Origin: Callorhinchus milii
Lineage: Eukaryota
Length of the DNA stretch: 64,000 nt
Direction: 5' to 3'
NCBI RefSeq assembly: GCF_018977255.1
Contig: NW_024704742.1
Span: forward strand, 30,010,001 to 30,074,000
The notes beneath the pieces were generated by a model that did not search any database, was not told the DNA's origin, and saw only the letters and a program-made list of their open reading frames with translations. The position numbers were made by a program, and so were the translations under genes. Each line of letters opens with the position of its first letter. Position 1 is the first letter of the stretch. Below are positions 1 through 64,000 of the stretch, piece by piece.

Positions 1-756
1 TTTAAAAAGAGGATGTTTCCCTTGATCGGCCTTCCCTTCCCACTCGTGTTCAGTCACAAAAGTATCAATGGAAACCTCCAACATTGATGAAGAACAAGTG
101 AACTGCATTACAAATTTATTCCCAGGGCAACTAGCAGAAAAATCGAGAACAGAGTTAAATATTTAACTTTGAGGCGTTTCAATTGCCCAAGATAATTATT
201 GCTCTGCATTCTGTATAACAAAGAAAAAACATATGTTTAAATGCAGTAATTCCTCATGACTCTGAAATAGAAGTTTAGTCATGTGAGCTTAATGTATCCC
301 AATTCACGATAGTGCCAACACTTGTTTCAATAAAACTCTAGCCGAGAAATGTTTCACTTAAAATATACAAAGGAAAAACAGAGTGTAGTCCAGCCGTCAC
401 TTGTCTTTTAATTACCTTGTAGGCTCGCAGCTAGAAAATTCAAATTAATAAGCATCGACAGTATTGAGTGTTCTTGTTTTGGCAGATACTTGCAGGTAGA
501 CATTTAGATATGTGTGCTTGCGATTATTAGCAAAAATGTAGACCAGTATCAAAAAAAAGACTATTAATAAGTGATTATAATGCACTAATGGAGCCAGGAA
601 TCCTTGCAAAACACTATGATTATCTCATCTCTTTAAAAATAATTATGCACATCAGTAGCAGCTTTATTAGTAATATGTGTTGCAATTTGTTAACACATCC
701 ATTTGCAGCAGTTGTGTACCCTGTTTGAAGACCTGCTTTTTGCAGGAAGGAAGTAC

Positions 757-1185
757 ATTTATAATGTTTGTATTTTACATAGAACGTCTGACGTCAGGAG
801 GGCATCTCAAAGCGCTGCGCAAGATTTTGCTGTGAAGAGTAGTGACTGTGTATTTTGTAGGTAAATGTGGCAACCAATTTGTGCACATCTGACACACAAA
901 CAGCCATGAAGTGGATAACCAATTTTATCTGGGAGCATTATTGATCAGGACACTGGAAGGAACTCCCTTTTCTTTTCGAGTACCTTAGCGCCATTTTAAC
1001 ATCCACCTGAACATCCATCTGATGGGGTCTTGGTTAATGTCTCAAAGGATAGCACCTCCAACAATGCTACCCCAAGCACTGTAATGGAGATGTCAACCTG
1101 GGCTGTATGTTTAAAGTCTTAATGTTTCATTGAACCCACAATCGTTATGACTCAGAGGCAAGAATGCTATGGAGTGAGTCATTCT
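757..1185 (-). mobile_element. DeuSINE (SacSINE1/AmnSINE-like) copy
   Basis: Reverse of CAGGTGGATGTTAAAA..GGCGCT..CGAAAAGAAAAGGGAGTTCC..GTGTCCTG (Deu domain), tRNA-like head and L2-type tail. Confidence 0.75.
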
Positions 1186-2026
1186 AGCATATTTTGTTTA
1201 GAAGGGTTATTGAACAAATGACTTCCAGGCAAGAACAAGAATGCAAAGACCAAGGAGAGCATGACAGCAGAGGATCACACTATTGTTACAATACAGGATG
1301 GTTCATGTAATTATTTTATGAATGCTTCTGCCCTTTCCTTCATTGGGAACAGTTTTTTCATCTTCATCTTTGGAATGCTACCACCAGCTGCTCCATTACC
1401 AAGGCTATGAATTCAGGCCAGTATATGCGCCAGATCGGGACTAATGACAAGCTACTCCTTGGAAGCGTACAGTGTCTCTTGCAGATTCAAACACAAATTG
1501 AATTAAAACGAATTTATTAAATGTTGAATGATTAAGGTAATCAGCAGTACTGCAATCACACAAGTACAGAGGCAAACAAACCCTTTTCTGTCCAATTGTA
1601 CTATTGTGTGATACATTTAATTTGAGACTTGTGCATCAATGTCTTGTACTGTTTGTATAAAACATAGCCACACCTAACCTCCAATAAAGTATTTTATTTC
1701 CTGGTTTCTTCGTATTCACCAAACACTTTCCTTTTGAACTTTGGTTCTGAATTATTCGGTAGTTGATTTCCTGGAAACAATCCACATCTCAAACTAATTT
1801 GCCCGACATTATTTAATGCATTCTAGATTTGAATTATGCTTTGGATGAGGCACAAATCTTACTGAAAGTCCAAGTTCTGCAGGAAAATATTGAAACAGTA
1901 TCTTGGCTGGCTGTAATACTAGGTTTCATCCACCAACCTAAGAGAAGTACCTCCTCCTTAAACACAATCTCCAGATCTAATGAAAAATGTATCTCAAACC
2001 TTTGTTAAAAGGAGGTCCTAGATTTG

Positions 2027-2540
2027 CAGATAATCCAGAACTCTGCAGCCCGTGTCCTCTCCCGCACCAAACTCTGTGACCTCATTCTCGCCCGACTCCA
2101 TTGACTCCCTATCCTTCAGAGGATCCTGTTCAAAATCCTGGTTCTCACCTACAAAGCCCTCCATGGCCTCGCTCGACCCTATCACTGTGGCCTCCTAAAC
2201 CCCTACCAACCCTTCCGCTCCCTCCCCTCAGCCGGCTCCAGCCTGCTCCAAGTCTCCCAACCCACCAGCCCCATCATTGGCGGGAGAGCCTTCATCCACT
2301 CTGCCCCCAAACTCTGGAACTCTATCCCCCCAATCACTCCGCCTCACCCCCTCTTTAGCCTCCTTCAAGTCCCACCTCAAAACTCTCCTCTTTGACTATG
2401 CCATTGGTCACCCCCTTCCCCTCCCTTCTCCCTCCCTGACCCCAGCTTGGGTCTGAAATGCTGTACACTGTCCAGCGCCTTGGGACGTCCTCCTGATGTG
2501 AAAGGTGCTATACAAATGTAATCTTGTTGTTGTTGTTGTT
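2027..2540 (+). mobile_element. L2-clade LINE 3' fragment
   Basis: Decayed ORF2 C-terminus ([11 protein letters not shown]...), pyrimidine-rich 3'UTR, stem-loop tail and (TTG)n. Confidence 0.88.
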
Positions 2541-2584
2541 ATTTTCCAAGATGAACTCTCTGCTATATTTGGCACTGCACTGCA

Positions 2585-3139
2585 CCCAACTCCTCCCTCC
2601 ATAGGCTGCAGATCATCCAAAACTCTGCAGCCCGTGTCCTCTCCCGCACCAGGCTTCGCGACCCTATTAATCGCATCCTTACCCAACTCCACTGGCTTCC
2701 GATCACACAGAGAGTACAGTTCAAGATCCTGGTACACACCTTCAAAGCCCTCCACGGTCTTGCTCCCCCCCTACCTCCCCAACCTCCTAACCCCCTACCA
2801 CCCTGTTCACTCCCTCCGCTCAGCAGGCTCCGGCCAGCTTCACGTCCCCCGCCTTGCTCGCCCTACTATTGGCAGGCAGGCTTTCCGCCTATCTGCACCC
2901 ACCCTCTGGAACTCCATCCCATAGTCCCTCTGTCTCACCCCCTCCTTCACCACCTTCAAGGCTCACCTCAAGACCGTCCTCTTCAACCGTATTTTCAATC
3001 TTCTTGCTTCCACCCCTGCCCTCCACTCTCCTGCGCCCCGACCCCCAGCTCGGGTCTGTAACTCTGTCTGTCCAGCGCTTTGGGGCCTCCTCCCGACATG
3101 AAAGGCACTATACAAATGTAATTTTGTTGTTGTTGTTGC
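2585..3139 (+). mobile_element. L2-clade LINE 3' fragment, tandem to the previous one
   Basis: HSLRSAGSGQLHVPRLARPTIGRQAFRLSAPTLWNSIP; (TTG)n tail. Confidence 0.9.
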
Positions 3140-4140
3140 GCTTATCCGCCCATTCACGGAATTTATCTCAGCTGATTTCAACCAATGTCTCTGATTGTTG
3201 CGATATTCATGTTATCTTACTTGGGATTCACCTTTGTTCACCTGAAACTCTCATCTGAAATGCAAGAAATCATATCCCAAGATCAATTTGGATGAAGGAA
3301 GTCCTTCAGCCTATTTGATCTCATCCATCCAGAATGCCCATCCTATCATTTTACCATCACTGTATTAAGCTGCTTCTTAAATGAATCCGGTGTCCTAGCC
3401 GTTACCACCCTACCTGACAATCTGTTCCAGTCATTAATTATCTTCTGGGTAAAAAAAAACTTGTTGTCTGGTGCACCCTAAAGTATTGTACTGGGTTTAA
3501 TTTTTCAATCTTATTTGAAAACGTTTATAAAATTGTGTGTAGGATCCCCTCTGAGACATCTTTCAAAACTGAAGAGCCCTAGCTTAACTACTCGTTGCTC
3601 ATAGTTCATCCCTCTAACACTGGGAATCATCCTCATTGCTCGCTGAAACTGCCTCTAGGACCTCAGTAGCCTTATGTTGCAGCGACTAGAACTGTACATG
3701 GTAATCTGGGCACAGACTGACCAGAGCACGATATAGCTTGATTATGACAACTGGGGATCTGAAGTCAACTGACCTTTATTCCCACGCTCATCACCTTCCC
3801 CTCTGAGATCATGATGTGATTATCATAAGGGCAGAAAATGCAATTGTTTTGTGTCTTTAACAATTAAGATCATAAATCAGTTTTGGATGAAGAAGGTCCT
3901 TCAGATCTCACACTTTCAGAATACACTTTTAATCACAGCGTTATGCCATTTCTTAAACAGATGCTGATCTCGACCATCTTTCATGGTAACACATTCCAGT
4001 CTTTAATTATCCTCTGTGTGAAGAAATAGTTGTTGGTGTTTGATTTGAAATTTCTCTACACAACTCTGAACCTGTTCCATCTTGTTCTACTGCTTTGACA
4101 TATCTGAAAGCATTTGTACGTACATATCTGAAAGCATACA

Positions 4141-4176
<36 letters not shown>

Positions 4177-4394
4177 TACATACATGTCCTGTCTGCCTGC
4201 CTCCCTGCCTGCCTGGTGGATGTTAAAGATCCCATGGAATTATTTGAAAGGAAAAGGGAGTTTCTCCCGGTATACTGGCCAACAGTCCCCAAATAAAATT
4301 GGTTCTCACTTCATGGCTGAAGTATTGCACTCTACGGTATATCAAGTGAAGGAGGATATCGAGACATCCTCCTACATGAAAGGCTCTATATGAA

Positions 4395-4971
4395 ACGCAA
4401 AGATTTTTTTTGTTCAGACAGGTGTCTAACACATCAGAAACCAATCACTATGCTCAGGAGTATCCAAACCAAGCTGAGAATTCCATATATCCCACTTACA
4501 CTAAAAATCCCAGAGATAAATTGTTGGAATGAATGCGCACTCTCTCCCTGGAGGGATGCATCCTGCTTACCTAATTCCGGAAAGTAGTAGGTGGAGGTTG
4601 GCAAGAGTAAAGAATTAGGGACACCAGAGTGTGCATTGCTGGAGTCTAACCACCTAAAGCTGCATAGCTTTCCCATTGATATCACGAATTTCATGCTTGT
4701 CCAGCTAGGTCCAACCTACCCATTGGGGCTTTGGCTTGCTTGGTTAACAGGAGCTGAGTGGGAGGGTTCCCTGCCACGGTCACTAGTCTTCCCTTTCCTG
4801 ATACTGAACCAGGCTGACTATGGTGTCATTAGCAATGCCCTAGAATACTGTGGATCCGCCAGGCTCAGAAACCGGATTACCAAGAACGTAACGGAGGGAT
4901 GGCTTGATTCCAACATTCTGTTGCCAAACATGTCACCTTGGAACCAGTTCAGCTCCAAAGAGACCCTACCC
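4395..4971 (+). repeat. Unclassified ~600-bp interspersed repeat (longest copy)
   Basis: Reverse-strand partial copies at about 15970-16235, 24845-25125, 33262-33695, 38605-38835 and 63215-63410. Confidence 0.8.
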
Positions 4972-4973
4972 GT

Positions 4974-5287
4974 GCAGTCCTGTAGCTCAGTGGTTAGAGC
5001 ACTCGCTTTGCAAGCTAGAGACCTGAGTTCAATTCCAGGCAGAGGGCGAAACCTTGGGCAAGTTTCCTTACTCCACACGCCTAATAATAATCCCTCAAAA
5101 AAACAAAACAATAATAAAATTGGTCATTTTCAATCTACGACTGTTTGTGGGACATTGCTGTGCGCAATTGGCTGCCGCGTTCGCCCACAAATATACAGTC
5201 AATTCACCTTACAGCATATTCTGTGAAGTGCTTTGAGACATCTAGAAGACGTGAAAAGTGCTATATCAAATGCAAGGATTATTATTA
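4974..5287 (+). mobile_element. tRNA-Ala-derived SINE, short subfamily, L2-type tail
   Basis: Head GTCCTGTAGCTCAGTGGTTAGAGC (A box) ... GTTCAATTCC (B box), anticodon loop TTTGCAA; tail ...AAATGCAAGGATTATTATT. Confidence 0.9.
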
Positions 5288-6265
5288 AGGTAAAGCACTT
5301 TAAGTTATTTTGACACTGTGATAAGGCAAACACAAGGGTTATTAACACTTCAAAGAATGTTTCATTCAAAACATGATCGGGATTTGCTGTTTAATAATAG
5401 AAAATCAAAGCAGTATGTTCTATAGGCATAAAACTTCAAGGTAATGTATATATTTTTTATTTCTGATTGTTTTAATGTTCTTGCAATAGTTTTACTTGTC
5501 CCGCTGCATCACGTCTTCTCCCCTTCTCCAGCCCTATCTTTAGAATTATCTTCCATTTCACTTGCTGATCGATTGATCTGTGCAATTCCAGCTCTGTCTG
5601 GTTTTGCAATTGTCCTGCTTGTGGTGACCTGCTTCTGTGGGAGCAAAGCTTGAGCCAAAGTGACTCATTTCCAACTTGGGGGCTTGACCTAGACCAACCA
5701 ATAAACAGAGCGTGAGCCGGCAGGACTGTCAATGGCAGGGAGGAAGCAATGATCTGAATGACACAATTGGCCGGGGGTTTTGCCGAGGGTGTATCACTGC
5801 AAAGTGGTGTCAGGCTTCTGGAAGTTTCACATCCTCCCGACGTGAAAAGCGCTATACTAAATGCAAGGATTATTATTATTATTACCCGCCTTCCGGAGGC
5901 TAGATCACAGAAATGATTATCTTATATAGTTGAGTTAATATCACTCCTCTTGTATTCTAGTAAATGCTGTACAAACAAATTCTTCAAAAACCTACATCCT
6001 TTTCAATTAAAAAAACTGACCTCTATTTTATAAATAGGCTATTATAAACATACTATAGCTATTGGGCAGAGAGGGAGAGGTAGGAGAAAATCAGATAATT
6101 ATTTCTGTAACACAAACTGCTTTCAGTTTTTCGATGTTATAATACAATAAATTAACTGGCTTGTTTTCATATGTAACAATTGCTTTTCACTACAATTTAA
6201 GGTCATATGCATACTTACCACCCAAGCATAACTGCTGCATTCTCACCCACCTCCCATAAGAATAT

Positions 6266-6610
6266 TCATTGGATTTGATATAGCATCTTTCACATTGGGA
6301 GGATGTCTCAAAGCTCTTCATAGGATTCAACTGTAAAGTGTCATAACTGTATTTTGTAGGAGAATGCTGAGGGCAATTTACACACAGCGATGTCAAACAA
6401 ACAGTCATGAAGTGAATGGCCAATTTTATTTGGGGGATTGCTGGCCAGAACACCAGGGGAAACTCCCTTCTCTTTTTGAATAGTGCCGTTGGATGATTAA
6501 CATCCACCTGTATAGGCAGAAGGGATGCTTTGTAAGGACAACACCTCTGACAATGCAAGGCGACCCCAGGACTGCACTGGAGTGTCAGCGTAGACCATGT
6601 GCAGCATAGA
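6266..6610 (-). mobile_element. DeuSINE copy
   Basis: Reverse of GCTGACACTCCAGTGCAGT...CAGGTGGATGTTAA...GGCACTATTCAAAAAGAGAAGGGAGTTTCCC. Confidence 0.8.
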
Positions 6611-6997
6611 ACCTTACACACGTAGCAAGCCTTTCAAAAACAACCGCTCTGTTCAGATGAGCCACGTTAGTTAACACCATACCATTTTATAAATAGATAA
6701 TATAACCTCAATTGGTCATCTTTTGGGCGCAATCGATAACTATTTTTGCCCACAAAACACACACAGTTACTCCACTTTACAGTATATCCTGTGAAGCGCT
6801 TTGAGATGTCTTGACAATGTGATAAGGCACTTTATCAAATGCAAGGATTATTATTGTTAATTACTTTGCGAGCAGGTGACAGGACCGACTGGTGCGAATT
6901 TGAGCCTTTGGTTGACTGGACACACCAGCCTTCAACACACCCATCGACCGAGCCTCTGCCGTTCAAGGAAAGAGAACGTGTAAGAAGTGAACCTCAC

Positions 6998-7088
6998 CTT
7001 TGAAATTGAGCCAGGAAACGTACAGCGACAGAGAGAGAAAGGCACCCAAGACGAGAAGTGTTAGAACATTTGCAATCCGGAGCCTCAT
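6998..7088 (-). CDS. MGAT4D: First coding exon of an MGAT4-family N-acetylglucosaminyltransferase IV (cytoplasmic tail plus signal anchor); positional ortholog of MGAT4D
   Basis: Translates MRLRIANVLTLLVLGAFLSLSLYVSWLNFK(G), close to the MGAT4A/B N-terminus (MRLRNGT..LLL..AFLSLSWY). Ends in a phase-1 AAAG|GTGAGG donor. Head-to-head with ELMOD2, as human MGAT4D is. The symbol rests on synteny; downstream exons were not found in the window. Confidence 0.75.
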
Positions 7089-7850
7089 TTCATGACATCT
7101 CACGAGATCCTCATCCAGCGATAGCGGGCGCTGCTGGGCACGGGCTGGGCGGACCACTCCGCTGTCTGGCAAGCTTTGACCGCTGCTTGCCCAGCTAGGA
7201 CCACCCGACCCGTTAAGGGCTTTGGCTTGCGGGCTCAACGGGAGCGGAAGAATTCCCTGCCTTCTTCCCCCCCCGCCCGCCCGCCCCCCCAAGTGACCGG
7301 TCCGCCCTTTCGGGGCTCCTGACGATGAGCCAGGCTGGGCTGGTGGGATGCTCTGGGGATGTCCAGGTAGATCAGTGCTGCCTCTCAGACACGCAAAGAC
7401 GCCAAGTCCGCTGTTCACCTTCGGTCTCCTCTAACAGTTGCTCCCTGAAGTCAAGTCGCTGTGCACCTGGTTGCTGCTCACCAACATCACATCCAACCCC
7501 CTTTTTCTCCTCCTCCTCCTCCTCCTTCTCCTCCTCCTCTACAGGTGGTCCCACCTTCACACCCCAGCAGCACTTCTCTTGTTTAAACTCTTCCCCCCTC
7601 CCCCCCCCCCCCCCCACCACCCTCAGTCCCTCTCTGGCTATCTCTGTTGGTTGCTCTTTTCTGACACAGCCTTCAGATCAGTTTGACTCCCCCCCCCCCC
7701 TCTCTCAGCCTTGGGTACATGCGAGAGCTTCAGCTCTCAGGCACCGACTGCAGTTGCTTCCTCTTTCTCTCCTTTCTCTTTCTCTCCTCTCTCTCTCGCA
7801 TTGCACGTTACAGACTCCGCCCTTTCTTTCACTTTCCACACTTCCTCCTG
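7089..7850 (-). promoter_or_regulatory. GC-rich 5'UTR/promoter region of the MGAT4 gene
   Basis: CpG-rich at 7080-7430, GC boxes (GGGCGGGCGGGCGGG at about 7267-7290), then purine-rich tracts on the minus strand; TSS not determinable. Confidence 0.5.
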
Positions 7851-8077
7851 CTGTCAGCTCTATCCATCCATCCCATCCATCCATCCATCCCTCTCCCTCT
7901 CTCTCTGTCTCTCTGTCTCTCTCTTTCGAGATCTGTTGTGCACTTAAACATTATGCAATGCTTAACCTGATCTCAAATCTCTTTCAGGGGGTTTTGCTCA
8001 CAACTCCCTCTGGATCCATCCATGCGTCTGTCTGTGTTTCTCTGGTATTTTGCCTGTGTGGATGTGGTCTGCATGTA

Positions 8078-8122
<45 letters not shown>

Positions 8123-8410
8123 CTCCCTCTCTCTTCCACTTGTGTCTGCTTCTCCAACTCTCTTGGGGTGTTGTTTCTTGCAGGTGTACCTCCTGTGCTC
8201 CAGTGTGTGTGTGTGTGTGTGTGTGTCCAGATTGCTTTATGACTTTATCTCTTGGTTTCTCAATGAGTATCTGTGTGTGTGTTGGTGTGTATCTGGATGG
8301 CTCTATCACTATGTGTGTGTGTGTGTGTGTGTGTGTGGATTGTTCTCAGTATGTGCAGGTGTGTGTTTCTGTGGCTTTTAAGTGTGTGTGTGTGTGTGAG
8401 TGAGTGAGTG
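8078..8410. repeat. Cluster of (TG)n microsatellites
   Basis: Several interrupted TG runs. Confidence 0.95.
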
Positions 8411-8454
8411 TGCATATGTCCCTGTTGCTCTATTTGTGTGTGTGTCTCTCTCTC

Positions 8455-8840
8455 CAGTATTGCTCTGCTTTGAGTGCTGTGTGTGAGTGTTTGTCCCTCT
8501 CTCTCTACTATTGCTGTTATAATTGCTGTGTGTCTCTTTCTCTCTCTAATATTGCTCTGTTATAATTGCTGTGTCTCTCTCTAATATTGCTCTGTTATAA
8601 TTGCTGTCTCTCTCTCTAATATTGCTCTGTTATAATTGCTGTGTCTCTCTCTAATATTGCTCTGTTATAATTGCTGTGTCTCTCTCTAATATTGCTCTGT
8701 TATAATTGCTGTGTGTCTCTTTCTCTAATATTGCTCTGTTATATTTGCTGTGTCTCTCTCTAATATTGCTCTGTTATACTTGCTGTGTGTGTATATGTGT
8801 GTCTCTCTCTCTAGTATTGCTCTGTTGTAACTGCTGTGAC
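8455..8840. repeat. 35-bp minisatellite (TAATATTGCTCTGTTATAATTGCTGTGTCTCTCTC), about 7 core copies plus degenerate flanks
   Basis: TAATATTGC recurs at 8547, 8582, 8617, 8652, 8687, about 8725 and 8761. Confidence 0.95.
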
Positions 8841-9269
8841 TGTGTGTCTTTCTCTCTCCCCTGTGCTGCTGTGTGTGCCTGTTGCTGTCTGTCTGGTTCG
8901 CACAGAAAGGCTGTGTCCAGAGAGTAACTTTCTCTGCCCCCCCATTTCAACTTTACTCCACACTTGGGCTCATTGCCTCTTGACTCTCCTCGCTGGTCCC
9001 TGGTGGCTTGTTTTACTGTCAACTGTGCTTAGATTTTCGATGCAAATAACCAGAACAGTCTGCGTCGTTAGGAATAATACAGTATTGCGGTGTATCTGCA
9101 TTCCTAAAGCAACATGTCCTGTGGATTTGTTGCGGTACATACAGTATATTTACTGAGTGAGTGAAGAGAAAATGTTGAAGAGCCACCTAGCGGTACATCC
9201 TGTGCAGTTCAACATCTGTAACTGGTGAAACAAGCACTGTATTTACTTAAAATTGTCATCAAACTAGCA

Positions 9270-9522
9270 CTAATATATATTATTTATTCTCGACTTCTCA
9301 GAACGCTTCGCAGAATAGACTGTAAAGTGAATTGACCGTATATTTGCGGACGAATCGCGGCAACCAATTGCGCACAGCAGTGTCCCACAAACAGTCACAA
9401 ACATTGAAAATGTTTGAACAGTTGAACAGTCCCACAAACATTGTTTGTCTTGGAGGGATTATTATTGGGCATGTGGACTAAAGAAACATGCCCAAGGTTT
9501 CGCCCTGCCTGGAATTGAGCCA
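9270..9522 (-). mobile_element. Diverged copy of the tRNA-derived SINE
   Basis: CCCAAGGTTTCGCCCTGCCTGGAATTGA and the GTGAATTGAC segment shared with other copies. Confidence 0.75.
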
Positions 9523-9929
9523 GGAACCAAGAACTGATTAGAGCAATGGGTGTTGTTTAGAGCAATGTGCAAATTTCCAAAGAAGCATAATCTTGTAGCT
9601 TCTCACAGTGTGTGCATTATAATTTCTTTTTTTTATTTTTAACAAAATCAGCACATGCTAAGCTGGATGTCAGTGCTATCACCATATGCTGCCCAGATGG
9701 CTTGCCTCAAACCCATTGCTCTTTTTCTATGCAAGTTGTAAACGATGCCTTGCAGAGTCATTTCTTTTTTCTTAAGTATTAATGAGTTCAGGCACTCAGT
9801 AATATTAGTATTGTTTAAAGATCCTTTTTTCTTGTTTGCAATTAATTCAGTAAAAAAAAAATCGGTGGCAGTTTGTTGAATCTACAGAAACATGACTGAA
9901 GACCACACCTTATGTAAGAAAGAATATAC

Positions 9930-10434
9930 TCACCTTAGAGGGGCTGCAGCGTAGGGTCACTAGGTTGGTTCCTAGGATGAGGGGGTTGACCTACGAGGAA
10001 AGGTTGAGTAGACTATGCCTATATTCTCTAGAATATCGAAGAATTAGAGGTGATCTTATATAAACCTATAAGATTCTTAAGGGTCTTGACAGGGTAGGTA
10101 ATTTGAGACTGTTTCCCCGGTTGGAGAATCTAAAACTAGGGGTCATAGTCTCAGGATTAAAGGTCAGCCCTTTAGAACTGAGTTGAGAAAACATTTCTTC
10201 ACTCAGAGGGTAGTGAATTTATGGAATTCTCTACCCCAGAAGGCTGTGGATGTCAGTCATTGAACATATTCAAGACTGAGATCGGTAGATTTTTAAAAAC
10301 TAAAGGGATTAAGGGATATGGGGATAGGGCAGCTAAATGGAATTAGGTTAGAAGATCAGCCATGATCTTATTAAATGGCGGGGTGGGCTCGAGGGGCCGA
10401 ATGGCCTACTCCTCCTATTTCTTATGTTCTTAAG
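9930..10434 (+). mobile_element. CR1 LINE 3' end
   Basis: Encodes LEGLQRRVTRLVPRMRGLTYEERLSRL.LYSLEYRRIRGDL; 3'UTR GGGCCGAATGGCCTACTCC..TTCTTATGTTCTT. Confidence 0.9.
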
Positions 10435-10621
10435 AAGGCAGTAACTGATGCATTACCCACTCTGCAAGGTTGCGCCCACAACAGGACTTCTCTTATTTCA
10501 TAGCAAACTTTTGAATGAATTTTTCCAAGAAATGTCCTGTGAGTTTTGAGCAGCATGTTACAATACTGTAAGTATGGGCAGAACAGTATTTACAAATGGA
10601 AACTTTGTAATCCACATTGTA

Positions 10622-11162
10622 TCAGTGTGTCAGTCTGGCTCAGTTGGTAGCACTCTTGCTTCTGAGTCAGACGGTTGTGAATTCAAGTCCACTTTGGGAC
10701 TTTGAACTCAAGAGTGTAGGCTAACACCCCAATACAGTGTGGAGGATGCACTGCACTATTGAAAGTGGCGTCTTTTGGATGAGAGGTCCCGTCTACCTGT
10801 TCTGCTAGACGTTATGTTAAAGACGCTCTAGCGCTATTTAATAATAACAATAATAATAATCCTTGCATTTGATATAGCGCCTTATCGCGTCTTCAAGTCG
10901 TCTCAAACTGTTTCACAGAATATCCTGTAAAGTGAATTGACTGTATTTTGTATACCTGTATTTGACTGTATACCTGACGCAACATACTATTTGAAAACAG
11001 AAGGGAGTTTCTCCCAGTGTCTTCCTGGCCAACAATCCCCCAAATAAAAATGGTCATTCATTTCAAGGCTGTTTGAGGAGATATTGCTGTGTGAAAATCG
11101 GCTACCTTATTCACCTAGAAAATACACAGTCATGACACACTTTACAGTATATCCTGTGAAAC
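10622..11162 (+). mobile_element. DeuSINE interrupted by an inverted SINE tail (about 10841-10985)
   Basis: Head GTCTGGCTCAGTTGGTAGCACTCTTGCTTCTGAGTCAG, Deu domain; CTATTT duplicated around the insert. Confidence 0.8.
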
Positions 11163-14100
11163 TTAACACCTTCTAATACAGCTTGAATTGAGCTTTTAAT
11201 GACCACTGATTTTAATGGAATGTTTCCTACAGGGAAATGCATATGTACTGAAGCAGTGGACTCACACATTGCTGAAAGGAATTATACAATATAGCTACTC
11301 GGTAGAGTTTGGTTTTGCAGTGATACGTAAATACTAAAGAGTGTGGTTCCCTCAACTCAAAGCTGGAGGTCTGCAAGGCATGTTTTACATATTATAAAAC
11401 ACAGTGAAAGTTTTTAAAGTGCTCTTAGAGTGACAGTTCAGGATGACCCTCTGCAATTTAGGAATGTCCATTGGAATATTTGAGCATAATCCATAACCAC
11501 TGGTATTGTTTATAAATATAAATTTTGACAAGCATATTTTGTTGTTGTTCCCTTATACCTAGTTACATTTTTGCAGGGAATACTTCTTGAGGTTTTGGCG
11601 CCATACTCTTTTCTTTGTGCTATCTTCGTACGTAGGAGCTCTAGTAAAGAAAATATATATATTTCACTGACATTGCGTTGTAAAAGTTTCTCAAGAGGTC
11701 TGTTTTGCAATCCCTCTGTAAATTTTCAAACAGTAGTTTCAAAACTCAAGCAGTTTAATGTATATCAAATTCAAGCCGCCATCTATACCCCAATGTTTCT
11801 TTATGTGTTTGGCAGTGGATTTATGAGCAATAGCCTTCAACCATATTCTCAATTTTGAAAACAAAGTAGAATGGGATAGAGGGAACATAGATGGCCAAAC
11901 CTCCGGACCAGTTACTTACTCAGTCGCAGTACACACTATGATAGAATTACTGGCACACATAATTCATGGGACCATGACCCTCCAAATACTTTTATCTGCT
12001 TGCATGCCCATAAAATCATTGTCCATAAATTCTAAGGCTATCTATGTTTCTTTAAAGGACCATCCCAGTAACCATTTTGTAACCTGCATGTTTTTATGCA
12101 CAATAATAAAGATAATAATAATATTTGCATTTGATATAGGTGCCTTATCATGCTTTTGAGACACTTCAAAGAGTTTTGCAGAATATACTGTAAAGTGGAT
12201 TGACTGTGTATTTTATGGGCGAAACTTGGTAGCCAATTGTGCACAGTAGCGTTCCACAAACAGCCAGGGAGTGAGTGATCAATTTACCCAAGAGATTGTT
12301 GGCAAGTACTTTGAATTGCAGTGCACTGCTCTCAATCCCTTATAGAGCAAGGGGAAGTGAGGATCATTATTTCATCATGATATTCAACTGTTCAGATTAT
12401 GATTATTATTATTATGAACCGTGGGAAAGCCTGAAGTTACAAAGTTGGCACATGGGAACATTTTGGGAAAGCTGAAGGCAAGTCTTGTTCAGTGTTGGAG
12501 CAGTGAAATCACTCTTGAGGAAGCGCTACAGACTAACAGAACAGCAAGTAAAAAAGGAAGCGTTCTCAGAAGCCAGACTGAATTCATCGATAAAACAACC
12601 AGAAAGAATATGATCCCATGAACAAGGAAATAGTTAGATATTACACAAAAAGACATATTAAGGCAACTTTATATTGACAATTCAGAGGAACTGACTGGCA
12701 AAGGAATGACCTTGTTGAACAAACTATTCAAAGCCTGGAGGCTGGAGATGCTCGTTCTAAAAAATAACACTTACAGTAATTTGCCTGAGGAGGTTAGAAG
12801 AGATCAGAACACTTCTTTAAGAGCTGAGCTGCACCATTCATTTTTAGACAAGGGTTCTATACTCTCCACTAAAACTTAAGGTGGCTTTAGGAATCTGCTC
12901 CTGCAGGACCCTAGACTTAGTCTATAAAGCTGTGAGACATCTAGAGTACTTTGCATAAGTCATGTTAAATGTATGGCCCCAATTGATATGACTTATGTGT
13001 GGTTTACTGTATTTTAATGTAAAATAGCATTCTTGACCTGAGAGAGAAAAACTCAAACATGTAATGTCACTACCACCAAACTATCGTCAAAAAGGCAATT
13101 GGTTATAATAATTATAATTCTTGCATTTGATATGGTGCCTTTCATGTCAGGAGAACGTCTCAAAGTGCTTGCTGGATTTACTGTAAAGTGTAGTGACTGC
13201 TTGTATTGTCGATGAACAAGGCAGGCAACTTGTGCACAACAATATCAGTGCTGCTTGAACCAATGACCTCCTGATTCAAAGGCACTAACTGCGAATCAGC
13301 AGGTCATTGGTAACAGTGCTACTAACTGAGCTGGGCAGACACCACATTATCATTGGTATTGAAATATCACCATTGCCAACCAAGGCCAGTGGCAAGGATT
13401 CATGACTTTTGAGTGCAATTTAGTGATGTAATAATTATCACTGGTGATGTTGCATGTTGTGTTCTTGCTCCCCACTCTCTCCCTTCCACACCTACCCACA
13501 CTTCATTGTGATCAAGATACCTGACTGTTCAGTGCCCAGGGACATCCTCCCGACGTGAAAGGCGTTATACAATTTTAATATTATAAGAAATGACTGTTAA
13601 AGTTGATGTTAGTTTCTGAGACAACTGCACTATTGCTGCTGAATCCACAGTAGTGGTCATTGGATTATGAAGATAGAGCATTACCGCTACATTCATTCGG
13701 TCATTGGCTAAGTGGTTTGATCACTTGCCATTAATGAGTGTTTGGCCCAATCCCAAATTACAGTTACATACACTGAACTGAAGCCAACAGCAATCAATCT
13801 GACAAACAATTCGTCCGGGCATATACAATCAGATCCCATCCCACGATGTGGCATCTCAAGCACAAATAAAACTTCTGCTGCATAGTTTTGGTTGCCTTTG
13901 TACAAGTTTAATGAACATGAAATAGCTGTTCGGCACAATGAGACCTTGCTAATAGTCTCCTGAATCCAGTTGCACTGTCCATTAACAGCTCTTCTCTACC
14001 ACATTCCAAGCAGCATTTCATGCTGCCCTGCCCCCAGAAACCAAGACTTACTGATGAGCCAGACTGGCTGGTCAGTCATCACCAGCGTCCTGGAGTCCTG

Positions 14101-14529
14101 CAGACCCATCTGGCTGAGGAACCGGTCTAACAAGACCACCGCAGATACTTACATATCCCTTGATATTTGAGCTTTTATCCTATTGTGAGCAATTTACCTT
14201 TTCTGCCCCCAGGTGAAAGAATGAATACCTATTTTAAAAATAGTGAGCACTAGCGAGATGTAATTGTGCTCTCACATAATGTATGACATCGGTGAACAAC
14301 ACCAGCAGAATTTTTTAAAAAATATTCCATATTATGGCAATAATACTGGATGGGCGACTGTGGAGGGCAGGCAGCAATTCAGTCTCAGAGCTCAGATGAT
14401 TGATCACTTAAGTTTCATCGTGTTCACCAGTATGTGTCATCTGACCCTCTCAATTAGATTACTATCTTGTAATCCATCTCACTCCTCCAGTACCCCCTAT
14501 TTAATTGAACAATCACTATATCTTCCTGT

Positions 14530-14928
14530 TCCCTCCTACCTCTCCGACCTACTATCCCCCTACCTACCTGCCCGTACCCTCCGTTCCTCTGGCTCTGGTC
14601 TGCTCCACATCCCCCGCCCCAACCGCCCTACCATCGGTGACCGGGCCTTCAGCCTCTCAGCCCCGAGGCTCTGGAACTCTATCCCCCAGTGCCTTCGCCG
14701 CCTCCTCCCTTTCCTCCTTCAAGGCCGCTCTCAAGACCTTTCTCTTTGACCGTGCCTTCAGCTCCCCTCTCGACTCTCTTCCCCCTCCTCGCTCCCTCCC
14801 TTCCCTCCCCTCACCCTGACCATTTCCCCCCAATGCTCGGGTCCTGACCCAACTGTACAGCGCCTTGGGACGTCCTCCCGACGTGAAAGGCGCTCTATAA
14901 ATGGAATCTTGTTGTTGTTGTTGTTGTT
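14530..14928 (+). mobile_element. Young L2 3' fragment
   Basis: [29 protein letters not shown]...AFSLSAPRLWNSIP; near-identical to the 18653 copy. Confidence 0.92.
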
Positions 14929-16284
14929 CTCTTGCGCGACATCCAGCGTCGCTATTCTACAGTAGTCACAACCACACAGGGACAATGGATGTGTGGATAC
15001 CATATTTTTGCTCTTTGTTCTGTCACAAATGATAGAAAGGCAAAATACAACATGATATACATTTTTAACACTTTTTGGAATCACAAATGGGTCCAAATCA
15101 AATTTCATGCCGGTAAAAAATATAATAATACCTCACATTATATCACACACATTATGTATCAAAGTAATATTAAAATATGTAAAAATAATAATACTTAATG
15201 GATCTTATATTTCTAAATGAACTGACCAGAAAAAGATTAAATTGATCTGCAGAATAATATCTCAATTAGCTTCTGCAAATGGTTATGGATTAATAATTAA
15301 TCAGTACCAAGTAAAAAGCCTCATTTTTACCAAAGCTGTTAGTGCCATTGATATCTTAGGAGCACAATTGGCAGATTGCTTTTCCGGGGGTAATAATATC
15401 TTCAAACAAATAAAGTAATAATAATAATTTGGTCACTCAATCCATGACTGTTTGTGGGACACTGTTGTATATACAGTCAATTCACTTTGCAGGATATTCT
15501 GTGAAGCGGTTTGAGGCATCCCAAAGTTGTGATAAAGCATTATATCAAATACAAGGAATATTATTAAAATACTGAAGCCTACTTTTTACTGCCTTTAGAA
15601 TCATTATACAAATCCTATTCATAGCTACATCAAACTGTAACACAAAATAAATGTACATACATCACTTGTAACAAAGGAATCACAATAATAACATTTTACT
15701 TCCCTGAGTACTTCTAAATTGCTGCAGTGCATTCCTCACATTTCCACACTGTACCCCAAACCTGCAGTTCCATTCCTTTACCAAATGGTGTCCTACGTGA
15801 CTTGAACTCGAACACAATAAAACACTCACGCGTTTCCTGGTGAGCTGTGCTGATCACCTGGAAGCTTGTAGGGAGTTCATAGTACCTGCTGTACACCAAG
15901 TGAGTTGCTGGATGGCAAATGATCAATTATACTCCTGAGTTGGGGGGTGGGGCAGAGGGGAAGGAGAGGTAAGTGTGGTCTCCTTGGAATTGAGTTGGCT
16001 CCAAGGTGATGTTGGAATCACATCAACTGTCTGGCAGTCTTGGTAGTCCAGTTCCTGAGCCAACTGTGTTCCCAGTACTCCAGGGCATTGTTGATAATAG
16101 ACCAGCTAACCTGACTCATTGGTAGAAATGGAGTGGCAGACCAAACACTGGGAGTGGGTTTTTTTTTTCCATCTCAGCTCCTGTTAATCCTGCAAGTCAA
16201 ATCCCTAACAGTAAGTTGGTCCTAGCTGGACAAGTTGTACAATGCTCCTCTGCATGCTTAGGAGCTCAGAACCATGAGCTCAGA

Positions 16285-17090
16285 CAAATTTGTACAAGAT
16301 CTTGTTGAGACCACATTTGGAGTGCTGTGTCCAATTCTAGGGTCTAATTTAGGTTACTGCTATCAGGATAGACCGGATAGATTAGGCCTTTTTTCGTTAA
16401 GAGTAGACATTTACATTAGAATATACAGCACAGAAACAGGCCATTCGGCCCAACTGGTCAATGACGGTGTTTATGCTCCACATGAGCCTCTCTCTTCCTG
16501 CCATTCCTCAACTAAGTCTTTAAGCATAACCTTCTATTCCTTTCTCCCTCATGTACATATCTAGCTTTCCCTTAAATACATCTATACCATTTGCCTCAAC
16601 AACTCCTTGTGGTAGCATGTTCCACATGCCCACTACTCTCTGTGTAAAGAATTTTTTTTAACTTCCCTATTTGATCTACCTGTGACTATTTTATATTGAT
16701 GGCCCCTGGTTTTGGTCTCCCCCACAAGTGGAAACATCTTCCCTATGTCTACCCTATCAAAACCTTAAGAGGGGATCTAAAAGAGATTTTTAAAATTATA
16801 AATTGGTTACAGACACAAATATAAGATAGCAACTAGGGGATGTAAAAGATAATTTAGGAGGAACTGCTTCACACAGAGAGGTAGTGAAATTGTGGAACTC
16901 ACTGCTTGAAGCAGTAGTTGAATCAGAGTTTAGATGCATTCAAGAGGAAGCTAGACCTTCACATGAAGGAGAGAGGAATAGGAGGGTTTTAGAGGGAGTA
17001 AGGAATGAGTGAAGAATCTTGTGGGATATAAACACTGGCATAAAATGGTTGGGCTGAGTGGCCTGTTTCTGAGCTGTATATTCTTTGTAA
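16285..17090 (+). mobile_element. Old CR1 fragment with a nested inverted CR1 3' end (about 16408-16765)
   Basis: RPHLE.CVQF-like sequence, then a reverse GGGCCGAATGGCCTGTTTCTGTGCTG tail, then the forward RGDL..FKI continuation. Confidence 0.75.
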
Positions 17091-17913
17091 ATGAAGGAAA
17101 ACAGATCTTATATGCTCCGAATTTGACATCCATTGAAGAGAGATAAGTATGACCAGATAGCTCTACGCCCATTCTCAGTGCAGGAGATTGTCTATGACAC
17201 TGGGGATCTAAAGCAGGAATCAACAAAATGCTTTGGCATGTATTGGAAGCCAAATATCACTTATCAGGATTGAAAAATCGCTTATTCTGGTTCAAAAATA
17301 CAATCGTTTTTGATGTCATTGTCAAAAGTAAAAGCTCAATTTGTTACGTGTGTTTGCGCTGAATATTGCGATTCCGTTTGCTGCAGTTCCGACCGCTCGG
17401 CTGTCAAGTCTTGAACGGGTCCCAAAACAATTTGGGCCATTCAACCCACGACTCTTTGGGGAACACTGCTGCGCTCAATCGGCTGCCATGCTTCCCCCCC
17501 ACAAAATATACAGCCAATCCACGCTGCGGTATATTTCTGTGAAGCGCCTTGAGACGTCTCAATGACGCGATACGGTGCTGTACCAAACGCAAGCGTCGTA
17601 TCATTTTGTTTGCCGAGCGGGTCGGCTCAGAAAAGGCTCGACGGCATAGTAATCATTCCCAGCTTGCGGTACAGAGCGCGTATATTTTTTTTTCTGGGCG
17701 AACGGGGTCCTTGGGGCGGATTCGATCACAATCGTTGACCAGAGTACCGATCCCCATCTTTATCCCTAATTGCAGCACCAACGCGAGGAGCTGTGTGGCT
17801 GGTGCTGTGTGTGCATAACAAACTGCTCACACAGACTGCACCAGCCATGCACTGACTGCAGCTGACACCCCCCCACCTCCCACCAAGAGGGGGCGCACGC
17901 GCACAGCGCCTGT

Positions 17914-17954
17914 CACTCACTCACTCACTCACTCACTCACTCACTCACTCACTC
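17914..17954. repeat. (CACT)n microsatellite in the ELMOD2 promoter
   Basis: About 10 perfect units. Confidence 0.95.
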
Positions 17955-17989
17955 GGCCGCGCACGCGCCCTCCGCTCTCCCGGTCTGGG

Positions 17990-18178
17990 CGGCACTGCTG
18001 CGCAGACTCGGCGGCGGCGGCGGCGGCGGCTTCCGGTAGCGGTTGGCGGAGCAACGAGCGGCGCGCGCAGAGGGACGGCGGCGCGAGGCGCTCGCGAGAG
18101 CAACGGGTCGGGTCCCCCCGCGAGTCACGGGCGAGCAGCGGAGTTGATTTGAATCGTCGCGGTGGGTGTTGACAGAGG
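17990..18178 (+). other. ELMOD2: Probable non-coding exon 1 of ELMOD2 (start approximate)
   Basis: Lies in the CpG island and ends at a candidate donor GAGG|GTAACC. The ATG exon at 21821 has an acceptor 3 nt before the ATG, so an upstream exon is required. Confidence 0.5.
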
Positions 18179-18469
18179 GTAACCGTCGCCGTGTGCTGTT
18201 GGCGCGCGCGCGCGTGGTGTGTGTGTGTGTGTGTGTGCGTGAGATGGTTGGTCAGCGACACCTGAGTAACTGTCACTGTCAGTAACAGCCTTCGCTGTGC
18301 TGACTGAATGGCCGCCGTCACTGCGGGTGGGTGACCGACTGACTGACTGACTGTGCTGAATGGCCGCCGTCACTGCGGGTGGGTGACTGTCCGGCTGATG
18401 GTCCGTGTTTATGAGCTAATCTGTCGTGAGAAAACTCGCCTCCGAGTTAGAGGATTGTGAGTTGGAGCC

Positions 18470-19488
18470 CGACATTGAGACTTGCAATGATGACACAGTG
18501 TGAGCTGAGACCCCAGTGCGGTGTGGGGTGGGGGGTGTGGGGTGGGGGGGATGTGGCTTTGTCGGAGGTGCCATCCCCTCGGATGAGATGTCAATCCCAG
18601 GTCCTGTCTGTGCCTCTTCAGGTGGATGTTAACATTCCCGCGGCGTTATTCGCTCGCCTCCACTGGCTCCCCATCCCCCAGAGGATTGATTTCAAGATCC
18701 TCATCCTCACCTACAAGGCCATTCACGGCCTTGCTCCCTCCTACCTCTCTGACCTACTATCCCCCTACCTACCTGCCCGTACCCTCCGTTCCTCTGGCTC
18801 TGGTCTGCTCCACATCCCCCGCCCCAACCGCCCTACCAGCGGTGGTCGGGCCTTCAGCCTCTCAGCCCCCAGGCTCTGGAACTCCATCCCCCAGTGCCTT
18901 CGCCGCCTCCTCCCTTTCCTCCTTCAAGGCCGCTCTCAAAACCTTTCACTTTGACCGTGCCTTCAGCTCCCCTCTCGACTCTCTTCCCCCTCCTCGCTCC
19001 CTCCCTTCCCTCCCCTCACCCTGACCATTTCCCCCCTCCTCGCTCCCTCCCTTCCCTCCCCTCACCCTGACCATTTCCCCCTCCTCGCTCCCTCCCTTCC
19101 CTCCCCTCACCCTGACCATTTCCCCTCCTCGCTCCCTCCCTTCCCTCCCCTCACCCTGACCATTTCCCCAATGCTCGGGTCATGACCCAACTGCACAGCG
19201 CCTTGGGACGTCCTCCTGACGTGAAAGGCGCTCTATAAATGGAATCTTGTTGTTGTTGTTGTTATTCGAAAGGAGAAGGGCGTTTCTCCCCGGGTTCTGG
19301 CGAACATTCCCCCCTAATAAAGTTGGTCACTCGTCCCGTGGCTGTTTGGGGTACATTGCTGAGCGCGACCGGCTACTGCGTTTCGCCCACAAAATATACA
19401 GTCAATCCACTTTATGTTATACCATGTGAAGCACTTTCAGACTTTGATAAGTCGCTATATCAAATGCAGGGATAATTATTATTATTAA
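18470..19488 (+). mobile_element. DeuSINE interrupted by a young L2 (18653-19263)
   Basis: GTCGGAGGTGCC..CGGATGAGATGT..CTTCAGGTGGATGTTAA lies before the L2; AAAGGAGAAGGGCGTTTCTCCCCGGG and the tail lie after it. Confidence 0.8.
18653..19263 (+). mobile_element. Young L2 3' fragment with TSD GTTATTCG
   Basis: [30 protein letters not shown]...; TSD at 18645-18652 and 19261-19268. Confidence 0.93.
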
Positions 19489-19665
19489 CAATCTTCACTC
19501 TAAATCTACAAAGAAACCTTATAAACCTTCTGGGGACAAGACATTGTGTTTGCTTTGTTGCTATTAGCAATGTGGGATGGAGCTGAATCAGCTCGGGAGC
19601 CATCTGTGACCCACTGTCTTCAGTTATTTTCCCAATTAATCACTTCTCATAATGACAGGAATTGT

Positions 19666-19987
19666 AAATAATAATAATAATAACAATCCTTGCATTTGAT
19701 ATAGTGCTTTTCACGTCGGGAGGACGTCCCAAAGCGCTTCACAGAACACTGTAAAGTGAATTGACTATATTTGTGGGCGAACGCGGCAGCCAATTGCGCA
19801 CAGCAATGTCCCACAAACAGTCGTGGATTGAAAATGACCAATTTATTATTGTTTGGTTTTGGAGGGATTATTATTAGGCTCTGTGTGGAGTAAGGAAACT
19901 TGCCCAAGGTTTCGCCCTCTGCCTGGAATTGAACTCAGGTCTCTCACTTGCAAAGCGAGTGCTCTAACCACTGAGCTACAGGACTGC
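19666..19987 (-). mobile_element. tRNA-Ala-derived SINE, young short subfamily
   Basis: Near-identical to the copies at 34063 and 40441. Confidence 0.92.
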
Positions 19988-21823
19988 ACCTACACCTAAA
20001 ATAAATGGAAAACCATTTGGTGAATAATTGTTTGAAACAGTTTGCGCTAAAATTCGAGTGTTTGGGGACTATTTGTTGGAGTTGACAATGTGGAGCTTAA
20101 TTTACTTTAAGTGTCTTGTCATTTTTATTTTTATTCCATCCAGCCTTTTTATACCTCACGTATTAACTTTAAAATTTTGTATTATTTTTACTTTGACTAA
20201 GTTGTTCAAATGTTTCTATTTACTTTTAAGGTTCAACAAATGTCTTACTACATTGATTTTAATCTGTGTGATCAGATCATTTAAAGAAGTGAAAAAATGA
20301 ATAGTCAGGTCACTTCCAGGTTCAGACAACTGTGTCCCTTAAACCCCGAAAAATATGAAAAATTCCATCGACTGCTATGAACAAACTGGGTGACTGGACT
20401 CAACAAATTTTCAAAAGTAGCAAAAATGTCTCTCCATCCAGATTGTGGGGTTAATGGCACGTGGTTAGCAATTTCATTCTGAAATGCCACAAGCGCATGG
20501 CTGGCAGAACTGAGGAATAGAGAAGACCTGATGAGCAATACTATTGTTGGAAGCCAGGATTGAGTCAGTAGGAAATGTTTGGCTGACGTAGTGAAATGAG
20601 CAGAAAGAAACAGGAAACCTAGAGTGAAAACATCCATTTGGTGCAGGAGAGGATAAAGGTTGTGGAATGAAACTTTATGAGGCTATTATAAGACAGGCAC
20701 AACATTTTTTTTCATTTTTTTTGCTGAATCATTTACCTGTGGAATCACTTTAAAGACCGTAAACAAGAATTTGGAACAAGGTGGAAAATCATACACTATG
20801 CTATGAGTACCCGTAGTGTATAATAGCATAGTGTATAATTTTCCGATTTTCCAGCATTCCCCATCAACAATTTCTTCTTCTTTTCATTGGTACTTTCTAT
20901 TCTGAGTTACTGGAAGTAATGCAGTAACTTGTACTTCATTTACACTACAAGCCTACCCCTGATGTAACTGATGACATTTGTACTGGTCAATTCCAATCAC
21001 ACTGACAGAATTAAATTATCCTCTCCTTGGCTTTAAGAGTCCTGTGAGTTAGGGTCGCAGAACAACAGTGCCCACTTGGAGTAATAATCCCTTCAAAAAA
21101 ATAAAGAAATAATAATTTGGTCACTCAATCCACGACTGTTTGTGGGAAACTGCTGTGGGCAATTGGCTCCCGTGTTTCGCCCACAAATATGTAGTTAATT
21201 CAGTTTTCAGTATAATCTGTGAAGCGCTTTGAGACATTGAAGATGTGATAAGGGGCTATACCAAATGCAAGGATTATTATTATTATAGGTGAGATTTTTA
21301 GGGAAATAAAAATAACTCGGTGGTCCTCAGTCTGAGACACAGCATTAGGGCAGAGTGAGCTTCAAGCTACGTCTGAGAATGTAGCTTGCCCCTGGGCAGT
21401 AATTGGTAGGCCTTGAACAAACTGATTTCATATTACAAGCCCCAAAAAAGTAAAATTGTATGAATGGATGTCTATCTGAAGTTCAAACTTGTTCACTTCT
21501 CAGGATTGAATTCTCTTCACTGAGTGACTCCAAAAAAAATACAACTAATCTCTTCACTTCTCTTTCCCCCTCCCCAACAGAAAATAAATTAGGTCAAGTT
21601 CATGGTGGGGTATGTGACTAATTTTGAAGTGTAAAGCTATCAAGGTTTTTTTTATTTTACGTATAAGGCAATTTTAAAAAATCTATTCCTGGTTTGGCTC
21701 TCTGAATATTTACTCAGAATGGTTTTGAACATGGAAGACACAATTGCTATGCATATATTATATTGCAAGATTTAATAAGTTAATTTTTTTCACTTTTTTC
21801 CCCTCTGATTCTCTCACCAGAAA

Positions 21824-21968
21824 ATGATTGGTTTAATTTGGCATTACCTGTATAACTCTTTTCTAAGATCTTGGTTGAAATGGATTTTACGGAAGATAAC
21901 TGGAACATGTGAACTGCAGCGTATTTTAGCTGGCAGCTCTCAAGGAGCAGAGAAAACTATGAAGATAG
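21824..21968 (+). CDS. ELMOD2: ELMOD2 coding exon 1
   Basis: ctcaccag|AAAATG; MIGLIWHYLYNSFLRSWLKWILRKITGTCELQRILAGSSQGAEKTMKI matches ELMOD2 (WMKWLLRQMTGKCELQRI); donor G|GTATGT. Confidence 0.95.
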
Positions 21969-22394
21969 GTATGTATTAATGCAAGCCTTTCACATCCATT
22001 CATACAATTTTACTTTTTTGGGGGTTGTAACATGAAAGCAGTTTGTTCAAGGTCTACTAATTACTGCCCAGGGTCATGCTAATAGATGTTCTTTAGCATC
22101 TGAGCATCGCTGCAATCTGACAATGTTGTGATGTAGCTCTAGCTTATTGAGGTGGAGAGAGCAGTAGAAAGGTAATCGAAATCAGAGGTCTGTAAGCATT
22201 CTCGGGAGCCATGCACAAGTCAGTCAATTACCTATTTGTTCAGTCAATCTGAATGCCTGTTATTATATTTTTTATAAAATGTTAGTTTCTTTAAAAAATT
22301 CTGTTCTATGTTTAAAGAGAAGCCTGTTTATTGAGATATTATGTCAGGATGTTTGACAAAAATACTGAATTTAATAATTGTCTTTTTTTAATAG

Positions 22395-22423
22395 AATATT
22401 CGTTGGTATCCTCCAAGAGTGAC
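22395..22423 (+). CDS. ELMOD2: ELMOD2 coding exon 2 (29 nt)
   Basis: ttaatag|AATATTCG...GAC|gtaagt; (E)YSLVSSKSD; restores frame. Confidence 0.9.
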
Positions 22424-23878
22424 GTAAGTAAAGTTCAGCACTGTCTGTATGCACAAGCAGACATCACAAATTATTTTTCTTGATTACTAAGAAAGGATCA
22501 GTATCCAAAATCAAAACAATTGGAGTCACTGGACCTTATAATGTATATTAACAAGTTTTTTTGTATAATCTGGGTAAATCTTTGAAGTATTATTTTGTGA
22601 CAGTCCAGTATTTTCCCCCTTCCCCTTTTATTTTGATTTTATTTCAAAAGTTAAGTTCAAACCAAAATATCTAACGCATTTCAGGAAGTTTCACACAACA
22701 AATGTACCGTTTGTACTGTATTTAAAATCTACCTGGTTTGCAATGTAAGTAGTCCATAAGTTTTTCTTTGACAAAAGTAGCAGGTGGACGCCAAGCTGAC
22801 AGACCTTCAGAAGGTATGGAGACTGCCATCAATATTTGCCATCCTGATTTTGCCATTTGTTGATTATATTTGTGAAAGAGTCAGGTGGGGAGAAAAGGAG
22901 AGTTGATCCTTTGAAAGAACTGAACCCAACAAATTCTTAGATAATTAAACATTAAAATATTAAGTAATCATTGCATTATTTAATCATTTGAACAATGATA
23001 TAGGTCCTTATCATGTCATCGAGATATCTCAATGCATTTCACAGGAGTTTACTGTGAGGTCTAGTGACTTTGTTTTTTGCAGGTCATTGTACTAAAAAGA
23101 TTGAGCTTATTGAAATGCCACTTCAGTATTTACACGGGTAAAAATGAGGCAAATGATATTTTTAACACATTTAGACCAACACACTATAGGTTATCATTCC
23201 AGGTTAGGAATATAAACTGGAAGCATTTGCTAAAATGGCATGTCAAAGGGAATATTTATGTTTTGGTCTTCATAGATCCTATATCTTGCACTTGAGCTAA
23301 TAAATGTTTGCACAATTTTCTGATGACTTAATAATTTTTAAAAAATTAAAATAGTATCTTGTCGTTTTGAAATTGCTCATACTTTTTCTGTGAAGTGTAG
23401 TGATTCAATTTATAGATGATTGTGATAACAAATGTGCATAGAGCAATGTCCCGTAAATGAAGTTAATGACAAATTTTAAAATTATATTGGGGATTGCTGG
23501 CTAGGACACTGGGATAAATTCTGCTCTGGTTTGAATAGCACCTTGGGATCTTCACTGTCCACCTAAATAGGAAGATGGGACCTTGATTTAATGTCTCATC
23601 CAAACTTCGACAGTGCAGGGCCCCCAACACTGGATTAGAGTACCATTTTAGACTAGGTTCTCAACATCCAATTGTGAGTTAGCAGTGTTCGAAGAAGAAA
23701 AGATTCAAGAAAAAAATCTTAATTTCAAATTGATTTTCTAAAAGAAAACATAATGCAACTATTTTATCCAGTAACCATATTTTTTATCATTTTCCATTGG
23801 GCAACCAAAAATGCTGCTTATAGTGACTTTGTGTTGAACATTTTTTTTTCTAAACTGACTGCCTTTTTTCCCACCTAG

Positions 23879-23976
23879 GTTTTAAGAACTTCAGTGACTG
23901 TCAGTGAACGGGGGATGGCAACTCGGGTTTGTGACATAATGGGTGTCAAAAATATCACCCCCCAAAAAGATCCGAA
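23879..23976 (+). CDS. ELMOD2: ELMOD2 coding exon 3
   Basis: cctag|GTT; VLRTSVTVSERGMATRVCDIMGVKNITPQKDP (cf. DIMKEKNINPEKD); donor AA|gtaggt. Confidence 0.92.
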
Positions 23977-24147
23977 GTAGGTGTGCATAGCCTTCTCAAA
24001 TCAGATAATGTGAACCAATCTATTGAAAGTTGATTTACCGACCAATTGATAAGAAGCACCAAATAAGTTAAATGCAGATTTTGAATTTTCATTTTGTATA
24101 TTTTAGGATTTCAATTTCTTGAAAATAATTAAATTCTATATTTGTAG

Positions 24148-24277
24148 GTTTAAGTTATGTCTGCAGATCTGCTTGCTTCAAATCTCAGGCTATAACACAT
24201 TATACACTGACTCAGAAAACTTAAGAAAACAGTCATTTGATTCTGCTAATGTCAAGCATGAAGATATGCTGATGAAG
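24148..24277 (+). CDS. ELMOD2: ELMOD2 coding exon 4
   Basis: tgtag|G; FKLCLQICLLQISGYNTLYTDSENLRKQSFDSANVKHEDMLMK; donor gtatgt. Confidence 0.95.
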
Positions 24278-24349
24278 GTATGTTTTCCCTATTGATTTGG
24301 TATTTACCAGGACATCCTTTTAACTAAAGAGTATATTATTATACAAGTC

Positions 24350-24719
24350 CTGGAGTCCAGTAACTTAGTGGAGAGTCGCAAGCGAGAGAACATGCATTCG
24401 TTTCCTGGGCAGAGCGAAATGTTGGGCAAGTTTCCTTAATCCATACGCCTCTGTTTACCTAGCAGTAAATTGGAACCTGGTTGTTAGTCGATTGGTGGAT
24501 TGCTTTTCCGGGCATAATAAAACCTTCAAAAAAATAAAATAAATAAGAATAATTTGATCACTCAATCCACAACTGTTTGTGGAACACTGCTATGCGCAAT
24601 TGGCTGCTGCATTTCACCCACAGAATATACAGTCAATTCATTTTAAGTATATTCTGGGAAGCGCTTTAGATGTCTCAAAGACGTGATAAGATGCAATATC
24701 CAATGCAAAGATTATTATA
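24350..24719 (+). mobile_element. tRNA-derived SINE, long (older) subfamily
   Basis: Same head and tail plus the extra segment CTCTGTTTACCTAGCAGTAAATTGGAACCTGGTTGTTAGTCGATTGG. Confidence 0.85.
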
Positions 24720-27467
24720 ATGCGCTATCATGTTAATGTCTCTTAAGTGCTTAACAAATAATTGTCTAATGTAATGGCTGTTTTTATTAGCAAGTATTAT
24801 AACAGTACTTTTTTTGTCCATCTTCTAAGACTACATTTTTGTGAATAAAGCTATGTGGTTTTAGCTGGTTAGATTTCAGCAGTATCCCAACGCACACTCT
24901 GGGGTCCTCAAGCCTTAGCTCTTGCCAACCTGCACCTAATATTTTCCAGAATGGTGTAAGAAGGATGTGTCCCTCCAGGGAGAGAGTGCGCTTCCATTCC
25001 AACAATCTATCTCTGGAATTTCCATGTGTAGGTGGGATGCATGGAAATCTCAACTTAGTTAGGACACTCCTAAGCATAGTAATGGGTTTCTACATGTGTC
25101 AGATACCCGGCTGAACAAAAACATTTGAGAATAAAAAAATAAATTGTTGGCAATGTGTTTGTTCTTGAATGTTTGTGAATTTGGGTTTTTTCTGTGCTTA
25201 AAGTAGGGCTACTTAATTGCGTATGAGATTTTGTTCACTGTAAATGGGGAAAAAATGTAAGCAATGCTTACAAATTGTGCTTGGCTGATGAACACAAAGT
25301 AAACATTCAAGATTGTTCATTTTCAAACAAAAGTATAGCACTCTCATCCCTATTAATAGTATTGTGTAGCTTCTGTTTGCGAAAGTATAAAAATTCCACT
25401 GAATGGTTAGAATGAGAATTTTTAAAACAAATTTGATAATGAAAGAAAAGATTTTTTCTGGTAAAAAAAAAAGTTGTCCAGATGAGTACTGGCTAACATA
25501 AATCCCCTTAGCCAGTGAAAAATGCAGTACTATGTTTAGACATTTTCTCTTCCATTTTTGGGGGGTTTCCAGGTTTATGGATGGATAAACTGCTCCTGGA
25601 TGTCTGGAAGTACTCAGTATATGAAAATGTGCTCAAGAACAAGAGAAGTCCAGACTTACTAAGACATCACTCCTTACATTAATGGCACATGCTTTATGTG
25701 GCTCACAATTTTATTGTAGTGTTTTTTTCCCCTTCCCTCTAACTACCTTTCCTCTCATGAAAGTGCTGAATCTGTGGCATTCTCTTCCACACGTACTAGG
25801 CAACCTCTGGTATTTTACTTGTGTGGGCATTCATCAATGTGAGCCTGTGAGCTTTTTAGCCATAGGGTGCATCAGAACCAAGCTTAAACCTGTCCGAACT
25901 TAACATCCACATACAGCACATCTTCCAGCAGAGGTCTCTGGATCAATTGGGAATGCAGGCTGTGATTTTGTAGCCCAAGGTGCAAATGCTTTACTTTGTG
26001 CCATCCAAAATCAGCCAACTCAACACAAACCAGGATTGAACCAGAGAACTTCTGTGTATCGCTTGTTCCACACGAGACAATGGCTGTACCACTAAAGCAA
26101 TTTGGGTGACTTAACAAAAACATTTGTCAGCAAAGCTTTTAACAGAACACTGCATATTTACAGCTGGTGTATTGATTGCTTAGAACAATTGTGAATCCAT
26201 AATAAAACAAAGTTGAAATATTGTAGTTATATAGGTGAAAAATAGCTGAGTTGAAGATGTTCCCATTTGATATTTAATAAAACGTGATGTATTGAGTGAT
26301 GCAAGTGGAAATCTGAATCAGATGTCATCTAAGCCACAGGAGCAATGAATGGTAGGCCAGAACCAGTATAGAAAAGTCTTCAGAAGGAATTTGAGGGAAC
26401 TCTGAATAGCAGTATGTTAGGGTCACATGATTTTCTATCAATGTGGTGCACAGGATTACTAGATAGTTTAATTTACAAGCTTTTCTTTCAGCAATAATAA
26501 AAATAATAATCCTTGCATTTGATATAGCGCCTTATGTCGTTGAGACGTCTCAAAGTGCTTCACAGAATATACTGTAAAGTGAATTGACTGGATATTCTGT
26601 GGGTGAAAAGCTTTGGTAGTAAAATGTTTGCAATCTATGCCTGCCCATGTTCATAATACAGCATGGGTATGGTCAGTGGCCTGCTTAAGCAGATGCATGC
26701 TCTTCTAGGCAACACTCAAGGATGACAGGAGAGAATATCAAGAAGGATCATGGTGGCTGACCTTATAGTATTGCTTTTAAGTAGGTTCTGCAGAGAGTTC
26801 CAGCAACAAATGACCACTCTTCCTGCTCAGATGCTTACTGTAGATTCCCATCCCCTGACAGCAGGTGTCAGTTACTGTATCAATTCCTCTCCAACTTCTT
26901 GCCCACATCTCACAAAGTCCTTTTGATTCCTTCTCTTCCTTGCATGAGTGATCTAACCTGGCATTTTATTATTTTATGGGTATTAGTGCTCGCAATAGCT
27001 TGTGGGCAGCTGATGAACTATATTTGGCTGGTTAGCTTCTCTTCCCGATCACTTCTCACAATCAATTAAGGGCTCTGGGACACTATATTGCATGAGAGGC
27101 ATTATATAAATACAAATTGTTGTAGCAATGGCTTCTCACTCATTTTTACATACTTTACCAGAATACTTTCATTTATTACGTATTTGCCTGTTACTGCTGA
27201 CCCTGGTCCTTGTTTCCTAATAGAAATTGTAATCTTCCAAAAGTTTAATTTCAAAGACTGAACAAAATTGAGTAATGCTCGGTTAACATTTTGGCTTTAG
27301 TCTTAGGTCACCTCAGACAGCCTTGAAACCGAACTATGTTCTATTTGAGTAAAGGAATCGGTGTCTGGCTTTGAAATGTTATTCTGTATGCACTGGTTAT
27401 TTCATTATCTTGTATGGATTTTATGGCAAAGAGCCATAATTCTAATTATATGTTTCGTAATTTTCAG

Positions 27468-27601
27468 CTATGGAATATACTGATGCCTCGTATACACCTG
27501 GAGTCTAGAATCACCAAGCAATGGAGTGACATTGGTTTCCAAGGCGATGACCCAAAAACTGACTTCAGAGGCATGGGAATGCTAGGGTTATACAATCTAG
27601 T
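27468..27601 (+). CDS. ELMOD2: ELMOD2 coding exon 5 (ELMO domain with the GAP motif)
   Basis: LWNILMPRIHLESRITKQWSDIGFQGDDPKTDFRGMGMLGLYNLV contains the WxxxGFQxxxPxTDFRGxGxL motif; canonical splice sites. Confidence 0.98.
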
Positions 27602-28336
27602 GTAAGTTTACGTAACTTTTTACAGTGGTAATACCTGGCAAATAACTCAACGTGTTAGTTTCAAATATCCTAAATGTGACAAATAGTTTCAGATGACTCA
27701 CCTTTTCAACAAAATACACTTTAAAATACTTGATAAGTACATCTGTGTATCTGACCTAGAAAACTGCTTGGATACCAGTCTACCAAGACATTAGCAGTAC
27801 TCATATGTCTTTTGACCTTGATGTCTCGTGCTCTAGAATTTGGTCCGTGTAAGTTTTCCCCACTTTTCTTTATTTGTTATATTTATATTTATTTCTATTT
27901 TTATTTGTTGTTTTGTTTGCACTCGTGATGTGATCGTGTTTTGTAAGTGCCGTATACATAGGTTTTTGAAAGGAACGGTTCTGAAGCGCTCTGAGATGCT
28001 GTCTGGCATGGAGGGCGCTAGTTGTTGTATTAGTTACAAATTTATTTAATGTTTTAATCAGTTTCATCAGTAAAAGAAACGTTAGTAATGTAAGTCTTGT
28101 TTACTTGGGGATAGCTCCCACTGTGACTCTTATTAAAGGCACTGCCTATTGTGTAAATGAGCCATGTGGATCTGGAAAGTGCCAGTTTTGACTCCAGGTC
28201 TATGTTGAGTTAGCTGAGTTGGGGTGTGCACAAGTAAAGTGCAAGATGTCTATTGTCTAACTTTCTTAAATAGATATTTTAAACCATTAAATCTTAACAG
28301 ACTTCAGTTAATGTACTGTAATTAAAATCCCCTTAG

Positions 28337-28405
28337 ATACTTTGGTGAACATTACACAGAAGTGGCTCGTCAAATCCTTTCTCATTCAAATCACCCCAAA
28401 ATAGG
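28337..28405 (+). CDS. ELMOD2: ELMOD2 coding exon 6
   Basis: cttag|A; YFGEHYTEVARQILSHSNHPKIG; donor gtaagt. Confidence 0.96.
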
Positions 28406-29540
28406 GTAAGTACAAAGTGTGTTGTATTTAATACTTTCTCATTCAAATGTAGAAAAGTGGTGCCTTTCACTGACCGGCTCAAATTTTGGTGATTAAACCA
28501 TTCAGTATTTCAACATTTCCGACTTATGGATAAGAATTTACAGTGAAATATCTTGATATAAAATTTTAATTATGTACATAATAGCTATTTTGGGATCATC
28601 AAAAATCCAAAAGACTCATTTATTTGTTTTAAAGCTAGGAAGTTTCAATAATATAGCATCACTACCATCATAACACTTATTTCAATACTTATTTCTTGTG
28701 ACCATCCTAATACTTTAAAGTACTAATAATCCTTACATTTGATATAGCAGCTTTCTCATCAGGAGGATGTCTCAAAGCACTTCACAGCAGTGTATGCTGG
28801 AAAGTACAGTTGACTGTTTTTGTGGGCAATTTTAAATAATTGAATCAGTTATTCAGCGCAATGTATGTGACTTTTAATTGAGGAAAACTAACTTCATTTC
28901 AAAATTGGCATAATTATATCCAATCCAGAGTGGATGCTAATATATTTTGTAAAATTCTGCCATTACAATAACCTTAAAAATGTTTAATTAGTCATCAAAT
29001 GCTTTGGCTAATGGGTTCAATAGGCATTATTTCTATTCATTCCCTGATACCAGTAGAATTAGCTATTTGCTAAAATCTTGCAAAGATATACATACAGTTT
29101 TGTACACTGTGCTGCACAACTTGAAGTGTTTTCCCCTCCATAGCCAGTAATTGAAAAAGCTAGGATAACCTTCTAACAGCACACGCACTGCCAGATTAGT
29201 TTGAAGTATTAGTTTCCATAAAACAAACTGGTATTGTTTTGACTGCCCTGATATGTCACCAGAGTCTCAGAATATCAGTGTGTACTCAAAACGGCATCTC
29301 TGGAGAGCAAGATATACTAATAAAGTGCGAGATGTCTCTTGACGGATAGGAGAGATTTGTTTTAAAAATACAGTATCTCCGGCCTTTCATTCTACTTTAA
29401 GATGATCTCAGCTTCTGTATACTATTATGTTTTATACAATTTCTTGCAGTATTTCATAAGCACAGGAATATAATTTGCTGTGTAAATTTATTGTTTAATG
29501 TTGTTCCTTACATTTGTTTATGATGTGCTCTATGTTCCAG

Positions 29541-29674
29541 ATATTCCTATGCTATAGTTGGAATAAATCTCACTGAAATGGCTTACAGCTTGCTGAAGAG
29601 TGGTGCACTAAAGGCTCATTTCTATAACCTGGTCCCTGGAGTTCCTCAGATGCATCATTTTCATCAGTTTTATT
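29541..29674 (+). CDS. ELMOD2: ELMOD2 coding exon 7
   Basis: ttccag|A; YSYAIVGINLTEMAYSLLKSGALKAHFYNLVPGVPQMHHFHQFY; donor gtgagt. Confidence 0.97.
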
Positions 29675-30564
29675 GTGAGTGCTTTAAAATGTTCCCATTC
29701 AGAGTCTTAATTTATTCTATACTAAACACATTATTTTCAGTCATTTGATGGGATTGATTTTGATTTGCCTATAAAGAAACAGGATTAGGCAATTAAGCTC
29801 CTTGAGCTGTTCTGCCATTTTATAAGATTATGGCTGATCTGTACCTTAAGTCCAGTTACCTGCCTTGCCCCATATCCCTAAATATGAAAATCACTGAAAA
29901 TTTTCATGTTTCAAATGTTCATTTTGTTCTGTTTACTCCAAACTTGTTTTTTTGTATCATAGGATGATATGTGGCAACGCTAATGTTGAAAAGAATAGGA
30001 GAGAGTTTGAAAAGTAGGGGAGAGGGGAAAACAACTCAGAGGATGGTTAGATGATGCCAAGCTTTAAAAGACTGTGGGTTATATGAGGAAAGGAAGACTG
30101 ATGGTGTTACTAATAATATAATAATAATCTTTACATTTGGTATAGCACCTCATCATTTAATTGAGATGTCTCAAAGGGCTTCACAGAATATACTGTAAAG
30201 TGAATTCACTGTATATTTTCTGGATTAAACTAATTTTATATTTTAGGAGTGTTAAGGAATTAAATAATAATTGTTTGAACACGCATCCAAGTATTTGCTC
30301 AGAAATGACAAAATAACACTTGTTTATTTACTGCATATTACTGTAACGTGAGTACTGACCTCCCGACGTGAAAGGCACTATACAAAAGTAATTTTGTAAA
30401 GTTGTTGTTGTAACAATGACCTGAGGTAGTCGTCTACTCGCTTGGGTACAATTATTGTAAATATTTAGATCTTCAAGACATATACTCGATTTTTTTTAAA
30501 TGGCAGAGTGAAGAAAAAGCCTTATGTACCCAAGTTTTGATCAATATTGATTTGTTTCTTTCAG

Positions 30565-30716
30565 GTTACCTGATGTACGAGTTTGATAAATTTTGGTTCA
30601 AAGAAGAGCCACAAAGCATCATGGAATTCAACCAATACAGAGAGCAATTCCATGAAAGAGTAAAAGAATTGTTGAAAGATCCCAAGGCAATGCTTACTCT
30701 GGAATTCAATAAATAA
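30565..30716 (+). CDS. ELMOD2: ELMOD2 last coding exon
   Basis: ttcag|GT; (C)YLMYEFDKFWFKEEPQSIMEFNQYREQFHERVKELLKDPKAMLTLEFNK*; total CDS 891 nt = 296 aa plus stop. Confidence 0.97.
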
Positions 30717-32453
30717 ACAGTAGCAAATACATTCAGTATAACCAAGATAGAACGTGATACCAAGCAGAAGATGTTGGAAGAACACTGTTGATGAGGTCGT
30801 TTCACGTCTTTTTAAAAATATTTTATTAGTAAAGAGTGATGCAAGATTATGTGACTCCAATTCAGGATAAAGAGATTTTCGGTATAGGTACTATTGAAAT
30901 TGCATTTCAGATTTATTTGTATTTAATGGTATAAATATGGATCATAATATTCAAATATAGTACAGGTATTTTGCAATTTTGTTTCATTATTAAAAGAAGA
31001 GTGTGCTTATGGGCCATTAAAATATATATTTCAGTAGAATGAATTTTAGCAGATTCTGACGTTTTCCTGTGGAGAACAACTTGTGGCTGAATAATCCATT
31101 AAATGCTTATTGCAAATTTATTTTTCTGTTAGCGCACAGACAATCAGAAACTCGTAAAGTTGTAATTTGTTTTAATATTATCATCCAGTGACATGACAGA
31201 TCATTGTCAAGGAAGAAAATAATGCAGTGTTACCAGGGAGTAATCTTATTGAAGAGTTAACAACTGATATTTGAACTTTGATTAGATTACTTTCTGCATT
31301 CTTTTGTGGAGAGCTGTGTGGAAGTTGTTACTGACATGTATCCTGGTAGGTGTCAGCTAGGATTTTCCTTGTGGTTGATTTTTCTATGATTGTCATCTGA
31401 AAATCTTATCAAGCAGTCACAAAATCTAATCTCTTGTACACTAACTAATTAATTTCAAAAAAGTTTGTGATCTTACTTATTCAACAGTCCAATTTTAGGA
31501 CACATGAGATATTTTTAAATTGTCAATGATATATGATGGGTTACTTGATAAATTTGCAGACTGCAGTACAAATAATCCTTCAATGTGGATACTGCCTTCA
31601 GCTACAGAGCTGAGGCCACACTATTCACAATGCTAATAGCATTCTTTCAGTTCATCATGTACATGCAACTGGAGTTATCTTTGTACTACATTGTGTAAAG
31701 TTTATATTTTGTAGAATACAATCAAACCTGTTTTCAGCAACCATTTAGGGGACTGGACTAAAGTGGCCTTTATATAAAGGTGGCCTCTGAGTAAGGGTTC
31801 GTTGTTGAGTGTAGTCCAAGTGTATAGAAAAGTGCAGGTCACAATCAAACCCACAATCAGAACTATTTTTAATAAAGTAATAAATCAATTACAAAATACA
31901 AATGGTTACGGTTTCTGGGGGGCCAAAATTTCCACAGGCCCAAACGTAGACACCGCTGGACTCCTAGTACGTACCAATACTGTGCTGAGCAGCCCACCAG
32001 GTCTGATCTGGTCATTGAAACGTGGGTCAGTAGTGACAGGACTAAATAAGAGTAGCCATTGATTGCATCAGACAGGTGGTTGGTGAATAGAGAGTTGTTT
32101 TCACAGGTTTGATTGTATTGCTAACAATTGGCAATAAATTCCAGCACCTTCCTGCACAATGGGGAATTAACAAATTGGCTGAAATTACATTTGTAATCTT
32201 GGAGCATTCACCTAAATTGGGATTATATGAATGGTGAAAACTTGCTAATTTTTTTGTCTGAAGTGAGATAAGGAAAAAAGCAGTCCTTTTGAAGTCAAAT
32301 TTCATACCTCACTCAAGAAGTAAGGAGGAACATGTTTGTTTTCTATATTCTTATCTTGCTTCCTGTTGAGTATTGCTCATTACATGGTCAGCGATGTGAT
32401 ATTTTGTATTTATTACACGTTTAGTCTGGTTAAAACATTTGTTACTGTAAATT

Positions 32454-32459
32454 AATAAA
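32454..32459 (+). terminator. Candidate ELMOD2 polyadenylation signal
   Basis: AATAAA at the end of a largely repeat-free AT-rich stretch after the stop; alternatives at about 31871 and 32569. Confidence 0.4.
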
Positions 32460-34062
32460 TTTATTGACAAAATGCTTGCTTTGAAAAGAAGATACTTTGA
32501 CATTTGATGTTCATATAGATTTATAACAGATGGCCTTCCTAGTAAGTAAAAGAAAACTATTTTGCTGAAATAAATGATATCGTCAACAATTGATGATGCC
32601 TTGTATTAATCTTATTTATTTTTTCAAAGTGTGCACTGATTTTTTTTAAAGAGGATGTGTGTCTTTTATGTCCACAAACATAAATACAAACATTTTAAAG
32701 GCATAATAATCCCAAACTGCGTGTATAATTGTACGTTTCAACACATTATTATTAAAGATCTTCTTGAATATTTGGATTTGTAAGAATTCAGACAAGCTGG
32801 GCCATCAGCAGCAGCAGCCGCCCCCACCCCCTCCCCACCTCCCCAGTCACAGGATTGACTAGACTCCCAACACTCTGCTGTGAAACATGCTACTCTGGGA
32901 CCAGCCCAGCAACAAGCAGACCCCACAGCCACCAGCCAGTCATCTGATGAATGCAGGTCCAAGCACCCCAGTAGGTGGAGGAAGGTGCTACCTGAAATTT
33001 GGGTTTGCATGCTCATATATCCAGAGCTTGATCTAGGTTGGAAATTTATTGGTGTGAAGCTGCTGTTGATGCTCCACACATCCAACTTATGGAAACACCT
33101 GCTCAGTGGGCAGACGTATGCATCAGGCTGTGGGAGGGAATATGGGGCCAATACTCTCTCAAGTGCAGCTAAACCAGAAACTTGCGATGAGTTCCTAATA
33201 ACTGCTATCTACGTCATGAAGCCTTAAATCTGCCTTGCTGAATGTCAAATGACCAGAGAATGATTGTCCTCCTTTGGGTTGAGCAAGCTCCAAGGTGACA
33301 TGCTTGACAACAGAATATTGGAATCAAGTCAATCCACTGTGACAGTCTCAGTCGTCAAGTTCTTGTGCCAGGTGGGTCTACAGTGCTCCAAGACACCATT
33401 GATAATACAGCAACCAGCCTGGATTGTCAGCAGGGCTTCGAGGAGATGAAGTCACAGGGGACAAAGATTTTTTACCACTTGGCTCCTGTTAACCTTACAA
33501 GACAATGCCTTAACAGTTTGACTGTTCAGCTAAACAAGCAGATGGAAGCTTACCAATTAATACTCATAATGGCAAGCTAAATGTGGTTTTTAATTGGTTA
33601 AACTCCAGCATTACCCAAATATATATTCTGGGGTCCCTAAGCCATGGCTCTCGCAAAGCTGAGCATACTATTCGGAATTAAGTGAGTAAGATGCATAAGT
33701 AAGTGGAGCTTGCCCCCCACAACCTCTGACTTGGAGGCGAGAATGCTACGAACTGAGCCAGACTGACACAGTGTAATGGCTTACACTGAGCAATGCAGCT
33801 TGATATCTGGGTTACAAAGCTTACTAGCTTAACTGCACAAACAAAAAGTGCTGGTATCACCTGAGATTCAGCGCCTTGGGATTTTCTCCCGACGTGAAAG
33901 GCACTATACAAATGTAATCTTGTTGTTGTTGACAAGGTGTTTTGCATGTTTTCCATTTTTAATCTAAACTGATTTTGTACATTTGAGCAACAGTTTTTGT
34001 TTACCAGTTAAATTGACCTGTCCTTTGCATGATTAGAATTCATACTTTGGAATCAGGGTAGG

Positions 34063-34389
34063 ATAATAATAATAATAATAATCCTTGCATTTGATATAGC
34101 GCTTTTCACGTCGGGAGGACGTCCCAAAGCGCTTCACAGAACACACTGTAAAGTGAATTGACTGTATATTTGTGGGCGAACGCGGCAGCCAATTGCGCAC
34201 AGCAATGTCCCACAAACAGTCGTAGATTGAAAATGACCAATTTATTATTGTTTTTGGTTTTGGAGGGATTATTATTAGCCTCTGTGTGGGAGTAAGGAAA
34301 CTTGCCCAAGGTTTCGCCCTGTGCCTGGAATTGAACTCAGGTCTCTCGCTTGCAAAGCGAGTGCTCTAACCACTGAGCTACAGGACTCC
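34063..34389 (-). mobile_element. tRNA-Ala-derived SINE, young, with TSD TAGGATA
   Basis: Full head to (ATT)n tail; TAGGATA at 34059-34065 and 34394-34400. Confidence 0.93.
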
Positions 34390-35365
34390 ACGTTAGGATA
34401 GACCAGTAGTCACAAATACCAAGGTTATTGATTAATGAGGGAAAAGCTTGGAGTCATTTCAGATTATTATCAACAGTAAATAAGTGCTCTGGGACACTAC
34501 CCTGCATGAGGGACACTATATAAATGTAAGTTGTTGTTGTAAATAACAGATATGATCTCAGTACAGTGTTTAAGAAATGTTTAATAAAGTTGGCTGCACT
34601 AAAATGATCATTTTTGTTGGATGCACTACCGTTCTCTAGTCCAGCACTAAGATGTGGTAAAATAGATAGAATTGCTTTTTCTCTCCCTCTGGACCATTTT
34701 GAAGGTGCAGCAGGACAGCTTAGTTTCTAGCATATGTGCAGAAAGCATTTGAAGTCAAGTTAAAACTGGGATGAGAGCAGACATCGGTCTGCTTTTGCGT
34801 TAGAATCTTTCTCATGTGATTTCATTCAAATCTTTTTCTGACATCAACAGGGGTGGGATGAAGGGAAGTTCCTCAGCTCAACAACTGGATTGTAATGGCT
34901 ATTGACCTCATTACCTCCTTCCTCCCAAAGGATAATTGCAGTGGATTGAACCAGTATTCAACGTATTTATGCTTATCACATTTCTAAATATTTGAAGTAC
35001 AGCAAAGCAATAGAATTTGGGTTGATGTGTAACATACAATATTTTGGTAGTAAAATGCATTTATCAACACTAATTTTAATATAAAAAACACTTATAAAAT
35101 AAATAAAACATTGTTATAAAGAATTGTTATTCAAGAATCAATGCAAAATATTGAGACAATTTCCAACAGACATGACTTTACGATATAATCAGTAACTCAT
35201 CTTAAGCATTAAAGTGCATGTTTTCCAACAGTTTTTTTTTAAAAAAAACAGAATACAAAGCTGATTGGATAGTACCAACTATCCAACTACAGAGGAATAA
35301 AATATTAAAATAAAGTGCTTCACTTTTCATTCATAAGCTGGATGAAAGCATTTATCTGGAAAATA

Positions 35366-35927
35366 CAGTAAACTCCTGATAACAAGACCCTAGTTTAACT
35401 TGTCACTACTACTAAAGTCGGCATGCTGTCAATGTCCCCGCCACTTCTCATGCAAAGTATTAATAAAGGACTTCGCTTTACTTGTTACTCCACTCAACAC
35501 GTAACTAGTCACCTTCTACAAATTCTTGTAAGTACTTCCAATGTAAAATTGATGGAATAGATTGTCCTTTAAGGTGGCGGCTTGCATCGCAGAGGCCTCC
35601 CACATTATCCTGTGACTGGTACGGGGACACAGCAGAAGTTGGGCATACATGCTCAGATGCATCGCAGGGAAGCTCTGGTCTATTGGGGGGCCGTGCTCTG
35701 AGCTCCAGCCCCACCTACCTCTTTATCCTGTGAGAGGATAGGGCAGGAGACCACAACACGACCCTCAAACAGACCAGAGACCTCTGTGATGCCTTCGAGC
35801 ATCCATGCCCAACCTCTGCTGTGCGTCCCCACTAGTCACACCGCCCCTTTGTGGCCTGGGAGGATCTATGCCTAATTCGTCACTGAGCCCTTTTCTCTTG
35901 GGTGGATGAGTTATCCAGAGTTTACTG
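35366..35927. mobile_element. Non-autonomous Tc1/mariner-superfamily (Tigger/pogo-like) MITE
   Basis: TA|CAGTAAACTCCTGATAAC ... GTTATCCAGAGTTTACTG|TA terminal inverted repeats with TA TSD; long internal inverted repeat. Confidence 0.75.
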
Positions 35928-36332
35928 TACTTCATGAAGCTTATAGCTATAAATTTATATAAACGGATTTATATTAGAATGGAACTGTCCATTGGAAGCA
36001 ATTGATTTTGTCCAGGAACAAACTGAAATTAATATTGCAGAATATAGGAATAGGACCAGACTGAGATGAAAAATTACTTCATTAAACACATTAATTCATA
36101 ACCCTGAGAACAATAGATCATTGGTTATTGTGAAACATCGCTTTCCATTCTTAAATGCTCTTATGCATGTTCGCTGTTCACTAATCCTCATGTTAAATAG
36201 TTTTCTTAAATATTGGAATTCCTTGTCAGACATGACCATATTTCTACCAGTTCTCAATGTCCACAACTGAGGCAGATTTAATGGTGCAGAGAAGTAGCTT
36301 GCATTTTGATGTTCCCTTTTTCATCCAAGGAA

Positions 36333-36447
36333 TCATGTGGTACAGTCCACAGTTTGTCTAGTCATCATCATTGCCCTTTTCAGTTGTTCATAAGACACAA
36401 ACATTATCACATTCCATGAGCCAAGGCGTAGATAAGAAGGAACAAAC
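36333..36447 (-). CDS. UCP1: UCP1 last coding exon
   Basis: [37 protein letters not shown]; total CDS 939 nt = 312 aa plus stop. Confidence 0.96.
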
Positions 36448-36851
36448 CTAAAATAGAAATGAATATTATATTAGGCCTACCACCTCCAGACAATAGATTA
36501 TCACACCTTGTCAGTGAGTTGCACCATTCAAGTATGCAAGACTATTTGTGTAAATACCATGTACCATCGTTTGAATTGTATTACAGGAACACTCCTCAAC
36601 TCAAGAAAGCCTGTGAATCTTGTAAATTCTTTTTAAATAAACAAAATAAAATATTTTTTTTAAAAATTGTGGTTCAATGTAGGTTTCCAAAATTTTTAGT
36701 GAAGTCTGATACTAAAAATCACCTTTAATTTTAGATTTGGCAAAATGTATCGAGTCTATCAAGCTTAAAATTGTCGGACTGGATTGAATGTACTGTACAT
36801 GTAAATACACAGTACTGCTGTTTAAATTGGGGGAGTGGGGGGTGCACTTAC

Positions 36852-37032
36852 CCTTTGTAGAAGGCTGTGGGTCCTTCTTTAATCAGCATGGTCCAGGCGC
36901 AATTGAGTGCGCTCTTATACTGTCCAGGTGAAGAGTTCATGTATCTTGTCTTTACAACATCAACAGGAGAAGCTATCACCGTGGTGCAAAATCCTGCACC
37001 GAAGGCTGACAGGAAGTGACAGGGCAAATTAT
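36852..37032 (-). CDS. UCP1: UCP1 coding exon 5
   Basis: [61 protein letters not shown]; 181 nt; donor GTAAGT. Confidence 0.97.
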
Positions 37033-37261
37033 CTGCAATTTAAATAAAAGGACTTATCAACTGGAAACGTGTTCAATTGATGGCACGGAATTAGCTACAT
37101 GCATGTTTATTTTAGTGAGGCGCTATATTGATATTAATAAAAGTGTGAACAGAATTGTTTGAGTGGATGTTTTTCTAACTGATTGGAAACATATTTACGC
37201 TCTACAAGATAAGTGCCTCAGAGAAAATGGGAATGATTATATGGTCAAACATTCCAGGAAC

Positions 37262-38060
37262 AATCTAGCCAGGTGGCTCTCTTGCCTAAGGATCAGAAGG
37301 TTGAGAGTTCAAGACCCACATCAAGACTTTGAACTCAGTCTAGGCTGACACAGACAGTGTAGTGCTGGGGGAGTGCTGCAGTATCGGAGATGCTATTCTG
37401 GGATTGAGACGTTAAACCAAGGGAGACATTAAAGATAATAATCCTTGCATTTGATATAGTGCCTTACCATCATTGTGTCTCAAAGTCCTTCATAGGATCT
37501 ACTGTAAGGTGTAGTGATTGCATATTTGTAGGCAAATGTGTCAGTCAATTTGCACATAGCAATGACCAAAAAATAGCCATGAGGTGAATGACCAATTATA
37601 TCTTAAGGATTGTTGGCCAATGATACAGGTTGAAATTCTCTTGTCTTCAATTGGCAGGTAGTACTTTGATTTAACATTTCATCTGAAGAACAGTACTTCT
37701 GACAATGCAGTGCTTCCACACCATTGTATTGGAGTGCCAGCCTCGACTGTAAATTCAAAGCTGCTGATATGAGTCTTGAATCTACAGTGTTACTGACTGA
37801 GCCAGGATATCAACAGGTCCCATGGCACTGTTCAAAAAGACAAAGGAGTTTTCTTCTGGTGTCCAAGCCAAAGATCCTCCAGATAATATTGGTCAATACA
37901 CTCTGTGGCTATGTATAGAAAATTGCTGTGTACAAATTGGCTGCTGTGTTTGCCTCCAAATACAATCAATATACTTTACTGAAAAGATTTTGAAGTATTT
38001 TGAGATGTTATAGGCACTACTTTAAATGCAAGGAATATTATTACAATTATTATTATTATT
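37262..38060 (+). mobile_element. DeuSINE containing a nested inverted DeuSINE (about 37435-37806)
   Basis: Outer copy breaks at AAAGA and resumes TCCCATGGCACTG at about 37819. Confidence 0.75.
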
Positions 38061-38064
38061 ACAA

Positions 38065-38445
38065 AAGCATTTCACATAACTCACTGCAAAGTGTAGTGTC
38101 TATTTTCTAGGCAAATGTGACAGCCAATTTGCACATAGCAATGTCCTACAAACAACCATGAAGTGAATGACCAATTTTATTAGGGGAAATTTGCACAATT
38201 TGATTGCACCAGGAGAAACTCCCTTCATTTTTCAAGCAGTGCCATAATAATTTTTATGTCCACTTGAATAGGTACATAAAACCTTGGTTTAACATCTTGT
38301 CTGAAGGATGGCACCTCCAACAATGCAGGCCACCCCCCAGCACTGTATTGCAGTGTCAATCTAGACAGTGAGTACAAAGTCTCGATGTGGGGTTCAAACC
38401 CACAACCATCTGTCGTACAGGTGAAAGCACTACCAAATGACACAG
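38065..38445 (-). mobile_element. DeuSINE copy
   Basis: Reverse Deu domain (GGAGGTGCCATCCTTCAGACAAGATGTTAAACCAAGG). Confidence 0.75.
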
Positions 38446-39057
38446 GAATGTCAAAGGGTACTCAATTTGATATATATATATACATATATATTTTAAAAAG
38501 CATCAATGTTAATGTCAAATTAAAAAATAGTGAAATATTTGGAAGCACAACCAGAATATATGATACTAACATTGACTCTGATTTGCTTATCCTCCTTGGG
38601 GGTGTGGGGAAGGTAAGCAGGGCCTCCTTGGAGCTGAACTGGCTCCAGGGTGACATGTTTGGCAATGGAATGAGCCAGGTGTCTCCACAGTACTCCAGGC
38701 CACTGCTGATGATAGCACAGGCAGCCTGGCTCATCGGCAGGACTTGTCGCTGGGGGCAGGGAATCCTCCCACTCAGCTCCTGTTAACCCTGTAAGCCCAA
38801 ACCCTAATGGGAAGGATGGTCTTAGCTGGACAAGCAGCGGGAAAGCTTGCCAGACAGGTCCCATCCAATTCCAATATAAGTTGCGGCTTCCATTTGTTAG
38901 CAGGTTCCATTTATGTTTGTCCTTTCTCTATGTAAAGCATTTTGAGACATTTTTCTACTTGGAAAACACTATATAAGTACAAGTTGGTGTTGTTCCAAAG
39001 CTCCCTGCAAGAAGTAAACTAGAAGTTAAACAAATGATATTGTGGTCGCCAGCATAC

Positions 39058-39159
39058 CTGTCATTAGCTTATTCTTCAGGATGGTATCCTTAATGATGTC
39101 GTAAGTTACAAGTTCTGAACAGTTAACAATGGCGTTTCGAGTAATGTTAGGGAAAGTTC
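39058..39159 (-). CDS. UCP1: UCP1 coding exon 4
   Basis: [34 protein letters not shown]; 102 nt, after a 106-bp intron. Confidence 0.97.
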
Positions 39160-39265
39160 CTGAGGAGAGACAGAGGTCGTTGCGATTAATGTGCTAGTAA
39201 TTGAAATATTACCAATTCAGGATGAGTCAGACTGATCTACGTTGCACATATACTGGACAAAGTAC

Positions 39266-39463
39266 CTTTCCAGAGTCCTCTCACTCCCTCCTCTTTGGCA
39301 ATAGTTCTATATGCCTGAAGTGTGCTACTGTATCGTTTCTGAGCACCGCTTAAGCTCTTATGTGCTTGGAAACGAACTTTCACTACATCCGTGGGTTGAG
39401 CCAATGCCACGGCGAGTCCTCCCGTGGTGCATCCCGCCAAGATTCGTGTACCAATGCTGGCAT
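39266..39463 (-). CDS. UCP1: UCP1 coding exon 3
   Basis: CCTCCAG|(H)[65 protein letters not shown](G); 198 nt. Confidence 0.97.
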
Positions 39464-39846
39464 CTGGAGGGAAAGCGGCAGGAAAAATAAATACTATGTC
39501 CCGAAGCAAGTCATCAGATCTCATTCATCATTCCGTTTACCACTGTCAACCTGACCATTATTAATTATCAATAGCTACAATTATTAATTATCCATGCCTG
39601 CTTTCTGCGTTTCAAAATGAAAGAAACATAGAACAAAGCTAGAACTAGAATACTTGTGCTGTCCTTGTTTTTATCCTAGAATGGTTTCAAAATACTGTAC
39701 AAGGTATTTCACAATTTACTTACAAAGCAGCCCAGCTCCCATAGTAAGTCAATCTTTCAAATACTATCTGCATTGCTGTGCACTGAAACACTTTGCTTCA
39801 AAATACACAATAAGTAAAATGATTCAATGTCTAGATTATTACTTAC

Positions 39847-40063
39847 GGTCATTGCCTCTTGTGTAAAATTGCTTTACGGAGTCATAAAGCCCAATTCTTA
39901 TGGAAGCAAAGCTCATCTGCCTTTGAAGCCCGGCCACCAGTCCACTGTACAGACTCCTTGGCCCCTCTGTTTTGATCATTGTGGTGATAGTCCCCAGAAC
40001 CCCATGATATCTTATACTTTTGCCAGTCACCGCTATTTGTGCTCCTTTCACTTCTCCTTGAAT
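39847..40063 (-). CDS. UCP1: UCP1 coding exon 2
   Basis: [78 protein letters not shown]; donor C|GTAAGT. Confidence 0.97.
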
Positions 40064-40440
40064 CTAAAACCAAAAACACAGTTAGTTAATCGTGTCGCAA
40101 TTGCCTGCCCCATTGCGCCCACAAAATACACAGTGAATCCACTTTACAGTATATTCCACGTAGCGCTTTGAGACATCTGAACACCGTGACAAAGCACTGT
40201 ATCAAATCCAAAGATCATTATTATTATATTGGATAACTGAAAAGAATATCGACTCCATAGAGCTGCTCAGAGATTTGATTCTGTGAAACTATCCTGAATC
40301 GGATGAGTTTGATGCGCTCCAAATGCGATGTGTGACCCAAGTCATTGTTTTTTAAAAAAGAAAAAAGAAACCACAGTCAAACAATAATCAATAGGGCTGA
40401 ACCTGAGCAAACAGACATGTCAGGGGAGGAAATAACTGGA

Positions 40441-40767
40441 ATAATAATAATAATAATAATAATCCTTGCATTTGATATAGCACTTTTCACGTCGGGAGGA
40501 CGTCCCAAAGCGCTTCACAGAACATACTGCAAAGTGAATTGACTGTATATTTGTGGGCGAACGCGGCAGCCAATTGCGCACAGCAATGTCCCACAAACAG
40601 TCGTAGATTGAAAATGACCAATTTATTATTGTTTTTTTTTGGAGGGATTATTATTAGGCTCTGTGTGGAGTAAGGAAACTTGCCCAAGGTTTCGCCCTCT
40701 GCCTGGAATTGAACCCAGGTCTCTCGCTTGCAAAGCGAGTGCTCTAACCACTGAGCTACAGGACTCC
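40441..40767 (-). mobile_element. tRNA-Ala-derived SINE, young, sense-oriented in a UCP1 intron
   Basis: Full-length copy with an intact CTCGC-TTTGCAA-GCGAG anticodon arm; starts about 46 nt after the donor of coding exon 1. Confidence 0.93.
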
Positions 40768-40813
40768 AAGGAAGCTTCGGTGGTGCAGTAGTTTGATTGC
40801 CAGCTCTTGTTAC

Positions 40814-40939
40814 CTGTAACCTGACTTTGGCTGTGTCCAGGGGGAATGTGATGAGATCTGCGATACAGGCAGCAGTCCCAGCACTCAGGAACTGCACTCC
40901 TGGGGTGGGAGGCAAATTGGATGGCTTTAACCCCACCAT
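40814..40939 (-). CDS. UCP1: UCP1 coding exon 1 (exon starts at the acceptor at 40975)
   Basis: [42 protein letters not shown]; 126 nt; carrier signature PLDTAKVR; donor CAG|GTAACA; upstream acceptor TTTTTCAG|. Confidence 0.96.
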
Positions 40940-41059
40940 CCTGGCTGTCACAGGCAAGAAACTCTGGGCGAGGGTCTGAAAAACACAACACATCACAAGA
41001 CGTGAGAAACACGAGCGATCATCATCATTACTGGTCGTATCAAAGCCCCTGGATCAAGG

Positions 41060-42767
41060 CAGGTAGTCAGGCAGTCAGGTAGTCAGGTAGTTAGTCAGGC
41101 AGTCAGTCAGGTAGTCAGGTAGTTAGTCAGTCAGTCAGGTAGTCAGGTAGTTAGTCAGTCAGTCAGGTAGTCAGGTAGTTAGTCAGGCAGTCAGTCAGGT
41201 AGTCAGGTAGTCAGTCAGTCAGTCAGGTAGTCAGTCAGTCAGTCAGTCAGTCAGTCAGGTAGTCAGTCAGTCAGTCAGTCAGTCAGTCAGGTAGTCAGTC
41301 AGTCAGTCAGGTAGTCAGTCAGTCAGTCAGTCAGTCAGGTAGTCAGTCAGTCAGTCAGTCAGTCAGGTAGTCAGTCAGTCAGTCAGTCAGGTAGTCAGGT
41401 AGTCAGTCAGTCAGTCAGGTAGTCAGTCAGTCAGTCAGTCAGTCAGTCAGTCAGTCAGTCAGTCAGTCAGTCAGTCAGTTAGTCAGTCAGTCAGTCAAGT
41501 CAGTCAGTCAGTCAGTCAGTTAGTCAGTCAGTCAGTCAGTAGTCAGTCAGTCAGTCAGTTAGTCAGTCAGTCAGGTAGTCAGTAGTCAGTCAGTCAGTCA
41601 GTCAGTCAGTCAGTCAGTCAGTCAGTCAGTCAGGTAGTCAGTCAGTCAGTCAGGTAGTCAGTCAGTCAGGTAGTCAGTCAGTCAGTCAGTCAGTCAGTCA
41701 GTCAGTCAGTCAGTCAGTCAGTCAGTCAGTCAGTCAGGTAGTCAGTCAGTCAGTCAGTCAGGTAGTCAGGTAGTCAGTCAGTCAGTCAGTCAGTCAGGTA
41801 GTCAGTCAGTCAGTCAGGCAGTCAGTCAGTCAGTCAGGTAGTCAGTCAGTCAGTCAGGTAGTCAGTCAGTCAGTCAGTCAGTCAGTCAGTCAGTCAGTCA
41901 GTCAGGTAGTCAGTCAGTCAGTCAGTCAGTCAGTCAGTAGTCAGTCAGTCAGTAGTCAGTCAGTCAGTAGTCAGTCAGTCAGGTAGTCAGTCAGTCAGGT
42001 AGTCAGTCAGTCAGTCAGTCAGTCAGTCAGGTAGTCAGTCAGTCAGGTAGTCAGGTAGTTAGTCAGTCAGTCAGGTAGTCAGGTAGTCAGTCAGTCAGGT
42101 AGTCAGGTAGTCAGTCAGTCAGGTAGTCAGTCAGTCAGTCAGGTAGTCAGTCAGTCAGGTAGTCAGTCAGTCAGTCAGGTAGTCAGTCAGTCAGTCAGTC
42201 AGTCAGGTAGTCAGTCAGGTAGTCAGTCAGTTAGTCAGGTAGTCAGTCAGTCAGTCAGGTAGTCAGGTAGTCAGTCAGTCAGTCAGTCAGGTAGTCAGGC
42301 AGTCAGTCAGTCAGGTAGTTAGTCAGTCAGTCAGGTAGTCAGGTAGTCAGGCAGTCAGTCAGTCAGTCAGGTAGTCAGTCAGTCAGGTAGTCAGTCAGGC
42401 AGTCAGTCAGATAGTCAGGTAGTTAGTCAGGTAGTCAGTCAGGTAGTTAGTCAGTCAGTCAGGTAGTCAGTCAGTCAGGTAGTCAGTCAGTCAGGTAGTC
42501 AGGTAGTCAGGCAGTCAGTCAGTCAGGTAGTCAGTCAGTCAGGTAGTCAGGTAGTCAGTCAGTCAGGTAGTCAGGTAGTCAGTCAGTCAGGTAGTCAGGT
42601 AGTCAGTCAGTCAGTCAGGTAGTCAGTCAGTCAGGTAGTCAGTCAGTCAGGTAGTCAGTCAGTCAGTCAGGTTGTCAGGTAGTCAGGTAGTCAGTCAGGC
42701 AGTCAGTCAGGTAGTCAGGTAGTCAGTCAGTCAGTCAGGTAGTCAGGTAGTTAGTCAGTCAGTCAGG
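41060..42767. repeat. ~1.7-kb (AGTC)n satellite with AGGT/AGTT/AGGC variants in UCP1 intron 1
   Basis: Directly visible tetranucleotide array. Confidence 0.99.
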
Positions 42768-43327
42768 CCATCTGAGTTGCAGGTTTCACTGGATCCAAAC
42801 ACTTGCTGTGAGAGAGAGAGCCACACACATGTGTTCTGCTCCTCTGCATCGCGTTGGTTTTAATCACTGCGCACAACGATTTCCAGCTCCAGAGAGAGAG
42901 TCCCTCCCGGACCCCAAATTCCCTTTCACTCTCCCCCACACCCCCCACTTTGCATCCTTCAGACACCCAGTCTGCGCCTGTGGGGGGAGACTTGTTCCCC
43001 TGTGTGCGCAGCGTTTGGAAGTGGCAGCGAACACCGGGAAACGTTGCACTGCGAGTGAAGGAGCGACACCCAAAACGCACGGATCGGATCGCTGCCGTTT
43101 TAGCAAAACCGGTTAAAAAAAAAGTAGCAGTTGCATCGCAGCTTTGCAGCGAAGCTTTTGCTGAACAAACACAATAGGGCTCTTCAGTGCAAAACGGAAA
43201 CGATATCACTAATCCGCCGAAACTTGATTTTTTTTCCCCCCAAAAAAAATAAGAGCGGATGATGGATAGTACTGGTGTGTGTCTCAAAACTATCTCGAGT
43301 GGGGAATGAGTCAGAGTCCCCACTTAC

Positions 43328-43462
43328 AACGTGAACCAAACCCACTGATGGGTCAGTGAGAGGTGATTATGTCCAAGTGATTCTTCCAATGCCCTCCAGG
43401 CCTCGTTCCTTCTGCTTTCTCCCCTTCCAGGTCTGTTCTTACTCGATCCTGGAGAGCTCGAT
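43328..43462 (-). other. UCP1: Predicted non-coding exon 1 of UCP1 (TSS approximate)
   Basis: Begins about 28 nt downstream of TATAAAAG and ends at a strong donor GTT|GTAAGTG; contains no ATG. Confidence 0.65.
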
Positions 43463-43482
43463 CCTCCTGAACGATTGCATTA

Positions 43483-43490
43483 CTTTTATA
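43483..43490 (-). promoter_or_regulatory. TATA box of UCP1
   Basis: TATAAAAG on the minus strand, correctly placed upstream of the donor-terminated exon. Confidence 0.7.
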
Positions 43491-43506
43491 CCTGTTCTGA
43501 TTTATG

Positions 43507-43515
43507 TGATGCAAT
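43507..43515 (+). promoter_or_regulatory. C/EBP-ATF response element (CARE/AARE) TGATGCAAT
   Basis: Exact match to the ATF4 amino-acid response element (reverse complement ATTGCATCA), 16 bp upstream of the TATA box. Confidence 0.55.
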
Positions 43516-44560
43516 GCAACGAGGGGCAGTCTCTGAGCCTTCAGGGGTAGGCGTTTCTGAGTTAAGGAGGTGTGCACAAACCAAGACACACACACTCTCA
43601 CACACACACACACACACACAGCCCTCTGTCCACACCAAGCAATCTGTTTGCTTCCAAGTGAAGGATTTTTGGATGCAATTTCAAATCAGAAACTCACTGC
43701 TCACCTAATACTTCGACAGTCGTTTGACTTATCAGTGCCTACTGCCTTACAGGAAGCTTTCTTTCTCTTTTACCACTGGAAAGAGTGGCCAGATCTTGTG
43801 CAATAATAATAATAATAATAATCCATATATTTATATTTAATATAACAGCTTTCATTTGGGGCGGACGTCTCAATTGCTTCACAAAATTGCCCATAAATAT
43901 AGTCAGTTCGCTTTACAATGTGTTCTTTGAAGCACTTTGAGACATCTCAACAATGTGATAAGGCGTTATATTAAATGCAAAGGTTATTATTATTGAAATA
44001 TACTGTAAAGTCTATCAAATATGTATTTTGTGGGTGAAAGCGGCAGTCAATTTGTACCACAGCATTGTCCCACAAACGGCCACGAAGTGAATAACCAGTC
44101 TTAATTGGAAGATTGTTGTCCAAGACTTCTCGCAAACAGCGCATTGCATTTTAAATCTTCTATGTATGGCTTACAGCAGGTAACCCAGAGCCCAAGTTGG
44201 TCTTCATCCTTCAACTACTATTATCTTTATATAACAAGAACAGTCAAGAAAGATACGTTATCTTAATCAAATTTATGATCTGCAAGGTGGACAATCCCTG
44301 TCTACCTAATTATTGGTGTATCATAAAGTGACTTTGGAACCTGTCAAAGTTCAAAGATTTTTCAAAAATAGAACTTTGACACAATTAGATAATTAGATCG
44401 CAATAGAAGGAAACACAGACATTATATATATATATATGAAGGAGGCAGTCAAAACAAAAGGAAATATCTAGCCATGCCCAGCAATGATGGCTGTTTGTGG
44501 AACACTATTGCGCACAAATTGATTGCCGCATTCGCCTACAAATACACAGTCACCACACTT

Positions 44561-45223
44561 GTTCGCCAACAAATATACAGTCAATTCACTTTACATATAT
44601 TCTGTGAAGTGCTTTGAGACATCTAGAAGACGTGAAAAGTGCTATACCAAATGCAAGGATTATTATTATTAAGGTAAAGCACTTTAAGTTATTTTGACAC
44701 TGTGATAAGGCAAACACAAGGTTATTAACACTTCAAAGAATGTTTCATTCAAAACATGATCGGGATTTGCTGTTTAATAATAGAAAATCAAAGCAATACG
44801 TTCTATAGTCATAAAACTTCAAGGTAATGTATATATTTTTCATTTCTGATTGTTTTAATGTTCTTGCAATAGTTTTACTTGTCCCGCTGCATCATGTCTT
44901 CTCCCCTTCTCCAGCCCTATCTTTAGAATTATCTTCCATTTCACTTGCTGATCGATTGATCTGTGCAATTCCAGCTCTGTCTGGTTTTGCTGAATAACTT
45001 TGCAATTGTCCTGCTTGTGGTGACCTGCTTCTTTGGGAGCAAAGCTTGAGCCAAAGTGACTCGTTTCCAACTTGGGGGCTTGACCTAGACCAACCAATAA
45101 ACAGAGCGTGAGCCGGCAGGACTGTCAATGGCAGGGAGGAAGCAATGATCTGAATGACACAATTGGCCGGGGGTTTTGCCGAGGGCGTGTTATTGCAAAG
45201 TGGTGTCAGGCTTCTGGAAGTTT
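44561..45223 (+). repeat. ~650-bp near-identical duplicate of 5179-5827
   Basis: Direct comparison: SINE tail plus about 540 bp of otherwise unique sequence, with few substitutions and one 13-bp indel. Confidence 0.95.
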
Positions 45224-47449
45224 GAACGGAATCTGACCACTTCAAATAGTCTTTATAACGCAAACAATCAAGGACATTGTCATTTTTTAAAATAAATAAT
45301 AAATCAATATATTGCTCACGCATGTATGTTCAGATTATGCAATAAACTGAGGATGTTAAACAACGAAGATAACGAGGTTGAGCACTTCAGCTGCTGCCTG
45401 ACCGTATTCAATGAGTCCTGTAACACTGGATCTCTGAAGGCTTAATTCTAATAAATGTACAGGTTAGAATACTTGTTATTTTTTTTATTTTATGGGATCC
45501 CTTTCTTACGAGAGGCCAGTCCATGAAGCAGGTCATTAACCCCCACTCCCCACCATCACCTAATAGAACGGTTTGCAATTGTACAGTCTATCGTTTTGCG
45601 TGCTGTGATAATAATAATCCTTGCATTTGATACAGCACCTTATCACTTTGTCGAAATATCTCAAAGTGCTTACAAGAGATACTGTAAAGTGGATTGATTG
45701 TGAGTTTTGTGGACCAATGCGGCAGCCAGTTTGGGTACAGCAATGTCTCACAAACAGCCACGGAGTGAGTGACTAATTTTATTTGGGGGATTGTTGGCTT
45801 GGATTAATTCCCTTCCTTTTCGAATAGTGCCATGGGATCTTTAACAACCATCCACCTGAATAGGCAGATGGGATCTTGGTTTAATATCGAAGGACAGTCA
45901 ACGGTCAACAGTTAACATTAATAGCTCATTGTTGGTCAGGAATCTTTTATTTTATACACGTGGCATTGGGGGTGGAACAATCCAGTAAAACCCAAGGTGT
46001 TGCAAAAACAATGTAAAGCTTCAGGTTCCAAAACAACTTCTGTTTAATACACAAAATGATCTACCAATAAGCTGCAGGTAGCTCTGGGTTATTTTTACTC
46101 TTCTATGTACACGGTAAAAAGAAGAGGGTTGAAATTCCAGGAGACAAATGTTAAAAGAGAACATTAAAGTCAGTTCATGATTTGGTTCAGTCGCACTCGA
46201 ATATTCCATAACAAGTGTACAACTTCCCTAAAATCTTCCAGCAAGTAGGAGGCAATGCAACCATCGCACCCTGGCATAACATGCAAGAGCTCTTCTACCT
46301 GCTTAGTTAGTGAGATTATTAAGCTCTTGTCTACCAGTGACACAATAGGGAAGAATTACCCGAAGCTGAAGTACAAAGTCATTCAACCCAACCAGTAACT
46401 TGCACATTTTGAAATCTTTGGATGCTGTTACCTCAGAAGTCACTCTCTCCATCTACCTCTCCTTTGCCCTTTGCATCGCACAAAACAAACAAAGATACTT
46501 TATTAAATACTAGCTGTATGTGTTGCAGCTACGCTTGCAACCAAAGGATCCAATATGGAAGGTAGATTTCAGTGATACCACTCACAAACAATTTAACATG
46601 CCATAAACACTGAGTGTACACCTTAAGTAAAACTGCCATACATGTATGATGAGCTTGTTTAGGTCATAGCTCATCATAGGATTTCCCCCCCAAAAGATAT
46701 GCCCATGACACTTCTCCATGCAAGATCTTTCCGATGAGGTATAAATCATGTCTTTACATCAATCGGTTATTGCAGTCTTAGCGGACACACAGAGAGGCAG
46801 ACAGACAGACAGACAGACATTTCGTCTTTATCATCAGACCACAGTACATGATGATCCCTTAAACTTTAAAGGCTCATCTTTTTGAAATATCATAAGTGAA
46901 ACGTATAGATTTTTAAATAAATAAATAGAACTTGTATGCATATATATCATATACGGTATATAGCAAAATCTCATCCTCTTTAATGCAAGGTCATTCAACT
47001 TGAAAGATTGTTGCAAAGTAGCTAAATGAAACAACAGTAAATAATGTCATTTCTATTAGTGTACAGTACTCACCAACTTAACCAATATTACACAAATATA
47101 AACTTGCCCCAGAAAACACACAAGCATTTAAAAATTGAAAATAATGATAGCCATACAAAAATTATGTCAGTGTCACCCACAGCCTCATACAGTTCATGCT
47201 GGTAATCTGCAGCAGTTCTTCAAGAGTTAAGATCATTTCTCTTCAAGAACAGCTGAGGACGATCTTTTAGGCACCACAACCTTTCCACCAGAGTAACAGC
47301 AAAGTTTGCGTATATTATTAATCTGTGTTGTTGGATAAAACTCAAATTGAAGTGACACTCGCCATGAGCAGGGGGTTATTTCAATCAGTTTACTGTATAT
47401 TCTTAATCTTATAAGGGGTTAAATGAGTTATAAAGAGAGGTAAGAGAAG

Positions 47450-47845
47450 TTATCTTTCACTGGAACAGAAAAAGTTGATAGAGGTGTACAGAATAATGAA
47501 GGGATTTGACAGGGTAAATAGAGAGAAGCTGTTGCCACTGATAGAGAAGTCAGTGACTAAGGGACATAGATACAGGACGTGGTGACAAGAAATGCAAAAG
47601 GAGAGCTAAGGAGAATTATTTTCACTCAGGGAGTTGCTGGGCTGTGGGATGCCTTGCCAAATAAGGTAGCAGAGGCAGAGTTTATTATGGATTCCAAAAG
47701 GGAAGTAGACAGGTAATAGGAAAGTTAGAGGCTTTGATAGGGTGTGGGGATAAGGCTGAGCAAATAGATTGAACAGACAGTTGGTTCTGAGAGCAGGTGC
47801 AGACTTTATGAACCGAGTGGCCTCTTTCTGTATCGTAAATATCTC
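47450..47845 (+). mobile_element. Decayed CR1 3' end
   Basis: ATAATGAAGGGATTTGACAGGGTAAATAGAGAGAAGCTGTT...CCGAGTGGCCTCTTTCTGTATCGTA. Confidence 0.75.
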
Positions 47846-49825
47846 AGATTCTAAAGTGGGGAACGATTGTTTCTGTGAATACAATGATATACACCATGGC
47901 TTCCTCGATGCTGACAACCCGATTTCAGTGCCATGGCTGGAAACGACCATCGGCTGCTGGTTATTGGGGAGGTGGCGTTGTTTTGAGCACTTGGAGATTG
48001 CACAGGAATAGTTGGGGGAAAGGAAACCATCTCAAACATCAAGAGAATGATAGCCGAGTTAGGTGGAATTGGCTTCAGCAAAGGTGAAGTGGGTTCCCCG
48101 AGGAAAGTAGACACCTACAGAATCCTCATCTTCATCCATCAGGTGTTTGGGGACATTCAGTGTGGCTCCATAGGTCAGCACATAGCATGCTACAACTGGA
48201 TGTAACCATTACCAGCCAAGTGATTCCACGCTTCTTGAATGAAATTCACAACCTGTACATGAGATCTAAATGTCCTGGCAGGAAAACCACCAAATTTAGA
48301 AATAGAATGACATAGAATCCACAGCACCTAAACGTATGTCCATTTAGTCCATACTGTTGTTTATACTCCACATGAACTTCCATCTCTCCTAATCCTCCTT
48401 TCTGAGCTTTCCACTATAACCCTCTATTCCCCTCTTCCATTCGTCATGTCCAAGTTTAGACTACACCAACTTTCTTGAATACCCAACTCCTCCCTTCACA
48501 AGCTGCAGACTATACAGAACTCTGCAGTTTGTGTCCTTTCCTGCACAAGACTCCATGAACCCATTATCCCCATCCTCATCTGACTCCACTGGTTCCCCAT
48601 TCCCCAGCAGATCAAGTTCACGATCCTCATCCTAACATGCAATTCATCCATGGTCTTGCCCCAGCATACCCACGAAATAAACAGTCAATTTACTTTACAG
48701 TATATTCTGTGAAGCGCTTTGGGACATCTCAAAGACATGAGAAGGCGCTATAACAAATGCAAGGATTAGTATTAATATGATACCTCTGCAACCTCCTCAA
48801 ACCTCCCAACGTGAAAAGTGCTATATAATAATAACAACAAAATTTCCATTTGTATAGCGCCTTTCACGTTGGGAGGACGTTCCAAGGCGTTGGATATAAA
48901 TCCAAATCTGTAGGTATCTTGTCACCAAGTCCTGTATCTATGTCCCCATCAATTTCCTCTCAAATGCATTGATGTGTTTTGCTTCAGTCATGACTTTTGC
49001 CAATAAGTGTCACATTCTCACCATTCTCTGTGTATTTGATATAGCACTTTTCATGTTGGGAAGACATCTCAACACACTTCACAGCAGTCACTGAAAAGTG
49101 TAGTGACTGCGCACAGCAATATCCCACAAACAGCCATGAAGCGAATGACCAAAGAGTCAGTGCTTTTAGAAGAGGACAGAATATAAATATTCCTTGCATT
49201 TAATATAGTGCCTTAACAAGTCATTGAGACATCTCAAAGCGCTTCCCCAGATACACTGTAAAGTCAATTGACTGAATATTTTGTGGGGGAAAGAATCAAA
49301 TTGAAAGAAAAAAAAGTTGACATTCCACACATGAGATAAAGTGTTTTTTTGTTGAATGGATACTTGATGTTCAAAACAAATACCTTTATTTTCTAGCAAA
49401 CAACTTACCTTCCAGTTGTCAATTAACAAATTTAAACCAAATTTAACAAATCTTTAAACCAAGAACTTCTTGAAAAGGGACAACAGGGAATTGTTGCTTT
49501 TTAAAAATTAGCCTGCAAAAGAAAATAAATAGTTACACGATTTATATCAAACTGTTTAAAATAAGCTATGTTAAGAATAAACTCATGAAGTTAAAGTTCA
49601 TGAGGTGAAGTGCCAAGTAACGCTGGCCTTTAGATTATCATGTTCACATATTAACTGATTTCAATGTTCTTCGTACAGGTTTCACAATCTGATTTATTAC
49701 CTTGCCGAAGTGTTTGTGCAGATCATTTTGGGACAAAGGTAAGGGGGATAGCAGAGGGATGGTGTGATTGTTACATTGAAATGGTTCACATAATCTTGTT
49801 TCTGAGAATGGCAATGATATAGAAT

Positions 49826-50420
49826 TTCATAGAATGTTACAGCACAGAAATGGCCTATTCTGTCCAACTACTCTGCACCGGTGTTTATACTCTAACACAA
49901 ACCTCCACTCCTCCCTATTTCATAGAATCATAGAATCCTACAACACAGAAGGAGGCCATTCAGCCCATTGTACCTTTGCCGGCTCTTTGGAAAAGCTATC
50001 CAGCCAGTCCCACTCCCTCACTCTTTCACCATAGCCTTGCAATTTTTTTTCTTTTCAAATATATATCCAATTCCCTTTTGAAAGTTATTATTGAATGTGC
50101 TTCCACCACCCTTTCAGGCAGTGGATTCCAGATCGGATTTACTCTATCAAAACCCTTCATAATTTTGAACACCTCGATTAAATCTCCACTAAACCATCTC
50201 TGCTCTAAGAGGAATAATCCCAGCTTCTCTAGTCTCTCCACATAACTGAAGTCCCTTATTTCTTTCTTCTATATCCCTCTATTCCCATTCTTTCTCATAT
50301 TTGCATCAGGTTTCCTCTGAAACACATTAATGCTTTTTGCTTCATCCACAGCTTCCAGCAGTGAGTTCTGCCCTCTACATAAAGAATATTTTACTAAAAT
50401 ACATTTTAGATCTACTACAA
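49826..50420 (-). mobile_element. Nested CR1 3' fragments
   Basis: ERLEKLGLFLLEQRWFSGDLIEVFKIMKGFDRV; CATAGAAT tail repeats. Confidence 0.8.
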
Positions 50421-50905
50421 GCTATCTTATTTTATGCCTCCCATTTGCCCAATTTATAATACAGTCTATTGCATTTTGTCCTGCTGTTAATTTCACCTCA
50501 TTTATAGTTTGGGATAGTTTCATCAGCAGGAGAATAAGGGCTGGAAAAAGGTGTGATCATCGATTATATTCACCAACCTGTCCTCCTCTCCCGCACCAAC
50601 AATCTAGTGGTTTGGCTCACATGTACTGATGCGGTACCTCCTCTGTTTCTCAGGGAAGCTTGAGAAGGAACAAAGTTCTGAAAGTCTGGTACTTTAACCC
50701 AAATCTTTTGGCATTGTGTTACAATATCTTTCTTGGGTGCATTACTCTCTGATGTGATTGGGGAATTATTTCTCCTAAAATTGTACATTGGATTAATGCA
50801 AGCGTCTCAGATACAGTCAAGACAAAATGACTCCCAGAGGTCCTGGAGGCCAAAACATTAACAAGTTGGGTTGGAAATTGGACCTAGCACTGTCAGAAAC
50901 CCAAT

Positions 50906-51527
50906 GAACAATACAATAACAACAAAAGATTACATTTGTATAGCATCTTTCATGTTGGGAGGATGTCCCAAGGCGCTGGACAGTGTACAGCATTTCAGAC
51001 CCGAGCTGGGGTCAGGGAGGAAGAAGGGAGGGGAGGGGAAGGGGGCTGATGGCATGGTCGAAGAGGGGGTTTTGAGGCCAGACTTGAAGGAGGCTAAGGC
51101 GGTGGTGAGGCGGAGTGATTGGGGGATAGAATTACAGAAGTTGGGGGCAGAGTGACTGAAAGCTCTCCCGCCAATGGTGGGGCGGGGGACATGGAGAAGG
51201 CCAGAGCCGGCTGAGCAGAGGGAGCGGGCGGGTTGGTAGGGGCTTAGGAGGTCACAGAGGTAGGGTGGGGCGAGGCCATGGAGGGCTGTGTAGGTGAGGA
51301 CCAGGATCTTGAACTGGATCCTCTGAAGGATAGAGAGTCCATGGAGTCGGGCAAGAATGGGGGCGATGGGGTCACAGAGTTTGGTGCGGGAGAGGACACG
51401 GGCTGCAGAGTTCTGGATTATCTGCAGCCTGTGGAGGGAGGAGTTGGGAAGGCCGACAAGCAGGGCGTTTGCATAGTCGAGCCTGGAGGTGATGAAGGCA
51501 TGAACAAGAGTTTCAGCGGCCTGAGGT
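50906..51527 (-). mobile_element. L2 3' fragment
   Basis: AAETLVHAFITSRLDYANALLVGLP...[12 protein letters not shown], a typical L2 ORF2 C-terminus. Confidence 0.93.
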
Positions 51528-51916
51528 TGTATATACACTTGCGGTTTATATAAATCTATGAATAATAAAGGGGAGAGGCATAGTCAGTGCTTAAAGGGGA
51601 ATTTCTGAGAGGGAACTCAGTTTTTAGGTCTCCCTAAAATATTGGGTAATTGTTTGCTGGGGACTTTCCCATTACTTGTCCATTCTTTTTTGAAAGCCCT
51701 GAATCTCCTCAGTGAACTCTGTCCAAGTTGGGGAACAAGTCTGGACATTCCTGGTGGTCTGCATGGTTGTGTTATACAGGGTGTCTACAAAGTTCTGTTA
51801 CCCCCCATGTTTTTTCTATAGTGCACTGACCAACATTTAAGCATGTGGAAGAATGATGATCGTTGTATTTGGAAGTATTTAATTATATCCAGTACAAGCG
51901 TTTAACTGTATTGTGT

Positions 51917-52209
51917 GTAGTCCTGTAGCTCAGTGGTTAGAGGACTTGCCTCGCAAGCGAGAGACCTTGAGCAAGTTTCCTTACTCCACACGTCTAATAT
52001 TAATCCCTCAAGAAAAAAATAATAATAATAATTTGGTCACTCAATCCACGACTGTTTGTGGGACACTGCTGTGCACAATTGGCTGCCGCATTTCGCCCAC
52101 AAATATACAGTCAATTCACTTTACAGTATATTCTGTGAAGCACTTTGAAACGTCTAGAAGATGTGAAAAGAGCTATATCAAATGCAAGGATTATTATTAT
52201 TATTATTAT
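51917..52209 (+). mobile_element. tRNA-derived SINE, short subfamily, B box deleted
   Basis: GAGACC joins directly to TTGAGCAAG; tail intact. Confidence 0.85.
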
Positions 52210-52631
52210 GATTTAGACATCCAGAGAATTGGTGTTAGCACCATCATTTTAATGACAGATAATGATCTGTTGCCATATTCAATGCGACATCTTCCGTAAC
52301 ATGATGGAGTGATGAGGCAAAATGCATCTCTGACGGATTGTTTCGACTCCTCCATAATCTCATATAACAAGGGGTAAGACAAGAGGACTTTATGGACTCC
52401 CTTTACGCTGAGCAGTCTCTTTACCACCTGAATCATATGTTTAGCTCTACTGTTTCCACCTTTATCAGCCTCTCTCTATTCTTCTATTCTATTCTTGCAA
52501 ACCTGACTAAAGTTCATCTGCAGTAAAATGTGACTCATGCTATATAAATGGAGGAAGACTTTGCACATAGTCCTAAGCAATAAAATTATTAAAAACGAGT
52601 AAGGGAATGTGATCAAGTAGCAGCCTTCCCC

Positions 52632-52952
52632 TCCACTCTTGTCTGTGAATCAGAAGGGTGTGGATTCAAATGCTATGTCGGGATTTGGAACTCCTCTCGC
52701 CTACGCCAATGCAATACGTCCTGCGTTGTTTGAGGCGTCGTCTTTCAGATGAAACGTTAAACCCAAGTTCCGTCTGCCTGGTCAGGTGGATGTTAAAGTT
52801 CCCAGGCACTATTTCGAAAAGAAAAGTGTCCTGGCAAACAACTCCCCATACATAAAAAATGGACATTCACTTAATGGGTGTTTGTGGGACATTGCTGTGC
52901 ACAAATTGCCTGCCGCAGTTGCCTGCAAATACAGTCACTGGGCTTCACAGTA
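52632..52952 (+). mobile_element. DeuSINE copy
   Basis: GAGGCGTCGTCTTTCAGATGAAACGTTAAACC..GTCAGGTGGATGTTAAAG..GGCACTATTTCGAA. Confidence 0.75.
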
Positions 52953-54328
52953 AGGAAAGAGAGAGTCAGGAAGGAAAATTACAGAGGGAGTGTAATTCGA
53001 CGGGCAATCAGATTGCAGGGGCAAACAGATTGCATAATCAGACTCACCCTCCCTGTTCTCTTAATCGAGAACATAACATTACCGGTCTCGCCCCAGAACC
53101 AGTGCTATTTGCGGACCAATTGAAACAAATACTGCTAAAATGAACCGGTTGTGCTGTGCTTGCAATAGTTAGAGCCAATGCAATCAACAATATAATTTGG
53201 GAAGACAAGCTAACTGATACAGCTTCAGCTCAATTAATTGGTGAAGAATTGCCCAGTCATCACATTCTGTAGATAATTGTTATGTTGTGTGGTGCAATGT
53301 CAGGGCAATAACATTGCTGTTACAGCAGGAGATAATCATTGGTACAGTGGCTTATCTGGTACCAGCTAAATGTGAACTCTGACTCCAGGTCAATCATGTG
53401 TCATCATCCCTACATTTGTTTCAAAGATGGAAATAAAAAGCATAGAGCCGACGTGATTTCGGAGCAGGGTTGGGCAGTTAGCAGCAGCTAAAGGAAGGAT
53501 TTGTGGCTTATATAATCACAGTTGCGAAGATGAGTAAAATTCAACAGTGTGTCCTAAGACACAGAGCACAAAGAAGTGCCAGGATTAACAGGCAAAAGTA
53601 CAGACGGTAAAATACTTAGGATTTAAACATCCTAAAGAACGACAAGAAAGAACTTGGGAGTTTTACGCTTGTAGGGTTTTGTAGGCAGCTGTGGCAGTCA
53701 TTTGTGCCAGAAGGGACACACAAGCAAACAGCTGGTAAATACCCAACTAATGAACAATTGTTGAACTTGACACTGGAAGAAACTCCCTTCTCTTTTTCCA
53801 ATTGAATCCCAGAATATTTAGTGTCCAACTGAAAACAGGATGTCGATTTAATATCTCATCCAAAGGGCAGCATTTTTGACAATGCAGTGCTCCCAAATGA
53901 GGTATCAGCTTAAACTGTGAGTTCAAGTACTAAACTAGGGCTTGAATCCACAGTCTGCTGATTTAGAGGCAAGAGTGGTACTGAGGACAAAACTGTTACC
54001 ATTGTGTCAGCAAATTCAAAACAGAACCTGGTAACAATTTGACAAAGAAAGGAAAGAAAAGAGTTATGAAAGAAGTTTAGGATTATTTATTCAAACAGAC
54101 CGCAATGGGTTTTTATCGTCCAGTAGTTCCTCTGTTTATATTCGCAAACTAGCATACAACCACAACAAATAGATGTATTTACAATGCACCATCATTTGTT
54201 TTTCAAGTAAGAATTACAGACACAATTTCCTTCACATAATAAAATCCCAGCGGTAGAATTGTTCAATTTAGATGCTAAATAGTGATCCTTGCACTTGGTA
54301 TCACGCCGTCATAACATCTATGCTGCAG

Positions 54329-54542
54329 TTCCTCTGCCTCGCCCCCTCCCTGGCCTCCTTCACGATCCTCACAAGACCCTCCTCTTCGACCGCATTTGGT
54401 TACCCCATTTCCCCCCCTGCCCTCCACCCTCCCCGATCCCGACCCCCAGCTCAGGTCCGAAACATTGACGGTTCAGCACCTTGGGACGTCTTCCCGATGT
54501 GAAAGGCATTATACAAATGTAATTTTGTTGTTGTTGTTGTTG
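54329..54542 (+). mobile_element. Short L2 3' end inserted in an inverted SINE tail
   Basis: 3'UTR plus (TTG)n, flanked by the two halves of a SINE tail. Confidence 0.75.
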
Positions 54543-55413
54543 TCATGTTGTCAAGACGTGTCAAAGCATTTCACAGGAATTACAGTGACTCTGCATTTTG
54601 CAGGTGGATTTGGCAGCCGACAGTCACTTCGGCAAGGCGTCTAAAGTACCATAATAATAATAATTGTTACATTTGATATAAAGCCTTTCCCATCAAGGGG
54701 ATGTCTCAAAGAGCTTCACAAGATCTACTCTACAGTGTAGTGACTGTGCATTTGTAAATGAACGTGAAGAGGGGATGAACTCCAGGCCAATATCTCAGGA
54801 CATTGACTGTATTATATGAGTTCAATCACTCAATCCAGTTTAAAGCTGAGTTGACTTGTAGTGAACTGCTTCGCGAGATCTTTTTTGAGGTTAATAAATA
54901 GAGAGTGGTATGATGCAGTGACCTCTTCACCTCACTACAAGTGAAGCCAATACTAACACTTTCTGAAGTCAGGGTATTATATAATTCACTACAGAGCAAA
55001 TGTCTCATTCCGAGATATTATTTCAGTCGCTGTTTGCTCTACAGTCAATGATGTAATGTCCTCATGGAAAACATTTGGAGGTTAACACACAGAGAGTGAA
55101 AGACGCAGTAATCACATCATCAGTTGGTGACATTAACGCACAGCCAGTATGTTTGTACAGATAATTCCGACTGAAGGGGAAAACAAATATTGCATAGAAA
55201 TGGGAAGAATTGAACACTGAGGACAGGCAGGAGTTGGGAGAAACTGCAAAATAACAAGTCCTTGGGTTACAAAATAGCATTTATGGATTAGCCCTAAATA
55301 AGATATTTTTCTAAAACAAAAAGGCTGTGAATTTGTGTCAAACATGATTTAAATGTTGAATTTACAGTACTGATGAAATGGCAGTTTATCACTAATGAAA
55401 ATTATTCTCGTTT

Positions 55414-55739
55414 AGTCCTGTAGTGTAATGGTTAGTGCAGTCACCTGGCAAGCATGAGGTCCCAGGTTCGATTCCTGAGTGGACGAAACCACATGCATCT
55501 GTTTACCTAGCAGTAAGTAGGAACTCAGTTGTTAGTCGATTACTGGATCACTTTCCAGTGGTAATAATCCCTCAAAAAAAGATTGAGTCCCTCAATCCAT
55601 GATTGTTTGTGGGACACTGCTGTGTGCAATAGACTGCTGCGTTTTGCCCACAAAATACATTTTACAGTAACTAATGTGAAGCACTTTGTGACATTTCAAC
55701 GATGTCTTCAGGCGCTATACCAAATGCAAGGATTATTAT
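55414..55739 (+). mobile_element. tRNA-derived SINE, long subfamily, diverged
   Basis: AGTCCTGTAGTGTAATGG...GGTTCGATTCC; CTGTTTACCTAGCAGTAAG segment; tail. Confidence 0.8.
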
Positions 55740-57965
55740 GTGTGAAGAGGGTGTGCTACTCACAAGTTAAGAATAAGAGGTAGGCTATTCTGCAATGTGA
55801 ATCATGGTGCCAGTTATCCTACTCAGTACCACACCTAAGTGTATTTAAACCAAACTATCAAGAATTCCACATATGGAAATTTCAGTTTGTCTGGAACAGA
55901 GTGTGCAATCTCCTCCCAATGGAATTCATCCTGTTTACCTAATCCCATAGGTGGCAAGAGTCAAAGTGTGCGTTGGGGTACTTCAAAGTGGAGAATGTAG
56001 AAAGAATATCAATGGGATAATATACACATGACATTAAGATGTATAAACCAGAGTGGAGTGAACAAATGATGAGATCACTGTCTTTACTAGCACAGGTCAC
56101 TATTAATCTTGCATTACATAGAACCATACATATGATCTAATGCCATTTAGAGGTAACACAAGTGTATTGAACATATTTCAAATGCTATTAGTGATACACA
56201 TGGGAGCTGTAATGTTATTTTTAATGTTTAATGGAAGCAGACACATTGCTCTCCCTGCAATCAAGTTGTGTTCCTGAGGGCTGGAATCTCTCTTTTCGAT
56301 TTACTCTGAATAATAAAGTGTAATGTATGTAACTTATCTGTGAGTCTCTCAGTCTTTCAGGCCAGTGACCACCAAACGCTGAATTACTGTCTCCTTGCAG
56401 AGTCTCCTCCTTTGTGTGCACCAGACGTAATTGTAGACGGGCAATAAATAAAAATTCTGGATCCAATTAAATCAATAAATAATATAAATAAAAACAAATA
56501 GACAAACAAAATAAATCAACCTACAATAAAACATGAGTCTTAATAAGTCTTAGTAAGACTTGGATAAGTCTTACCTTTATAAATCGTATAAATGCCTAAG
56601 TCGTACTTTCCCCGAATCCCATTCAGTTTCCTATCAAAACCACTCAAATTTATTTATTTGAAACGCAGGAAATGTAGTCTTCACCCATCACTGCATGCCC
56701 ACTTACTGGCTGCAATGATGAACTACCACATTTGCACTTACCGGCTGCATTGAATTACACATACACAGTTTAGATCATTGATCAAATCAGATTTTCTATG
56801 ATTGCTACAATTTGCCTGCAACTCGGACTTCATTTAAATCATATTAAACTCTATGGTCCTGACCGATAGGACTTATGTGAGATTTACTGTACTCAATAAT
56901 ACAAGACCTTGAGTCAAGGCCAGCCAAATATGTGTTCTGAAGGACAAGTTAATGTATTTGTGCTTAATCAGGGTATTTGGATGAGTACCTGTTACGTGGT
57001 AGTTTCTCAGAGCGATTAAAACTTTGGACGCTTTTCGTACCAATTCCTTAAAATGAACAGAAACATGTGGAATCGCTCTGCACACATCCTGTAACTCTAC
57101 ATCGCAAATTTGATCCCCGTTAATACTCGTGTTACACAATCAATTCGCTCTTCTGGTCACCAGCGCCCCATGTCATAATTGAGGAATATTGACATGATAG
57201 ATGCTTTCGCTGAATGTTGCAATAGCACAGGTTTTCCGAACACTATTTCTATCCCAAGGGTGCATCTGTGATCAAATGACAAAGACTAGCTGTTGCGCTT
57301 GACTTTGGCAACAAAACTGAAATGTGGGCCTCACCCTCTTTCTAACCAGAAACTTGCCACGGGATTTAAGTAATCCATCTGAACCTGAACATTGCCATAG
57401 AAACTCAGTGACTGCGGGATTGTGCACAGGTACAATTGACTCCTTTTACATAACATCACTTGGTCTGAGAAGAGCACATAACCTAGATCCCCACCAATGA
57501 GAGGGTGCCATGCATTAAGAGCTGCCATTGCCACTTGTCCTGACTTTATTGCAACTGGAGAATGAAATGGAAGTTTCCCGATTTTATGCTCCTCTTGCAG
57601 AAAGGGACACTCCCAAAGGTTTTGAATTTCAAAGTATTTAATGTAAGAGGAGAAAGAGAGCTCAGGGTATTATTTTTCACTCGTACACAATCAATCTAAT
57701 GCTCATTGTGATCAGAGCTGAATAAAATTAGTTCCTGAGTGGAAATCAGATGAGTTAGAAGTACAATAGTAGCTTGGTATGACATTTTAGTCAACTTGTT
57801 TCAATCTCATGAGCAGTGTAATTATTGGCAATGGAAAAATTGCAATGTAGAATCACGAGGATGTTAACAGGGATAAAAAGAGACTTGAGAAGTTAAGTCT
57901 TTTTTCTCCACTGAAGCCATAATAATAATCCTTGCATTTGATATAGCGCCTTATCATGTTAGTGA

Positions 57966-59446
57966 CAAAACAACAACAAAATTACATTTATAGAACGCCT
58001 TTCATGTCAAGAAAGTGCTGAACAGTCAGGTGTCGGGGACCGAACATGGGGGAGGGGTGGTGTAAGGGTGAGCAAAGGCAGAGAGGTGTGAGGGTGACCA
58101 AAGGCACGATCGAAGAGAAGGGTCTTGGGTCCGGCCTTGAAGGAGGCAAGGGACGAAGCGAGGTGAAGGGACTGTGGGATGGAGTTCCAGAGTGTGGGGA
58201 CAGAGAGGCTGAAAGCCCGGCCACCAATGGTAGGGCGGGAGACACAGAGCAGACAGAGGGAGCGGGCAGGTTGGTAGGGAGTCAGCAGGTCAGAGAGGTA
58301 GGAGGGGGCAAGGCCATGGATGGCCTTGAAAGTGAGGACGAGGATTTTGAACGCGATCTTCTGGGAAATGGGGAGCCAGTGGAGTCGGGCGAGGGTGGGA
58401 GTGATGGGGTCACGGAGCCTGGTGCGCGAGAGCTCAGAGTTTTGGATGATCTGCAGCTTGTGAAGGGAAGAGTTGGGAAGGCCGATGAGGAGGGAGTTCC
58501 CATAATCGAGCCTTGATGTGACAAATGCGTGGGTGAGGGTTTGGGAGCCTGAGAGGTGAGGCAGTGGTAGAGTCTGGCAATATTGCAGAGGTGGTAGTAG
58601 GCAGTGCCGGTCATGGCGCGGATGTGGGGGAGAAAGGACGGTTCAGGGTCAAACAAGACACCCAGGTTCCTGACAGGGCTTAGTGAGGTTGAGTGTGCAG
58701 GCGTGGAGGTGCCTGAGGTGCAGAGGCGCTAATGCGAGCCAATCAGGAGGGCCTCAGTCTTGCTGACATTGAGTTGGAGAAAGTTGTCCCTCATCCAGGA
58801 CTTGATGTTGGACAGACAGTCGGTCAGGACGCCAGTCTTCCTGGAGTTCAGGGTGGAGGCAGTGAAATAGAATTAGGTGTCATCCGCATACATGCGGAAA
58901 TTTACCCCATGTTTGCAGATGATGTCACCAAGGGGGAGCATGTAGAGGGTGAAGAGGAGGGGACCGAGGGCAGAGCCCTGAGGAACACCACACAAGATGG
59001 TGCAGGGGCTGGAGAAGAAGCTGTTTGCTGCGACAAAGTGGAGGCGGTGTGAAAGGTAGGACCTGAACCAGTCACGGACAGAACCTTGAAGGTTGAGGTG
59101 GGAGGAGAGGCGGTGGAGGAGAATTGAGTGGTCCACAGTATCAAAGGCAGCAGAGAGGTCGAGGAGGCAGAGGGAGCCCTGGTCACACATGGTCAGGATG
59201 TTATTTGTGACCTTGACCAGATCAGTTTCCGTGCTGTGGGCAGCACAGAAGCCCGATTGAAGGGGTTCATGGAGGGAGTGGGAGGAAAGAGCGAAGCTGG
59301 AAGTCGTTGGCTCTCTCAAGGATCTTGGATAGGAAAGGGAGGTTTGAGATGGGCCGGTAGCTAGATAGCTGTGATGGGTCAACGGAAGGTTTCTTTAAAG
59401 TGGGGGTGATGATGGCTGTTTTGAGGCGGGAAGGAACAGAGCCAGA
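57966..59446 (-). mobile_element. L2 LINE fragment with a frameshifted reverse-transcriptase domain
   Basis: QSGF..AHSTET.LVKVTN, LDLSAAFDTVDH, GVPQGSALGPLLFTLYM and YADDT motifs; multiple frameshifts. Confidence 0.95.
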
Positions 59447-59770
59447 GACGTCTCAAATCGCTTCATGGAATAGATTGTAAAGTGAACTGACTGTGTATTT
59501 TGCGGGCGAAACGCGGCAGCCAGTTCCGCACAGCAGTGTCCCACAAACAGTCGTGGATTGAGTAATCAAATTATTATTATTTTTTGAGGCACTTATTCCC
59601 CCCTGAAAACAATCCACCAACTGACTAACAACTGGGATGCTACTTACTGCTAGGTAAGCAGAGGTGTGCGGAGTAAGGAAATTTGTTTACGGTTTTTCCC
59701 GACCAGGAATCAAACCTGGTTTCGCTCGCTTGTGAAGCGAGTGCTCTAATCAATTTGCTTACAGGACTCC
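59447..59770 (-). mobile_element. tRNA-derived SINE (long subfamily) split by an L2 insertion; tail remainder at 57919-57965
   Basis: Body stops at ...GAGACGTC and resumes TCACTAACATGATAAGGCGC on the other side of the L2. Confidence 0.8.
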
Positions 59771-60272
59771 GAGAAGCTGAGAAGGTTAAGTAGTGACCTG
59801 ATAAAAGTTTTTAACCTTATGAAGGGTTCAGGTTACATATAGGAAACAGTAATAAAGTAGATTATTTCTGATGTTCAATGAGCCAACATGAGGAGCAACA
59901 GTGTGAGATAATCACAAAAAGAATTTGTTTAAAATGTTTTAAAAAAGTCTTCACGCAGAAGGTGGTTTGGAGCCCTCAAGGTGCCACAAATCATTGTTGA
60001 AGCAGAGTCCATAAATTAAATAAATAATAATCTTTGCATTTAACATAGTGGCTTATTGAACCGCTGCATCTGAAAGCACTTTGTAAAGTTTTCTGTAAAG
60101 TGACTTTGTATTTCAGTGGAGTTGTATTAGGTATCACACAGCTGAATAACCAAATTACTGAAAACTACTAGATAGCTGCTCCTAAGAAGACCTTTATCTG
60201 CAGTGTCTGATTGTGTGCTGATCTGCCCATCCCTGCAATTCCTCTTGCAAATAATTCCTTATATTACAATGT

Positions 60273-60592
60273 GGAGTTCTGTAACTTAGTGGTTAGAGCA
60301 CTTGACTCGCAAACGAGTGGACCTGGGTTCAATTCCCGGGCGGGGTAAAACATTGGGCAAGTTTCCTTACTCAACAAGTCTCTGTTTACCTAGCAGTGAG
60401 TAGGAATCCGGTTGTTAGTCAATTGGCCAATCGCTTTTCTATGGGTAATGATCCCTTCNAAAAAAAATAGGCTGCCCCGTTTCACCCACAAAATATACAG
60501 TCAATTCCCTTTACATTATATTCTGTGCTTTGAGACATCTCACAGACATGATAAGGCACTATATCCAATGCAAGCATTGTTAGTATTATTAT
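60273..60592 (+). mobile_element. tRNA-derived SINE, long subfamily (contains an N at 60459)
   Basis: Head, B box GGTTCAATTCCC, central segment and tail present. Confidence 0.8.
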
Positions 60593-61631
60593 AACCAGGT
60601 CCGGGGTTGGAATCAAGTCAGGTCCAAATCCCTGATTGTCCCGCACCTTGGGACGTCCTCCTGACGTCAGGCAACAGTGTTTGTACTGCCACATTTTCCG
60701 TAAGCACTGAAAGATGCCACGACATACTTTTGAAGCTTTACTTATTGGCTATCGCAATGGCATTCCAAACTCTTTTGAGGTTGGAACGGTATTTTGCTTT
60801 TTAGCCTCCCCCTTTATTAAAGGCATTTTATCAAATTACTGATAATTTGTGGGAAGAAATTCCACTTAGGGCCACATGGCATTTATGAGAATCCAGGATT
60901 TGGCAAATTCTTCAATACAGTCTCTAATTTTAAAGTCGATTTTCTTTAAGTTCTTTTAACTCAGATCATTCAGAGCTTGTGCCATCTCCCCCCACTAAGC
61001 TCTGCAAATCGATTACCCCCATCCTCGCCCGGCTCCATTGGCTCCCCACCCCTGCCCTGGCCTCCCTGACATCAGCAGCTTTTTTCCCCAATTTCTGTAA
61101 CTCTATCCCCTTCAAGATCCGTCTCAAGACTTTCCTCTTTGACCATGCCTTCAGTCATCTTTCCACCTATCCCCCAACTCGGGTGCAAACCCTTGACTGT
61201 CCAGTCCCTTGGAACATCCTCCTGACATGAAAAGTGCTTTATAAATGTAATTTGTTTTTGTTGTTAGCCTAGTGTCAGTATGAGGAGTTGCAGAGCCCTC
61301 TAGTGCTTCCCTGGCTGAGATAAGCAAATGCAGAAAAATCCAGGATCGAACCTTGGCTGATTTTACATTTACTCAAGTGACAGCCTTTGATATGACTGCC
61401 CTGTTGCCTGCAGTTTAAACGATATGGAGAAGCAACTCCGTTGTGGCAGGATTACACAAACAGTCAATTCTTTGTGGATTGTTTTATCATTTTTCGTAGC
61501 AATAGCCTCAAACCAGATTTACCATGCTAAACATAACTGCAGGGTTTGCAAATATCAGTTTGCAAAATTTCCAAAAGCCGATGAAGTTGTAGGCAAAGCA
61601 GGTGAGCTCACATCTTTTTTTCAGGATCTCA

Positions 61632-62231
61632 CTGTCACATCAAGGCTTGATTATGGGAACTCCCTCCTCATCGGCCTTCCCAACTCTTCCCTTCACAAGC
61701 TGCAGATCATCCAAAACTCTGCAGCTCGTGTACTCTCGCGCACCAGACTCCGTGACCCCATCACTCCCACCCTCGCCCGACTCCACTGGCTCTCCATCTC
61801 CCGGAGGATCGAGTTCAAGATCCTCGTCTTCACCTTTAAGGCCATCCATGGCCTTGCGCCCTCCTACCTCTCTGACCTGCTATCTCCCTACCAACCTGCC
61901 CGCTCCCTCCGTTCAGCGGGCTCCTGTCTGCTCCATGTCTCCTGCCTGATCTGCCCTACCATTGGTGGCCGGGCTTTCAGCCTCTCTGCCCTCACACTCT
62001 GGAACTCCATCCCACGGTCCCTTCGCCTCGCTTCCTCCCTTGCCTCCTTCAAGGCCGGTCTCAAGACCCTCCTCTTCGATCGTGCCTTCAGTCGCCCTCC
62101 CACCTCTCTGCCTTCCCTCACCCCCACACCACCCCTCCTCCATGCTCGGGCCCTGACACCTGACTGTTCAGCGCTTTGGGATGTCTTCCCGAAGTGAAAG
62201 GCGCTCTATAAATGTAATTTTTTTGTTGTTG
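61632..62231 (+). mobile_element. L2 3' fragment
   Basis: [34 protein letters not shown]...[10 protein letters not shown]; tail. Confidence 0.93.
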
Positions 62232-64000
62232 TCTTTGAAATCCGAGTATCTTGAACTCTCTGCCTCAATCCCTTTACCTTTCTCCCTCCTTGTCCATCTT
62301 CAGATGCACCTGAAGTCCTTCCTCTTCGACCATGCCTCCGGTCACATCCAACTCTCCCAGGCTCGATGTCAAGCTCCACCACTGTTAAGCGATCTGAAGC
62401 CTTGCTCCCATCTGTACGGTGCTCTAGAAATGTAAATTGTTTTCTTTTAGGAATCTCACGCATTGATATTTGCAAACCAGAACTCACCCAAACCAACAGT
62501 TCCTGACCACAAGGATTGTTGATTGGACCCCCAAGGCCAATTACACTATATAGCAAGAGATACTCATGTATTAAAACACATCATCCTCAACTCATTCAAA
62601 GCAACAACAATTTAAATTTATTTATCACCTTCCAATTCGGGGAGACATCTCAACGCACTTAATACAGTGACTGGGAGCCTGAGCTATGTCGGTGTGGTGG
62701 TGGTGGGGGGGTGTCACTGAGGAGGAGGGAGGGGAGGAGATTGTGGTAGACAGTGCAGTGGAAAGTAGATCTCAGGGGGACTCCAAAGAAGGGTAAAGAG
62801 TTCCAGAGATATTTGATCTTGTTCTCCCACCATTCTCCCAGAGAGTAAACAAGCTGAAAAATCCATTTATATTAAAACTTCAGCTGTAACTGGAGGTGAA
62901 TTGATTAGATAGGCCACTGTCACAGGCTGATTGCCTCTCTTTTATGTCACTTCATCCAGCCTTCATTGGCATTATATATGAAGTCTGTGTCTTGTCTAGC
63001 ATTCAAGATCAGTGTGCAAACAGTCCTCCTTTATGGATCCGAGCTCCTGCGGATACAGCAGAGAGGCTTCCTCTGACCCATTTGCAAAGTCCAGGATCAA
63101 GCAGTGAGGTGGATTTGTGGCGAACTTGGGAAGTGACTACAAGGGAGGGAGGGCTCCAGCCTACACTGACTTGTCGCTAAGCAAACTTGGAGGCGGAGGT
63201 GGCTTCATTACATCTAATACTTTTCGGAATTAGGCAATCAAGATATGTCCCTCCAGGGAGAGAGTGCCCATTCCATTCCAACAATCTACCTCTGGGATTT
63301 CCACGTGCAGGTGGGATGTGTAGAAATCTCAGCTTGGTTGGGATACTCTTAAGCCTGGTGGTGGGTTTCCACGCGTGTCAAGACAACCAGGTGACCACAA
63401 AAAAAAGCATATTTATAGAAACATCCTTGGAACTGTATCTGGGGCTTTGATAGTGTGTGTGAGTGACGAATGATTCGTAACACAGGAAATTAAATCAATG
63501 CAAATCTAAACCTAGGTTTTTGAATTCTGAGCAAATCTGTATGATATGCATAACTCGCTCCCATTACACAGTTATAATTCCCGTCTCTCCTTGTCCTGCT
63601 ATTTGTCAGCTCGTTAAGACCTTTTTTCTCAAACTGATTAACAACACAGAGATCACACATGTGCTATTTTTGAAAGGAAAAAGAAAAATTCAACCTAGAA
63701 GAGGCATCTGTTGCCAGGAAACCAGCAACGTATGTCAAAAACTGTTGAGAATTCACAAGAGCAGAGACCAGCTGGCCTAAACAGCCATTGTCCTCATCTA
63801 ATAGAGTACATTTTGCACGTGGATTTTGTTAATTGCTCCATCCTGTTAGTATCAATAGTCTGCCTGTAAGTGTATGTTGGGGGTGGGGGAGGGGAGTGTA
63901 AATTAGACATCTCTAATGGATGAAATGCCAGCTTCCCACTCCATACTAGGAAATCAACCTGAGTGTCTGTGCAGAGTACCACAGGCTGAAGCATCTCATT

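Follow-up and report, generated by a model that had tools for sequence, protein, structure and literature searches.

A candidate ATF4:C/EBP element beside the TATA box of elephant shark UCP1

Organization of the locus

The window, that is, the whole 64-kb stretch of Callorhinchus milii DNA analyzed here, carries UCP1 on its minus strand (Table 1). Joined at GT/AG borders, six coding exons containing Mito_carr domains encode a product identical at 312 of 312 residues to XP_007895844.2, the Callorhinchus milii UCP1 isoform X2. A protein tree was constructed from 31 proteins, chosen from 130 fetched and with mammalian UCP1 left out, together with the window protein. The latter groups, with support 100/99, in a clade whose 11 rows carry the name UCP1, apart from UCP2 and UCP3, and its neighbours are the UCP1 proteins of shark, ray, coelacanth, lungfish and frog.

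Gene order points the same way. The ELMOD2-like exons, lying tail-to-tail with UCP1, supply the UCP1-ELMOD2 part of the order TBC1D9-UCP1-ELMOD2, a UCP1 gene order with ELMOD2 as neighbour being described in PMC3428666 and PMC8572181. An ELMO_CED12 domain was found in two of three ELMOD2-like frames tested, and the exons are near-identical to sea bass ELMOD2 when compared by eye, the sea bass locus having the same layout. TBC1D9 end motifs had no match within the 64-kb window. Identity, tree and gene order together bear out the gene's initial annotation as UCP1, and they overrule a UCP2/UCP3 identity, which had arisen because a single exon scored mouse UCP2 above human UCP1 in PDB.

Table 1. 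Features of the UCP1 locus and promoter. Positions relative to the start take 43459 as +1.
Feature	Position in window	Strand	Remarks
ELMOD2-like 3' coding exons	27375..30716	+	Tail-to-tail with UCP1; synteny marker
Other five UCP1 coding exons	36331..40063	-	40063-39847, 39463-39266, 39159-39058, 37032-36852, 36447-36331
UCP1 exon 2 (coding exon 1)	40814..40975	-	36 nt leader, start codon at 40939
UCP1 intron 1	40976..43327	-	2352 nt, donor GTAAGT
AGTC-type tandem array within UCP1 intron 1	41057..42766		1.7 kb, most of intron 1
UCP1 non-coding exon 1	43328..43459	-	132 nt, no ATG; 43328 joined to 40975 in 3/3 runs guessed to be RNA
Near-copy ATTGCATTA (TAATGCAAT on the gene's strand)	+43474-43482	-	-23..-15; abuts TATA box downstream
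TATA box TATAAAAG	43490..43483	-	-31..-24; sole TATAAAAG in window
CARE/AARE 9-mer TGATGCAAT	43507..43515	+	ATTGCATCA on the gene's strand; -56..-48 from inferred start
ATGCAAC half-site	43514..43520	+	Overlaps upstream edge of CARE
FOXA-like TGTTTGC	43645..43651	+	-192..-186; common motif, 3.2 per kb
Third near-copy GGATGCAAT	43671..43679	+	-220..-212; one mismatch, in ATF half
GATA-like TGATAA	43729..43734	-	-275..-270; common motif, 2.3 per kb

Several further features were recorded. The 330-residue RefSeq isoform X1 of UCP1 begins at an ATG at 40993, inside the end of intron 1; as the spliced leader bypasses this ATG, isoform X1 may be a retained intron or reflect a second start near 41000. 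Intron 1 also contains a CpG-rich patch (43001-43200, o/e 1.27), and a CpG island at 17500-18250 probably represents the ELMOD2 promoter. The window also contains a SINE-like family, 270 bp long and headed by a tRNA-like part, in dozens of full or partial copies, about 8.5 kb in total (e.g., 40444-40716, 34063-34338 and 5025-5287), and LINE remnants with reverse-transcriptase homology lie at 58876-59394.

A spliced non-coding first exon and a likely TATA promoter

The TATA box lies 2.55 kb from the start codon, so that its link to the gene needed demonstrating. The stretch 42780-43580 is present in 7 of 24 listed sequencing runs, all from one organism and none on record as RNA. Contigs over this stretch were compared for the DNA-like run X1 and for X5, X6 and X7 (two studies), whose status as RNA is a guess from splicing alone; contig depth was not taken as expression level, and run X9, from organism B and with no words in common, was not included. 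The X5, X6 and X7 contigs depart from the window at 43328 and resume at 40975, in coding exon 1, which proves that UCP1 has a spliced non-coding first exon.

The X7 contig terminates at 43459, on a pyrimidine/purine step (C-1/G+1) and at a distance of 31 bases from the initial T of the TATA box; those of X5 and X6 end 30 bases short of it, at 43429 and 43430. Upstream of 43459 none of the three contigs guessed to be RNA provides coverage, and the X1 contig, which spans the whole stretch, differs from the window by four substitutions and three gaps, none of them in 43421-43580, leaving the CARE unchanged. These data weakly place the UCP1 start at 43459, about 30 bases past the TATA box, the evidence being modest because contigs cannot prove a start. 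The TATA box thus looks like the real UCP1 core promoter, with 43459 as its likely start site. The initial annotation had assigned this box to UCP1, and the start did not map elsewhere: the contig end, weak evidence as it is, fits the box.

This places the first exon and likely start of elephant shark UCP1 in a promoter built unlike the mammalian one. The chimaera and mammalian genes are orthologous and both have a TATA promoter, but in the chimaera the TATA box is separated from the ATG by a 2.35 kb intron in addition to a non-coding exon, while in mammals the distance from the TATA box to the exon 1 ATG is 200-290 bp and the UCP1 enhancer (CRE, PPRE, RARE) is eutherian only (PMC5611445). The term ATF is absent from the available text of that paper, and its supplements gave no promoter sequence matches.

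Within exon 1, the window reads CT at 43419-43420 and all four compared runs read TC, which is either an assembly error or a rare allele.

A CARE sixteen bases upstream of the TATA box

A perfect CARE 9-mer had been reported 16 bp upstream of the UCP1 TATA box, and TGATGCAAT is indeed found at 43507-43515, with 16 bases between it and TATAAAAG. It fits the CARE consensus TGATGxAAx, and the CARE tested in SARS has this very sequence (PMC5175342); within 600 bp upstream of the UCP1 start it is the only consensus CARE. On the gene's strand its 9-bp core is identical to that of the human CHOP (DDIT3) AARE, ATTGCATCA, but the latter is located at -313..-295 and the candidate chimaera site at -56..-48 from the inferred start. 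In being directly upstream of the start it resembles the AAREs of ASNS (-72..-57) and ATF3 (-27..-12) (PMC1851658).

The initial annotation expected a given 9-mer once per 130 kb. Markov models of the window (orders 0-5) give once per 48-90 kb, so the motif is commoner than stated, and the exact 9-mer occurs twice. The second copy (32062-32070) lies about 1.3 kb beyond the final ELMOD2-like coding exon identified, between the converging 3' ends of the ELMOD2-like gene and UCP1. Nor is there an excess of the CARE family TGATGHAAH in the window, with 12 occurrences against a shuffle mean of 10.3 and 39 of 100 shuffles reaching 12. It is placement, not number, that exceeds chance. Before allowing for other noticeable motifs, the probability of a match within 100 bp is approximately 0.002 for the exact CARE and 0.015 for any consensus CARE, or 0.07 for the latter within 500 bp. 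In local dinucleotide shuffles of -250..-1, the exact 9-mer arose in 88 of 20,000 and a consensus CARE in 923 of 20,000. To this extent, the earlier description of the placement as notable holds good.

The background rates, to which can be added that 2 of the 61 TATAWAWR strings in the window have a consensus CARE within 100 bp, favour the explanation that the promoter is real and the 9-mer an unselected match of no real consequence for UCP1 output. A site lacking both function and conservation would be an ordinary motif match. We regard a chance match as somewhat unlikely, given that the match is exact, not merely consensus, at a textbook distance from a contig-supported start, and accompanied by a cluster of ATTGCA half-sites; moreover, when ATF4 rises, a perfect match within an active promoter would probably become occupied, whether selected or not.

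Repeat origin of 43340-43800, including a SINE tail as the source of TATA...ATGCAA, was considered and rejected, since self-BLAST and a SINE profile derived from 38 copies in the window gave no match, the exceptions in BLAST being a CA microsatellite and chance-level matches.

Near-copies and half-sites around the core promoter

An inverted copy of the CARE with one mismatch had also been described immediately downstream of the TATA box. Both its place and the single mismatch are as described, but it is not a consensus CARE: in TAATGCAAT the C/EBP half is intact and the ATF half is broken (TAA for TGA), so that TGATGxAAx is not matched. A one-mismatch copy within 40 bp on either side has a probability of 0.04 (exact-based) to 0.19 (consensus-based). 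At most, the copy may constitute a weak C/EBP half-site. A hairpin or cruciform role for the inverted pair was ruled out, as it is one of nine similar short inverted repeats in 501 bp. The near-copy occupies the place of the ATF3 element, from which it differs in breaking the TGA of TGATGxAAx (PMC1851658).

The motif ATGCAAT is common to the main site and to the near-copies at -23 and -220. In 210 bp of the UCP1 promoter ATGCAAT occurs three times and ATGCAA four times, the densest such cluster in the window outside SINEs. This clustering was reached by 0 (ATGCAAT) and 1 (ATGCAA) of 20,000 local shuffles in a post hoc test; as a control, some 7-mer occurs three times in 22 of 178 repeat-poor 250-bp tiles.

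Such a cluster could also mean that the site is bound constitutively by C/EBP, or a related bZIP protein, for tissue expression, probably in liver, and has no stress role. All three near-CAREs share the C/EBP half, the ATF half being broken in two of them, and an ATTGCA cluster combined with TGTTTGC and TGATAA, which we take to be FOXA-like and GATA-like, would amount to a liver-type promoter. The main site, however, has an ATF half, TGATG, and departs from the C/EBP consensus TTRCNNAA, and by chance alone 2-3 FOXA and GATA motifs are expected per kb; on balance a purely constitutive role seems unlikely. It would be in keeping with the C/EBP-like ATGTGCAAT that, read by eye, adjoins a TATA-like box in the upstream region of sea bass UCP3, and with expression in fish, in which UCP1 is mainly hepatic in carp, where it drops in cold water (PMC5585156), and reaches high abundance in the liver of sea bream (PMC7227224, table).

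The near-copy at -23..-15 overlaps the core promoter, which raises the further option of repression: UCP1 would be shut down in stress by ATF4:CHOP or ATF3 bound at -56, or else by a dimer within the TFIIB/TFIID footprint at -23..-15. In CoQ-deficient mouse brown adipocytes, the ISR does lower Ucp1 through ATF4 with CHOP, and ATF4 knock-down partly rescues expression (PMC10897314), although a review gives the opposite direction, with ATF4 promoting Ucp1 (PMC12964565). We nevertheless hold repression via these sites to be very improbable. The proximal CAREs described in PMC5175342 and PMC1851658 are activating, with ATF4-dependent recruitment of the initiation complex, and the near-copy fails the CARE consensus. 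In addition, because the mammalian promoter is differently built, with its TATA box close before the exon 1 ATG and its enhancer eutherian only (PMC5611445), the mouse ATF4 effect need not act via such a site.

Comparison with teleost UCP promoters

The sea bass UCP1 and UCP3 loci (PMC3428666 supplement 1; parts 1, 7, 8, 9, 12 and 14 of 15) were read by eye, and a second teleost UCP1 locus, L032, was obtained from a metagenome scan. Sea bass UCP1 has a TATA-like TATAAATA at 9035..9028 and a donor-like site near 8897. No consensus CARE was seen within about 1.2 kb upstream of this TATAAATA in the available parts. Consensus CAREs do occur at 10318 and 11092, in 3.6 kb for which about 0.5 is expected at the window rate. 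L032 aligns by eye with the sea bass UCP1 first exon and has no CARE in the first-exon region or in the 30 bp present upstream of its TATA-like box. Hence neither of two teleost UCP1 promoters, their start sites being inferred, has a CARE at the place matching that of the chimaera, and in this respect the chimaera site also differs from the ASNS and ATF3 elements with which it was compared.

The teleost promoters are like that of the chimaera in gene order, in an inferable TATA-like box and in a short non-coding first exon followed by a GT donor. They differ in lacking a proximal CARE, in not being alignable with the chimaera promoter and in their leaders, which share an upstream ATG frame, the chimaera leader having no ATG. 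When the chimaera promoter was compared with four teleost UCP loci, no convincing alignment was obtained: the best match with L032 was a TG-rich intron (3 of 200 shuffles), a CARE-centred match with L029 was reached by 17 of 200 shuffles, and the figures for L036 and L030 were 14 and 91 of 200. Of 63 metagenome loci, 24 were examined, and these included no UCP1 locus of another chimaera, shark, ray, gar, coelacanth or amphibian.

Position conservation of the CARE across jawed vertebrates is thereby refuted, if only weakly, since the teleost starts are inferred and L032 could not be aligned to the promoter of the chimaera. The initial annotation had proposed that the 9-mer and its spacing be sought in other lineages; neither has a counterpart in the sea bass UCP1 or L032 promoters, and the element is probably lineage-specific, not ancestral. 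The absence from two teleosts also favours a chance match, as does UCP3: L029, a teleost UCP3 locus, carries two consensus CAREs in 347 bp before the ATG, the exact ATTGCATCA at 53-61 and TGATGTAAC at 267-275, with no match at the corresponding place in the parts of sea bass UCP3 read by eye, so that such matches arise easily.

A conserved first-exon block was noted in sea bass UCP1 (approximately 8985-8915) and L032 (84-167), with a CCAAT box and an upstream ATG frame, MDYNLAN..., of 22 codons in sea bass (by eye) and, once the inferred splice is allowed for, 29 in L032. This could represent an upstream reading frame similar to that of UCP2 or, if the teleost start is further down, a promoter block.

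Possible regulation of UCP1 by ATF4

A working, activating ATF4:C/EBP site at -56..-48 on the TATA promoter of elephant shark UCP1 is our preferred but tentative reading, somewhat short of an even chance; binding at the CARE, the direction of its effect and the tissue are predictions. C/EBP-family proteins on the ATTGCA half, of which four half-sites lie in -220..-15, would help to drive normal tissue expression. Under amino-acid shortage or ER or mitochondrial stress, phosphorylation of eIF2-alpha would lead to ATF4 being made; ATF4 and a C/EBP partner would then fill the full CARE, two helical turns from TBP, and raise UCP1 transcription, as at ASNS and ATF3.

For the activating site, the fit of the start to a TATA box at -31 and the exact CHOP/SARS core at an ASNS/ATF3-like distance are suggestive. 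Against it, an exact copy occurs at 32062 without a known promoter and ATF4 represses Ucp1 in mouse brown adipocytes (PMC10897314). If the prior that a gene is a proximal-CARE target is assumed to be 0.2-2%, and the chance that a target shows the exact motif within 100 bp to be 15-30%, the posterior for a working proximal CARE ranges from 0.13 to 0.75 and is about 0.4 at mid values. The half-site cluster raises its weight a little and the teleost absence lowers it.

In crucian carp muscle (not liver, and with no ATF4 link), the Ucp1 mesor is 0.35 in fed and 1.01 and 0.88 in fasted fish (source among PMC5712371, PMC1559616, PMC8572181, PMC4398389 and PMC6265890). Zebrafish fasting supplements had no matches for ucp1, ucp2, ucp3, asns, chac1 or uncoupling, and the PMC6889435 supplement gave none. 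In the literature, neither data on how the ISR might control UCP1 outside mammals nor, in titles and abstract openings, any CARE in a non-mammalian UCP1 promoter were found, most subscription journals and bioRxiv supplements being out of reach.

The CARE is a well-known element type, and a working one here would add a new target gene in one lineage. The role of UCP1 in ectotherms is described as open (PMC5611445); a working chimaera ATF4 site, if real, would tie non-thermogenic UCP1 to nutrient and mitochondrial stress. The initial annotation hinted at a pre-thermogenic role. Were such a role ancestral, pre-thermogenic UCP1 would have been a direct ATF4/ISR target, its transcription driven by a CARE-TATA promoter in front of a non-coding exon, a state kept in the chimaera. 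Teleosts would have moved the element (in sea bass about 1.3 kb upstream, in a CRE/nuclear-receptor/GATA-like cluster) or swapped to upstream-frame control, mammals would have shifted the promoter beside the coding exon, and the cAMP/PPAR enhancer would be a eutherian addition, ATF4 having become a repressor. On this view, UCP1 would have served as a metabolite carrier induced by stress. UCP2 exports four-carbon metabolites, an activity that would suit an ATF4 programme. As neither teleost has a matching CARE, the step to an ancestral role lacks comparative backing, and we consider such a role improbable.

Two minor observations concern the sea bass upstream regions. At 10277-10382, about 1.3 kb upstream, UCP1 has an enhancer-like cluster of what we take to be a CRE-like TGACGTGA, a nuclear-receptor-like repeat, a GATA motif, the consensus CARE TTTGCATCA and a C/EBP-like site. 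The 12-mer TTTGCATCACAC of this cluster recurs about 3.2 kb upstream of the TATA-like box of sea bass UCP3.
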